From: Trichosphaerium sp. ATCC 40318 | Lineage: Eukaryota; Protista; Tubulinea | Assembly: GCA_038496445.1 (NCBI GenBank) | Contig: JALMLS010000208.1 | Coordinates: 124,001-188,000 of the forward strand | DNA length: 64,000 bases | Direction: 5' to 3' | Part shown: positions 1-64,000 of the stretch, piece by piece | Position numbering within the stretch: position 1 is the stretch's first letter | Layout: each line of letters starts with the position of its first letter | The notes under the pieces: generated by a model | What the model was told of the DNA's origin: nothing | What the model saw: only the letters and a program-made list of their open reading frames with translations | The model's database searches: none | Program-made: the position numbers and the translations under genes

Positions 1-1191
1 GGAAGGAGTAAATGAGCGTGCGCACCTTTTGTTTCTTTTTTGATACGGGTATAACACTTTTGTTACCAAAAAAGTCTTCCATTACTTGAGCTTGTTTAGT
101 TTTTCCATGCCATGGAAATTCGTCTTCTTTACTTTTGTATCCGTGATCTTTGCGCAAATGTTTGAGCTGGTTGGAAGTGGTGCCATGTTGAGGAGGAACA
201 AATGTCTGACAAAACACACATCTATTGTCTGTGTAGTACTTGTGAACATTGGATCTTTGCTTGTAGTGCCTTTTTTGGTGCACGATGTTGCTTGCCTGAA
301 GTTGCATTTTGGTGTTCTAAAAATATTCAAATATACAACAGAAAGATTCAAATTCGCTATTTTTGGCGTGTATTCAAATATTCAAATTCAAATATTCAGA
401 GTTTGAGAACGTTACTGAAGTATCTCCATGTAAAAAGTAAGTTCTGTCTCTAAAACTTCTGTAGTGGTAACACATAACTACAGCAAGCTGTATGGACCTC
501 TGATTCAATAAAATACCAAGCAAGAGTGAGTATTTTGACATTTTCATTTAAATATTATGTTCATCAACTTCTATGAAAAAGTAACCTCCGTGTTTTGATA
601 CCTAAATTATCAAATACTCTATAACTGCTGATAGGTAGACAATGGTTTATTGAGCACCTGTCTCCAAAAGGAAAGATTTGAAAAAGGTATCTGTGGGTTA
701 GAATGATTGTTCAAAACAATGACCAATTTACAGCAATCAGGTATAGAGACTGGTGATGATAGCTTTATGTGGAACACTAAAAGTGATAAAAAATGCATGA
801 TACGACATAATGTAATCCTTAATCACTACAGTGTTCAAGAATTACCTGCAAAACATGGTGGTGTTAGAGGAGAAGAATATGATCCCAGGCAGAAAAAACT
901 CGTTTTTGGATTCAATGAAATAGTTGATTGAAGTACACTATTAATTACCAGCAAGTTCTGGTGCAACCAAATTGTAGACACAAATGTGCTCTGAAGCATA
1001 CCCAAAATTTGGCCAAAAATAACGTTTTTGAGGTGTGCTAGACTTTTTTTGAAAGTGTGAACTGCTTACAAAAATCGTCCCTATTCCAGGTCAATTCCTA
1101 TGTTCGTAAACTGCGTAAAAAAACTGTGGTAAAACTAGACAGAAATTTCCAGTTTGTTAATAGTGCGGTTACAACTACCTACAGCTGCATT

Positions 1192-1518
1192 ATGTCAATC
1201 CAACTACCAGATACCGAGTATCAAAGGTTTGTGGCCCCAATATCATTATATCCAACGTTTAACATTCCACACACGCAAATACTAAAAGTACTTTCAGGTG
1301 TACATACCATTGATCTTAGTTGTTGTGTTAATATTACAGATAAAGGTTTAAAATCGCTATCAGGAGTTCGTTCTATCAGTCTCTGTGATTGCAAAAATGT
1401 TAGAGATGAAGGTTTAAGGTCACTTTCAGGTGTTCATACCATCGATCTCAGTTATTGTAATTGTATTACAGCTAAGGTCATGTTATATTCATCAATCATC
1501 ATTTGTTTTCACGAATAA
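1192..1518 (+). pseudogene. Truncated paralog of the F-box/LRR gene at 46328-47577; F-box missing, about 3 LRRs left
   Basis: MSIQLPDTEYQR and the following intron-like sequence match the 5' end of the 47577 gene. The sequence then jumps straight to LSGVHTIDLSxCxxITDxGLK repeats and stops early. Confidence 0.7.
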
Positions 1519-1911
1519 AGGATAATGATAATTTTGGCTTGAATTGACTTCTTTCATTGCAACAAATCCAGAAAGCAATCTGCTTACATATCTAGTTATG
1601 GAACAAGTCCAATTCTTGTTAACATAGATGCTAAGAAGTTGCTTGCTTCATTGTTGATAATTAATAAAATTTATGCTGTCATCTGCTGCATGAGTGTTTG
1701 AGATTTTCACAAATTCTTTTTAGCTATCAAATACAGATCAATTCACTACCATTCGTACTATATAAGTTAATATAATGCATCCGAATAAACAGGTGGATTA
1801 GCTTTGATTCTGCCCAAAAACAACAGACAAAATAAACAAAGAGCCTCCTCTTATTTATAAATTCTTTATTATGTACATTGTTACATCATTTGGCTGAGTA
1901 TGATCAACTAG

Positions 1912-4744
1912 TTAATCACCACCCACAGGTACAAATCGTAGAGATAGGTATGCGAGAACACGGTAGAATACAAGCATGCCAAGTAAAACTACTACATCAA
2001 TCCAAATGGCATGACCATCAAAGTTTAGAGATTCAAGTGCTTCAGCTCCAGTCTTTATACCAGGACAAGGTAAAAAACAAGCCTCAGCAGTACTATTAGC
2101 CATTGTAGGAGCGGTTGTTGTGTTTAATCCAACGCCACATACATCTGCACAAGGAATTTGTGGGCAATCAAAAACAAGACCATCATAGTCATTGTTTAGA
2201 AGTGCTCTAAAAGCATACTTGTATGGAGATGCATATTCGAGCGGTCTAAATGTTATTGTGAGTATGATTGTTTAAAGCTAGAATAAACGTGGTGTTGCAT
2301 GACATACTTGTAAAATGAAGGAACGTTGTCAGTGTTCAAGAAAAAACCACCAAATGACATGAAAAGCAAAAATATGAGCGTCACCCATAATGTTGCCATT
2401 GCTGGTTGTATTGAGAATGATCCAACAAACAAAGAAGCCTATAATTATCAGTACGCATGAAAAAAAAAGCATAATACGCACTGCTTGGATAACAAGAAGG
2501 CAGAGAAACATGATGCCAGTGAAGATGAGGAACCTTGTAAATGATCCATTAAGTCCCATCTAGTTTCGTTTAAGTTAGATTCCTTTCACTTGGTAGGCAA
2601 GGTACATACCAACCAGTATGTAATAGCGGAATCCATGATAGCATAGAAAAATTGGAAAGGAAAGTCGGCGAGAGTTGACGCAAAGTAGTAAGGTAATACA
2701 CGATACATTCCGCTTGATCTTTCACGATTAAAAATTGGTCGTTCAACAGGAACTAGAACACGAGTTAGTTTGCTTGATTGTGCCCTCTGGTTCGTACAAA
2801 CAAAGCCTGCAGTGAAAGCAGGTATGGAAGTTACTGTGAGGAGTACGTAGAATATACCAGATCCTCTATCGATTATTGTTTCTTGGTTTTTGTCAAGTCT
2901 TAGGTACATCAATCCGATGAAGAAAGAGAAGAATATATGTTGAGACAATTGAGCCCACAGAATTGTTGGGTTACGTAAGTTGTTTCTCCATTGCCTGTTG
3001 GTTTATTTATTAGTTTACCACGTGATAGTTAATCGTTTTTTTCAGAAAAGCGTACTTGAGTAGGAGGTATTTGAACTGTGTTCTTGTTGATGCTTCATCT
3101 CTTACAGCGCTCTTTTTATTAAGTTTTGGAGGTAACGGCTTAACTGCTTTAAGACTTTTACTGAATTCTTTAGAATTATGACACTCTTGCGTAACTACCA
3201 ACATTGTCAGTCGAAAGAACATGGACAATAATAAACGTACTTTGAGGGAGTGACTTTGCTTCTTTGTTCTTTGATGAAGACGGAAGTGATCCAGCTACTA
3301 AGTCAACTAATTCGTTCGGATAAGCGAAAGGATTTTTCGTTACTGCTGAACTGCTATTGTAACGTACTGACATAATCTGCTACATTTGAGTATTGAGGGC
3401 ATTCGTGGCCCATACGCTTAAAGAAAGGAACAACTTTGTTTACCTTGCCGTAGTACATCATATCGCCTAAGAAAGAAATGAGAATGTCATGAGAGATATG
3501 TGGTTTCTTTACCATTGTGTAACAAGAGTAGCTTATCAAATAGCTTAAAAAGATGTTGACGTGGTTGATGAATAGTACATATAACAGTACGCCCGCTATC
3601 AGCTAACCGACGGAGTAGCTTACCAATCTCAAAGCTGTTTTAAAGTTAGTTATCTATCGAGCATGAACATGTCAAAGTACATACGCTGTAGAGCTATCAA
3701 GTCCTGAAGTAGGTTCATCAAGTACAAAAACACTTGGTGTTGTTATAAGTTCTGTACCAACAGCGGCACGTTTTCGTTCTCCTAAGTGATTAATGAGAAA
3801 CGGGAACTTTGGGAAACCGAGGTTTAGAATGCAGTAAGAATAATGCTGTTAAAACCGTAAGTGTACCTCCAGATACACCACGAATAAATTCATCTCCGAT
3901 TAGGGTATTAGCGCATTTATTGACACCCAGTTCGTCTATGATTAACTCGACCTAACACAACGAATAAGTTAGCAAAAGAAATCGACTAAACTTCGTTTTA
4001 TTGCATACCCTATCTTTCTTTTCAGCTGCTGACATAGTTCTAGGGAGTTGAAGGAATGCAGCGTAAGTAAGTGTTTCCTTTACAGTAGCTGTAGCAAGCA
4101 TCAAATCATCCTGTTTTACGTATCCGTAAACTTTTTTAAACAGTTTCTTTACATCCATTAACGGTGTTCCATTAACTAGAACCTCGCCTATAAAGTGTGA
4201 CTAATACAAACAAATATGATTGTATCTACTATCAAACGTACCGGTAGTGCTACCTGTATTCGTTCTACCAGTTATAACGTCCAGAAAAGTTGATTTTCCG
4301 GAACCTATGAGAATTACTTAGAATGTTTTTTTCATTTGTTTGTCAAGATCTTGGCTTTCTGAGTTCGAACCTGATGGACCCATAACGGCTATAAGTTCTC
4401 CAGGGTTAAAAGTAGCAGATACATTCTTTAGAATAACTTTATCTGTCATTACAGTCTTGATACCCCATTTTTTTTTCGATTTATCTAAACAGTAAATCAA
4501 ACCGACTTCAATGTGATTAAAGCCATACCCTTATCATCTCTCAACGGAGCTCGAACTTGGTAGTACAAGTTTTTAACTTGAATACAGACAGGGCTCTTCG
4601 GTGGATCGATATATGACTTCATTTCTTCGTCAGTTTTTTTCATATCAACGACGATAGTCTCAACTTCATTGCTGCTTGTCTATCCACAAAAATCGTGAGT
4701 TTGGAGTTTAACTAGTATAGCAGATGTACGTCAGTTGTTGCCAT
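1912..4744 (-). CDS. ABCG (White-type) half ABC transporter, multi-exon
   Basis: Walker A GPSGSGKST, GYVKQDD Q-loop, SGGERKR signature, [10 protein letters not shown] and TIHQPR, followed by the TMD ([15 protein letters not shown]...). GT-AG introns join the exons. Confidence 0.93.
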
Positions 4745-5291
4745 TGTTGTTTCCTTCAATTTAAATATCGGAAGGCAAAATACCCGAGTTTCTTAGGGTG
4801 TCGTATGTTCAATTTGGCCGAGAGAAAACTCGCATATTTTTAAAAAAAAATTCTGCGCAACTTTCTCCGCTCTTTCATGAATAATCATGTCGTCTTATTG
4901 TAGTGATACATTATCAAACGAAAAAAGACTCAAGGATGGTTTTTGTGAATATATAGCAAACTTCATGTGTACAGAGACTCCTTTTCCTCACCTTAAGAAT
5001 GTTGTTTGAATACACCAACTGTAGGGAAGTGGTCTTGACCGCCTTTGGCGTAGTTGTACGTCAGACTTCCTGTATAACGCCAAAACGCGTATTATTATAT
5101 TCGTCATGAACATACTGTCTGGAGACAGACGATACTGCTTATCGCAATAGCCATATTGTCACATGTTTGGTTCTGTCTTTTTTTTCTCCCGAATTTGTAT
5201 CTTCACGAGTGGATTATGACCTACGCACCCCAAAATCTTAACAGTCAAACTTTTTATTTGATGTTTGTAAACCGTTACGATTATGTCACCA

Positions 5292-6107
5292 TCAGGTATT
5301 AGATTTTAAGTTTGCTTTGCTCATAATCAAATCACACATCACGTGACATTTTTTCTTTTTTTCTTTGTTCATCTCTTCGATTCTTATCTTCCTTAGATAC
5401 CTTCCAAGTGCTATAAATGGTTCACGACAACCTTTATCATTAAGAGCTGATGTTTCAAAGTAAAGACAACCTAATGCATCAGCCATTTCTTTGGCTTCTT
5501 CCACAGAAACACAACGTTCTTGTTTCAAATCTTTTTTTGTAGCAACAATAGCGAACTTAACATCGCGTGTTTTGCGCGTCTCGTTCTCTCTAGACAAGAA
5601 AAAATACTATAAATACAAGTCCATTACATAGTAATAAATATGGCAACCAACACCCCACGTGTTGTTGGGACGTACAAATCAAAGAAAGTCGAAAATGTAA
5701 AAAAATCGAAGAAAAAAAACTGTTTTGTGCTCTCACCTCGTTACAAACGCATGATAATCAGGTATTTTCTCAAAGCTATCTCTATCAACCATAGAGAACG
5801 CAATAATGCATGATTGAAGGTCAAGATAATGCCTTCCTCCTAGTTCATGATTATCGCCGTAATCAAGCACTTCAATAAGCCCTGGCTCTTCTCCTTGTAT
5901 AATAACTTGTTTGCGATAGCTCTCATGTAGCGTTGGGTCCGTTTCAGGAAAATAATCTTCTTTTATAAATCTAAACGCCAGAGCTGTTTTACCTACGCCC
6001 ATAGAACCGGCTATAAGCACTTTGTATACCTAACGGTATTTTTTAAGTTTTGCACGGTAATCAACGTTAAAAAACCGTACAAGATCTCTGTCGTTATAGT
6101 TGTTCAT
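5292..6107 (-). CDS. Ras-family small GTPase, divergent, 3 exons
   Basis: GSMGVGKT P-loop, DPTLHESYRKQ effector loop, TKKD, ETSAL, and a polybasic KKKKKCHVM near the C-terminus. Confidence 0.85.
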
Positions 6108-6442
6108 AATTGTAACAAATGAGGCTCGTATCGAGCAGTATTTGACTGAATGTAACAATAGTCAATACAATCAGTTTTAAACGCTTTTGCGAACCTGAGT
6201 AAGCCGCCGCTGGTGCTAATCTAGGCACATAGTAAACTGTTATTTGTCAACTAAGTTCTTGTAAATCACGTGGTAAAAAGCTTCAAAACAACCATTTTAT
6301 CTTTGAAAACGTATCGGTTAACGACAACAAAAGATAATATCGAACCAAGTACAAATACTAGGACACAAACTGTTGATTTACAACCATTCTAGGCACACAA
6401 CTTTCTTAATCAAACTGAGATTTATTCTGTGAGAATGAATGC

Positions 6443-8389
6443 TTAATTTTCAGGTTTCATCCATGGTCTCCATGCATGGTATGGTTCCGACACGTGGCCC
6501 AAAGGGCATTTACTACAAAAGTAATCTTGCCCTTGGTATGGTTTAACAAATTGCATTGGAGCCACCATCCCAGATGCGTAGTAATTCAATCTATCAGTGA
6601 GCTCAGCAACCTTTTCAGGGTTGGCAGCTGATACATCATTTTTTTCATTTGGATCTTTGTCAAGGTCGAACAAGTACACGTGACCCAAAGTTGTCTTATT
6701 AGCGTTATCATAGCATTCGCTAAGAAGTTTCCAATTACCGATACGAATAGCTGCCTGTCAAAAACAGTCAGAACGAAAACAGACTAAAGTGTTTCTTCGT
6801 GCCTTTGGTTTTACGGCCATCCCTTTAGAACATAAAGGATTGATGTTGTATAGAATTTCAGTTCTTGGAGATGGTGTTCCTTTGGTTAGGGATTCCCAGA
6901 TATCAAATCCTAAGTAGTGTCAGGAGGTAGACACGAAACAAAATCAGCAATTACCATCTAGTTCTTTGTTTTTGGATAATGATCCGCCGACCAAGTTAAC
7001 AAGCGTTGGCAACCAATCTGTCACATGGTATAGTTCGTGAGAGATAGTACCTGGGTTTGGTAGAAGAGGCGAGTACAAAAACGCAGGTACATGCGTTCCA
7101 CCCTTAGAATACATTTTAGTATAAACCAACATCTCAACAACTTGCCTCCCAAAGCTCCGTTTTCGCACCACGTAGTGGATAATTTCTTATCTCTGCTGTT
7201 TGCCCTGCAGGAGGGGCACCATTGTCGCTCGTGAAAATAATCTGACAAATGTGTTAGTAACAAAGCAAGCGAGTCTATTTTGTTTACAATTGTATTTTTC
7301 ATGAGGTCGAGCTTCTCAAGTGCAGTGTGTACGTCCCCAATCATGTCGTCCATACAAGAAATCATCCCAAGGAGTATCTTAGCATTTCCTACAGCGTTAG
7401 GATAGAGATCTATCACGCAAGTTAATTAACAAATCCGTAGTGGGTATCGGACCTTGGTACTTCTGATCCACTTGGAGGGGTAAATGCACGTTTTGGAACG
7501 GAAGGTACAAGAAAAATGGATCTTCATCTTTCGCACGTTCCTCTAGATATTCTACAGCTCTATCACGAATAATATAGGCACTATATGTTCCGTTTGCTGT
7601 AATATCGATAGTGTTGTTGGTGCTCCAATCGTAGCCAACGTATTTATTCTTGTTAGTGCCATGATCTAGTTTTTATTAGTTAGTACTAGAGGAGAAACAA
7701 AACCTCAAACCTGAGCATGCCGCTGCCTCGTGTTTATAGTATGAACCACATCCTTGATAGTAACCCACTTGTGAGTCGAATCCTCGCGAATTAGGGACAT
7801 AATCAGACGTGTACATTCCCAAGTGCCACTGAGTATTAGCGTTAAACAAAGATCATCACCAAACGAGGGAAAATCTATATAAAACAAAAAACACGTGCCT
7901 TTCCGAACAGTGCAGTTTTGTAGCCGGCTTCTTTCAAGTTTTCTGACAGAAATACTTCGCTCTTATCAATACCCCATGGTGTGTCCCAGTATATCACGTT
8001 AGCTTGAGTGCCCAATCTAATAGGATAACGCCCTAAAAGTAAAAGAGTTTACAAACTAGTTCAAAAAAAAAGGCCTAGTCTTTCGTTTGGAAAGGAATTC
8101 TATGCTTACCTGTCATCAAGGCGCTTCTCGTGGGACTACATATAGGTTGAACGTAGTAATTTTTAAGTTGTATACCCCCTTTTGCGAGTAAATCGATATT
8201 TGGCGTTACGAGACTTCTAGTAGAGTTTTGGTATCCCAACTCGTTCCATCCAAGATCATCCTAATGTTCTTTTAATGTTAATCGTGGTAACTTGGTACGT
8301 ACGGCAACAATAAATACAATGTTCGGTTTAGCGGTTAATACAGTAGCTACAAAGATAGCAGTTAACGCAAAGTACTTCAGATACCCCAT
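6443..8389 (-). CDS. Secreted arylsulfatase (ARSB/I/J-like, sulfatase S1)
   Basis: Signal peptide, KPNIVFIVADDLG, CSPTRSALMTGRYP (formylglycine motif), GKWHLG, HVTDWLPTL, LFDLDKDPNE. Confidence 0.93.
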
Positions 8390-8856
8390 TGATGCGTGTC
8401 CACGTGGAAACAGTCAGCGTTTTTTTGTTTGATGAAATTTCTTTCTACTTTTTTTCATAACCCAACTGTTGATGACATACATTTTAATATTCAGTCTGAG
8501 GCCTTGGTGCGTTGTTGTAGAAATGTCGTTTTTCTATTTGGGCAGAAGACTTTTCAGAGGAGTTTTTTTTTTGAAAGCGAAATCATGTGTTTGAAACAAC
8601 AAATGTTGGGCACAAGTTACCTTGTATTTCAAAGTGTAACGTGCGTAGGAATGTAAACATAGTTTCCCGTTACCTTATGAGGTTTGCTGACACCAGTCTG
8701 GTAAAAATGACGATACATACACCGCGATATGGTATCAAATCAATGCGAAAAACAAACCTCATCGTATGTTGTATTGTTTATTGTTTGTGAAGTTCGAACA
8801 GAGCCAAACACGAAGTTAGTGAGAGAGCGCAACTCAGTAACGTGCTCTAAAACAAT

Positions 8857-8913
8857 ACGAACCTTGTGAGATTCGAGCTCACGACCTTCAGTTTTAGACT
8901 GATGCTCTAAACT
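8857..8913 (-). pseudogene. 5'-truncated tRNA-like relic
   Basis: The reverse complement shows a D-arm remnant (tagagc), stem tcagt/actga with a 5-nt loop, and T-arm gtgag-ctcgaat-ctcac with TTC changed to CTC. The 5' acceptor strand is absent. Confidence 0.5.
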
Positions 8914-8929
8914 TCATAAAGACCAAGTT

Positions 8930-9113
8930 TAGATTGGACTGACATTGCCAACACAACCAAGGGCACTCAGGGAGGAAAGACACTCACTCTTTGGTGGATC
9001 TGGTGTAGCCACACGAGCGGATTTATTCTACCCTTTAGACTCGTGTGATATGTAATGTTGAAAGAAAAAGGAAAACAATAGAAATGTTTACAAAAAGAAA
9101 CAGTATTTTAGGG
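8930..9113 (+). repeat. Dispersed repeat, copy A (related to 41752-41851 and 42797-42968)
   Basis: Shared aagggcactc..ggaaaga..tttggtgg..gtagccaca..ggattta..ttagactcgtgtgatatg.aatgttgaaagaaaaaggaaaacaa. Confidence 0.8.
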
Positions 9114-9450
9114 GTAGCCTAGTCCAACCAATGTGATCATAATTGATTCAACACGTGAACAAAAAAAAAAAAAAGTAATGTCACGTGACTACTCAAACAA
9201 AGTATGCTTAAGCAAGCCGTCTTACATGATTTATCATATTAGCGTTCTTTGTGGTACATACAGACTGCTCTGAAAAAACCAATTGTGGTCACTCACTGAG
9301 TACTTTTAAATGCAAGTATTTAGTTTTTGAACGAAACGTGTTTTAGGTTTTGTTTACTATGTTACATTGGTGTGTAAAAAAAGTCCATAAAAAAGAACAG
9401 TAACAACTGCTTACATGCAGTACATCATTTTCATATTTTTTTGTTGGTTT

Positions 9451-12400
9451 TTAAAACGGATCTGCCTCGGGTAAATGACCAGAAACGTGTTTGAAACGTT
9501 TTTTGAATGAAGGACTAAGAATTAAACCTCCTGGATTTAGCTGTTCTCTTAGTTGTTTTAAGTAGCCTACAATAACCTCTCCTGTCCATGTAGGTCCGCA
9601 TGCAAGCATAAGACGTCTTAATTCGCCAAAATCAACAACAACAATGAGTTCTTTAATGTATAGTTAGTTGAAGACTGAAACTTTCGACAAAAAAATTCAA
9701 ACAAGTGTTACGTACTTATTGACTTCCCGAGTTCGTTTCTTATACTTTGAGCACATAGCCATGCTTGTTTAGGTTCATCTTCACTAAAAACTACTTGGTA
9801 TCCGTGTCCTTAACAAAACATAAGCAACATAAAAACAAAAACAAGAAAATAATAGGATAAAAAAACGTACCCAGATGTGTTATAACTGTGCCATTGTGTT
9901 GACTCACAATAAGCGCTATGGCTTCATCAAGCTTTAATTCAAATTCCGTAGCAGCGCCTACAAAGAATATTAATGTCAAGGAAGCCTATATAATGGAAAG
10001 AAAGCAAAACTTCAAAAATTTTGATTGCTTTTTTTTTCACTTCAGAAAACGTACTGGCTCCCTCTGTCTTTCGTATTTCTGGTAAACTCAAGTAAACAAT
10101 ACTCAATATAATCTTAAAAGATGTTTCTATTGTTCCACTAGCCAAAGAGTACGAAGTACCTTAAAAATCACGTGAGAACCTTTTTCTTTTTGCATCAAAA
10201 ACAACAAACAAGTTGTTTCTTCTTTTTGTTGAATGATGAATATTTAGTTCAGTACCTTGTACGCTACGAGTATCTAATAAAGGAGATAGACGCATACATA
10301 AAGTATTTACTTCCTCAGGCTTCATAAGTTCTCCACCACAAATACCTAAAAGAAAGTAAGCTTCTTATAATGAATACAATGAAAAAAAATAGTCTTACCT
10401 GTTCCAGAAGGTCTGTACAGTTTGTATCCCTGTCGTTCATCACTATGAGGATTTCCAATTATAAATTCATTTCCTGGAGCACCAATAGTCTGAAAAAAAA
10501 TACATTAGCACGAAAGTGAGGCCAAAAAAAAACTTAAGTAGATTGACAGTTTACTTACCTTGTGGTGCTTCTCCTCAAGTATTACAACAGTAAAGTTCTC
10601 TTTAACGTTGATCTCTCTTCCTTGTGTAATATGTGCATGATTCTTTCTTATCCATCCACGTAGACGAGCAACATCTGCAGGAGAATGGACAAAGTAAGTA
10701 TACTTGCATTTATTCCTCAGATTTTTTGTGATATTTCTCAAAAAAACTTCATCCTTCTGTCCAACAATTTGCGGTGCGATAATCCACACCTAATATTCCG
10801 AGGTTAGTTCAAAAAAAGTATTGAAAAAAAAATATCACGTGATCTGTGTAAATATAAAGCAAACGAAAAAAATTAAATATTAACAAACACGTGGTTGTTG
10901 GGGAGAAATTATTGGTTTTTGTTTGCAAAACTTACTTGTTCAAAGTTGGAGTTTCCTTCCCACTGCGCAATATCATCAAGATTTTTATCCCATAATTGCT
11001 CAAGTGGACCAGACCATGTTCCATACAACTAACCATGATGAGTATATGTCAAAGTTCTAATAAAAGAGCAAAAGAGAAATAGTTCACACAAGAAAAAAAA
11101 AAGCACAGATTTCCGTTTACGTACTCTCTCGACAATAGTCCAGTATTTGAAGATAAGTCCACTGAAGGTATTTGCAAGTTGTGCACGCAAAGCGACACTA
11201 CTAGATAGAACCATATTTTGTTCCTCACGTTCTATAACAGGCAAGGTCAGCGACAGCATAGATTTCAAAAAAAGTTCTTACCAAACTTTGAAGAATACAG
11301 TACTGCTCTGTAAGCCCAGTGTCCTTTCTTTTCAAAGACTGATGCTGAACCAATCTTGAGGTTTACTGATGCGCAATCCTATTATCAAATTAAGCACTTG
11401 TCCGGACAATTAAAAGACAAACAACAACAAAATGGTTCAAAAAAAAATAAAGTCAATACCTCTATCAAAGAAGCCATTTTATATGGTTCTTCAACCTCAC
11501 CAGTACGTTTTTCTAAATCAAATGCAATTTGTATTTTAAAAGGATCAGTAGGCGCCATCTCAAATCCGACTTCATTGGCAGTTACACTTGTAGCTAGAAC
11601 AAGAAATTAGTACAAAAAAAAACTGAAAGAAAAAAAAAGATATCCAAGTCGTACATGATATGTTTTGAACTAAATACGAATATGTATCGCCACCTTCGAT
11701 AACAGCAACAACTTCTTCAAGTTGAACAACTAAACCTTCTTCTTCTTTGATCTACAGGCTCATTAAACATCAAAATTTACACTTTTCTCAAATATTTCTA
11801 ATGTTTTGAATTTTCCAGAAAGTGTCAGAACCGTACCTCCTCTAAAATATGGTGTAATGGTGCTCTTGATTGTGCAAGGCTAGAAAATCGAAGAGTAGAA
11901 AAGAATTCAAAACTCTCAACACCATTCTAGTAGAGTTTAATAAAAAACAGCTTCAAAACTATTACAACGTACTATTAGTGGCGTAGTGCTCTGGTATGTG
12001 TTATATTTTTGTCTCCGTTGTGGACCCTCAGTAGTGTGTGATAAAAATGTTATCTTACACGGTACAGAGTGCTTACTCTCTTAAAAGGAGGTTAGAGTTT
12101 TGTAATTGTTTTCGAAAAAATACAAAAAAAAAACAAGATAAAAAGAGAGTCGTACCGAAATGCTTGACGAGTTCAAATACTTTTCCAACTCGGGCACCAT
12201 TAATATGAATATGGAAGGTTCTATGATCAAAAAGTAAGCAAACAAAGGAAAAGAAACAAAGCAAATAAGAAGTGAAGAAAACGTCAAAAAAAAATTGAAA
12301 AAAAAAGAAACAAAGAAGAATAACGAGCTATGTCGATTAAAAAAAAATCGCTTGAATTCTTACCCAGACTTTCTGAAAAATCCAGGAGGCGTATCTGCTG

Positions 12401-13988
12401 TCCTCAGATTACGCCTTTTGACATCCTTTTCTTTTCCAATGTACTTGACAATCTGATCTTGAAGGTTTTTTGGTGTTGTTTTCTTTGTGTATGTTCCAAC
12501 GTTCATATGAGTCTCTGCAATATGTCTTTCAATAGACCACATACTTGTAAACGTTTTTCCACAAATCTCACTCTAAAAAAATCCAATATTAGCTCTCAGT
12601 GAACTCATCATCAATAAAACCAAAAAAATACGAAAAAAAAAAGATTTCTTGCAAGTATACTTCTCGCACGTGATAGTTCATATTACAACCCTTAATATTT
12701 TTACTTTGAATTATTGTATTTTCAGCTTGTTAACAAGTGAAGATTACAAAAAAGCACCAGAGTTCACGAAGAATTCCACAAAAACAAAAAAAAACAAGGT
12801 TTTGTCTATGTTTATAAAACTTTTTTCTCTCAAAATTATCACGCAGGTGACGTACGTCTTTAGTCTCCCACATACACCACCACTGTTCTTTTGGTTTTGT
12901 AGTCCTTTTTTTCTTCCTTGTAGGTTGTACAGATGCCTCAGAATCATAACGTGTCTTACGCTTTAAAGAATCCTGGTTTGTCATCTGCATAGACATTTCA
13001 GTAACATAAGGGTCTTGCTTTGGCGTAACATCAAGTAAAGGCTGTTGATCAGGAATCAAAGATATCTAAAGAAGTAAGAAAAGTGTCATAAAACCAAGAA
13101 ACAAGCAAAGTAACAGAGCAACAACGAAAACTCGCTCGAACCCGGATACAGGAAAAAAAAATTTTACAACAAAAGTTTACGACTACGCAACAAATCCACT
13201 ACACAGCGGAACTAAAAGTTTTGACGTTGAAAACATCAAACAAGGATTCACTGGTTGTCGGGTCGATATTTTTGTTTTATGTTGAGAAAAAAGCGGTTTA
13301 AAATACCTGTTGAGGCATTTGATGACCCGTCCCCATTGTATTAGGTAAAGGAGTTAATGCTGCTGGCATCCAACCTTCATTACTAAAGTTCAGGTTGACT
13401 TGTCCCTGAGGAGCTCTATTTACTACTAACGGCCACGTGAGTGCAATGAATGATATAATAATACGTTGTAGTAGTATTAGGCATACTTGGTTGTTGGTAG
13501 ATGGCAGTGTGTTGGCTAAACTGTTGTTGAACTGGCTGATGTTCATACATATTCGTCTGATTATACGTCCCGTGATTCACCCCCTGTGGATGCATTATTA
13601 TGGTGTCGTTTTAAGCTTCGTGTTTTTACGTGGTGAAGAAAAACAAAAAAAAAAATAATCTCGAGAAACCCCTCTTCTCTCGTGATAAACATCGTTCGAG
13701 AAACGTTTTGTGATAATAAAATAGCGGTTATGATGAAAAAACGATAAAATATTCACAATTAATCAAATTAAAATGTACCACAAGCATGCCGTCTTGAGCG
13801 TCATAACCCAATGGGAATGTTTCTTGAAGATCTGTCAAATTTTGCTGCTGGTAGTTTTGTTGTTGTTTATTTATTTCCGACTGATCTCCTTTCGCGTCCC
13901 AGTCGTTTACTTGTTGTACTTGTGGCATTTGAATCCATTGGTCGTTGTTTTGATCGCCACCTGGTGTATCACCAAACGGATTACTCAT
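9451..13988 (-). CDS. Multi-exon protein: Q-rich N-terminus, basic NLS, C2H2 zinc finger, unknown central domains, degenerate class III nucleotide-cyclase-like C-terminus
   Basis: Hand-spliced continuous frame. Contains CEICGKTFTSMWSIERHIAETH; C-terminus LDEAIALIVSQHNGTVITHLGHGYQVVF...AWLCAQSIR...IVVVDFGE...WTGEVI...NPGGLILS. Confidence 0.7.
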
Positions 13989-15698
13989 TTTTTATGTAGT
14001 TACAATGGTAGCTGCGTATTTCTTGGTTTGATACAAGTTTGTAAAGTTTGGAAATATTTCGTTGTTTCGTCTTCTTTTGGTCAAATTGGTTTATCACTAT
14101 TGCATACGCTGCTCTTTGTTATGTAGTACTTAACCGTTAATGAAGGTGACGCAATCCAAGGTTTCATGAAGGAAAATAACGAAACAACACGAGAGTCACT
14201 AAAACGGCAATTAACAGCGTAGCAAGGCTTATTCAAGTGCTTTTTCGAGTGTTTTAGTACTAAGTACGTCACAACACTGTCAATTAGCTCCTATCGCTTA
14301 TTATAAGGTCTACGACAAGACAAACAAATATGAGGCTTTGAAGATTTTCCAAGCGAATCTTGGACACTTTCAGCATCACACGCATGCTCAAAGGTTATAA
14401 GAATTAACTGTGAACAGACTGTTGCACAAAAAAGATTCACGGGGAATACCGTGGTTTCTCGTGTTAACACTTGTTCGTGACAACGGTCCTTTGACCTTAT
14501 TAGTATTATAGGACGCTGTTTAGAGCAAGCATAAAAAGCGTCATACAGCTGAAATGCTTCGAAACCATCTTGCTACAAAAGTTGGCTTTACGTAACTTAT
14601 GGACAGTTTATACGTACCGGTATTACTTTAGGAGTATGTGGTTATTACGTACGGTATAATTTTAAGGTGCTAGTTTTGTCGCGTGTCACGGAAATGGCAC
14701 CAAAAAGAAAGTTTAATTAACTTTACAACGATTGTTCCCTACTGTTTTAATGTGACTGAAGCTTTGAATTGAGTTTGTACAAAGTCAACTAAGTAGCTAT
14801 TATAACAATGCATACAGAGCAGCTTCGTGTGGCAGCTGGATTCCTTCAGAGTCTAGTGTGCGATAGATATTTAGACGCTAATGTTTGCTTAGACTTTTTA
14901 TTTGCCATACTCAATAGGAGACAATAGGAGAGAGTTCATTACAAAGTTGGTTTATGGTGGCGTACTTTTGTAGTGCTTACGCCACCATAAAGGGATAGGT
15001 ACGCAACATATCGAAAGTCTCCTAGATCCGGTACTTGTAACTCTGCTAAGGAATGTCAAAATTAGAAAAACAGGTTTCGTGTGTAAAAAGTTTGAAGACT
15101 ACCTCGCAAGACATACTTGGTAGCTTTAGATTTGCTATTTTGTTAGTATAAGGCTTTCTTGCTTTGTACTTCTTGGAGCAGTAAAAATAGTTCAAACTCA
15201 AGTAGCAGAAAACGAAAAAACGTCACGTGCGACTGTATAACTCAAACCTTAGACTTAGAGTATTAACTAAAGGTTTATCTTTGGTGCTAGGATAATAGAA
15301 GGTAACGACATTTTCATGCGTTTTCCAGCAAAAAAACGCATGAAAAATACAACGCATGAACTGCTAGCAACGTAGACTTTTTAGCAGATCCAAAGGTCGT
15401 CAGCTAGAAAATAGTGGAAATTGATGAAGTAACCAAGAATACCAACGCGGAATAGTTTAGATTTTCATGATGTTTCACCGTTTTCAGTGAAATTTTTTTT
15501 GAACTCGTATTAGTTCGAATAGCGCAATAGATAGAGTGAGCGACTATCAGTTAATTGTGTAAATACTAAACTCTGTTTTCATAACGTCATACTTGTTCTC
15601 ATGGAAGAGGAAAATGAACTCAGTTTTTAATGGATTTTCTGGAAGCATGAAAAAAAAAAACCTGCACGTATCCACAAAATTATCTCAAACACCAAACA

Positions 15699-17427
15699 AT
15701 GGCAACATCTCATCAATTACTCCTTCTAGCTCTCTTCGTTTCTATTACTGCTGCTGCTGTACCCGGTAATTTCGATAGCTATATCGTCGATTTTAAGAAC
15801 AACACCGATCTTACGACTGGCATACGTTTTTTGAGCAAGAGCGATCCAAACATAGTACTCAATGGTGCGTTACAATAATATCTTATCAAAGAGAACGAAG
15901 GCTGGAAGTACTTGAGAAATGTCTGTTTTTCATGTACTGGCAAGAACTACTGACTTTTCGCTTCGCTGGAGCTACATTATCCCGAATGTCTGGGCAAAAC
16001 GCCTTGCTTTGAGTAAGCCACAGTGCCAGTGTTGCTATCTCCCTTTACTTCACTTGCAGACTCTTTTACTTTAGCGATAACAAGAGTTCATCAATATCTA
16101 AATTGTTGACGAGCTAACTGTTTGGTTTTTAGAGTGTCCCAACATAACCACGTTGTCTGATACCAATGTCGTGGGTATCGCTGTTCTACCTGATGAGCGT
16201 ATCGTACTTTCTCGTGGACCAAGTGTTCTTGCCGGACCATCTACTTTACCGACAGTTGTGTATGATAAAAACTGTAACAAGGTACATTTCGAAACCTTTT
16301 TTGTTGTCTATATTATTCCTGGTAAAATACCAAATACCTCATCACATAAACTCCAAACAATACGTATTGTTTAGTGTAAAAAAGCCGTAAACTGTTTTTT
16401 TTGTGGTCGCGGAGTTGACGCCCAAAAGAACTTGTTTTTTTTAGAAAAAGGTATTGGTTTTGTTTTCTTTCGCGATGTCTATACTGTAGTCGTTTTTTGG
16501 TATATCTCGTACTAAATTACTTGTAGTTGAAAGAATGTAGTCTAGCAAATGTAACAAGCTACGCTGCATTAACTGTTGATCCTATTTCAGAAAAGATATA
16601 CATGTGGGGTATATTAGATTCTACTTTCCAAGTTCGTGGTCTGGCCGAGTTAGACATTGATACTTGTACAGTCACAAAACGCTGCCCACAGCTAGTATCT
16701 GGGACTCCTGACGAACAATACAGTACGCTACAAACAACATTTTTATGGAGCTTTTTTTTCAAACAATTCAGCAGAGGTTGACGTTTATTTAGTTTCTGTA
16801 ATTGGCGATAAGATGTACCAAATCGGGTTTTCTGGAATGATTATGGAAGCCTCTATTCCACAAGTTAATATTAGCGATAATTGCGAGACAATAAGATCAG
16901 CAGCATTGCCAAATTCTTGTGCCAGCCCAAGAGGTAAAAAAAGAAAAGTGTTTTCTCTTCTTGTATTTTCTTCAGCTTTCCTTTTCTTGATCACTAACTT
17001 GCTTAAAGGTTTGGCAACCCTTGATATAAACACGCTTCTTCTAGTGTGTGATGACGATACTGTTATTACATTCAACATAACATCATTCACTTTTTCAGGC
17101 ACACTTGCAACAAATGTGACTGTTGAACTTCGTGATATGGCTTTATTTCCAAACCCAAGTATTGCTGGTCCGCCAACAACTGAGACACCAACGACCCTAG
17201 CACCACCTAAACTGTGGCACCTACAACTATAGCACCACCTACAGACTAACCAACCTCCTACAATGCTTGTCTCTCCTGTCGCTCCTACTACTATGCCACC
17301 TTCAATGTCATCCTCTACTGTTCCCCCAACAAGCAATCCTGTTTCACCAACAACATCCCCAAGTGGCACAGTTCGCCTTGTATTTGGACTTTTACTTGTG
17401 CTAGTGGTATCGTTGATTTCCTTGTAA
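15699..17427 (+). CDS. Cell-surface protein (signal peptide, Cys-containing ectodomain, P/T/S stalk, C-terminal hydrophobic tail); frame disrupted near 17209-17245
   Basis: MATSHQLLLLALFVSITAAA signal, several GT-AG introns, a mucin-like stalk and terminal VRLVFGLLLVLVVSLISL*. An in-frame TAG at 17230-17232 lies between two compensating indels. Confidence 0.65.
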
Positions 17428-18204
17428 TACATTTAATAAACGAATGTTTGATACAAAGACTGATTCAACATTTGAACTCACAAACTTGGCATCCTTAAGT
17501 GTATGGGTCATGAATGCCCTCAATACTCAAATGTAGCAGGTTGTCAGTATGTTACAATAGCTTCACCTAGTAGCGAAAAATCCTTCGCTTTTCCTAACGA
17601 AATAGTTGCTAGATCACTTCCATCTTCATCATAAAAACACAGTTCAAATACCTCCTACTCAAATATGCTTTTCTGAAAAAACTGGTCACAATTACATAAC
17701 CTAATATGTTATCCAGTCCCTGTTGAAAAACCTATTAATGGATCATTTGCAAAGTTTCTCATATTCTCATGTTTCTTTGCCTTCTTGTCATCCAAGTAGC
17801 GTGTACATTGGTTTCATGTTCATGAGTACTAATAACCTTTATCCTTTATTGGTGAAAACAAATAGTAGAGATTCAAAGAATCTTATGGTTTATGTACGGA
17901 GTTTCAACAGGGTCTACAATGTTTATTAACACAGATAGATCTTTGAAATACAATGTGAAACTATTGATGTTGTTTTTATGAAGTTTATGAATGTAACAAA
18001 TTTCACCTTCATTCAACAGAGGAAAGCAACACTTGATTGACCCAAAAAGTCCCAGAAACACACTAATCATGTTCAAGCATAGCCACAGCAGCATCAAATG
18101 AAAGTACATTTGTAGCACATGGATAGATTTTGACACATGTAATGCACAAAAGTTAGTGTTAGCCAAGTCGTTAACAGATGACGATATTCAAGGGATACAA
18201 ATAT

Positions 18205-18420
18205 GTAGTAGTTGTATGAACACCTGATAGTGATTTCTTACCTTAATCTGTAATACCGTTACTCGGTATCTAAGATCAATTGTATGCAGCTACGGTAGAT
18301 TCTGATTGCGACTATGAATGCTTGAGATAGAGAAGAAAATGGTATACCACCTGAAATTTTTATGGTTTATCTGTCGCAACCTGTTTGGTATGAACACCTG
18401 AAAGTGTTTTAATACCATCT
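18205..18420 (-). pseudogene. Decayed LRR fragments of the F-box/LRR family
   Basis: The reverse complement carries caggtgttcatac, attgatcttag and attacaga motifs (SGVHT-IDL-ITD), interrupted by stops and indels. Confidence 0.6.
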
Positions 18421-18498
18421 ATTAGTTATAAAACTGATCTCGAAACACCCGGAATAAATAGCCGCACGTGACTAACCCATAAAAAGTCAAGTCTTAAA

Positions 18499-18882
18499 TA
18501 GAGATGGCAGAAATACCAGTCCGAACCGGTTCCGGACCGAAACGCAAAAGAACGGTCTCTAAACGGTCCAAACGGTCCGCTGTCAAAGGGAGTACCCTTG
18601 GAAAATCGGAAAAATGGTTGAAAAAGGGACTTTTGTCAAAGTCCCTTGGATTTTTATCGGTCCCTGTCACAAAATCTCAGAGGCATCCATCCATTGACCT
18701 AATCACTATGTGCATGCACATAAGGTGGCTGTACACTTTGTGGCATGTTTGAATATCACCTTTTTTTTTTTAAAATTTCTATGACTGAAGTTGACTTTGG
18801 ACCGAAACCTTGTTCTAAATCGTGGACTGGTTACGGACCGAAAACCGATATCTTGAAACCGGACCGGTATTTGCCACCTCTA
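18499..18882. mobile_element. Non-autonomous hAT-superfamily element (MITE), 384 bp
   Basis: Imperfect TIRs tagagatggcagaaataccagtccg and revcomp tagaggtggcaaataccggtccg. Exact 8-bp TSD gtcttaaa at 18491-18498 and 18883-18890. Subterminal aaacgg/ggaccg repeats. Confidence 0.9.
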
Positions 18883-19073
18883 GTCTTAAAACACGTGAAA
18901 ACGCTTACAATTGGCATCCTGTCTATTTGTAACGCAGGAAACGGTTATTAAATTTAACACCTAAACACGTGAAAGCGTTCTTGTGGTACTATTCGAAGAG
19001 TCGCTTCAAGATTTAGTTCCTAAATTACAAAAGATCGAACTAAACCCCGAAACGTCAGTACCATCCTGTAAAG

Positions 19074-20327
19074 ATGTCACTTCTACAACTTCCATATGAA
19101 CTTCAACAATATCTATGTACTTTCAACAAGGAAACATTTCATAAGTTCCACGTGTTATCAAAAACGGCTGCTATTAACACACATTACAATGCTAGTCTGA
19201 ACAAACAAGGTATTTGGATTACTTGGTATCCATGTGGTCGTGTTCTAAATAAAACAATGATGGTTGATGGTAAAAAACAGGGAGCGATGAAACTGTGGTA
19301 TTTGAACGGACAGCTATGGTTCCATGCATGGTACAATAATGATAAACAGCATGGTAAGTACAAAAGTTGGTACACAGGAGGAAACCCTTATGTAGACGTT
19401 GTGTATGTAAAAGGACTAAAGGAAGGCATGCTAAAGCAGTGGTATGAGAACGGACAACTTAAATATCAAACAATGTATGTTAATGACAAGAAGAATGGTG
19501 AGAAAAAAATATGGAATGAGAACGGACAACTTGTGTCGCAAAAAACCTGGATTAATGACGAGAAGACTGGTGAGATAAAGACATGGCATAAAAACGGACA
19601 GCTTGCAGTACAAAAAATCTATATTGATGGGGAAGAGACTGGAGAACATAAACAGTGGTATGAGAATGGACAAATTCAGTTAAAAACAACCTATATTGAT
19701 GGAAAGGAGAATGGTGAATACTTTTGGTGGTATGCGAATGGTACAATGAAGGATCAAGCTATATACATAAAAGGTGAGAAGAATGGTGAATGCAAACTGT
19801 GGTATGATAATGGGCAACTTGAGGTGCAACGAAACTATACTAATGGCAAGAAGACTGGTGAGGAAAAGATGTGGTATGAAAATGGACAACTCCATATACA
19901 AGCAATGTATATCGAAGCAAAGAGAAATGGTGAATACAATTCATGGTATGAGGATGGTATAGTCAAGTGCCAAGCTATGTACGTTCAAGGTAAGAAGCAT
20001 GGTGAAGAAAAGATATGGTATGAAAATGGACAACTCCATATACAAGCAATGTATATCGAAGGAAAGAGAAATGGTGAATACAATTCATGGTATGAGGATG
20101 GTATACTCAAGTGCCAGGCTATGTACGTTCAAGGTAAGAAGCATGGTGAGGTAAAGAGATGGTATGAAAATGGACAAATTCACAGACAAACAATGTATAT
20201 TAAAGGAAAGAGATATGGTGAATGCAGTGTATGGCATGAGAATGGACATCTTAAGCTAAATAGAATATATGTTGATGGTAAGAGATGTGAACATCCATTA
20301 ACAACTGTGAGACGTAATTCCTTGTAA
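19074..20327 (+). CDS. Intronless F-box-like + MORN-variant (MORN_2/YwqK-type) repeat protein
   Basis: N-terminal LLQLPYELQQYLC followed by about 15 24-aa repeats GExKxWYENGQLxxxxxYxxGKK. Confidence 0.88.
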   Translation: MSLLQLPYELQQYLCTFNKETFHKFHVLSKTAAINTHYNASLNKQGIWITWYPCGRVLNKTMMVDGKKQGAMKLWYLNGQLWFHAWYNNDKQHGKYKSWYTGGNPYVDVVYVKGLKEGMLKQWYENGQLKYQTMYVNDKKNGEKKIWNENGQLVSQKTWINDEKTGEIKTWHKNGQLAVQKIYIDGEETGEHKQWYENGQIQLKTTYIDGKENGEYFWWYANGTMKDQAIYIKGEKNGECKLWYDNGQLEVQRNYTNGKKTGEEKMWYENGQLHIQAMYIEAKRNGEYNSWYEDGIVKCQAMYVQGKKHGEEKIWYENGQLHIQAMYIEGKRNGEYNSWYEDGILKCQAMYVQGKKHGEVKRWYENGQIHRQTMYIKGKRYGECSVWHENGHLKLNRIYVDGKRCEHPLTTVRRNSL

Positions 20328-20580
20328 CAACACAAAAAATAAAGAAAGAACACTTGAGAAAACAGTTTGTGTTAATTGAGATTTTGGGAACTGGCCAAGA
20401 ACTAAGAGCCATAATATTTGGCGATGTACCTATTGATTATCAACAGTTACAGTTCCTTTCATCCAGACGGACTTTGCATGTGAGTGAAATGAATTGACTT
20501 ACAGTTGCTATATGGTGCATATTCAAGTAAAAGGTGCTTTTTTTTTTTACATACATTTTTAACAGTTGTTTACTTTGTTA

Positions 20581-23500
20581 TTATACCACTGATGATGCTT
20601 CAGTGGGGGCAGATGATATATCATCTGTATCATCTGTTTCAGTGTCGGATATATCAACATCATGGGCTAATGGAGACTCTATAGAAACATCTACATTTCC
20701 TGAGTTTCCTTGTCCTTTAGGTGATGAACGAGGTCTTTGTTTAGGTTCTGTTTGAATAGCCTGAGATGTCCTAGGTGCCATACTAGTCTCACTTGTCTTT
20801 GAAGTATGAACACTAGGTCCTTTACCAAATCGCCATGGAGGTTTTCCTGATACGTAAATTCTAAGAATTTTATTAGTTCAAAAAAGGACAAAAAAAAAGC
20901 ATTTCAAATTGAACCAAGACGAATTGACTTTCAAAAAAATCAATTACTGTTCTGCGTGCATCAAATTTATAGCTTCTCAACAAATGGTCTCTATGTAAAA
21001 CAAACGAGGTAAAGGTTTTTTTAAGGAATTCTTCCGTTAACAAACAGCCAACTGAAGAAAACAACTCTGTTTGTTATTATTTCTTGAGAAAAATCCAGGA
21101 ATTGTTTAAGAAGTGTTGGCACAGCACGTGTTTCAAATTAAATACAAAAAAAAAACTTGTTGTAATTTTGCACCAACAAATCAGTATGATATACAATATT
21201 TCCGTACCTGTATAGATTCCCTCCAAAAGCTATAACAATGACAAGAGTAAAAGGTACAAAAGTACCAAAAGTAAACGCTAAGAATAGAGCATATACATTA
21301 TCACGTAGAATGAAACCAATAGGTACAAGCATTAATGTAGTAAAAGTACTAACAAGTATGCATAATCCTATAATCTTGGAGTCATTAAAGTATTTCTTGT
21401 ACTTCCTTGTTCTAACAGCAAGAAACACGCCAAATAACAAGAAAGCTAGTTTGTATCCAACAAATACACCCCACCAAACAGTAGAGTCTGAAGAACATAC
21501 CAACGACTCAGACTCTAGTGGAGATAGTATTAGAGTTATTGAGCTCAAGTCAATTTAGATATATAGGTACCTAGCATTGGTTTTGGTCTGTCTACAACTG
21601 TCCAAATAGTCAAATAAACAAGTTCAATGATAACAAAGATCAGGACGTTCTAAGAAAAAACTGAGTCGTGGTTAAAGAGAATGCACTTACAAAACGAATA
21701 CAAGAGCTATGCAACAAATAAAAAAAGAAAAGAAGATTGATAAACATACACGCAGAGTCAACATAGCATGTGTTTTCCAAATAAAAAAATAGTAGCTTAA
21801 AAGCTCCCTTTGATGATACGTACAGTTATAACATCCAATCGCGTTACTTTAACTACTTTAAGCTTCTTACTCTGTACTCCATTTATTATACGCCAGAACC
21901 GCCACGCTCGACCAAATAAACTCCTGAGGAAACAAACATCAGAAAGATAGAAAAAAAAAAGACTTTTCTTTGTACCCAAAAACAAGGACGTATGCAACAC
22001 CAATGAGCCATGGTTCAATAGCACATATCCAATCTGTTGATATTGGAAACTGTAAAAACGTAACAGAAATAGCTGAAAGAGCTCCAAGGAGCATAAGAGA
22101 GCTAATAATCTAAAAAAAAGATGTCAGGACATTTTAAAAATGAAACAAAGAACAAACGCACAATGTCTTGATAGACAAAATAAGCTGGATGAATGAGCAT
22201 CGTTATAAAAACGAACAGAATAAATAAAACACATAGACTAGCTATAGCTAATGTAGTGATACGTAAACCAAGAGACACTTGTTTTGGATCAGCTAATAGA
22301 TATAAGTTAGGTAAAGACAAGACAACAATTGCCGTGTATACTTACGGTCAAAGAAGTTCACTCTAGTACGACTTGATCGGAGAGCTCCATGATATCTACA
22401 AGATAATATTTGTAAGTATATAGTTGAGTGTAATTAACATACTTAAACTCAGTAGCTTCAGGGTGGAACGCAAATATGATTTGTTGATCAACATTACGTA
22501 TTTCTTTATCTAAAACGCCGTCAGTGTTCATAACTGGTCTCTTAAATCGATATATCCTTGATACAAGTAATAAGCAAAAACAACAACCAACAAAACTATC
22601 AAGTCCAAAAAAGACGATAAAAAAAGAGGAATATTACAAGAATACACAATATGTACGTACGATCTTCCTGATGATCTACTTGCAGAGATCATAACAACAT
22701 CATTAGAACCACCCAATTCAGTATCTGGTGTAGGAACACCAACATCTTCAGCATATCGATCATCACAGTATCCAGTAGCTGTGACAGTATTCCACGTGCA
22801 TAGAATGATATCTGTAAAAAATTTGTTAAGTACAAGCAACAATGATAGTTTTTAAGGTTACCTGCATCAGCCATAGTTCCAGGAAGAGGTTCAAAACCTA
22901 AACCAACCCAACCTTGAGTTTTAGTTTGTATTATATACTCAATAAACTCATTATCATCATCCATCTCCCAAGAAAGTTGATAATTTGGTGCTAACTGAAG
23001 CGTGTTTTTTAAAGGATTGTCAGGTGTGATAAATAAACCATCATCTGAGAAAGTCTTCGTTAGTGACACAAGAAAAGGCTTACAGTTCTGTAAGGGCAGA
23101 TAAATACGTACTCTGGCTTGTGAGTTGCCTATTACTTACAAAGAAAGCAGAGGTTGGAATAGCAGCATCAGAAACATCAAAGTTTCTGATAATCAAATCT
23201 CTTAAATTAGTTTGGAAAACTTCAGTTATTTCATCTCTTGTGAAATAATCAGTGTTTTCATACCAGAACCTTCAAAGTGATTAGCTAATTTTAATTTAGG
23301 TTAAATGATATCATACCTGTCTCCATCACGAAGTCGAGCGATTTGATCAGTAAGTGAAGTTGCAAAAAGCTCGCCAACACTTCCACCAACAACATGATCT
23401 ATTAGAAAACAAAAATCAGTTTGCAACCCACAGGTAGGAACGAGGATTTCTACTTACCTTCACAAATACCTCCAAGCCAAGCATCTATATTATCTACAGA

Positions 23501-25823
23501 TCCATAAACATCTCTCAAGGCATCCTGGATCTCAACAACAGAGCTTATTTCTTCAAAAGATGTTTTCCGTGGTAAACCCATATTTTCTCTTACAGTGTTA
23601 TAGTCAGGTAATCCAACATCACGTCCACGATGAATATCAATAGAAAATAGATCAAATCCTTGTGTATTATCAAGAAACATAAAATTACGAAGATCATCTA
23701 TCATATGTGGTCCAACCTTAAAACAACAAAGAATTAGCAAGTAAAACAAAAAAAAGTATTTCGTTCTTATACACGTGCACAAAAAATAAAATTATTCATT
23801 AAACTGTTTGTTTCGTTTAAGTAGTTTGTTTGTAAAGAATTTCGGCGGGCGATTGCTTGCTACAAAGTAACAGAACAGCGAAAAAAAAGAAGAAAACAAG
23901 TAAATTTCATGAAAGCATTATAAAAGCGTTTACCTTTCCTCCCCTTGTATTAGCTGCTCCACGCAAGTAAGAAGCTTCAGCTTCTCCATTACTTGTACTC
24001 ATTTGTTTAAGATAAAGATCACTATTCCAAAATATATCACGCATTAGCACATGCCCTTCAGGTTCTTCATTGAGATCATTATCAAGACGACTGAAAATAC
24101 TACGTAAAGCACCATGACCATAGCGGAATCCAGCAGCAGTAAAGAAAATATCTATAGATGGATCCACAGTTGCATTATAACCTTTATAAAAAACAAACGT
24201 TTTAGGTAATGTAACCACGTGCTAAAACTGCCCAAAGAAAAAGTTGTTCGTTTCCACTCTTTGGGTTGTTAAGCAACAGCTTGAACTCAAATCGGTAGTC
24301 TGAATAAGTACGTACCTTTATAAGGAGGTAATGGTTCTCCAACAACTGCAGCAAGGTATTCCCTTGATGAAATTTTCTGCCAAATAGCAATAGTCATTCT
24401 CCTTGCTTCTTCAAACAAAGTTGTGTCGTCCAAGGTACTATTCGATAATTTTATCTCATCGCAACGACGGTTATGTTCTCTCATCCATAAAGAGTGTTGA
24501 GAGTAACCCATAGGATGAGCATTTACTCTAAAATCTCCTGCTGGTCGAAACGAACTTTGATCTCTTGCCAAAGTCGTGTTGAATCTAAAAACAACATTAA
24601 TACAACCCAGTAGATTACTCATTGGTTGTAGCTTCCACTCTGTATTTAACGTACTCTTCAGTGTAAGTGAGATTAAATTTACATCCCACAATAGAACTTA
24701 CATATTCAGTGTTACCATAAACCCACGAAAGATCAAGAAAATGTGTATGTCTATTTGACAGTTTTCTTATATTACTTGTAGAATTACCAGTTCCTGCAAC
24801 TGTTTCTCCTCTTTCAAAAGGTATGCTATGAGCGTTACCACTACAAGATGGTATAGGCATAACAGAATTACGCATACAACCTGTACCATTAACAACAGGC
24901 ACATGGTTATAAGCCTAAAATAAAACAAGTCAAATTTGTGCTTTACAAACAAAAAAATGCTCTATGGCACACAGCAAAAATAATCAATGTTTTCAATACC
25001 TAAAAATGTAGGACATATACACAATAAAATTCAAAATTGTACATGTACGTATTGAGCCAGAAATGAAAGCGGAGGTTTTACGTAAAACGAATAGTTTTTT
25101 TGTTAGATATGAGGTATTCAGATTGGCTTCAAAACTTACACGCTGAGCACCATCGTATGGTCCAATTGACATATCATGTGTATTATAACCATGTACTTTA
25201 TCGCATGTAGGTATATGAATAGGCATTTGGTCTTGACCTGTTGCCATAAAAGATATATCATTATTAATCATTTCAGCCCAATAAACAAGAAATTGATTTG
25301 CGAACACCGAGCTTGGTCCCATGTACGGAATCTCTGCGAAACGATTCCTTAATAGCATATTAGTGCTGTCTGCAAGACGAAGGAGTGTTGGGTGTAAAGT
25401 CAACATTCTACGAGATAAATATGTGTTTCGAGGCGTTGTGTACGATAGTTCTTCAGAGCTAATTTGGACAGAGAAAGCGTTTTAACGCCAAAAAAGGAAT
25501 TTGTTTTTTTCTGATTCGTATTTTAAGGTACACGTACGAAATATTGCGCGCAGCCATACGAGACGCGCCAGTAGGCGAGTTTACGCCATTTGCGTATAGT
25601 GGCAAGTTGTACGCATTAATAAAAGGAGACCAACTCTCACCGCGTGTCCTACCATCTGGTAGTACAGTGGCGCTATTGCCGTTGCCGGTTACAGAACGGT
25701 ACTCTATGTATCCTCAGGTCAGAAAAGATTCCTTTAGTTGACTTTACCTCTAGAATGCGCTAATACGCAGAATAACGCAATATATGATACCCAGCGTGTT
25801 GTTGTCGCAGTACGTTGGAGCAT
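20581..25823 (-). CDS. Fusion: signal peptide - animal-type heme-peroxidase-like domain - DOMON - class C GPCR 7TM - acidic tail
   Basis: Hand-spliced with all junctions in frame. Peroxidase motifs EYRSVTGNGN, THFLDLSWVYG, AGDFRVN, WMREHNR, FRYGH, IHRGRDVGLPDYN, RLRDGDRFWYEN. DOMON GWVGLGF..GTMADADI..YHG. 7TM C-AIEPWL, LFGRAWRFWRI, WTVVD, GYKLAFLLFGVFLAVRTR, FNDSKIIG. Confidence 0.88.
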
Positions 25824-26485
25824 TTTAGTAAAAACGAATCTACATGGGTTAAACTCGACGTAATATACAATTACCGAACGTTTCCGTGGTAAGATGTCTC
25901 TTTAGATCGTTTGCCCAAAAAGTACTTTGGTTTGGCGGTTTACAAGCGATAAATAATGTTACACTGTACCGCCACGAGGAGCTGGTTGCGTTATATTGTC
26001 TTTAAAGAAGTATGTGGACTACATTCAACTATCAACCGAAAAAAAAGACAACTGAACTACACTAACGCGTAGTGGAATAATGGTGCAGCCATTACGCCAT
26101 GAAACGATACAATTTACGCAAAAAAACTGTGCAAGTACTTAAAACGCAAGCAATAGCTATGCCATAATGTAAAGATACCTCAACGACTTATGGAAAGCAT
26201 TTTTACTAATTATTCGGTCCGTTTAGGGTATTTTTAGTTGAAATTCCAAAAAAACAATTCGAAAAAAAAAGCCTTTACGTTGTTGAGCGGCCACTAAAAA
26301 CGTTGCTTGTAACTTTACCAAAATCTCAGACGAATAGTTACTCACTTATAATTTAATAAAATCAAGCCAAAAGCAGTAGTTTCAGAGCCCTTTCCGAAGC
26401 AAAAAAAGTAAAACTGCTAAAAGTTTTTTTGTTAAAATTTTCAATGTTTTATTACATTTTTAACGCTGTTCAACACCAACAGTTA

Positions 26486-28368
26486 TTAAGCGCTCCACAA
26501 TCTCACTGTACCATCGAATGAAGCTGTAGCAAGATTATCTGTACCTGGCTTTCTGTACATATCTCTTATAGTATTTGTATGTCCCTTCAAAGACGTTATC
26601 TCCTTCTCATTTCCAACTCCAAAAATATGAACACGATGATCTTCAGCTGTCTAGGAAGCTTTGTAAGTTTCCCACATGGTATTAATTGATCTATTTTAGA
26701 ACTTACTGTGTATACAGATCCACCGTTTTCAGACCATTCACACCTTTTGATAAACAGTAAGACAACTGACTTTTGTTTTCATCGAAAAAAAGCTTGGGTT
26801 TAGGAAGATGTAACGTACTTTGGTGTACTCCATACATCGTTTTTCATACCATAAAAATTACGAACTTGATATGATGAAGCAGTTCGGAACATGATAAGTC
26901 TATGTTTGTCTAAGAGGTGGTAAGACTTTCTTTTTTTCGAACGATAAAAAAAAACCAACAAATTTTTTTGAATAACTTAAAGAACAAGCCTTGTATTACC
27001 TGTTGCAACAAGTAGGTACTTATCATCAGAAGATAGTTTAATATCCATTGCTGTGAATGATATAAAATCATCCCCATTTTGATTCATATTTACATAAGTG
27101 TCCTAGACCACAAAAGAAGTGAATAAAGTTATCATAGTAAAAATAGATTGTAAATTTCGTCATCACTGAAACATACCTCCAATGTCTCCAAGTTAATGTA
27201 ATGAAGAACACAATCACCTCTTACTGCAGCAATAAGTGTTTTACTGTCTTTTGTAAAGGCAAGGGACTCCACATTACCAACAAAACTGTAATTCTTTATG
27301 AACTTATACTTGCCCTGTTTTTTTCAGAGAAAAAATTAAAACCAAAAAAACATATTTGACTAATCATCAGTACTAACCTCATTCTCTGGATCTCTTTGAT
27401 ACAAACGTACAGAGTGATCATAAGAAGCAGTTGCAAAAAAATTACCATCTGGAGACCATTTAATAGCAATAACATATTTTCCGTGATCTTTCCATTGTTG
27501 TATAACTGCATCTTTTATATCTGGTTTACTAACATCCAATAAATAATGAGAATGATCCATAAGTCCTGCTAGTAGTATATTTTCATCTAAGAAAGTAAAG
27601 TTAATCGATTATCTTGACATGATTACCGTAATTGTTCATTTTAGAAAATTAGAATTTTTTAGTCTAATTTGGAAAAGATTGTTTTTAGGTGCCTACCTGT
27701 TGGGTGATAGTCCAATGATATTGCTCCAGCACGTCCTAGAGAGTACTTATGTTTTACTTCGTCCTTCTCTAAATCGTAAATCGCCAGTGTACGGTCTCCA
27801 GAAGCAGAAGCCAACAATTCTATTAATCGCGATAAAAAGTCAGCTTCGCGAATTGCGCCATGTGGTTTAAAATGGAATTTACATGGATCAATACGATATA
27901 ATATGGCGTGAGTGCATAAAAGATATAGTTTGACAGCGTATTGCATCAAAGGAAAAAACTTTCGAAAATTACACTGAAAACTTGATGCAAAATGCTTTTG
28001 TATGTTCCCTTACGCTAGATATCGTTTTAAAATAGTCAATACGTACCTTTATGGGGAGAATAACGAACTGCAAGCACTGAGGCAGAATGAACGCCTTTGA
28101 TCTCTTTGGTACATTGTTTGATGTGTTTATCCGCGTTTAGGGATAGCTAGATGCCAATTACAATTAATTCAAGCGTTAACATGCGTAATAATCAACGACA
28201 TACCAATCTTTGGCGTTCAGAAGGTATTTTAGAATCGTTATAGCCTTTGAACTCTTCAAGTAGCGCTGTTTTTGTTTTTTCGAACCCCAGATTATCTAAA
28301 CACTCTAGCATCCATCCTACCTTTGCCTCAGTCGAAAATTTATCAATAGATTGCTGTTCTTCACTCAT
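26486..28368 (-). CDS. WD40-repeat protein with a possible N-terminal LisH-like motif
   Basis: HGKYVIAIKWSPDGNFFATASYDHSVRLY, LASASGDRTLAIYD and ASFDGTVRLWSA*; multi-exon. Confidence 0.85.
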
Positions 28369-28472
28369 CGTGTACTGTTGTAATAATAAACTGAAATTTC
28401 TGGGGTTTTGGCTTCAGCACCAAAAAGGTTTGACTGGCAAATGCCACATCAACGAGCAATCGAATTAACGTT

Positions 28473-29444
28473 ATGTCTAAGGAATACAAGGTTGAGGCGA
28501 TATTGGGCGAGCGTAAACGAGGCGTATGTGGTTAATCTAACGGATTTTTACTAATGGTACGGTTTTTTTAGAGGATAATAGAGTATAACGTATCTTGGGT
28601 TGGATATGATGAGACTACATGGTACTTGGCGGTTTATGATTATTTTGTTTAAAAGTTAAAAGGGAGCCCGCAAAGCACTTGAAAGACAATGGCAAGTTCA
28701 ATAATTACGTACACAGCGTCTTTTATAATTTTATTCAACCGCTACTTTATTTAATCACCAAACAAACAGATGACGCACAAAAAAGTACCAACAAGCGACC
28801 TTACTGTCCACGAACTAAAAAAAAAATTATCAATGAGAGGATTATCTTCAAAGGTGGTTTATGACTTGCAAACTCTTTTGCTTAATTCTTTTGATTAGGG
28901 CCGTAAGCGTACACTTGTTACACGACTTGATAATGCTTTGAAGAAAGCAGCAGAAAGACCATCAAAAAAGCAAAAAAAGTCACATGTAGAAACACGTAAT
29001 GAGCAAGAAGACCAGCACTGTTATATTCTTGTTGGAAGTTACAAAAGTGAAGTTGAAACATTCGATCATCATATTTGGGAAGATAGCTATACAAAGAACA
29101 TCAGAAGAGCTCAAGAAGCAGCTGTTGAACAAATAGAATTTAAGTCAAAATACTCTGATGATAACATATATTTATCACGTGACTCATTTCTAGCAGAAGG
29201 AGAGAAACTGTTCAACGAGTATTTTGAAAACTACGCTAAAGCTGATAATGAAGATATCACTCCAGAAGAGATAGAGAAGCTTAAAGAGTCTCATGTAGAA
29301 AAAAAGGAATTAGTTATCAACAGAGAGAAGATGTTTTGGTCTTTTAAAACAATACAACCTTACAGATGTAAAGAACTTGAGTACCTTCATGATGCATCAT
29401 ATAGAATTGCTATAAAGGCCGAAACTAAAAATGTAGTACAATAA
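28473..29444 (+). CDS. Chromodomain-containing protein
   Basis: Spliced MSKEYKVEAILGERKRG/RIIEYNVSWVGYDETTW/EPAKHLKDNG (aromatic-cage chromodomain), then a basic linker and a long last exon. Confidence 0.8.
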
Positions 29445-29789
29445 ACAAACCTCATACCCATTCCCCAACAGCGCCTTCACCTGTCCAAACAACCTCTCCT
29501 ACGCGGTTGTAAAGTCAAGTTGGGAATTCCTTGTTGAAAGCCTGATAGAACAAAATCACTAAGCAAACTCTGACTTATGTATTTCTTATCGATCAGTGAA
29601 CAGCCTTTAGTAATTTCGCTTTAGCGCAACTTCTCGTATTGGCACGTACATTCCCTACATATTTCTTTGCTAGCACTAGCACAGGGCAACGCGCCGTTTT
29701 TTTCGCTACACAAAACGGTAGTACCCCTTGACCACACGTGACACTTTAAGAACACTAGCATAATATAGCGCTAGCAGAACAGTAACACA

Positions 29790-30354
29790 ATGAGTCTTCA
29801 GGTGCGCATCAGAAAAGGTACAGTGGGAGAGTTACTTATGTTGGCAGGTGGTAGAAGAAAGCGATGGCGGTAAAGGAGTTTGGATGTGGCTATTTGACGC
29901 TGTTTTTGAAGAAGTTGACGATGAAGAAAACGAAGAAACTTACGAAATAAAACATACCGAAGGAAAGCTGCTTGGTGGTGGCAAAGGAAGCGGTACATGT
30001 TTTTTACACTAGCAGTTCCTACTAAAAAAATCTCTCCCTAAAACCTCCTAAAATATTTTTCTACGTGTATTATAGCGTCTATCAAACTTGTATCACGTGA
30101 TCAGCACGCTATCGAAAGTTTTAAAAAAATTTTAACGACATCACTATTTTACGCTGTCTGTCTTTTCAATCAATTCACATGTTTTTAATCTGCTTATACG
30201 TTATTTAGGTACTTGTACTGAATGCGCTTGTTGCTTTTTTTGTACTCCATGTTACGCATGCGGTAAGGTATGACAAAATATCCACAAATATTATTTCCGA
30301 AACTTGTCTGTGCTCAACCAATGACCACTTACGTCATGGTTGTGTTAGACTTGA
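29790..30354 (+). CDS. Small Cys-rich protein, PLAC8-like N-terminus (tentative)
   Basis: Spliced MSLQ/VVEESDGGKGVWMWLFDAVFEE...GGGKGS/GTCTECACCFFCTPCYACGK/T*. The 3' end is uncertain. Confidence 0.4.
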
Positions 30355-31019
30355 GATAATATTGTTTTTGTTGTTGACGGGTTTTAGTGTATGGATCAAA
30401 ATACATGTGGCGGATGTTTATGTTGTTTTTTTTGTATGCCTTGCTATGCTTGTGCTAAATGTCTTAATGCTAAATAAAACAATCAATTCTAAAATAAGTA
30501 CAAGATTACTCAGAAACACGTGCAATCTAAAGTTCCATGTTTGTTGTATTTATGATTCAAACTAATGATTGTACTTAGAAGCTCTGCAACCAACAGGTCA
30601 ATATCAGGGTAAGTGCAAGGTGTGCCGTGTCATTTGTATTAAGAGGAGTCTTCGTCTTTTTTGAGGTGTACAGCCTCAAATTTATGGTCAACTAATCGGT
30701 AAAGGTCTTTGGCATTGGATCGACAGATTATCCGTTCATCCAAGCTGCTATTCTGTCAAAATGAATGAGGAAGCTAACAACGTTGAGTGAAAAAATATCC
30801 TTAATACTAAACTGTTACAACCTTAACTTAACTTACAGCTGTGCTAATCTGTAAACATGTCTCGTGACACTATCGACAGTAACCACAATATGAAAAAACC
30901 AAGAATACAAATCCTTAATTTAGAAAGTGATGACGAAATCAACAGTCACCACTTAAAACAACAAAGTTAAGTGCTGACGTTGTCAAAACATTTTTTTCAA
31001 CAAAACCCCAACAAACCGA

Positions 31020-32447
31020 ATGAAAAACCTCAAATCAATACTATCAATAATGTCTATTGCGCTGATAACACTTTTCGTTTTGTTTTGTACAATCAATGTA
31101 CACAGCAACGATATGGCCCAAAGAGTGCGACACACGTGCAATAATTTCGTTGTTTTTCACCATTAAAGCATTAACGTTTTGTTGGTTGTTAATTAACGCA
31201 TTTTTCTAGGTTGTACCGGACACAATTAAAGAAAACTCAAAGCAGGCATTCGCAAGTATAGGGGTTAGTGAATCAGTTTCCTCAGCTCAAAGTATACCAC
31301 ATACAGCAAGCAGGAAGGTAAATAAAGAAGCTATGTCAAGAGGCCAAAGAGGTGAACCTGATGTAATGAGACGTCATATTATTTATAAAGGAGATGTTAA
31401 GCTTCAATGTGAAATCGGCATGATTACGAGAACTATCAGTAAAATCGAGGCACGTGTTGAGCTGTTATGAATTCTATGTTTAACTTCTTAGCTATATAGG
31501 ATGATGTTACGTCACTGAGGGGTAGAATATCATCAAGCAATGTACATAAATCGCAGTATACAGCTACATATAAAATTCCAGTCGAGAAGTTCCGAGATTT
31601 TATTGCTCTTGTTAAAACTCGTGCTGATACAACCAGTGTCTATATATCAAGCGAAGATGTAACAGAAAAATACCAAGACTTATTGTCAGAATTGCAAGCG
31701 ACAAACGTACGGCTCAACCAAAAGCTTCGTCTTTGATTTTTTGTTAGAAAACATACCAAGCCTTTGTTAAAATACTTGAAGAAAAAGCAAATACAGTTGA
31801 TGACATACTAAAGGTAAGCTTATATTATATTCGTTTAAAACACAGCGAAGTTTTATTAGAGCGCTTCTGTGTAATGTTGTTAAAGGCACTGATTTTTTAT
31901 GTGATTTCGAAGTTCACATTTTTTCAACAGTGTGTTGTGCCCAAGATTCATTTTGGGCTATCACGTTTTTGAGTTTATTGACTTACCTTTTCATATTAGA
32001 CAAGAAGAGAAATGGACACTTTCCTAAAACGACTAGATGTGTTGAAAGGAAAACTAAAATACTTATCATCAAAAACGGAAATGTCAACAATCACGATAAC
32101 TTTAGTCGAGAAAACAGCTCTTTCTGAGCCATCACAATGGAAAAAATGGTATCCCACTAAAATTGTTAATAAGGCACTTTCATGGCAATATGGTACGCCA
32201 GTGTATTAGAGAATACTGCGGGTTTTTTGCTCTTTTTTCTGACATCTTATCGCTGTAAACATGTGCAAGAAAATCTTTTCATCTAATGTTTTCTTGATTA
32301 GGACTGTTGTTGCATGTTATGGATTTTATTCTATATCTCATAGTGTTTCTTCCTCTTATTTTGATTGTAATAGGCCTTGTGGTTTCTTTTTTCTTTGTTG
32401 TTGATAAGATAGAACAAAGACTAAGAGCTGCTAAGCAGAGAGATTAA
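31020..32447 (+). CDS. DUF4349-like protein (N-terminal signal, coiled coil, C-terminal TM)
   Basis: RHIIYKGDVKL...YKIPVEKFRDFI...SSEDVTEKYQDL...TVDDILK...LKGKLKYLSSKTEMSTITITLVE, followed by a hydrophobic C-terminus; about 6 introns. Confidence 0.75.
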
Positions 32448-32711
32448 TAAAACTTCTCTATTGATATGTTTTCTCAATAACCAATTTAATAAACACTTAA
32501 ATGTCGATAGCAGTAAAATATTCAATATTATTAGATAACGCATTGACTGCCATCAATAATACAATTCTCTTTGGCTTGCATAGGAGAAGAAATGTTGCTT
32601 TGAACCAAAGGTATTTCTCGTTTTTTTCTGTTTTATTGTACATACAGTTTTTGTCTCAGCCTCGATTTTTGGCAAGCGGACCTCACCTACACCTCTGTAT
32701 AAGTAACCTAC

Positions 32712-32795
32712 GCATGTTTGACCGAGTGGTTTATGGTGAACGGTTTAGGTCCGTTTGGGAGACATCCCGCGCAGGTTCGAATCCTGCAACATGCA
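32712..32795 (+). tRNA. tRNA-Leu (anticodon UAG)
   Basis: Acceptor gcatgtt/aacatgc + A, D-loop gagtgg, anticodon stem aacgg/ccgtt with loop tt-tag-gt, long variable arm, T-arm gcagg-ttcgaat-cctgc. Confidence 0.92.
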
Positions 32796-33618
32796 ATTTT
32801 GCACTGACTTACTATAACAGAAAAAAAACACAACAAATAACATTACAGTGTAAGCGTTTTGTAGTTGAAATCATTTGAGAAGGAACATTTTACGGTAGCC
32901 AAAACAAATGTTGTCCAGTTACAGAAGATAAGCGTACTACTAGTTACAATTGGATATTATTTTACTCGCGCAGTACTGCTCAGTGCGTTTCTTTGTCTTC
33001 AACATTATAGCGGTTGTGATGCCAATCCGACAGTAACATGAAGATAATGATAGCAAGTACAATGTTAAACTTATCAACATCCCTCGGGAACAAAGCAACT
33101 GAAAAGCGCATGGTGCCTTAATAACTTGGCTAAGTGAACACAACACTTTATTTTAAACCAGCAACAAGAGCATTACGCATTAGAGTGGTGTTTGGCTTGT
33201 AAGAACGAAATGTAAGTATCACGTGATTTTTACTTTGATAGCAAAGCTGCTTTCGTTTAAGTTTAAAACCTAATCATGTCTATTTTTTGAGTTTTAATCG
33301 GTTACAACGCATTTCGTAAATTTTTTAAACCCCAATCACGTATTTTATTCAATGCTGCAGTGGCAGGGTTTTTATTATTACATGACCACGGTGATTTCTA
33401 CGGGTTAGGTCGCTACATTTTGTGAAATTGGGAACCAGTTATTATATTAAAAAAAATAAGAATCTATTCATTGAATTTTGGTAGCCTTTTGTTCACAACT
33501 TAATTTCAATCGTTGCTGTAATTTCGCGGAATGTAGTGCAACCCCACTTGATATAGGATGTTACTAAATGTTTTTGTAGACAAATAGTTTCGCAAGTAAG
33601 CGTGCTAAAGTGGTAACA

Positions 33619-36092
33619 ATGGGTATAGCACATCAAAAGTTTGTATGTGATGATGGTAGTGTGTATGTTGGCGAATTTCAAGACGACACATTCCATGGTA
33701 AAGGAGAGATGACGTACGCAAATGGAGATGTATATTGTGGCCAATTTAAAGACGGAGAACGTCATGGTTTTGGAGAGCTTACATACGCTAATGGTATAGT
33801 TTGTTGGCAAGTTTATAGATAACAATCGTACAGATAAAGGAGAGTACACATGGCCTAATGGAGATAGATATGTCGGAGAATTTAAGTACAATAAATGTAA
33901 TAGCAAAGGGGAGTTTATGTATGCGAATGGACATAAGTATAAGGGAGAATTTATAAATAACAGACGTACTGGTAAAGGAGAATATAAATGGGAGAATGGA
34001 GAAAAATATGTAGGTGAATTTAAGGACAATAAGTTCAGTGGTCATGGAGAGTTTACATATCAAGATGGAGGAAAACATATTGGTGAATATAAAGATAATG
34101 AACGCAACGGATATGGAGAGGTGTTGTATGCGAATGGAAATAAGTACGCAGGTCAATTTAGATATGATAAACGAAATGGATTAGGTGAGTTGAAGTGGAA
34201 GAATGGGAATAAATATATCGGTTGTTTTAAAAATGATGAGCGTACCGGTAAAGGAAAGCTTATCTGGGGAAGTGGTAATAAATATATCGGTGATTTTAAA
34301 GAAGGTAAACGTAGTGGCAAAGGAGTGTTTGTGTTCGTAAATGGAGACAAGTATGTCGGAGAATTTGAAGATGACAAACGTGATGGTAAAGGAGAATGTA
34401 AATGGGTTGATGGAAGAAAATATAGTGGTGAATTTAAAGATAACAGACGCACTGGTAAAGGAGAATATACTTTGGCAAACGGAGATAAATATGTCGGTGA
34501 ATTTAGAGACAATGAATTCAATGGCAAAGGAAAGTTTACATGCAAAGATGGAATGAAGTATGTTGGTGAATTTGAGAATGATAAATTTATCAAAGGAGAG
34601 ATTATATACAGAAATGGAGATAAGTGTATTGGGCAGTTTAAAGATAACAAATGTAATGGAACAGGAGAGTTTATTTGGGCAGATGGGAAAAGATATATTG
34701 GCGAATTTAAAGACAATAAGTTCAATGGTAAAGGAAAGCTCATTTATAGAGATGGAAGTAAATATACTGGTGAATATAAAGATGATAAACGTAATGGATA
34801 TGGAGAGTTTTTATATTCAAATGGAACAAGATACAAAGGTCAGTTTAAAGACAACAAGTTTAATGGTTCTGGGTGTATGTGGTTAATTGATGGCACCACA
34901 TTGAGCGGTACATGGTTAAAAGGAGGTATAGTTGGAACCGGTACAATGGCTTTTCTTGAATCTAAGGATATTGAAGCAACATACTTGATACAAGGAACAA
35001 AGTTGGTTACTTTTCTCAATGAATATGAAGTAACAGATAATCCCTTTACACTCTCATGTGTCCTCCACAAAGAATCTATCCAACCGTTGTCCTGGACTTA
35101 TAAGCAAGTGTTGTTTGTACTATTCAAGATAGATCCAAAGCTTGCTCTTATGTTAAGAGAACAACGGTTAAGGTACGTTTTTTAGGCAAGAATGTACTCA
35201 CTTTTTGCATAGTGGTAGAGATTTCTTGGAGTTAGACAAAACTGCACTTGTATCAATGATAAATGTACCTTTAGAATATGCAAACAAACTTCTAGACTAC
35301 ACAGCGAACTTGAAAAAAGGTACAACAGAAAACAAATACGTGTCTGACATAACAGTAGTCCTCCCTTCAACATACAATGAGCCGAAAACAAAATCAGTAA
35401 CAAATAGTCATATGTCTTTAAAAAATATGCGTTCAAAGTTGAAAGCAGACCCAAAAGATAATTTATTGTCAAAAGCATGTGTTGATCTTGATTATGAGTA
35501 TACCAAGTTTGGATCTGAGCCTGAACATTTAGATATTATTCAAAACGCCATTGAATACATTCAAATACAACAAGAAGATCAAGTATGGTTCTGAATTTTT
35601 TACAGTTTAAACTGCTGACAGAGTACCCAATTTTAGGCGAATGAAACACGTGATAATATTAATACTTCAGCCGGCACTGTTACTTCTCGTGATGCTTCAT
35701 ATTCATCTGATAGCATGGATGACTTTATTTCCAAGAATTCTTGGACTGATAAATCCAATGTTTCTGTTGTAACCAAGGTACAGATTGCACTGTTGGTTAT
35801 GAGTCTATTAACCCTTGTTTAGCCAAGCGTCTCTCATGATTATGATACTCAATCAGTGACTCCTTTAACTACAAGTGAAGAGGTACTAAACAATTGGAAG
35901 TTGCTACTAGTAAGCTTGGGAATTGGAAACCAACGAGCTAGTGAACTTGGACCATTAATGAATGACGCAGGAGTAGAACTACATGAAATTAATCAAAGGT
36001 TACTAAAAGAACTTGGATTTAATGCTAGCGAGCGTGTCAAAGTTTTAAGAGCTAGGAACAAAGACAGAAAGAATAAGGGAAGCAATAAATAA
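33619..36092 (+). CDS. MORN-repeat protein with C-terminal SAM-like domains; frameshift near 33797
   Basis: About 19 YxGEFKDxKxxGKGxxxxxNGxK repeats. Spliced C-terminus WTYKQVL...EQRLSGRDFLELDK..L and ELHEINQRLLKELGFNASERVKVL are SAM-like. Confidence 0.75.
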
Positions 36093-37918
36093 ACAGTACT
36101 TATCAATGTCTTTTTTACAAAAGGGTGACAATCTTCTTTACCAGCCGTTTCCCAAACTTGTTTCTCATTGTGAGCTCACCTCTAATGAACCCTTACGGAT
36201 TCTGTTGCTAGGTTTAATCCTGATGATATCTGCATAAAAATTTCAGTTTGTCTTGTTAAGAGCGATCGACATTGTTGTTGCGGTTTGATAAATTTGCTCA
36301 AAAAACTACTTTCGTGGATGAATTCAATATTGAGGTAGAATTGACTTCTACTTTGGAAGGTGTAAGGATTTACAAGACTATTAACGTTCATATCTCTGAA
36401 AATTTTGACTAGAAGGGAACGAAACAGTCCAAAGTCGGTATTATATTCTATTTTTATGGAAAATTATAAATACTGAGGTAGTGCACCTTTTCACAGTTCG
36501 GTTTACTTTTGATATTACCACGTGATTTGGTAAAATTCCAAGCAAAGCTAGCGTAGCGCTGGTACTTTGATACACGAGGATAAACTAGAGAGTATTGTTC
36601 TTTGTCCGTAAGTTACGTTCAGGTTCGAGCATTCTTACAAGTTTTAAATAACGAGTGTATCCCAATGACATCCAAGGATGTTAGGTTTAGGTTCAAGAAG
36701 TATTATTTATTAGCAGCGAATATCAACGATGATATACCACTGCCTTGGGCGGTGTTCAACGACAGTATTGATTATTGGGTATTCGATCCTGATTATAGTA
36801 ACGACTACACGCCTTTGTAACGGACAGTTGTAACGTTGATGTAGTTCTAATTTATTAATATTTACAAGTTAAGTAGAATAGATAACTGGGAGCGCCTCCC
36901 AATATAATGAGAGCGCGTTCGCAGTTGGTCACGAGATCTCTCATATCCTTGCTAATGGCACTCTAGTGCTGAAAGCAAGGCTGGCGCCATCCACTCCAAT
37001 CCGTACAAGAACCAGATCAGTATGGCTTGGGTGGAGTAGTGCCAAAAGTTCACAATTGTAAAAATGTAAAAGTCACCGCTAGTTGCTGTTGGTCTACCAA
37101 TGCATTTTGAGGTTTTATTTAATAAACCAGCTTACCTCAAAAAAACAAAACTTGTTTGTGAGTGAAGATGTGAACATTTCAGGCGTTTGAACCAGCATGG
37201 TTGTAACTCAGACAAACTCAAAATTTGTTTTTCAAAAAAAAAAAAAAATTATTTGACATCGTGTTGTAAATAAATCCACACGCTCGCTCTGCGCTCGAGC
37301 TATCTGTCAGGGACAGATGTGTTCCTTTCCTCCAGAAGATCGTCTCGCTGTCATAGGTTGGTTGATTGAGGATGTGGTCTAAGACAATTTGAGAAGTGTT
37401 AGCAACTTTGCAATTGTCAACCAACCGCAGTTTCTATATGTATAGTCACGTGTTTTGTAATACAAAAAGTACATGTTTCTCTTAGTTCACATGACAATTT
37501 TCGTCGTCAATGCATTTCATAGATGCGCGAGTTAATGCCAGACGGGTTTATTTGACAAATACTGCGAGGAGAAGAACTTACACAATTGTATCCACTAGTT
37601 ACAGCGGGCAAAGTGTAAACCCAAATCATGGTCCTTTCCTGTTTCGCTGTAATGGACAAACGAAGCTTAAAATTGACGGAAAATATAGAGATAAAGCCAG
37701 TACGCGCCACCGTGTCACAGCTCAAAGTTTGTTCACCATTTTAAACAACAGTTGCCCACAGTGGGATTAAAAAAGGCAATCGCGTTGAAATACCCATTAA
37801 ACTACATGTTAATCGCTGTTACGCGGAGATTGAATTACGTTCACGAATACACGTGACACAAAAGCATTTACCCATTTTGAAACACGCTTCAAAATACTTA
37901 ACATTCATTGTAGTAAGC

Positions 37919-40900
37919 ATGTCATCCACATTTTACTACAGTGTGGTCGTTACTCTTGCTCTATTTGTTTCGACATCACTTTGTGCCTCAAGCGCTAAGC
38001 CTTCTACCATTTTCTCTTGTAACGTAACATCTACGGAGTGGGGTTGCCCTCCGGCCGATTGGCTAAATAAGACTGTTAATTTGAACGGTGTAGCAACGAT
38101 GGTACCAAACCGCTTTAAATGTACGACGAACCCCGAACCACGTATGAGTTGGGCAACAAAAGCTATTCGAACTGATAATTACATGGTCTTTGCTGGCGAG
38201 GAAGATGATCCACAGACAGAGTATATACCTGGGAGTATCGTCGAAGTGACTATTTTAACCATAAAGTACAGATCAAAGTACAGAGGCTTGATGATGTACG
38301 TGCACGTGTTTGGTCTTGTTGTGTAAAATAGATATAAAATTTTTTGGGTTGATAGCTAATATGGTTTTGTCAGGTACGCTGAGGATGAGAATAACAATCA
38401 CGTGGGTGAATGGAAGCTAGCAACTGATTTTCCACGTAAGTAAAAGAGTTGCAGCTAGCCTTTTTGTACACATCCCTTATGTTACGTTTAGCTCTTTTCA
38501 AATTGCCATGGGGTTCCAACCACACTTGCGGTCATACAGTGATGCATGCGAGCGCTCAACTTAAACCTCTGAGATCAACAATTATATTTATTGCTCCACC
38601 AAAGGGTACTGGAACAATCACGTTCAGGGCGCTCATAAAGAGTGGCGATGCCAACACTGGAGACTTTTGGTGGCCTAATCTCAGTGGTGACTTCACAATG
38701 ACTGAATCAAGCGAGTCTCTTCCAACAAATACAGGATGGTTTCAATCGGAGGTAAAGCTACAATACCATCTCTTAACCCTTTTGATTCTTATTTTTTTCT
38801 TCAAGGTTGGCCAATCTTGTACTGAACGATGTGCAATGGAAAACCTTCAATGTGACTTGGTATCACTAGAGCATATCAATAGTATTGATAGGATCAACGA
38901 TGAACTGACAACATCAGGATTTCTTTGTAAGAAACCATTCCTCAGTGGATGTAGCGCTCTTGGTACAACACAAAGTACAGATGGGTTTTGCTACTATGAC
39001 GATACAAGATGTGAAACTCAAGGACGTGATGAAGATAGAGTAACTTGTGATGCAAAGACCACAAACACTGAAAACGGGTACACTTCATTTCACTTCGCTC
39101 TCTTTGTGTTGTTTTTAACTGGTTTTCAAGAATGCGTTTCTGTAGATGCTTAGAGACTACCCAAGCACCTGTCATACCAGATAATACCACCGTGCCTTCA
39201 AATGGCGGCGCTGAACCTAGTGACTTATCTCCATCATCAAGACCAGTTATTTCTATTTTGATGCTTGCCTTGTGCACTGTTGGTGTTGCTTTCTTCACAT
39301 CAAACAAGGGTCACACTTCAACACCATTTATCCTCGGACTATTACTCATCGCACTGGTCGCTTTACCTTCTACTCATGGACACAACTGGATTGAAAGTAT
39401 CAGTCGATCACCACATGCAAGCACTGAAACGCCATGTCCTCCCCCTGTTCAATATGGTCCTCATGTTCAAGTTGGTCCTAACCAGTATTTCGAAGTAGAG
39501 TATGTCCAAGGTCATGAAGACTTTTCGTATTTCGCTATTGTTCATTCGAAAAACGAAGACAAGTTGAAGCTACATACGGAAGAGATGTTTCAAAAATACT
39601 TTGATGAAGCACCTACCATCCAAACACTTAGAGTTGTACACAGACGCTACAAAGCACGTGATCCACAACCTGAAGATTCTTACTTTGGACCTGAGATTGC
39701 GATGAATGACCCTGACTTTTTACCTCGTCCAGAAGCTTTTGGAGACTGGGGAGATGATGCAAAGTTGTTTTCATACAAACCAGAGTATCACCAAGATAAT
39801 TACGCCGAATACGAAAACCCAGATATGCCTTGGATTGAAGCTGTTTTCAGAGGAGAACACTTGGTTAAGAGGGGTCTTGATTCTGATGTCGTCAAGTTTA
39901 AGATACCTGGCCGTTCTGGTACAGGAAGGTATATTCTTCATTGGTACTGGAAAGGATATCGTGATTGTACAGATGTTGATTACGTTGATCATCAAGTACA
40001 GAATATTTACGGAATTGTCGAAAATGCGACTTCTTACACGTGCGTTTATCGAGCTTTTATTTAGTCAAGTTTTTTCTTTGTTTTGGCCTTTAATATTTAT
40101 TTTCTTATAATACAATTAGGCGTATCGATCACTGCTACTTCCCAGACCATAGAGCTACACAAAGTACGTTATTTTTATTATTTTTGTACTATGGTTTTGT
40201 TTTTAATGTTGGCTTGTTAGGTTGCTCTCTAATCTACAATGACATCTCTTATTGTGCTTTAAAGTGCGGACCTAAGTGCACAGGCGTCGCAGTTATGCCT
40301 CTATCTGTTGCATCAAGATACAAAGGAGAAGCGTCACTCGTACCAGATGAGTGTTTTGAACGCTTTGAGAACTCCAGTACTATTGAGAACCCAGAGGACA
40401 CTTATGTTTGCTTCATCGTATATGCCCGTATTCCTTCTGACACCTTTGGCGAAACGGAAATAGCGTTTGAAGATGATCCTGCCTACCATTCCACGTGTTA
40501 TATGAGGAGCAGCGGTCTCACATTTCCGGGATTTGTACCGCCAACAGAAAAGGAAATACCTTGGAGACACGGAGATAAATGTATCGACTGCAACACACGA
40601 GAACTCAATAAGGATTTATCATTGATGACCATTCCAAAGTGGCCACTGTCAGAGGATTGTATCAACTGCGACCTTGAACCTGTAGTTGTCGACAAGCCAA
40701 AGGTTCCTACTCTGGTCAACAAAGAGGCTGGGATGGGTTGCAACGGAGTAAGAAAAATATGGCCAGATAACCAACATCATTCGTGTAATGGCACTGCTAA
40801 TGAAGTTTCTACCCTTTGTCAAAAACAGCTAAGATTTGATGGAAGAAACGAAAAAATTGGCTTTTTCTTTCCTTCGGAGTGTGCTATGGCCGCAAGCTTA

Positions 40901-41068
40901 GACCCTGATTGTTCAGATAAGATTACAATGTATGATGGTAGTTCTGTTTATGGTGGTATTCATGCAGGGCAGTGCTTTTGTCAGACAAAGTTTGAATGCT
41001 GTAACGGATGTGTTAAGGTTGCTTTCGATGATACTAAGTATGTTTATTATGATCTCGTTATGGCTTAG
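37919..41068 (+). CDS. Putative polyprotein: signal peptide - Reeler - Cys-rich domain - TM - internal signal peptide - LPMO-like His-brace domain - Cys-rich C-terminus
   Basis: Reeler EYIPGS..YRGLMMYAED..VGEW..CGHTVMH..IAPPKGTGTITFRA. Cys module GQSCTERC...RFCRC. Two hydrophobic segments, then THG|HNW...QGH...YILHWYWKGYRDCTDV. Six in-frame GT-AG introns. Confidence 0.78.
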
Positions 41069-41751
41069 AGTAGCTACAATGCTTTTATTGATATATTGCC
41101 CTAAATAATAAACCACATTATTCACAAGACTCGCGTCTTTAATTTTCTCGCTACAAATCCAGTGGCACATGTTTTAGTAGTTTTAAGGGCATCTGACAGC
41201 AATTGCTTTTTGTAAATGTAGAGTTCAACATTGAAAACAATAAGCCCATTTAGTCAACTACAGCTACTGTGCGAGAAAACACGTTCGTACCCTGTTACTT
41301 TGTACTCAAGAAACAATTTTTGGTTTACTCTCATTTTTACATGAGCATCAATACGAATACAGTATACTACATTGTTAATTAACACCTACCTCTCATTCAA
41401 GTCTTCAACCCGACTAAGTTCAAGCGAAAACATTCACGTTTCTGGCTGATCTATCATAAAAGACGGGAAAAAAGTACAGGTCTCAAACAATCACGTGCTT
41501 GTTTATTAAGCTTAGCATGACAAAGTCGCTATAATGCTGACAACCTTAGCTACACTCTTCAATTACATTATAGAGCATTCTTGTTTCTGTCTCTGTATTC
41601 TGGTGGTAGAATTGATCGACACGTGCATCTCAAGAGAATCGCCGTTGTTAACACCAAATGCCGCCAGTTGAGATTCCAATTCTAGTACACCGCCTTTAAA
41701 TACTACTTGAGATATTGTAGGCGTAGTTTCCATTGTAACCTTTCTTTGCCG

Positions 41752-41851
41752 TTAGATTGGACAACGTTGTCAATATAAGGGAGACGCGCTTGGGAGGAAA
41801 GACGCTCAGTCTTTGGTGGCTCTAGCGTAGCCACACGAGCGGATTTATTCT
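41752..41851 (+). repeat. Dispersed repeat, copy B (partial)
   Basis: ttagattggac...gggaggaaagacgctcagtctttggtggctctagcgtagccacacgagcggatttattct matches copy A. Confidence 0.75.
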
Positions 41852-42072
41852 GCAAATGTGTGCTTTGTTATACAAGCAATACAAGCGACTGCTTGTACAG
41901 CGTCGTTACATAGGCTACTTTCATCTACAAACACTTCTAAAGCTGCTTCGTACGTTAAGAAGAAAACGGTTGGTTGTTTAAATTGTTGTGTTAAAAGATT
42001 GGGCGGATACGAATTTGCGCGGTTCCCACGTGCGTTACGCTTCCTCCTCCTGATTTTACTTGAGCATATGCA

Positions 42073-42567
42073 CCATTTGGTAATTCGTTTGTAATGTTTA
42101 CTGTTATGTTAATTATTGTAGTTGCTTGACTCTTGATTTGATGGTTCCTCATTTTGGGCGTTTTTGGTTTGTTCCCAAATCCTGATCCGTTAAGTTTGTT
42201 TCACACAAGATTAATAGTGGACATACAATTTTCTCTACAAAATATTGGGCACAATGCACATGTGGAATTTAATACATAATGACTAGAAATTAACTGCCAT
42301 ACCCACCAATGGATGATAATTTGTGAGTGAAAGTTGGGTTCTTGTCCCAACCGAAGCGATAGGCCCAACCAAAAGCAAACAGTGCTCTATATTAGCTTAC
42401 ATTCGCTGTCCCATACTCTAAATGTTTCGAATTAAAACTGGGTCAGAATCCCCTTGATTTTGTCCCATTTGGTAATTCGTTTGTTACCGTTATGTTAATT
42501 ATTGTATTTGTGCGACTCTTGGCTATTTGGTTCAGCCCAACCTATCCGTTGAATCACACAAGATTAT
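42073..42567 (+). repeat. Local diverged duplication (42073-42213 vs 42465-42567)
   Basis: ccatttggtaattcgtttgt..gttatgttaattattgta..gactcttg..atccgtt..tcacacaagatta occurs twice. Confidence 0.75.
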
Positions 42568-42796
42568 AATTGTTCACTTAACAATTTCAGTTTCCTGGTC
42601 AACTTCTTTGCTTTATGTCATGCTATTGTTTGTAAACTAATATCCATAATTACACGACGTGTGGGTAGAGTGTACGCAAGGATGTCGTGGTAGCCTCAGT
42701 AGAATTTTTTGCAATACATCAAAGTTAGCATAACAAAGCAGAACAATGGTTCGTGTCACATGACGTAGGATGATCTGACTAGTCATATTAGGTGTA

Positions 42797-42968
42797 AGAT
42801 TAGACTGATAGGCAACAATCAAGGGCACTCTGGGGAAAGACTCGCAGTGTTTGGTGGCTTTAGTGTAGCCACAATAATGGATTTACTCTACATTTTAGAC
42901 TCGTGTGATATGCAATGTTGAAAGAAAAAGGAAAACAAAATTACACAAAAAGAAACACGATTTTAGGG
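42797..42968 (+). repeat. Dispersed repeat, copy C
   Basis: Near full-length match to 8930-9113. Confidence 0.8.
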
Positions 42969-43373
42969 TGTCCACCAAACGCTTGATATGCCACATCTTC
43001 TATTCATAACATTTTTACTGTGGTCTAGTCCTCATTTGTAAGTTTCGCTTCTCTAGCGTTGGAGCTGTTCTGTCAAGTAACTTGGATTTAGGCTTGTCGG
43101 AAATTTTCATTTAATATCAACAACTAGGTGGTCGCTAAACGGCTATAGCGGGCTAGCTGTTTAAGTTTTTGGCTAACCGGCAAAGAAAAATAAGGGCACT
43201 ACCATTGTACTTCTTGCTTGATACTAGGCTTTGGATCTATGTCGAACACAAACGAATTTCAAAGCCATTGAGAGCATGAAAAACTTTAAAAAGGGCATGG
43301 TACAAGTCCTTTGGAGCAGACGTTAAGTACACAAAATAAGTCGTAGAAATGTCAAACGAAAAGTACGGGCACT

Positions 43374-46036
43374 ATGGGCACACCAACGGCCCTTTTCATA
43401 TCTGTTTGTTTCGCTCTATGCGCTGTATCATATGGCGCTACGAAACCTCATATTCTCTTTGTTGTCATCGATGACCTTGGCTTCGACGATGTAGGATTTC
43501 GCTCTCACCAAATAAATACACCTACTGTGGACTCATTAGCCGCTGAAGGCACGTGTTTTTCTTGTTTATGGTTATCTACGAGCTCACGCTCTATAAAGGT
43601 GTTATACTCGACCAGTACTACGTACAAGATGTATGCTCGCCAACTAGGTCAACGTTTTTGAGCGGGAGGTACGCGAAAACAAATTAAAACTAAAAACACC
43701 TTACGAAGTCACGTGATTTTGTTATTTCGGATTCATCGCATAATTCATTCGCTTAGATACCCTCTTCACACTGGTATTAACGACTGGATACATCCTGCGA
43801 GCTCTTTTGGGTTACCTTTGAGTATAAACACAACGGCAGACATATTAAAAGATGCGGGATACGATACACATGCTAGTACGTCAAAATACGAAAGAGGTTC
43901 ATTTGTAAATTGTTGAACAGTTGGAAAATGGCATCTTGGGTTCCACAAGTGGGATTACACGCCTACATTTAGAGGATTCAATAGTTTTTATGGGTTCTAT
44001 ACTGGTATGTTCACGTGCGTATGCGGTAACGACTCATTTATATGTGTAGGTGGCGAGGATTACTTCAAACACACGTCAAGTGGATTCTATGATTTTAGAG
44101 ATGACAAGTCGTCCAGGTAGGCTTTGACCACTTGTATTACTGTACTTTTAATGATTTCTTAAGATGCGGTGAAGGATGTTCCAGAGTAGCTTCAGAAGCG
44201 TCAGGACAGTACTCAACTACTTTGTTTTCCGAAAGAGCAGTATCTGTACGTAGAGTTGATTAAGTTTCACGTGTACCCAAGTGGATTAGTAATTTTGAGC
44301 GCACTAACCTAAAGTTCTGTCAGAGCTTATTTCTTTTGTATTTTCTGCTTCATTAATCTTCTAATCACGTGTTTTGGTTAGGTAATCGAAAATCACGACC
44401 CTGAAACTCCTTTGTACATGTACCTTGCTTATCAGGCAGTACACGCTCCAGCTGAAGTTCCTCAATCTTACGTCGATCCATACATCAACAAAATCCAAGA
44501 TAAAAAGCGTAGAACATTCGCAGGAATGCTAAGTTGTATGGATGAAGGTACGTACACTAATAATATAGCAAGTGAGATAAATACTAAGTTTGTTATTTTT
44601 GTAAAGGATTGGGAAACGTTACAGCAATGTTAAAGAAGAAGGGCATGTGGGAAAATACACTTACAGTATTCACAACTGACAATGGCGGTATGTTTGCCGA
44701 AAAACTACCTTTTTTTTGTTTTTATTCATTGATGTTCAGGTCCAACAACTACTGGAGATGGAGTTGGTGCAAGAAACTGGCCACTTCGTGGAGGAAAGCA
44801 TAGTATTTGGGAAGGTATAAGAAACCCAAATGAGCCATTTCAAACGTGATTCTCACTGGCTGTTACAATAGGTGGCACGAGAGGCACTGCTGTTGTTCAT
44901 GGTAAAATGTTAAAGAATACGCCATACACAAACAAAAATTTAATGCACTCTGTTGATTGGTTACCAACACTATCGAACCTGGTTGGTGGTAAAACACCTA
45001 CAGACCTAGATGGTACGATGCACAAGTTATAGTTTTTTCTTCTTTTTTTCTTATTATCCGCAAAACTGACTTTGGCTTCACACGCTGTCTTGTATCAAGT
45101 ATTTATTGAATTTTATTAAGGCGTTGATCAGTGGGATTCTATTGCGAATAAAGGAAAATCCGTCCGTAATGAAATACTTTATGGTATTGATGATGATCCA
45201 ATGGCAAATAGAGGCATTCGTGTTGGAAAATGGAAACTTCTTCAACAATCAGGCGGTACGCTCCAAGTCATTCTCATGTAACCTTAATATATTGTACATA
45301 GGTACTCCAGACACTTGGTATGCACCAGTAAATCTCACAGCGCCACTGTATGCGTTGAACCCTCTTCTTCAATGTCAGACTGCTTCTGGTGTTTGTTTCA
45401 ATGAAAAAGCGTTGGACACCATATCTTCAAGTACAGAGACTCTTTGTTGTGATGCTTGTATGAAGAATACAGCATGTAATGCTTGGACTCTTCATTTAGA
45501 TACATCTAAATGCAACTTATTCGGTAGCGTAGCAAATACACACAGGATATACGGGTACGTTTAATCAACAAAACGGTTTTTTCTCTGGGTGGTTTTGGAT
45601 ACTACAGACTTTAGTGACAACGCTTTGTCCTGAACCCAATAGTTCTGTTCGTTCTAGTAAACATTACCCACACCCTTTTTTGAGATATATACTGTATGAG
45701 CTAACTTTTAATTGACCTTAGGTATTGCACTTCTGGTTCTGGACATGCTAGTCTTCCTCAATTGAATGTGCAGTTGTATGACTTATCTGTTGATCCTACA
45801 GAACATCATGATGTCGCTGCTAGTAATCCAGATGTTGTTAAGTCGTTACTCGCAAGATTACAAGAAATAGATGCAACAGGTGTGCCAACAGGCCACAACG
45901 GTAAGAAATAGAGTTTTTGATGTTATCTCAAAAGCAACTAACTGATTTTGTTTCTTCCTCTTAAGATCCTAAATGTGGAAAACCTGTGCATCCTACTGAT
46001 CCGGTAGTTGGAAAAGTATGGGCTCCTTGGTGTTAG
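43374..46036 (+). CDS. Secreted arylsulfatase (ARSB-like) with a PAN/Apple-like insertion
   Basis: [61 protein letters not shown]. Inserted CFNEKAL...[15 protein letters not shown]...CNLF. 13 introns. Confidence 0.93.
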
Positions 46037-46327
46037 CTTTTGTTCATTGGTAAAGTTGCTTGTTTTTATCAATAAAACAATTCTTGGAATCTGAAAAAAA
46101 AAAGTGCCTGTGTCTCAAGAAATCAAAGTATAACCGTTTTATTGTATCAAATGCAATTGACTTGTAAAAATCCACTTTTAAACTGTTTAATATAGTACAA
46201 GGAACATACTAGGTAGGTATTCAATGGTAATACATGAGAACTAACGTATTTTCTACCCTCTTCTGTTAATACAACAAATTAACTGATTATCTTCATGTTC
46301 CATATTACAGTATACAACAGATTTAAG

Positions 46328-47577
46328 TCAAAATTCATACCATCTAAAAATATCCAAGGCATGTAAAGCCTCAGTATTCTTTTGAACACAATCAAGATAC
46401 ATACACCAGCTGTCATATTTTGTGCCTCTTAAATCAATCTCATGTACACCCGCCAATGCCTTTAAACCTTCATCTGTAATTTGATAACAACAACTGAGAT
46501 TGATGGCATGAACACCTGAAAGCCATTTCAAACCTTTGTCTGTAATACCATCACAATGACTAAGATCAATACTATGAACACCTGAAAGTGATTTTAGACC
46601 TTCATCTGTAATATAATAACAATGACTAAGATTGATAGTATGAACACGTGAAAGTGATTTCATACCCTCGTCTGTAATGCAACGGCAACGACTGATATTG
46701 ATGGCATGAACATCTGAAAGCCAGCGCAAACCTTTGTCTGTAATACGCTTACAATAACTAATATCAATAGTATGAACATGTGAAAGTGACTTTAGACCTT
46801 CATCTGTAATTTGATAACAACAACTGAGATTGATGGCATGAACACCACAAAGCCATTTCAAACCTTCATCTGTAACACCAGAACTACTAAGATCAATGGT
46901 GTGAACATCTGAAAGCAATTTTAGACCTTCATCTGTAACACGATAACACCCACTAAGATTGATAGTATGGACACCTGCTAGCCATTTAATACTGTCATCA
47001 CAAACACCTTTACAACCACTGAGATTAATAGCGTGGACACCAGAAAGCCATTTTAAGCCTTTGGTTGTAATAAGCCTACAATTCCATAGATTGATAGTAT
47101 GAACGCCTGAAAGCCATTTTAAACCTTCATCTGTAATATAAAAACAATGACTAATATCAATAGTATGAACACCTGCTAGCCATTTAATACTGTCATCACA
47201 AACACCTTTACAACCACTGAGGTTGATAGTATGAACACCAGCAAATTGTTTTGCATTACTAACACTAAAATCAAAGAGGAGAGTGATTTTTGTGTGGCGT
47301 AGAGCACTATTATGTTTTAAAAGCGCTTTTACTTCATCATCAGATTTAATACTGACACGTTCATATCCAATAACATCGTGGACAATAGAAGCAAAGAGAT
47401 GGCATGTTTGACAAGCTGCAAATCGGGCTTTGGTCGTTTGACGTAAAATATGAGCTAAAATCTCTGTTGGGAAGTCTAGAATGTGTATTGGTGTGCTTGT
47501 GGAATGTTAAACGTTAAACAGAGCGATATTGGTACAGCATACCTTTGATAATCGGTATCCGGAAGATGTATTGACAT
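46328..47577 (-). CDS. F-box + cysteine-containing LRR protein (one 5' intron)
   Basis: MSIHLPDTDYQ/STPIHILDFPTEILAHIL F-box, then about 12 LSGVHTINLSxCxxITDEGLKW repeats. The frame is open upstream of the 46918 ORF call. Confidence 0.87.
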
Positions 47578-48026
47578 ATTGAAGCTGTAAGGTAAAAATC
47601 TGGGTGCGTACTGTACTCTGGAAAATTCTTGAGTTTTTTTACGCACGTGCGAAATTAATAATAATTTTTTTTTTTGGTAAAAGTTGTGTACAACATTACT
47701 TACCATGCTGGCCATCTATCTTCAACATTACTTTATGTAAGAGGCAAGACTGATACTATTGTTTTTCTTACATTTGACCATAAAATAATGACATTGCACA
47801 GTAACAGTGGTTGACCTTTCTTTGAGACAACATGTTGTCAGTCACTTAAAGTAGGGTTTTTCTAGGTTGTTGCCACAGTATATCATAGTTATTGTACGTG
47901 TCTTTCAAGTTTGCTACTGGTTTGGCAGAAGTATCTAAGTGTAAGATCTTGTAAGAACTAACAAAACTGACAGATCAATTCTTATAAGTCAATATTTTGA
48001 GTACAGAACGTTATGTTGGTTATTTA

Positions 48027-49131
48027 TCAGTGTTTTTGTATAGCCAGTGTTTCTATCATGGCGATTGCTACAGCTTCAAACTTACGTTTGTGAAAAGCTG
48101 GACAATAGTAGCGTTCAATTTGGTTACTAATTTTTCCAACCATTTTCCCAAAAGCTCTGAATTGTATTGCTAAATTAACTTCATAGTCTTTTGACGAATA
48201 CCCTTCCTTGCGTCTATCCTCAATATCTTTTTTTATCTTATTGAACCTCTCTTCTATTACCATATGGGTTAACTTGTATGTATGGCCTGAACCAGGATAA
48301 TTGCTTGTCGCCAATCTGTAAACAGAAAAACAATTAGCTAAAATATTTACACGTGGTAGCAGATCTAGCCTGCTTTCCGTTTGCTGTGACAAACAATATA
48401 AGCAGATACAGTCAAAGCACAAGGCAGTTATTGTTTTCTGTTAGTATCCACAGAGAAATTGGTTAAGAATCTTCTTGGTTGACAAGGATGGAAGTAATTA
48501 CGTACTTAAATGATGTTGAGTAAATAGTCTGGTATTTCTTGACAGCTATTCGAAATTTACTACCTTCCATGGTATGCCACATGTTTGTGATTTCATCGTA
48601 CCTAAAAAACAATAAGATAGATAACACAATACAAACAAATTCCACAAAAATCACATGATAGTAATTCGTCAAGCAGATTTTTTTATCAAGAACAATAACT
48701 TTGATTTGACTGAAGTTAGATCTTAGTGTATTCTAAGGCACTTAGTGAGAAATCACGTACAAGTAGAGCATAGCTTCGTTCATTTCAGGTATTGATTCAT
48801 AAGAGCTGGCACTCGGTAGGGGTGACATGTTGAGGTGATATGCAACAAAGCGATAAGGTTCACTTTGACCGTTAAGTTTTCTGAACATTTGCTTAAATTC
48901 AGACATTTGATGTTTTGATAAATCATCGGAGTCGCCAGAAATAGGACATTCAGGCCAGAATCTGGTGTTTGACGCCATTTTCTTGTATTTTGTAATAAGA
49001 AGGTGTTTATTGTTGCTAAAAGAGTTTAAAGTCCAACATGTAGCACCCAAGACCTGTAATTGATCAAAAGATACTGTTTCACACAGTCTGAACCAAAAAC
49101 TAACAAGACTGACGCCTTCTTCCGTTTCCAT
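48027..49131 (-). CDS. Hypothetical protein with F-box-like N-terminus, multi-exon
   Basis: FWFRLCETVSFDQLQVLGATCWTLNSFSNN resembles an F-box. Consecutive minus-strand ORFs are joined by GT-AG introns. Confidence 0.5.
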
Positions 49132-49714
49132 GGTCGTTTATCAGTACCACGTGGTATTGTTCGGGTTAATTTAAGCACTTGGGAAATAGTTTGACCTAAA
49201 TTAGGAGATAAGGTGTTACTTACAGAATTCTTCACCTAGTTTTTCCCGCCCTTGCAACTACTTTATAAGCTAAATCAAATTCAAGCCGTGTCTGTGCAAT
49301 TTGAACGATTTGAACTATGTCATAAAAACTTGCAAAAAAGCTATAACTCATTTCTTCTTATCCCAAGCATCAAAATACTTCAGTGTAGATACATCATCCA
49401 GTGGACCCTTATTTGATTAGCATACAGCAACGCGGTCCTATTCTTTCCGAGCTGCCCTATTTTTACCGCTTTTGATGCAATCACTGCGCAGAGACATTTG
49501 CGAATCAAACGTAGAAAAACCCTTGTAAAAAAAATTCTTTAAATCAGCACTCTGTAAACTCCAAACATGACTTGCATGTTTCTTATGAGATACACTACAA
49601 GAAACAGATGTCTAGTAGATGGTGTGTAAGTACTGAGAGATGAACGCGCTCTAGTTTCCCAAAATGTTTCACAATATCATAGGTACGTGTTATTAAGTCA
49701 CAACCGTATATGTC

Positions 49715-49800
49715 AAGCATGTGAACACCTTTTAATGAATTAATGCCTTCGTTATTAACTTGCAATATGATAGAATGCTAGTATGAACACCTGCCAACGG
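49715..49800 (-). pseudogene. Decayed LRR fragment
   Basis: The reverse complement contains ggcaggtgttcatact..gaaggcattaattcattaaaaggtgttcac (AGVHT..EGINSLKGVH). Confidence 0.5.
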
Positions 49801-49934
49801 AAACACCGTCGCAATGTAGTCAGAATGTAGTCAACGAGCTTCACTTTCGTTTAATCTCCCAACCAAAATTGCTAAGAAGCGATTGCGCCACCTATCGACC
49901 TGATTACTGTCAATCAACTTATAACCCAACCAGA

Positions 49935-51500
49935 ATGACATCCAAACGTCGGGTACTACCCTTTTTACCCTATTCTTAGTTTACTCTAACTGTCACTTGT
50001 TTTTTTCAGGTTAACCTTTCGGATTTTGATAATAACAATCTATTACGCCTTCCCCTTGAGCTACAGCTTGATATTATTGATTTAGATTTTGACATTTACT
50101 TAAAGTGGCCTCTATTATCTAAAACGTCGGCTACTACAACGAGGTTTGATAGCGAGTTAAAAAAGCAAGGAAAATGGTTTAAGAAAAAGAAAGACTTTCA
50201 CGTGCTACAAGCTCAACAAATTCAGAAGTACAAAGAGTGGTCTATGTATGGCCCTCTATTGGTTCATTGTTATTACCTCAATGGTAAACTTGATGGAGAG
50301 ATTAAACGTTGGTATTCAAGCGGTCAACTGAAGGTTCATTGCAAATATGTAAACGGCAACCTTGATGGGGAATACAAGAGTTGGTATGAAAATGGATATT
50401 TAAAGAAGTGGTACGATAGTGGTCAATTAGAAGCAGAACGTCATTATGCCAATGGTACACTTGATGGAGAAAGTAAACATTGGTATCAGAATGGTCAAAT
50501 GAAGGTTCATCGCTATTACGTAAATGGGGAACTTGATGGGGAATACAAGAGCTGGCATGATAATGGTCAATTAAAAGAGAAGTGTGAATACGTTAATGGC
50601 AGACAAAACAATAAATATATGAGTTGGTATGTGAACGGTCAGTTGAAGATGCAACATTATTTCATCAATTGTTTAAGTCAAGGAGAGCATAAGAGTTGGT
50701 ATGAAACAGGTCAATTGGAAGTTCTGAGTTTTTTCTTAAACGGTAAGCAAGTTGGAGAACACAAAGAGTGGTATATACATGGTCAGATAAAAACAAAAAG
50801 TACTTGCCTTAATGGTAGTCTCCATGGAGAATTAACAAAATGGCATGGAGACGGTAGATTGAGAGAGCAGTGCACATACAAAAAAGGTGAACAAAATGGA
50901 TATTTAAAGAAGTGGTACAATAATGGTCAGTTAGAAGCAGAGTATCACTATACTAATGGTACACTTGATGGAGAAAGTAAACAGTGGTATTCAAGCGGTC
51001 AACTGAAGGTTCATTGCTACTATGTAAATGGCAAGCTTCAAGGGGAATGTAAAAGGTGGTATGACAATAGTCAATTGCAAGAGATGAGTGAATACGTCAA
51101 TGGTAAACAAAGTGGTGAATACATGAGTTGGTATGCCAATGGTCAAATGGAAAAGATGGTTCATCATAACAATGGCGAATTTAAAGCATGGCATACCAAC
51201 GGTCAACTAAAAACGCAATACCATTATGTCAACAGAATACGTCAGGGCGGTCACAAGAGTTGGTATTTGAATGGTGTGTTGAGGACACAGTATCATTTTG
51301 TCAATAACAAAATAGAAGGAGAGTACAAGAGTTGGTATAATAATGGCCAGTTGGATATTCATTGTACGTATGTCAATGGTAAACGAGATGGGGAGTATAA
51401 GCATTGGTACAAAAATGGACAATTTGGAGAGCATCGTCACTATGTCAATGGTAAAATAGAAGAATACAAAAGTTGGCCTCATAACCCTTTTTATGTGTGA
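49935..51500 (+). CDS. F-box-like + MORN_2 repeat protein (one 5' intron)
   Basis: MTSKRR/VNLSDFDNNNLLRLPLELQLDII, in frame with the 50202-51500 repeat ORF (GEYKSWYxNGQL). Paralog of the 19074 gene. Confidence 0.85.
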
Positions 51501-52334
51501 ACACCTGGAAGGATCGAAGTATGAAATCATCAATTTGTAATTGATAAGTGGGTACCAATCCTCGGTAGCTAGAACAGTTTTGTATTCTAATAAATATTTG
51601 TTGTGTACTGATTGTTTCTTATTTGTCAACCTTTTCTTTGCAAAAAAAACATGGATTTTTGTTAATCTTTTTGACAAAGGCTTGAGCGCTCTTTCCACTG
51701 TTCACAATCTTAAGCTTGAAGGTTGAAAAAGATAACAAATGAGGCGTCAAATCGCTGAGAGTTTATACACTTAGCATATCAATGTACTTTAAACTGAACT
51801 CAGTGACATGCTTGTATCCTACCATGACCGTTCCCAGCGAAAATCGATGTGTACTATTATTTCTTTAGCGCAGAGTAAATGCACGAACATGTTAAAACAA
51901 CATTTCACGTGTTTGAATTCGTGAGACCGTGATCAACTCTCAAATGCCATGGATGCCCTTTGACTGGGTACAAATATACACTATATTAGCGCTATTGATA
52001 GCCACTAAGTCATTGTGTTTCCTCCCAAAACATCGTGTATAAGTTAGTCTGGATCAGGCTCAATGGTTATTCTAACTTTGAAGTCATAACAAAATGCTAT
52101 TTTATTTATATGTACGCATACCACTGTATCGTACAATTTATGTTTGAATGTCAGTATTAGTTTTTATTTGGGTTTGGGTGGTTTGCTGTTGAAAGAAGGA
52201 AACTGAATGTAACCAAAAAGAGGAAAAAAATAGGAATCCGCTTAGCGTTTATGAAAAACCAGTCCTCCAAGTAGCCAATAGAATCAACCATGCTCAAGTT
52301 TAGTCTATGGTCTTATAGTATTAATTTTATAATT

Positions 52335-55300
52335 TTAATCCAAATGTAGTCCCATAGCTAGTAATAAAAGTAAACGTTTGACAAAAAAAACTTCAAAAAA
52401 GAAATCAAACATGGTGAAGAGCGTACTTTTTAAATACTCTGTTGTCTCTTCATATTCTCTCTTTTGTCTAGCTTTATCCCATCCTAACTCTTCTGACATT
52501 ATAGATATAACACGAGGTAATGATTCAAATGATCTAATATTAGAAATAAGAACAAGGTAACTCAAACAAACCAGGAAATGTTGAAAGAAAAACGCAATTA
52601 CGCATTAGAATCTAAAAATGCAAGTCTTGTCCTTCTAGCAAGCACGTCTGAGGCAGTCATAGCGAATTCATGTCTTACAGCATATACAACTTCAGCTTCT
52701 AGGTAAGGATATTCTCCGGAAGGATCAAGACGTTTACCAAGTTTCTAAAAAAACTTGTTTTAAAAAAACACATTCAAGTAGCTACAGCAACTAATTTAAC
52801 TTACTGGCCACCGCTTCCCTGTCTCTTTAGCAAGTTCGGCAATCATAAAAGCACGGTCTCCATATGAAGAAGATAAATGTTGTGCAACACTTTTCTCAAA
52901 ACCTGTAACAAAATAAGAAGAGAAAGAGGAACAAACACAAAAAGTTGTTTTCTCATTAAAAACATACCACACTGTTGAATCAAACGAATAGGAAGTGTAG
53001 AAGAGTAATTCGCTGCTCCTAAAAGTCTTATCTTCTCTGTAACACAATTTGTATGCTTTAAAGGATTCAAGTCAAACTCTGTTATAGCTCTATCAACAGC
53101 ATCTTGTGCCATTCTCCTATTATACAAAATAAACCAAATACTCACTTAAAAGAACAAAAAACACTTGTTTCTTTGACATGCCTGTATGTAGTCCACTTGC
53201 CTCCAGCGACAGTCATGAGCCTCTTAGGACTCATAGTAATTAGATGATTTCTTACAAGTTCTTGGGTATCTGTTGTTGAAGGATCTTTAACCAAAGGTCT
53301 GATACCTTTATACTGTAAGTAAACACAGAAGAACGTTTATGGAGTACTATTTAAACGTACCCGACCAAGCTGCTAAAATATCGTCCTTCGTCAATTTGAT
53401 ATCTGGATGCTATAAATATGTAAATATTCTATCCTTTAAGGAGAAGAGAAAACGTGAACCTCAAGTTCTTTGTTGACCATTGAGTTCGAAAATAATTTTG
53501 ATATAAAAATTAAAAAAAATCAAGAAACGTCATCACGTGAACGAACCAAATAGCTTTGTACTTCTCCAAGAACAAAATCAACTTCTGCTTCTGTTGGGGA
53601 AGGATGTTGTTTGATTTCTACTGGTACATCTGTCGTTCCAGCAACTACATTTCCCTTTGGTTGAAAGAGTAAGTATTGGCTTTGCGATTGGGTTCTGAAC
53701 TATTACCTCCCATGGCAAGAAGAAAATAACACGTCCGTCAGATGAAGCAGGGTCCAAAAGGCCCATATCTGGTGGTGTGAAATATTTTGGTAGTACAATA
53801 TGTACTCCCTGAGAAGGTACTGAACAATAAAGTTAATATGAGATAAATCAGTAAATGTAGTTTTGTTAATCAACGTCAACTTGAGCGTACCAACAATATC
53901 AACATGTTCACCACCTTCCATCTTTCGCACTGGATCAGCATATGGTCCAGTAGCATTTACGACACCCTGAATTATATCAGTAAGGTAGTACATAATGATA
54001 AACACAAAAGTGTATAACAAGGCGTGTATGAACAAGGTTTAAAAAAAATAGTGTACCTTTGCTTTTATTGTCCATGAGTCGCCATCTATCATATCTTTCA
54101 CTTTTACACCAACAATTTTCTCTGATCCATCTTCCATTCTCTCACCAACCAAATCTGTTACCTGGAAAGTGAAGAGATAAGTAACAGAAAACTAATGTAA
54201 GTCTAATTATACCTCTACATGATTTGCGAGGTTAGCGCCAAGAGCAGAAGCAGTGCAAGCAAGTACAACATTCACTCTAGAATCGTTCATTTGCCCATCA
54301 TAATAAACCATTGCTCCTTTCAGATTATCCTTCTTAATCTAGATAAAACGTGAATAAATCGAAGCACAAGTTCAAAGAAAAAAAGAAGAACAAGAATTCT
54401 GCTTTCTGTTTTCCAGATCGACCCAAAAGCTTGGGTTGGAGCGCTATAAATAAGCAGATAAAATATATCTCTCTCGGTAACCAATAAATTGATAATGTAC
54501 CATTGGAAACTTTTGTAGTGCTCTGGAAGGAAACATAAAATACGATTGTGGTAATCGTCTTTTTCCAGCTACCAAATCATACATTTTAGATCCACCAAAG
54601 TAGTATGGAACGCGCCAATACCTTAATAAAACAATAAACAATACAAACTCTAAAGATAAATCATACAAATAAACACCTCAATCGACTGGTTTTTTCACAC
54701 AAAGCAAAGTTCCAAAGGGGCAAAAAAGGAAGTTAAATTTTTACCAAAAATATTTTTACGTAAAAAAAAACACCAAAACAGTTCTTTGTCTCCAACTCTC
54801 ACATTTTGACATGTGGAATGCAATTGATATAAACCATTGTACGTACTGGTAGATAGGTATCATAATAGGTATTAAATTAGTCAGATGTGGGGCTGTACGT
54901 AGAAATGTGTAACGCTCATGTAAAGCTTCTTGTACAAGCTTAAATTGCCGAAAGTCGAAGTTTAAGAAAGCTTTCTCCAAATAGCGTACACCTCCATGAA
55001 CGAGCTTTGTTGAGCGACTACTTGTACCAGAGCTAAAATCTACGCGTGTTTAGCACAGAGAAATGGCTGTACACTTTCGGGAACGGCGTTCAAAATATTA
55101 GAGCTAGAGTGCCCAAGACCTTTTCTAATCGATAATTCATGTGTCTACAGGCAAGGCGTACCTTCTCTTTCAAGCAATGCTACAGAAAGGCCTCTAGACG
55201 CGGCATCAAGCGCGATACCGCATCCAGTAGCGCCTCCGCCTATTACTACAAGGTCGTAGAGATTTCCAGACTTTAAAGATGTCAATTGCTCCACTCTGGT

Positions 55301-55453
55301 TGGTACGCGCTCAGGTACAGGCAAAAACTCTGATTCCGCTGCTTGGGAAGTCATTGTGCTCCATTGCTTGGCTAGAAGCAATAAACTAAACACAGACGAA
55401 CCAGCTACTGCGCCAACAGCAAACCTGTTATGTAACCACGCGTTACCGAACAT
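52335..55453 (-). CDS. GPD2: Mitochondrial FAD-dependent glycerol-3-phosphate dehydrogenase
   Basis: [90 protein letters not shown]. No EF-hand tail. Confidence 0.95.
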
Positions 55454-55970
55454 AGTTAGGGATATTAGCGATTTTTGACGGGATGTTGACTCGTATACCG
55501 TAACAACATTCACCCACTCAAACGTAGCCATGCTTCATACCGCGAGACGCAAAAATATCCAATTCTACAATAATGGCTGTCTAGTTTTTTTAATCTGCAA
55601 CTCGTGATCGGCTACAAGTCCTTTCGCGTAGCGCGTATTACGTACAGCATTGAAAACGGATCTTTTGATTATAGGACAACGTAAAAAGGTTTTTTTGCGC
55701 TTACTTTGGTAGTTTCTCGTTCTGTTTCGTTTGACAGCCACTTTGATGCCGTTTACGTTGTATCAAAGACATTCGTTGCTTTGACGTCTAGAACTGCCCT
55801 ATCACGTGACATTAACTACATGGGAGCGATATCTCGCCAAGAGTACTAGATAGAGTTAATTCTAACCCAGTTTAAACGTAACAGTTCGACCAATAACAAA
55901 TTGTGCGGAAATATCTCAGCGTTTAATATTTTCTTCAATTTGCTCTGTGCTCAACTAAACCGCAGTGTAA

Positions 55971-56669
55971 ATGGCAACATATCAGCTGTGGCGCTATGCC
56001 AGAGTTAAAAGCGGCAAACAGCGACAATTCGCAAAGTTTGAAGGTGTCCCTAAACCAAAAACCGAGGAGGGATGGAAGAACGTATGGAAGGCGCATAAAA
56101 TAGAAATACCAGCAGTTTCTAAGCTTACTTTACAATGGTCACGCAAAGGAAAGGGTAATACTGGCGCAAGGTTAGTATATACGCTAGTAGCGAGCTAAAT
56201 CAATAACAAAATGATTAGATATTTCAAATACTACAGCGTCCCACCAATTAAACACTGGAACCCAAATATTACCGTAGAATACAGTAAAGAGATTGAGAAT
56301 GCGATAACACCTACATTGACAATAGAAACTTGTACGTGCTCTACTACGATACATAACACGCCAAATCCTCTATCAACGCTTGATTTGCGAACATAGTACA
56401 AAGTTAATCATACCTCATCTATTTCAATGACATTTGAGCGTAGAGACATTTTATAGGCGTAGGTAGAGTATTTCTTCCACTAAACGCGCCGTTAAACCAA
56501 CAGAGATATCAATTATAATTAATCAACATTTTTAGTCTCTGGTGCCACCCACAAGGTTGATATTGAAGGAATGCATGTCGATAAAATAGTTAAACGCGTT
56601 CAGCAGCTCAATGATGCAGAAAAACCGCCTTCACAATCAGAATCTGCCAAGCAAGCGAAGAAAGAATAA
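55971..56669 (+). CDS. Mitoribosomal L51/S25/CI-B8-family protein (mS25/mL61-like)
   Basis: Spliced KLTLQWSRKGKGNTGAR/YFKYYSVPPIKHWNPNITVE...PTLTIET/..HKVDIEGMHVDKI. Confidence 0.7.
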
Positions 56670-57205
56670 GAATCTCAAACAAAATGCACTAGAGAAGCCT
56701 CTCGAATATTTCTTTTTGAATCAACCTTATATATACCACCAATAATAATGGTGAACATGGCCAATCATTTTTTTTCTTGCTACAACCTGCAGAAGATGAA
56801 AAAATTCTTGTATTTATAAATTGTTTGGCCCAAAACAATTTTTTATTATCTTTTCTTTAAGGGCGTCCTTAACTCTTTGAGTGCTATTGCGCCCTCGATT
56901 TACATTAACACTACTATGTGTATTATGTATTAACAGTGTTGATATATATTGTGCAGGATTACAAAGACAGCATGAGTTGAATTCAGTGCTTCGCTATTAA
57001 AGACATAACAAGCTAACGTTTCAAGCAGAAAAAGTACTAGTCTTTCAAGAATTAAGCACGTGTTTATTCCATTGCTGATATCGCGCTTGGCCAATAGTTC
57101 AGCAAGGTGCTTTACTTGATGGCAAAAAACATGTGATATCTCCAAAAGAAGCGTTCTTGTAAAAGTTTCTTTGAACAAATCCATTTAAAACAAAAAAGAT
57201 CGAAG

Positions 57206-60200
57206 ATGAGGGTGGCAACCTTACTCATCGCCGTATCATGCTTGTTGCTTTTTAGCACAATACAAGGCGCATGCCCTCACGCTGCCACCGGTCTGGCGGC
57301 TTGGGGTAAATGGTGTTTTTACTAAGGCGCTCATTTATAACATAAATCGTTTTAGAACCTTCCTGGAACGTAGAGAACGCTGTGGTTAATATTCCAAGTG
57401 GACAATCGTATTTACTTTCTTCAAGTCCTGGTGTGACACTAAAGAGCATATCTATTGATGGAACACTCATAATTGACAATAAACCTATCGACTTAGGTAC
57501 GTTTTGAGTACTTGTGGACGTTTTTTTCTTGTTTACACATTTTTTTGTTAGACGTTAATTGGATTCGCGTCAATGATGGCGGTATGCTCGTTATGGGCAG
57601 TGAGGACTGTAGAATTGATGAACAAATTACAATTACATTCCACGGCTCTAGACCTGCTATGGAAACGAACGATATGGGAAACGATCCTTTTGATAGCAGT
57701 AAGAGTGTTTTTTTGGCATTTTGGTCGTTAACCGTTATAAAAAGCCGAATTGGGTTCAAAGGGCTTAGCTATTGCTACGGGCGGTAAACTTTCAATCCAT
57801 GGACGCCTTGCAGAAAAGAGTTGGACGCATTTAGCAGAAACTGCTTTACCGGGAGCGACTATAATTAAACTAAGCGACGTAACTGGTTGGCGCGTTGGTA
57901 CGATAGTTCTAAAGAAATTTATTCAAACGAAGTTTTTTTTGTTTTCAGCTACTCGGCACTTCAATCACATCCTGATGTACAATATGTAGGTGATAGAATA
58001 GTTATAGCTACTACTGATTTCCATCAAACCGTACAGGACGATTTACACAGCTCTTTGAACTGGCTAAGAGGATATCCAAGTTTCCCACATCAAACAGAAA
58101 ACAGAACAATTACTGAAATAACTGGTACTTCTGTTACTTTAGATACACCTCTTGAGTATATGCATTGGGGCGTTGGTTATGAGAAAGCAGAAGTAGGTCT
58201 TTTAACGCGTCATATTGTGTTACAAGGTGAGTTCCGTTTTCTTTCTTATTTTTTTCTTTAAACTAATTGAAAAAAAAAGGTGATGAGCTCTCTGATGTTG
58301 ATGGGTACGCGTGCCTTGTTTTTTTGATGACTGAGATTTTAATTTGTTTTTAGATATGGCGGACATATGATTATACGCCGCGGTGAAGCGAAGATCTCCG
58401 GTGTTGAGTTTACAAGAATGGGCCAAAAAGGCATTAAAGCAAGGTATGTTATTGCACCAAAAACATTTTACTTACATACTTTGCAGATACCCTATTCATT
58501 TCCACTTGTTTGGAGATGCTTCATCGAGTGGCACTTATGCCAATAGTAACTCAATTCACCATTGTAATCAACGTTGTTTCGTAATTCATGGTAAGAACCA
58601 CCGCTAACAAATTTTTTGTTTTGTGCTTTGTTTTCGTCTAATAAGTTTAATAGAAACACATGGCGTTAGATGTATTGATAATGTTGCTTATGATACTTTC
58701 GGCCATTGTTTCTTTTTAGAGGATGGAGCTGAGAGAGATAATTATATTGCTGGAAACCTTGGTATTGATCCTAGACCTGTTGCTGATGATGATAATGCAC
58801 AAATTATTCCTAGTGATAGTTCACCATCTGTTTTCTGGTTAACCAGTACGTATCTCGCTATTTTAATCTACTTCAATATACCCACGAACCCCTCTTGATA
58901 TGTTGTGGCTATATATAACTTTATCGGACTGGTCGGTTTAACAAGGAGCTGAAAACTTTGTTGGAAAAGTTGTGGAAAATAATACTTTATTTAGATCCTG
59001 ACAACACCATTTTGGACAATACAGCTGTAGGAGGAAGATTTGGATTCTGGTTTATCTTACCTCAAGATGCTGTACGTTTATTGGTTGCCCAAACAATACT
59101 TCTGGTTCTTGCACCAGGTTGTATTCTTTATTTTGGACTTACTAGTTCTCGAATAGACTGGATTGGCTACTGCTATTTACGGAACAAACCACATTGAAAT
59201 TCGTCCTAGGTGGACACCTCTAGGCTTATTTTCTGGGAACATCGCTCACAGGCATGTATCGATCGCCAAACCATTACTAGACTCTTGTTAATAGCATTGC
59301 TATAGTGCTGCTGATACCGGATTTGAAATTGACTCATTTATGGATGACAAAGGTGTTCCTGGAGATAGAGGTCATTACGACCCACGTGAAGGGCCATTCA
59401 ATAAAACTTATAATGGTAATCCAGCAAGCGCTTACTCTTATAAGTGGGTACGCAAATGTGAAGTCGTGGGGTTTTTTAACGGTTTACAAGGTTGAACCTC
59501 ATTTCAAGAACTTGACTGCTTACAAATGCCGTGACTTTGGTGTTTGGGGAAAGAGTAACATGCACTTTTCTGGCCTTAAGCTTCTTGATAATAAGTTCGG
59601 AATAATGGTTAACGGAGAAAGAACTTTAATTGAAGACTCACTTTTTGTTGGAGAAACTGACAACACGCACGTGTTTTTTTATATTTTTTTTTTTTTGGTT
59701 CTTACTTGCGCTATAGAGGTTATAAGCTTTCACAATACTCTCATACACGTAGTTACCCTTATCCGTGGCAAAGCGATGCTGCAAAGATACTAATTGTACG
59801 AAGAAGTGTAGAAACTTTATCACCTCTTGCGATTTTTTGTTTTTTCTTGTAAGCTTTTCTGTTCTTACTTGATTTCAGGGCGGACACAGTAGTTATGATA
59901 ATGGCGGTCCACAATATGGTAGACGTAATAAATTCCAAAATTTTATTTCTACAGCTTTGAGACCAGCTGGATCTTTAGTTGTATTAAGAGGAGGTCCTTT
60001 TATGTTAGATACTAGGTATTTTTGTTTTAAATGGATGTTGTATGTGCTTGCTCACTTGTATCAAGGAATAAATACTGGGATATTACTTTCGAGAATGCTA
60101 ATGAGTTATACCTACAATATGGATCAAGAGATGCTGAGTATGGTGTAAACTGGTGCGAGACAATGAAGACGTGACAACAACCACCTTAAAAAAAATGATA

Positions 60201-63200
60201 GGATGGACATTGATGGATCTATCACGGGTAAGAAAAGACCAAGTTGGATTGTATCAGATAGAAACGCACCTCTTTTAACCGATGATTGTGAAAAAAGAAC
60301 TGATTGGAATGCTTGGGTTTGCCCAGCATTTAGGTAATGTTAAAACATCATATGTGGTATTCGCTAAAACGTGCTTAAATAGAGAGGGTTACGCTCAATT
60401 ATCAGTTTATGGTAGAGGTATGCCAAATGATCCTGAATGGAGGGTTAATAGAAGATGGACACGTTCTGAATGGTATCGTACTGATAAGCCTGATTCAATA
60501 TATAAAGGTCAAGGATGGGATGTTAACGGGAACTGGTAATTGATTTTCATTATATTTTTTTTGAGTTTATAAGAAGAAACAGTTTTGTTAACAATTCTGT
60601 ATTTTGCTTCAAGGCTTTGTTTCTCAGGATTCTGAGGCTTAGGGTTTTATTATTTTGATTCAATACTCAATCATACTCTTAAAAATTGTCATTACACTTG
60701 GCGGTTGTTTGACTGACAACGTTTTTTTTTGTTGTTTATGAGAAAAAAGTAGTATTTGGTTTCAGTACTATCTGCTTTTGATCGTCATCAAATTTATACG
60801 AAGTTATCTCTGACAGTTATTAATCTATAGGCAAGATATGAATAATATCATACCTAGAAATATATGGGCACTAAGATGGACTAAGAGCGAATTTGATTTA
60901 GAAAACAACTCACCAAATGAAGTCCGAGTATTCCTTCATTCTGCTATGCCAGGTGATTGGGTTATCATTGCATTACCTTATCCATCTTCCTCTTCATTTG
61001 AGATTATCCAGAAGAAGTATGACTCTGATCCAAACCCAGAAACATTCACAGAAGTCAACTCATTCTCAGACTTGAACCGATTCACTTACTATTATGACTC
61101 GCAATCACAACATCTATACTTTCTCATATATAACTGGAGACATGGGTATAACGTTCATTACGATCTATTGGATTATGAGAGTTATGGTGATACTGTCACT
61201 ATAACAGCGACTTGCCCTGGAGGTGTGTGCTCCGCACCAAATACAGTAGCAAGAAATTTCGATGTTAGATCATGGACTAGCACAGATTTCTATAAGGCGG
61301 ACTTACAAGCTTGCCAAGTTACTGATACACCACCTGTGACACTTGAAGGTGTTGCCTTCTTTGAGTTGGATATTGATTTAAAGACATTGAACTATCAAAT
61401 TCATCACAAGTGCGTCATGTTGGAAGATGTCTTTGTGTTAATTCTTCTTTTTTTCTAGTTTGGCCGAAGAAGCAACAAAAGTATTCTTCAGTGTTGGCGA
61501 AGTTGGTGAATCTGGATCTATTATTAATACAGTAACGTTACCTTCACCTCCAACTTCACCTGTTGCTAGCACATTTATTTTAAGTCACGACATGTGGAGT
61601 ACGTTCTTTGTAATTTGTTATCTAACTCAGTTAAATCATTAACGTTTTAAATTGTATTGTAACTGTCTAACCTTGAACCTAGCCTATCTTGCATCTGGTA
61701 AAGTCTACTTAACAGTAGCAACCGCACAATATCCTACTGGTGCTATTCGCGGACAAATAGGCTGTGACGAAGATACTTGCAGGTAAAACTAAATACTTTG
61801 TATTTTTGGGTTTTTTTTTCTTATTTATTTTACTCTAGTGCGCCAACACCTAAACCTGATATCTCAAAACCTTGTGAAGATTCTACTTCAGTAGTTCAAA
61901 ACATATTTACGGATGCAGCAGAGTACGTTAAACCACTAGTAAACTCTGACTTCGTGAGAAGGCTAACTTTTTTTTTCAATAGCGAAGCTTTTTATGACAA
62001 AGTAAGTTGTTGGAATTGTCCTGCCGAGGCTATTTCAAATATAACAGGATCAGGATTATGTGGTAATACATTATATCAAATTCTTTTTTTAAATCTAAAT
62101 TTATCTAAGGACAATACGGTGTAAAGGCAACAGGAGAGTCTCGTTGGGATAGAATAATTTTCTTGCCAAAATGGTCTGGAAGCGAATTCAAAAACACTAT
62201 GTTTATTGATGCTGCTACTCACAAGTATATTGAAGCTTTTGTAAAGCTTGGTGAAGGCCAAGGTCCTATTGATAATTTTTACAGTACGTTTAAAAAGAAT
62301 ATCATAAGGAGCAGCGCGTTTGGTTAAAGGCAGCAAAAAACGGCTATGTTGTTTTTACAGAAGTGTCTTATTTTTTTTTGGTTTTATTGTTTTATTCATT
62401 GAGTGCACCCTGTCAATACTTTTGGTATTAAACAACCATGTTGGAGTTCCTTATATTATAAGAACCGATATGTATCACATTCACTAGTGAGAGAACGCAC
62501 TAAACGCTTGAAACCACCAAGATTGTTTATGTTTGATTTAAAAGCATACTAACTTTTTTGCAGTCAACGTCAAAACAGAGGCACTTGGTGAACTCTTTTT
62601 GGATATTAAGGAACATCCTGAGTATGTAGAGAATTTTGTAATAGATGACACGAGATGGACACGTGTTCGTGTACCTTTAAAGGACTTTGAAGGATGGCCT
62701 TCTTCAGGACAAGTTCAGTTCCATTTCTTGGGTCTTTCAGTTCACCCGTTAAATACCAAAGTGACAACGTGGTACATTGATAATGTTCGATTCCTTGATG
62801 GAAGTAAGTACACGTTTTTATGATTATTATACTAATAAAATTTAACATAGCTGCTACTGATACTATGTTGACGTATGAACCTGGTTTACCTTATGATCCA
62901 AGTATTTGCGGAGGTACCCACTTGTTGGTTTTTTTTCAGAAAAAAATAAGAAAAACCTTGGAAGGCTTTTAAGAAGGAGATATCTTCCTACTCTGATACC
63001 TCTGATACTTTAGTACTTTTGGTCAAAGCTGTATAGCTTATGAATACTTAATATTATATTTGTGATTCGAAACACGTGCAAAGGTTGTTGACTTGTTGTA
63101 GTCGAAGCTCCTGTTCCTGTTCAAGATGTTGCTATTGAACCAATTCTGGAGTGTATTGAGCGATCAAATAATGAATATATTGCTCATATTGGTTATGATT

Positions 63201-64000
63201 CTAAGGAAATGAGTTCTGTTAATGTACCAGATGGTGTTTCAAATGGATTTACACCAAGCCCAGTTGTACGTCTTACAAACAATAACCGGAAGCCTTTTCC
63301 ATCTATAAGCAAAAATGGAGCGTTCCTTTAAACTTCATACGAAGAATAACGAAAGACAAAACTCCGTGTGACTTTTCATTTTGTTTGCTTTGCCTTTTGA
63401 CGAGCTAGAAAAGTAGCCCTTTTAATTATTCTTTATTTTATAATTATCACCTTTACAAGGAAGCTTAATAGTACAACTAGAATCGTGGACAATCCACTTC
63501 ATTTGAACCAGGTAGATCAGAATATTGGCCTTTCGCTGCAATGAGAATTACTTGGGATGGAAAAGATGACTTGATTTATAACATTGGAGAATCTCTTTTA
63601 AGTATATCTGCATTTGATTTAGAATCACACGCTTGTCTTTCTACAGTATCAGTACAAGTACGCCATACATACATAGTCAAAAGAAGCAAAAGAAAAAAAA
63701 AACCCAGAAAATTTTGAGAATTTTTTACCAACACCAAAAAATTGTTTGACCATCAAGTATGGGCTACACACTTTCTGTAAGCTCGAACTGTTGATTCATC
63801 TATTAATTTTAACTACTAACTGTGAATTTATTTCTATCCGGCTCAAAAACGCTTACATTTTGGTGTTTGTAGATTTGTGTAAATTTCTTTCTCTAATTCT
63901 AATTATCTTCTAAAGGCAACTGTTAATGATGAAACTCCACCTAATATAATAGATCCATACGATAATGGAGGAAACTATAAACGTTCTATTGAGGCAGCAC
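57206..64000 (+). CDS. Large secreted G8-domain/beta-helix protein (CEMIP/TMEM2/fibrocystin-like) with a CHRD domain; 3' end beyond the window
   Basis: Signal MRVATLLIAVSCLLLFSTIQG-ACP, G8 (WIRVNDGGMLVMGSEDC, GGKLSIHG), AEVGLLTRHI, RYPIHFH, GHCFFLEDGAE, CHRD-like LNYQIHH..YLTVATAQYPTGAIRGQI. Many introns. Confidence 0.88.

Follow-up and report, generated by a model that had tools for sequence, protein, structure and literature searches.

Several known systems come close to the receptor considered here. Peroxidase A of Dictyostelium discoideum (DdPoxA), which stands with related short secreted peroxidases of the peroxidase-cyclooxygenase superfamily, is soluble and has one Glu ester bond, with Gln-His-Arg and His-Asn-Arg as its distal and proximal triads (PMC5787809). 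Human DUOX1 (hDUOX1) has an extracellular peroxidase homology domain (PHD) from which the heme-ligand His is absent and in which no heme is seen (PMC7794343). Among peroxidasins the distal His-Arg pair is conserved without exception; the vertebrate peroxidasin-like Pxd2 (PXDNL) varies at the columns of Gln91, Asp94 and Asn421, with Asp among the residues found at the last of these (PMC3533774). In CYBDOM proteins (SDR2/FRRS1, CG8399 and plant CRR/HYP1), which combine a DOMON with cytochrome b561, an extracellular Met/His DOMON stands directly atop a multi-helix membrane domain; this pair is a conserved feature of heme-type DOMONs that sugar-binding DOMONs and DBH do not share (PMC10691727). 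Roles of heme-pocket residues are taken below from PMC3533774 and PMC5787809, with residues numbered as in myeloperoxidase (MPO) unless they belong to the gene itself.

A 64,000-nucleotide stretch of the genome of Trichosphaerium sp. ATCC 40318 (JALMLS010000208.1:124001-188000; the window, from whose first letter positions are counted) contains an intact receptor gene, C80, in which a peroxidase fold and then a DOMON stand in place of the ligand-binding 'flytrap' of class C GPCRs. We know of no GPCR in which sensing is done by a heme-peroxidase fold or a cytochrome-type DOMON. The gene occupies 20581-25823 of the minus strand, from an ATG at 25823 to a stop codon ending at 20581, and its 19 exons encode 1109 residues in the order signal peptide, animal-heme-peroxidase fold, DOMON and class C seven-transmembrane (7TM) domain. 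The model was built manually, with splice sites set by GT-AG rules and paralogue alignment and with splicing and expression taken from homology, and a second spliced alignment gave the same model. All introns are GT-AG and measure 35-347 nt, the reading frame passes through 1109 codons without a stop or frameshift, and the paralogue C1 aligns, also without stops, to residues 22-1104.

Beginning from the N-terminus, exon 1 (25748-25823, minus strand, as are all features given below) encodes a signal-peptide-like sequence recognised by eye, MLQRTATTTRWVSYIALFCVLAHS, and its junction over a 35-nt intron is common to C80 and C1. Exons 2-9 (23112-25712, approximately residues 26-600) encode the An_peroxidase domain of the peroxidase-cyclooxygenase superfamily, as identified by Pfam PF03098 on five exon fragments (scores include 88.5 bits for exon 7, 77 for exon 5 and 38.6 for exon 6, with a cut-off of 25) and by PDB matches to lactoperoxidase (LPO), MPO, EPO and DdPoxA; exon 7 matches the 528-aa chain of 8S6C, deposited as 'Lactoperoxidase', at E = 6e-20. 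Exons 10-13 (22346-23044, approximately residues 601-766) encode the DOMON, separated by some 15-30 residues from the first membrane helix below it. Exons 14-18 (21208-22292) encode the class C 7TM, with seven hydrophobic segments at residues 782-1009 in a hydropathy scan and a 7tm_3 (PF00003) match on the last large exon of 52 bits against a cut-off of 33.5; the same genome has more than 100 7tm_3 loci, this one included. Exon 19 (20581-20860) encodes a cytoplasmic tail in which Ser, Thr and acidic residues abound and which ends in SSAPTE, as does that of C1. By Pfam, a Venus-flytrap (ANF_receptor/PBP) and a cysteine-rich linker are absent, and An_peroxidase and DOMON fill the whole ectodomain.

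Heme-pocket residues were mapped by MAFFT alignment of the locally joined C80 model with 80 homologues and by alignments to the solved MPO, LPO and PoxA chains. The initial annotation, made from the DNA alone, had described a degenerate distal motif, YWAEMINNDIS, at approximately 25253-25285, in which distal His, distal Gln and the ester-link Asp are replaced. We find it at 25251-25283 (residues 126-136), and all other motifs quoted there are likewise present. In the MAFFT alignment W-A-E-M-I-N-N-D falls on W-G-Q-F-x-D-H-D, which upholds the three replacements (Gln91 to Glu129, Asp94 to Asn132 and His95 to Asn133, with Asp96 retained as Asp134), as does the comparison with MPO, LPO and PoxA that the annotation had recommended. 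The codon of Asn133 is AAT, one base away from the His codon CAT; among the 80 homologues the His95 column holds His in 66, the remainder being mostly gaps or misaligned rows. Exon 3, which carries this motif, gives on its own no Pfam match and no peroxidase match in PDB, and its ORF found no match in a word-index search.

A second distal segment, GDFRVNAH (24515-24538), pairs with MPO GDTRSSEM in phmmer alignments to the MPO and LPO chains, so that Arg239 is retained as Arg281, Met243 becomes His285, and the Glu242 reported as lost is indeed replaced, by Ala284, in a column that is Glu in 77 of 80 homologues. The distal set Gln91/His95/Arg239 is thereby reduced to its Arg, and both residues of the covalent heme ester links are gone (Asn132, Ala284). 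On the proximal side, FRYGH (24114-24128) supplies Arg371 for Arg333 and His374 for the ligand His336, on the LPO alignment and column counts, and DLFSIDIHRGRD (23618-23653) supplies Arg464 for Arg424, on alignment to the MPO heavy chain (chain index 309 = Asn421); the proximal ligand and both Arg are thus all present. Arg239, Arg333 and Arg424 occupy their columns in all 80 homologues and His336 in 78. The hydrogen-bond partner of the proximal His is a different matter: the annotation had counted the Asn of an 'LRN' motif as retained, but DDLRNF pairs with MPO Ile290-Arg291-Glu292, and the true Asn421 position (Asn in 75 of 80 homologues) is Asp461, within DLFSIDIHRGRD. With Asn421 changed to Asp and both ester links lost, heme may be held less firmly.

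The calcium loop THFLDLS (24726-24746), identified by column counts and a weak DUOX1 alignment, keeps the equivalents of Thr168, Asp172 and Ser174 and with Asp134 completes the distal calcium site (Asp96, Thr168, Asp172, Ser174). Proximal His, distal Arg and calcium loop are thus retained, as had been proposed; calcium-loop retention says little about heme, however, because the heme-free domain of human DUOX1 keeps the same site for folding (PMC7794343). Because distal His, Gln and Asp and the ester Glu are all replaced, the C80 domain is probably unable to go through the classical His/Arg Compound I cycle, a conclusion drawn from aligned residues that agrees with the earlier assignment of this domain as lacking classical peroxidase activity.

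The DOMON assignment combines a Pfam PF03351 score of 32.2 bits (cut-off 32.7), obtained with exon 10 alone, a weak CDH-cyt match and a three-way alignment with the two paralogues, of which C35 has exons that additionally cover profile positions 42-99. It is among the best-conserved parts of these receptors, being 51-53% identical to either paralogue; 63 of its 164 columns are invariant, and two Cys are conserved. The Met of GTMADAD (Met658; 22810-22880) and the His of KYHG (His752; 22386-22444), each in a motif interrupted by an intron, had been named as retained, and both residues, with the motifs TM..AD and KYHG, are invariant in C80, C1 and C35. Met658 lies at approximately profile position 42 of the DOMON and also at the end of the weak CDH-cyt match. 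The two residues are candidate heme ligands, matched to known ligands via motif and Pfam profile position only; exon 10 against PDB gave chance matches only. No DOMON-b561 protein was found in the same genome, where the only two b561 loci lie on contigs (C36 and C83) that give no DOMON match. Because these contigs give none and the membrane part of C80 is 7tm_3, there is no obvious transmembrane electron source for any heme of the C80 DOMON.

Genome-wide there are exactly three such receptors, C80, C1 and C35, which form one clade (support 1.0) with C80 and C1 as sisters (0.85). All three retain Arg239, Arg333, His336, Arg424, Asp96, Asp172 and Ser174, and vary at Gln91, Asp94, His95, Glu242 and Asn421. 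At the His95 position C1 has His, C80 Asn and C35 Val; at Gln91, C80 and C1 share Glu and C35 has Gln; at Asn421, C80 and C1 have Asp. Both ester-link residues are lost in every copy (Asn and Ala in C80, Asn and Gln in C1, Thr and Lys in C35). The N-terminal exons of C35 were read by eye, and between its 'EFRRIDGYNNT' exon and the next no frame-keeping GT-AG pair was found. The initial annotation had asked whether relatives share the His-to-Asn change; no orthologue was found, and among these paralogues it is not family-wide. Since C1 retains His while C35 has Val, the aligned residues indicate that distal His was lost twice, in individual copies rather than across the family. The distal residues are unlike in the three copies, and therefore no single alternative pocket chemistry is conserved. 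In a relative-rate test no domain of C80 evolved faster than that of C1 (peroxidase part, 29 unique changes in C80 versus 40 in C1, p = 0.19); the peroxidase fold is therefore still constrained after His loss.

On balance, the most likely reading of the C80 ectodomain is a non-covalent heme-binding sensor module rather than a classical peroxidase. The peroxidase fold would then still carry one heme b, ligated by His374 and without covalent ester links, for which the retained proximal residues make a somewhat better than even case; much the same weight can be given to a second heme b in the DOMON, held between Met658 and His752. As to mechanism, our preference is tentative: the ectodomain might change conformation in response to heme itself, to a small ligand of heme or to a redox change, and might pass that change to the 7TM bundle.

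We consider it unlikely that the domain is instead a heme-free scaffold resembling that of DUOX1, whose role above the 7TM might be to cap it structurally, to offer a surface for dimerisation or adhesion, or to bind a ligand other than heme. The human DUOX1 PHD provides the precedent, lacking heme density, keeping cation sites for folding and packing on its membrane domain (PMC7794343), and the C80 domain has lost distal His and the covalent-link residues, has Asn421 changed, and occupies a family whose distal pocket residues are not conserved. Unlike hDUOX1, however, all three paralogues retain His336, the propionate-binding Arg333 and Arg424, and distal Arg239, and the invariance of these columns amid drifting pocket neighbours is hard to explain without heme. 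Less likely still is a surviving enzyme with a non-classical acid-base residue, in which Glu129 (Gln91 position), or possibly His285 (Met243 position), would cleave H2O2 together with Arg281. Glu/Arg or Asp/Arg pairs do so in chloroperoxidase, unspecific peroxygenases and dye-decolourising peroxidases, although to our knowledge no member of the peroxidase-cyclooxygenase superfamily uses a Glu/Arg-type pair. The shared Glu of C80 and C1, the invariant Arg239 and a C80 peroxidase domain that evolves no faster than that of C1 suit such chemistry, which could not be family-wide, given that in C35 the three columns read Gln, Thr and Val, none of them acidic.

That C80 is decaying or an artefact, either a copy duplicated from the C1 lineage that has recently become a pseudogene or an assembly error at AAT, seems very improbable, even though its sister C1 retains His and a single base separates Asn133 from His. 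The 1109 codons in 19 exons are free of stops and frameshifts, every splice site is GT-AG, no domain is accelerated relative to C1, and with four further pocket columns changed, correction of one base would not restore a classical site. We rejected the pseudogene as the main explanation on the intact ORF and the flat relative-rate test.

Literature and sequence searches found no orthologue and no paper with a peroxidase-DOMON-7TM architecture. A representative search with exon 7 returned 2864 matches, none of which, among the best 150, has a DOMON or 7TM like C80; the library also lacked C1 and C35, making this a weak absence. Two candidates were set aside: the sole metagenome match of the conserved DOMON exon (L028) lies on a bacterial contig, out of frame, and is due to chance, and the nearest outside relative (P0101) is not an orthologue, since its 2.5-kb contig carries a complete gene of 596 aa in which Big_9 and peroxidase come without a DOMON or 7TM.

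A heme-binding ectodomain would directly link extracellular heme or redox chemistry to G-protein signalling in a phagocytic protist. The three paralogues, with their unlike distal pockets, form a comparison set for tracing the conversion of a catalytic heme pocket into a sensor. Were the ectodomain heme-free, C80 would join DUOX as a second and independent example of a peroxidase fold that has come to cap a membrane protein. It is a speculative and rather improbable extension of the heme-sensor reading that the three genes represent an undescribed class of extracellular heme sensors wired to G-protein signalling. Each would place a two-heme unit (His heme of the peroxidase, Met/His heme of the DOMON) on a class C 7TM, and the receptor would be activated when H2O2, a gas or another small ligand binds, when the extracellular redox state changes, or when free heme is reversibly captured. 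The paralogues would be a natural series (C1 His, C80 Asn, C35 Val), with ligand or reactivity differing from copy to copy.

Among known systems, DdPoxA (6ERC) belongs to the same fold family (C80 exon 7 match, E = 9e-16) and has in common with C80 the proximal His and Arg, the distal Arg and the calcium site; C80 also comes from an amoeboid protist, one with approximately nine fully canonical peroxidase copies. It differs from DdPoxA in the replacement of His, Gln and Glu, in the change of Asn to Asp, and in being tethered to a DOMON and 7TM. Pxd2 is a secreted multidomain matrix protein and no receptor. Human DUOX1 (7D3E/6WXR) resembles C80 in having an extracellular peroxidase-like domain without catalytic residues on the same chain as a membrane domain, on which the C80 domain too probably sits; a calcium-type cation site is retained in both, and C80 exons 4 and 5 give weak DUOX1 matches. 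The heme-ligand His, however, is retained in C80 (His374) and both paralogues, and DUOX, which has no DOMON, joins its domain to a NOX heme/flavin electron-transfer domain where C80 has a GPCR. CYBDOM proteins resemble C80 in the DOMON placed over a multi-helix membrane domain, and the candidate ligand Met of C80 lies at about the same Pfam profile position as that of CYBDOM proteins and the cytochrome domain of cellobiose dehydrogenase. The membrane part of C80, however, is of the 7tm_3 GPCR kind and lacks the heme-ligand histidines of b561 that a domain transferring electrons through the membrane should have. With class C GPCRs (GABA-B, mGlu and the Dictyostelium Grl type) C80 shares a 7tm_3 domain above the Pfam cut-off and seven hydrophobic segments, and it differs from them in an ectodomain that, with no Venus-flytrap or cysteine-rich linker, consists of a peroxidase fold and a DOMON.

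The receptor gene on contig C80 of Trichosphaerium sp. ATCC 40318 (whose 70-Mb, intron-rich eukaryotic genome is assembled in 642 contigs) lies on the minus strand of the window, from an ATG at 25823 to a stop at 20581, and its 19 exons encode 1109 residues. Exon boundaries were drawn from genomic DNA alone, by the GT-AG rule and paralogue alignment; every intron (35-347 nt) is GT-AG, a separate protein-to-genome alignment recovered the same 19-exon model, and the paralogue on contig C1 aligns over residues 22-1104 with no stop, a span that takes in the splice junction at the 35-nt intron, the shortest of them. Pfam scans, run on single in-frame exons, matched An_peroxidase (up to 88.5 bits), 7tm_3 (52 bits) and, in one exon, DOMON (32.2 bits against a cut-off of 32.7), and a hydropathy scan gave an N-terminus resembling a signal peptide and placed seven hydrophobic segments at residues 782-1009. 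From N- to C-terminus the protein comprises the signal peptide, a peroxidase fold (~aa 26-600), the DOMON (~601-766), a class C 7TM and a Ser/Thr-rich, acidic tail. A convergent single-exon ORF of 417 aa (19074-20327, plus strand), nearly all MORN-type repeats (W.ENGQL...), ends ~250 bp from the receptor stop codon, and WD40-like exons upstream of the receptor (~26489-27949, minus strand; e.g. GDRTLAIYDLE, DHSVRLYQ, DGTVRLWSA) are part of a neighboring gene.

The initial annotation described the ectodomain as a pseudo-peroxidase with two retained heme sites, and all the motifs it cited are present in C80 at the positions it gave. Exon 3, which bears YWAEMINNDIS, has no Pfam or PDB match alone; because it is too divergent for either, the joined peroxidase part was aligned with 80 homologues, taken from the best 150 of 2864 matches in an exon 7 search. 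This alignment seats W-A-E-M-I-N-N-D on W-G-Q-F-x-D-H-D, as had been proposed, and bears out the three distal changes read from it: in myeloperoxidase (MPO) numbering, the distal base His95 is Asn133, distal Gln91 is Glu129 and ester-link Asp94 is Asn132, with the calcium ligand Asp96 kept as Asp134. The reported loss of the ester-link Glu242 (Ala284) and retention of distal Arg239 (Arg281) and proximal His336 (His374) were recovered in alignments to MPO and lactoperoxidase chains; proximal Arg333 (Arg371) and Arg424 (Arg464) are also kept, and Met243, of the MPO sulfonium link, is His285. Roles of these heme-pocket residues have been reviewed (PMC3533774) and are also visible in the structure of Dictyostelium discoideum peroxidase A (PMC5787809). 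Of the 80 homologues, 66 have His in the His95 column (most other rows being gapped or misaligned there), 77 have Glu at 242, 75 have Asn at 421 and 78 have His at 336, and all three Arg columns (239, 333, 424) are invariant. The 'LRN' Asn said to be retained was misassigned: 'LRN' of C80 pairs with MPO Ile290-Arg291-Glu292, not with Asn421. In the MPO heavy chain alignment Asn421 (heavy chain index 309), partner of the proximal His, stands opposite Asp461 of C80 (DLFSIDIHRGRD), and this partner is therefore lost. A peroxidase-like locus elsewhere in the genome (C242:37572-38575) also has Asp in this column (DLTAKDIERGRD) and keeps Glu242.

Pfam models and two diagnostic exons, applied genome-wide, identify exactly three peroxidase-DOMON-7TM genes: C80 and its paralogues on contigs C1 and C35. 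The C1 paralogue (~618000-622500, plus strand; locus L027:3017-7504) is an intact peroxidase-DOMON-7tm_3 gene of 25 exons that is missing from the genome-wide 7tm_3 match list; that domain has more than 100 separate matches in the 70-Mb genome, which we read as a large class C GPCR expansion. In C35 no frame-keeping GT-AG intron joins the 'EFRRIDGYNNT...' exon to the next (L013:2284-2505); this could come from an intron of GC-AG type, an error in the assembly or another first exon. In a tree of the three receptors, the 80 homologues and eight other peroxidases of the same genome, the receptors form one clade (support 1.0) with C80 and C1 as sisters (support 0.85). Listed in the order C80, C1, C35, their residues are Glu, Glu, Gln at Gln91; Asn, Asn, Thr at Asp94; Asn, His, Val at His95; Ala, Gln, Lys at Glu242; and Asp, Asp, Asn at Asn421. 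All three share Arg239, Arg333, His336, Arg424 and the calcium ligands. The question raised earlier was whether orthologs share the His-to-Asn change; neither paralogue does: C1 keeps the His (FWGEAINHD), and C35 carries Val. These residue states indicate that both ester-link residues are absent from all three receptors, that loss of the distal His happened in two independent events, and that the sister copy C1 retains the His/Arg pair.

The nearest outside relative, P0101, is a free-standing 596-aa peroxidase with both ester residues absent and the His kept. No C80 orthologue was found among the best 150 of 2864 representatives matched by exon 7 or in an exon 3 ORF sequence search, and a metagenome search returned one match, which was spurious; since C1 and C35 are themselves absent from the searched libraries, the missing orthologues are weak evidence. 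The literature searched yielded no description of a peroxidase-DOMON-GPCR. Elsewhere in the genome, about nine peroxidase loci carry the full canonical motifs (FGQFIDHDI, GDVRVNE, FRFGHSL, ..NLQRGRD; L001-L009 and L011, on C97, C57, C34, C90, C133, C127 and C37), several with identical motif sets that suggest recent duplicates. A second, FGQFIMHDL-type group (L012, L014-L019; three on C78, others on C117, C99, C125 and C22) keeps the His, has Met, Thr or Ser for Asp94 and in most members reads GDERSSS, replacing Glu242; it may be a non-covalent-heme subfamily. Two near-identical peroxidase-like loci (C165:139181-141191 and C87:9953-11977) have YSQYKHKDV at the expected distal motif, and may represent another His-shifted or degenerate pocket.

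The DOMON Met and His, also annotated as kept, are Met658 (GTMADAD) and His752 (KYHG), invariant across the three receptors together with two Cys and the IIFAFHP strand; this domain, at 51-53% identity between C80 and each paralogue, is one of the most conserved parts. CYBDOM DOMONs conserve the Met/His pair found in the cytochrome domain of cellobiose dehydrogenase (CDH), whereas sugar-binding DOMONs and dopamine beta-hydroxylase do not (PMC10691727). Met658 is placed solely by its position at ~42/124 of the Pfam DOMON profile and at the end of a weak CDH-cytochrome match, and no DOMON-b561 protein was found in this genome as an alignment bridge. As candidate ligands, Met658 and His752 are consistent with heme binding. 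The 7TM of C80 is not an electron-transfer domain.

Unique changes per domain were compared in a relative-rate test of C80 against C1, with C35 as outgroup. Counts were 29 (C80) versus 40 (C1) in the peroxidase part, 23 versus 22 in the DOMON and 20 versus 31 in the 7TM, with no excess in C80 in any domain (all p > 0.1). This flat result speaks against C80 as a decaying copy and means that the fold is still constrained after loss of the His, which argues for a conserved role independent of that residue. An invariant proximal side beside a drifting distal side fits a domain that still holds a non-covalent, His-ligated heme b and is no longer under selection for classical peroxidase turnover. 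Residual or alternative catalysis by Glu129 and Arg281 of C80 is conceivable, although C35 does not conserve it. Heme occupancy, sensing and heme-to-heme transfer in C80 are all points that we infer. The nearest precedent for a membrane protein capped by a dead peroxidase fold is the peroxidase-homology domain of human DUOX1. Its cation site is required for folding (PMC7794343), and the kept calcium loop of C80 is therefore no evidence of heme. The DUOX1 domain has lost its heme ligand and shows no heme (PMC7794343), whereas the peroxidase fold of C80 has not lost that ligand.

Follow-up and report, generated by a model that had tools for sequence, protein, structure and literature searches.

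In the LPMO field, catalytic domains are taken to come first as a rule, since copper requires a free amino group on His1 (PMC10154629, PMC10952591), and the known domains are described as "always at the N-terminus" (PMC10154629). A gene in a 64,000-nucleotide stretch of the Trichosphaerium sp. ATCC 40318 genome (contig JALMLS010000208.1; hereafter the window) raises the question of how this rule could be met from within a longer protein, as its LPMO-like domain starts at residue 408. The original prediction, made from the DNA letters alone, had proposed that an internal signal peptide unmasks the histidine, so that one mRNA yields a membrane-anchored Reeler protein and a separately released copper protein.

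Gene structure and the N-terminal half of the protein

The coding region spans positions 37919-41068 on the + strand, as do all features described below, and comprises seven exons encoding 923 aa (37919-38295, 38374-38435, 38492-38751, 38806-39077, 39131-40039, 40120-40163 and 40221-41068). The ATG lies at 37919 and the stop codon at 41066-41068. All six introns have GT..AG boundaries and are in frame. This structure is established for five of them by RNA contigs (run X1), which are spliced exactly as modelled at 38295/38374, 38435/38492, 38751/38806, 40039/40120 and 40163/40221; the 5' end of one contig, at 37906, lies 13 nt upstream of the ATG. Intron 4 (39078-39130) has no read support in these contigs, and its removal restores an RFCxC motif that is conserved in relatives. 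The frame stays open, without a stop, from the Cys-rich domain via two hydrophobic helices into the LPMO-like domain, all within the single exon 39131-40039. The predicted continuity is confirmed as an observation, and the individual sequence elements were all found at the positions given for them. No second copy of the gene was found within the window.

The protein begins with a predicted N-terminal signal peptide (about aa 1-24, 37919-37990; a hydrophobic stretch with KD9 3.14 within aa 1-35, then the small residues C-A-S-S), and a hydrophobic N-terminus is also present in 45 full-length relatives. A Reeler-like domain, interrupted by introns 1 and 2, covers about aa 60-233 (38096-38751). 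About 90 family members match the first 235 aa with their own N-termini (best E 1e-49), and aa 76-216 match one relative, P0159 (E 5e-30), whose residues 23-120 in turn score 28.7 bits with Pfam Reeler PF02014, where the cutoff is 21. Pfam Reeler gave no direct match on the exon pieces of the window gene, where the domain is split by the two introns, and mostly none on full-length relatives either. The Reeler domain of the original prediction rests on homology through P0159 and not on Pfam detection on the exon pieces; membership is supported indirectly, by transitive sequence homology.

The Cys-rich domain that follows contains 12 cysteines and ends in RFCxC (aa 234-330, 38806-39149, interrupted by intron 4). 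It is conserved in 44 relatives, with 8 invariant cysteines and 2 more nearly so; 7 of 30 members gave weak, sub-threshold matches to the C-terminal end of Pfam Glyco_transf_18. A polar stalk (39150-39245), in which a small-residue cluster, S-N-G-G, can be read directly, leads to the first helix.

An LPMO-like domain with conserved putative ligand residues

The LPMO-like, histidine-brace-type domain comprises 230 aa (39381-40039). Its putative ligand residues are His1 (39381-39383), His45, the second histidine of the domain, in EYVQGH (39513-39515), and Tyr193 (39957-39959), inside GRYILHWYWKGYRDCTDV. The AF2 model of the domain has a pLDDT of 91.9, and the predicted fold fits a beta-sandwich of LPMO type, in which strands 36-43 and 48-55 are joined by a hairpin that holds His45, and Tyr193 begins the last strand. 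Across 75 sequences, His45 is invariant and His1 and Tyr193 are each conserved in at least 90%.

A Foldseek search of the PDB gave nothing at E<=0.001 and only weak LPMO rows, and structural comparison after it required VIA-align. At the top of the resulting list stand histidine-brace proteins from seven families, each aligned with the domain from the first residue of both chains; the best match is the LPMO-like copper protein X325. An Atlas match to a cluster that is in part annotated as LPMO_10 (TM 0.52) and a language-model search gave the same LPMO lead, and the fold class can be assigned on this basis.

At the sequence level no known family was recovered. Pfam contained no family matching the window domain at E<=1, and Pfam searches with six exon-level pieces and ten full-length relatives returned nothing significant. 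Pfam LPMO families matched none of the 75 relatives; among them PF03067, the LPMO_10 model of the AA10/AA15 LPMOs (e.g. TdAA15A, PDB 5msz), matched neither the relatives nor the window. In AA10/AA15 proteins the second histidine also comes later than position 45. Against PDB sequences, phmmer found no match and the family profile none at E<=10, while a word-index search with that profile for LPMO_10-annotated intermediates recovered only unannotated family members. Judged by these sequence searches, the domain is an unclassified LPMO-like family without a Pfam or CAZy model. The predicted beta-sandwich, its conserved putative ligand residues and the unclassified status of the family were all borne out, the first of these by the structure comparison that had been suggested as a check.

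Copper binding has not been shown, and the domain could be cut out as proposed and still be a beta-sandwich adhesion or lectin module in which HNW serves folding or ligand binding. We regard this as unlikely, since His1, His45 and Tyr193 are the most conserved positions and stand where a brace would have them (chain start, early hairpin and last strand), and since the closest structures are histidine-brace proteins superimposed from their first residue. In addition, without a role for the free amino group it would be difficult to account for a histidine that occupies +1 of a signal-peptidase site so strictly across 129 clusters.

Behind this domain, a Cys-rich middle region occupies exon 6 and the first part of exon 7 (40120-40699, with intron 6 at 40164-40220). 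It is kept in this position in 51 relatives, including stand-alone forms, with invariant cysteines in A2; AF2 models it with moderate confidence, and it has no assigned fold. The protein closes with a putative PAN/apple-fold module (40700-41065), an arrangement that may parallel, by analogy, the LPMO-CBM layout.

A conserved hairpin and signal-peptidase-like site before the histidine

Helix 1, VISILMLALCTVGVAFF (39246-39296), consists of 17 hydrophobic residues and is inferred to be a stop-transfer anchor. It is followed by a 10-aa polar loop with a lysine, TSNKGHTSTP (39297-39326), inferred to be cytosolic, and by helix 2, FILGLLLIALVALPSTHG (39327-39380), which resembles an internal signal peptide with a 13-residue h-region and the c-region P-S-T-H-G. 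His408 (CAC, 39381-39383) stands directly after this c-region and opens the stretch HNWIESISR; the inferred signal-peptidase cut therefore falls between 39380 and 39381. The elements expected of a polyprotein processed by signal peptidase at an internal signal peptide are all seen in the window: an inferred stop-transfer helix, a short positive loop and a helix resembling a signal sequence, with a small residue in each of positions -1 and -3.

The family defined at E<=1e-3 has 362 representatives, 129 of which align from query residue 1. All but one of these start with HNW or a near variant (HQW, HNY, HNF), directly after a hydrophobic stretch. The domain lies straight behind an ordinary N-terminal signal peptide in 38 relatives and is internal in 86. 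Site statistics were computed on the latter at the 50%-identity cluster level. Residue -1 is small in every one (A in 70, G in 10, S in 6), and the residues found at -3 are limited to A, V, T, S, C and G, again in 86/86, in agreement with the signal-peptidase-like T-H-G site that had been predicted. The same rule is met in 38/38 relatives with the N-terminal form, where the site is likewise only predicted.

A full hairpin of helix 1, basic loop and helix 2 precedes HNW in 70 of the 86, with a loop of median length 8 aa and mean net charge +1.6. Helix 2 has a median h-region of 13 and a median c-region of 5 residues, the latter often Pro-initiated, and these values resemble those of the N-terminal signal peptides of paralogues carrying the same domain. 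A position weight matrix built from 26 family N-terminal signal peptides places the internal sites about 3 sd above background. The same matrix ranks the site of the window 5th of 857; it is too crude to pinpoint a site and is given little weight. Taken from the sequences alone, the pattern around internal HNW is far beyond chance.

The two forms are also interleaved in the tree, and near relatives include both, as seen in the close pair of P0012 (internal) and P0013 (N-terminal). From this interleaving, helix 2 and N-terminal signal peptides appear to be interchangeable. Among protists, at least six gains or losses of the internal design are inferred.

Hairpin membrane anchors occur in many proteins, and cleavage has not been shown. 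The precursor might remain an uncut two-pass membrane protein, its Reeler and LPMO-like parts both extracellular and joined by the hairpin, with the histidine internal and in a non-brace role; the length of either helix would suffice for a thin ER membrane. This seems very unlikely in view of the short h-region, the polar c-region of about 5 residues and the small -1 and -3 residues throughout the internal forms. It would also leave unexplained why the same domain, with its histidine at +1, follows ordinary signal peptides elsewhere and why helix 2 can change places with them. Finally, His1 is equally conserved in both forms, though a histidine in an uncut chain cannot give its amino group to copper (PMC10952591).

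Transcript evidence bearing on a single fused precursor

Cleavage as proposed presupposes one translated precursor, and here the evidence from Trichosphaerium itself is incomplete. No RNA contig bridges 39060-39382 in this organism, for which only low-depth contig sets were available, and an exact search of JGI metagenome contigs for the spliced exon 4/5 junction gave no match. One RNA contig ends at 39383 with adapter read-through. This end was considered as a transcript start and rejected, the adapter marking a short-insert read-through and not a capped end. Retention of intron 4 would give an upstream stop at 39151-39153 (ORF 38449-39153); it was rejected as the main form because RFCxC, conserved in relatives, would be lost.

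Complete fused ORFs were found in transcriptomes or transcript-sized contigs of Flabellula baltica, Cavostelium apophysatum, Diaphanoeca grandis and Bicosta minor, and also in MMETSP0437 and MMETSP0206. In one genomic contig (L001), the Cys-rich domain, the hairpin and the HNW domain form a single uninterrupted ORF. The predicted one-mRNA fusion accordingly holds for several protists, whereas at the window locus itself the bridging contig is missing.

Two separate proteins could instead be made from the locus, through an internal promoter, a different first exon or translation that initiates internally, with the long ORF incidental or a minor isoform. This reading could draw on the uncovered interval, the contig end, the retained-intron stop, the in-frame ATG inside helix 1 at 39261 and the coexistence of both forms in P0012 and P0013. 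It is nevertheless very unlikely: no stop and no conserved Met lies between the domains, and 45-48 of the 86 relatives lack any Met in loop and helix 2 from which a separate protein could start; frame and hairpin are conserved at 30-45% identity; fused ORFs are complete in Trinity and MMETSP transcripts; and the contig end at 39383 is artefactual. The mature protein would begin at His408 in this case too. For this locus, a shorter product initiated internally can still not be ruled out, because 39060-39382 is without an RNA contig and the in-frame Met at 39261 is present.

Proposed processing of the precursor

We consider it likely that one secretory precursor gives rise to a membrane-held Reeler/Cys-rich protein and a soluble copper protein that starts at His408. 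The N-terminal signal peptide would bring the Reeler-like domain, with the Cys-rich domain behind it, into the ER lumen, and helix 1 would act as a stop-transfer segment, leaving the short basic loop in the cytosol. Helix 1 and the short positive loop thereby provide the topology for helix 2 to re-start translocation, although this topology is itself inferred. Helix 2 would enter the membrane again, oriented from cytosol (N-terminus) to lumen (C-terminus), and serve as a cleavable signal peptide, cut by the signal peptidase complex after T-H-G, at 39380|39381.

The first product would be the membrane-held Reeler/Cys-rich protein. The second would be soluble, start at His408 and consist of the LPMO-like beta-sandwich, the Cys-rich region and the putative lectin-like PAN/apple module. 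A copper histidine brace would be possible only after the cut, with His1 contributing both its amino group and its side chain, His45 completing the brace and Tyr193 close by. The resulting secreted or surface copper protein may act on or bind a glycan, either oxidatively like an LPMO or as a copper binder like X325; its substrate, like copper binding and cleavage, is inferred. The interpretation first put forward for this gene is supported to this extent.

A more elaborate version, which remains a doubtful proposition, would make the gene a three-enzyme polyprotein. Here, helix 1 and the small-residue cluster would be a former, still working GPI-attachment signal and helix 2 the former signal peptide of a neighbouring gene that was once separate, and GPI transamidase would attach the Reeler/Cys-rich half to a lipid anchor once signal peptidase had released the copper protein and signal peptide peptidase had possibly removed helix 2. 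An omega-like small-residue triplet occurs 4-12 aa before helix 1 in 60/67 relatives, against 39/67 in a control window. Small residues peak 5-10 aa before helix 1, the G/A/S frequency reaching 0.67 at position -9. Helix 1 is not C-terminal in the precursor, being near an end only after cleavage.

Comparison with known systems

X325, the best structural match (LaX325, PDB 6ibh; Bim1-type), is reported as a fungal protein, from Agaricomycetes, and binds copper without shown LPMO activity (PMC10952591). No sequence similarity between it and the window protein was detectable. X325 proteins have an ordinary N-terminal signal peptide and a GPI anchor of their own. Unlike X325, the His-brace part of the window gene lies in mid-protein and is followed by the putative PAN/apple module; it has no C-terminal hydrophobic tail. 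No hydrophobic segment was found after His408, the C-terminus ending in ...YYDLVMA, and the GPI signal that X325 carries on the copper protein itself is thus absent.

The topological logic of helix 1, loop and helix 2 is that of viral glycoprotein polyproteins. In bunyavirus Gn/Gc and in flavi- and pestivirus envelope precursors, a single ORF carries a TM segment with an internal signal behind it, and host signal peptidase cuts there, freeing the next ectodomain (PMC7926653, PMC4974537). The present case differs in being a cellular multigene family spread across several protist supergroups, and in that the cut, besides separating two proteins, would create a metal-binding N-terminus.

Arthropod Reeler proteins (Noduler, PcReeler, LvReeler) bind bacteria and microbial polysaccharides (PMC12113285). 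Such binding would fit a role in prey or cell-wall recognition for the Reeler-like N-terminal part of the window protein, itself assigned by transitive homology, but each arthropod protein is small and secreted, has a single domain and is unconnected with any copper protein. In the literature collection searched, no paper pairs Reeler with LPMO.

Implications for putative histidine-brace proteins in protists

In this gene, as in at least 86 divergent protein clusters of amoebae, choanoflagellates, rhizarians and further protists, a second, internal signal peptide placed exactly ahead of the histidine would circumvent the "must be first" rule. They belong to a large new LPMO-like family without a Pfam or CAZy model. 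For annotators this is a warning, as domain searches restricted to N-termini miss such histidine-brace proteins.

The arrangement would also be a rare instance of a cellular gene relying on a type of processing that is familiar chiefly from viral polyproteins. Should the GPI reading be true, one mRNA would yield, in a 1:1 ratio, a GPI-anchored partner recognising microbes or glycans and a secreted histidine-brace enzyme, and LPMO-type domains would be freed from the "must be first" rule. The pairing of a Reeler-like recognition domain with a copper protein that carries a putative lectin-like PAN module may point to prey cell-wall attack or self-surface remodelling by phagotrophic protists.

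An unclassified LPMO-like domain begins at His408

The 227 residues starting at His408 (39381; His1 in the domain numbering) matched no Pfam model and no PDB sequence, and a profile of 75 relatives likewise had no Pfam or PDB sequence match. When 1.84 billion cluster representatives were searched exhaustively with HMMER, 362 came up as relatives at E<=1e-3, of which 179 also passed E<=1e-10. In the 75-relative alignment, His45 and Tyr73 are invariant, while His1, Asn2, Trp3, Arg9, Pro18, Trp190, Gly192, Tyr193, Asp195 and Asp198 are at least 90% conserved.

With this alignment as input, AlphaFold2 returned a confident beta-sandwich (pLDDT 91.9, pTM 0.88). Structural matches to the model were LaX325, an LPMO-like copper protein (score 8.0; 122 aa aligned, rmsd 3.2), TdAA15 (7.3; 116 aa aligned, rmsd 2.7), AA13 (6.2), AA9 (6.1), AA10 (6.0), AA16 (5.8) and AA11 (5.6), and in all seven the mature residue 1 was paired with residue 1 of the model. 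An ESM Atlas shape search gave a lead (TM 0.52, 153 residues) to a haptophyte cluster with LPMO_10 in 19% of its members, and a language-model search pointed the same way. The domain lies outside every current CAZy or Pfam LPMO family. The original prediction had suggested an unclassified LPMO-like family; the missing sequence matches and a model built from 39381 that resembles seven LPMO-type families, aligned residue 1 to residue 1, bear this out.

A hairpin with signal-peptide features precedes the domain

Of the best 150 representatives, 129 align starting at query residue 1, and all but one of these begin with HNW or a near variant (HQW, HNY, HNF) right behind a hydrophobic stretch. The His follows an ordinary N-terminal signal peptide at position 6-45 in 38 relatives and is internal, at position 100-921, in 86. 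At -1 the 86 internal cases have Ala in 70, Gly in 10 and Ser in 6, and at -3 every one of them has Ala, Val, Thr, Ser, Cys or Gly; the N-terminal group (n=38) has the same -1/-3 spectrum. Ahead of the site comes a hydrophobic core, 13 residues in the median, and then a polar c-region (median 5), often initiated by Pro. Upstream, 70 of the 86 carry an extra hydrophobic helix, and the intervening loop has a median length of 8 residues and a mean net charge of +1.6.

The Trichosphaerium gene fits its relatives exactly: helix 1 (39246-39296) has 17 residues, the loop has 10 and includes Lys, and helix 2 (39327-39380) has an h-region of 13 that leads into P-S-T-H-G / H. Each of the sequence elements from which the original prediction had read a Reeler-LPMO polyprotein was found where it had been placed. 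Stop-transfer segments, cytosolic loops obeying the positive-inside rule and re-initiating cleavable signals are established membrane-protein biology, and by analogy the hairpin is inferred to combine the three. A minority of relatives have a single helix with a strongly basic segment ahead of it, an arrangement that would fit a cleaved signal anchor following a cytosolic N-terminal part. Viral glycoprotein polyproteins are the closest mechanistic precedents for release by an internal signal; a full-text literature search found no paper that connects LPMOs to internal signal peptides or to Reeler domains.

Gene structure and the question of one chain or two

The gene (37919-41068, + strand) has seven exons (37919-38295, 38374-38435, 38492-38751, 38806-39077, 39131-40039, 40120-40163 and 40221-41068) and encodes 923 aa. 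Its six introns are all GT..AG, in frame and 53-80 nt long. Spliced contigs from the public RNA run X1, which begin 13 nt 5' of the ATG, exactly match five of the six junctions (38295/38374, 38435/38492, 38751/38806, 40039/40120 and 40163/40221). Over 37906-41043 these contigs show 13 listed differences from the window, substitutions only, and this ~1% mismatch marks the RNA as belonging to a different strain, or allele, of this organism.

Contig depth is close to zero over 39060-39382, and the listed contigs cover neither intron 4 (39078-39130) nor the hairpin (39246-39380). Indirect support for the splicing of intron 4 comes from the sequence: its removal restores RFCxC, the closing motif of the Cys-rich domain in all relatives. 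Exon 5 is a single open frame containing this motif, the stalk, both helices and the entire LPMO-like domain. With intron 4 retained, translation over 39078-39153 would terminate at a stop codon (39151-39153) preceded by a hydrophobic tail (FHFALFVLFLTGF...), giving a Reeler/Cys-rich protein without RFCxC, the hairpin or the LPMO-like part. This tail may be mere T-rich intron sequence; RNA over the site is lacking.

Two transcripts at this locus, instead of one, cannot be formally excluded, because the RNA gap falls on the critical stretch. Among the internal relatives, 45-48 of 86 lack Met in the loop and helix 2, so that a separate protein bearing the signal peptide cannot start there. Complete fused ORFs occur on transcript-sized contigs (e.g. 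ORFs of 933 aa in 3083 nt and 980 aa in 2988 nt) and in the named transcriptomes of Flabellula baltica (two genes), Cavostelium apophysatum, MMETSP0437, Diaphanoeca grandis and Bicosta minor, as well as in MMETSP0206 (labelled Euplotes focardii). The metagenomic contig L001 carries an orthologue-like gene (37% identity) whose Cys-rich domain, hairpin and HNW domain form one unbroken ORF, flanked by Reeler-like and C-terminal exons. Even with two transcripts, the mature protein would start at His408. An X1 contig ending at 39383, two bases inside the His codon, carries 18 nt of Illumina adapter; it was rejected as a transcript end and read as a short-insert artefact with adapter read-through.

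Elsewhere in the window, three long + strand ORFs encode MORN-repeat proteins (19074-20327, 33917-35185 and 50202-51500; Pfam MORN/MORN_2, E 1e-49 to 1e-74), and GC skew is strong (0.27) around 34-36 kb. An LRR_6-rich ORF lies on the - strand (46328-46918, E 4.5e-28), and a + strand ORF (60838-61458) falls just short of the cutoff for CEMIP domain X (26.7 against 27.6 bits).

Evolution of the fused architecture

A maximum-likelihood tree of 79 domains interleaves the internal and N-terminal forms and requires 10 architecture changes, at least six of them forced by well-supported branches. With helix 2 already built as a signal peptide, a switch from one form to the other is readily imagined. 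The relatives P0012 and P0013 have branch lengths of ~0.09, yet one has the domain internally, at residue 438 of its 952 aa, and the other has it behind an N-terminal signal peptide of differing sequence. This points to a fission or fusion that happened recently, or else to use of an alternative first exon.

A cluster of small residues, often behind a Pro/Thr/Ser-rich stalk, is conserved 5-10 aa upstream of helix 1 (39150-39245 and relatives). At position -9 the frequency of G/A/S rises to 0.67 (background ~0.25), and 60 of 67 relatives have an omega-like triplet, versus 39 of 67 in a control window. At the level of sequence, cluster and spacer look like a GPI-attachment signal with its omega site. 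This signature suggests that a gene for a GPI-anchored Reeler protein fused with a secreted-protein gene downstream of it, the stop and spacer being lost.

Partner domains and possible role

Over its first 235 aa the protein is homologous to the N-termini of ~90 family members (best E 1e-49), one of which, P0159, exceeds the Pfam Reeler threshold; the putative Reeler assignment thus holds by transitive homology, without a direct hit. The Cys-rich domain (38806-39149), which ends in RFCxC, has eight invariant and two nearly invariant Cys. Seven of 30 members weakly match the last ~85 positions of Pfam Glyco_transf_18 (GnT-V), all below threshold (E 0.1 for the window, 4.5e-5 for the best relative). 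The C-terminal ~120 aa (40700-41065) form a PAN/apple module by fold, and no Pfam PAN model matches them.

Comparative and structural evidence backs the polyprotein reading, in which cleavage, copper binding and function are inferred. The protein is proposed to work as an LPMO-type or X325-type protein, freed in the fashion of viral polyproteins. By analogy with X325, copper handling would be an alternative role. Since bacteria and microbial polysaccharides are ligands of arthropod Reeler proteins (PMC12113285) and the named carriers are without exception phagotrophs or mixotrophs, a role in prey-wall recognition or attack is reasonable but untested.
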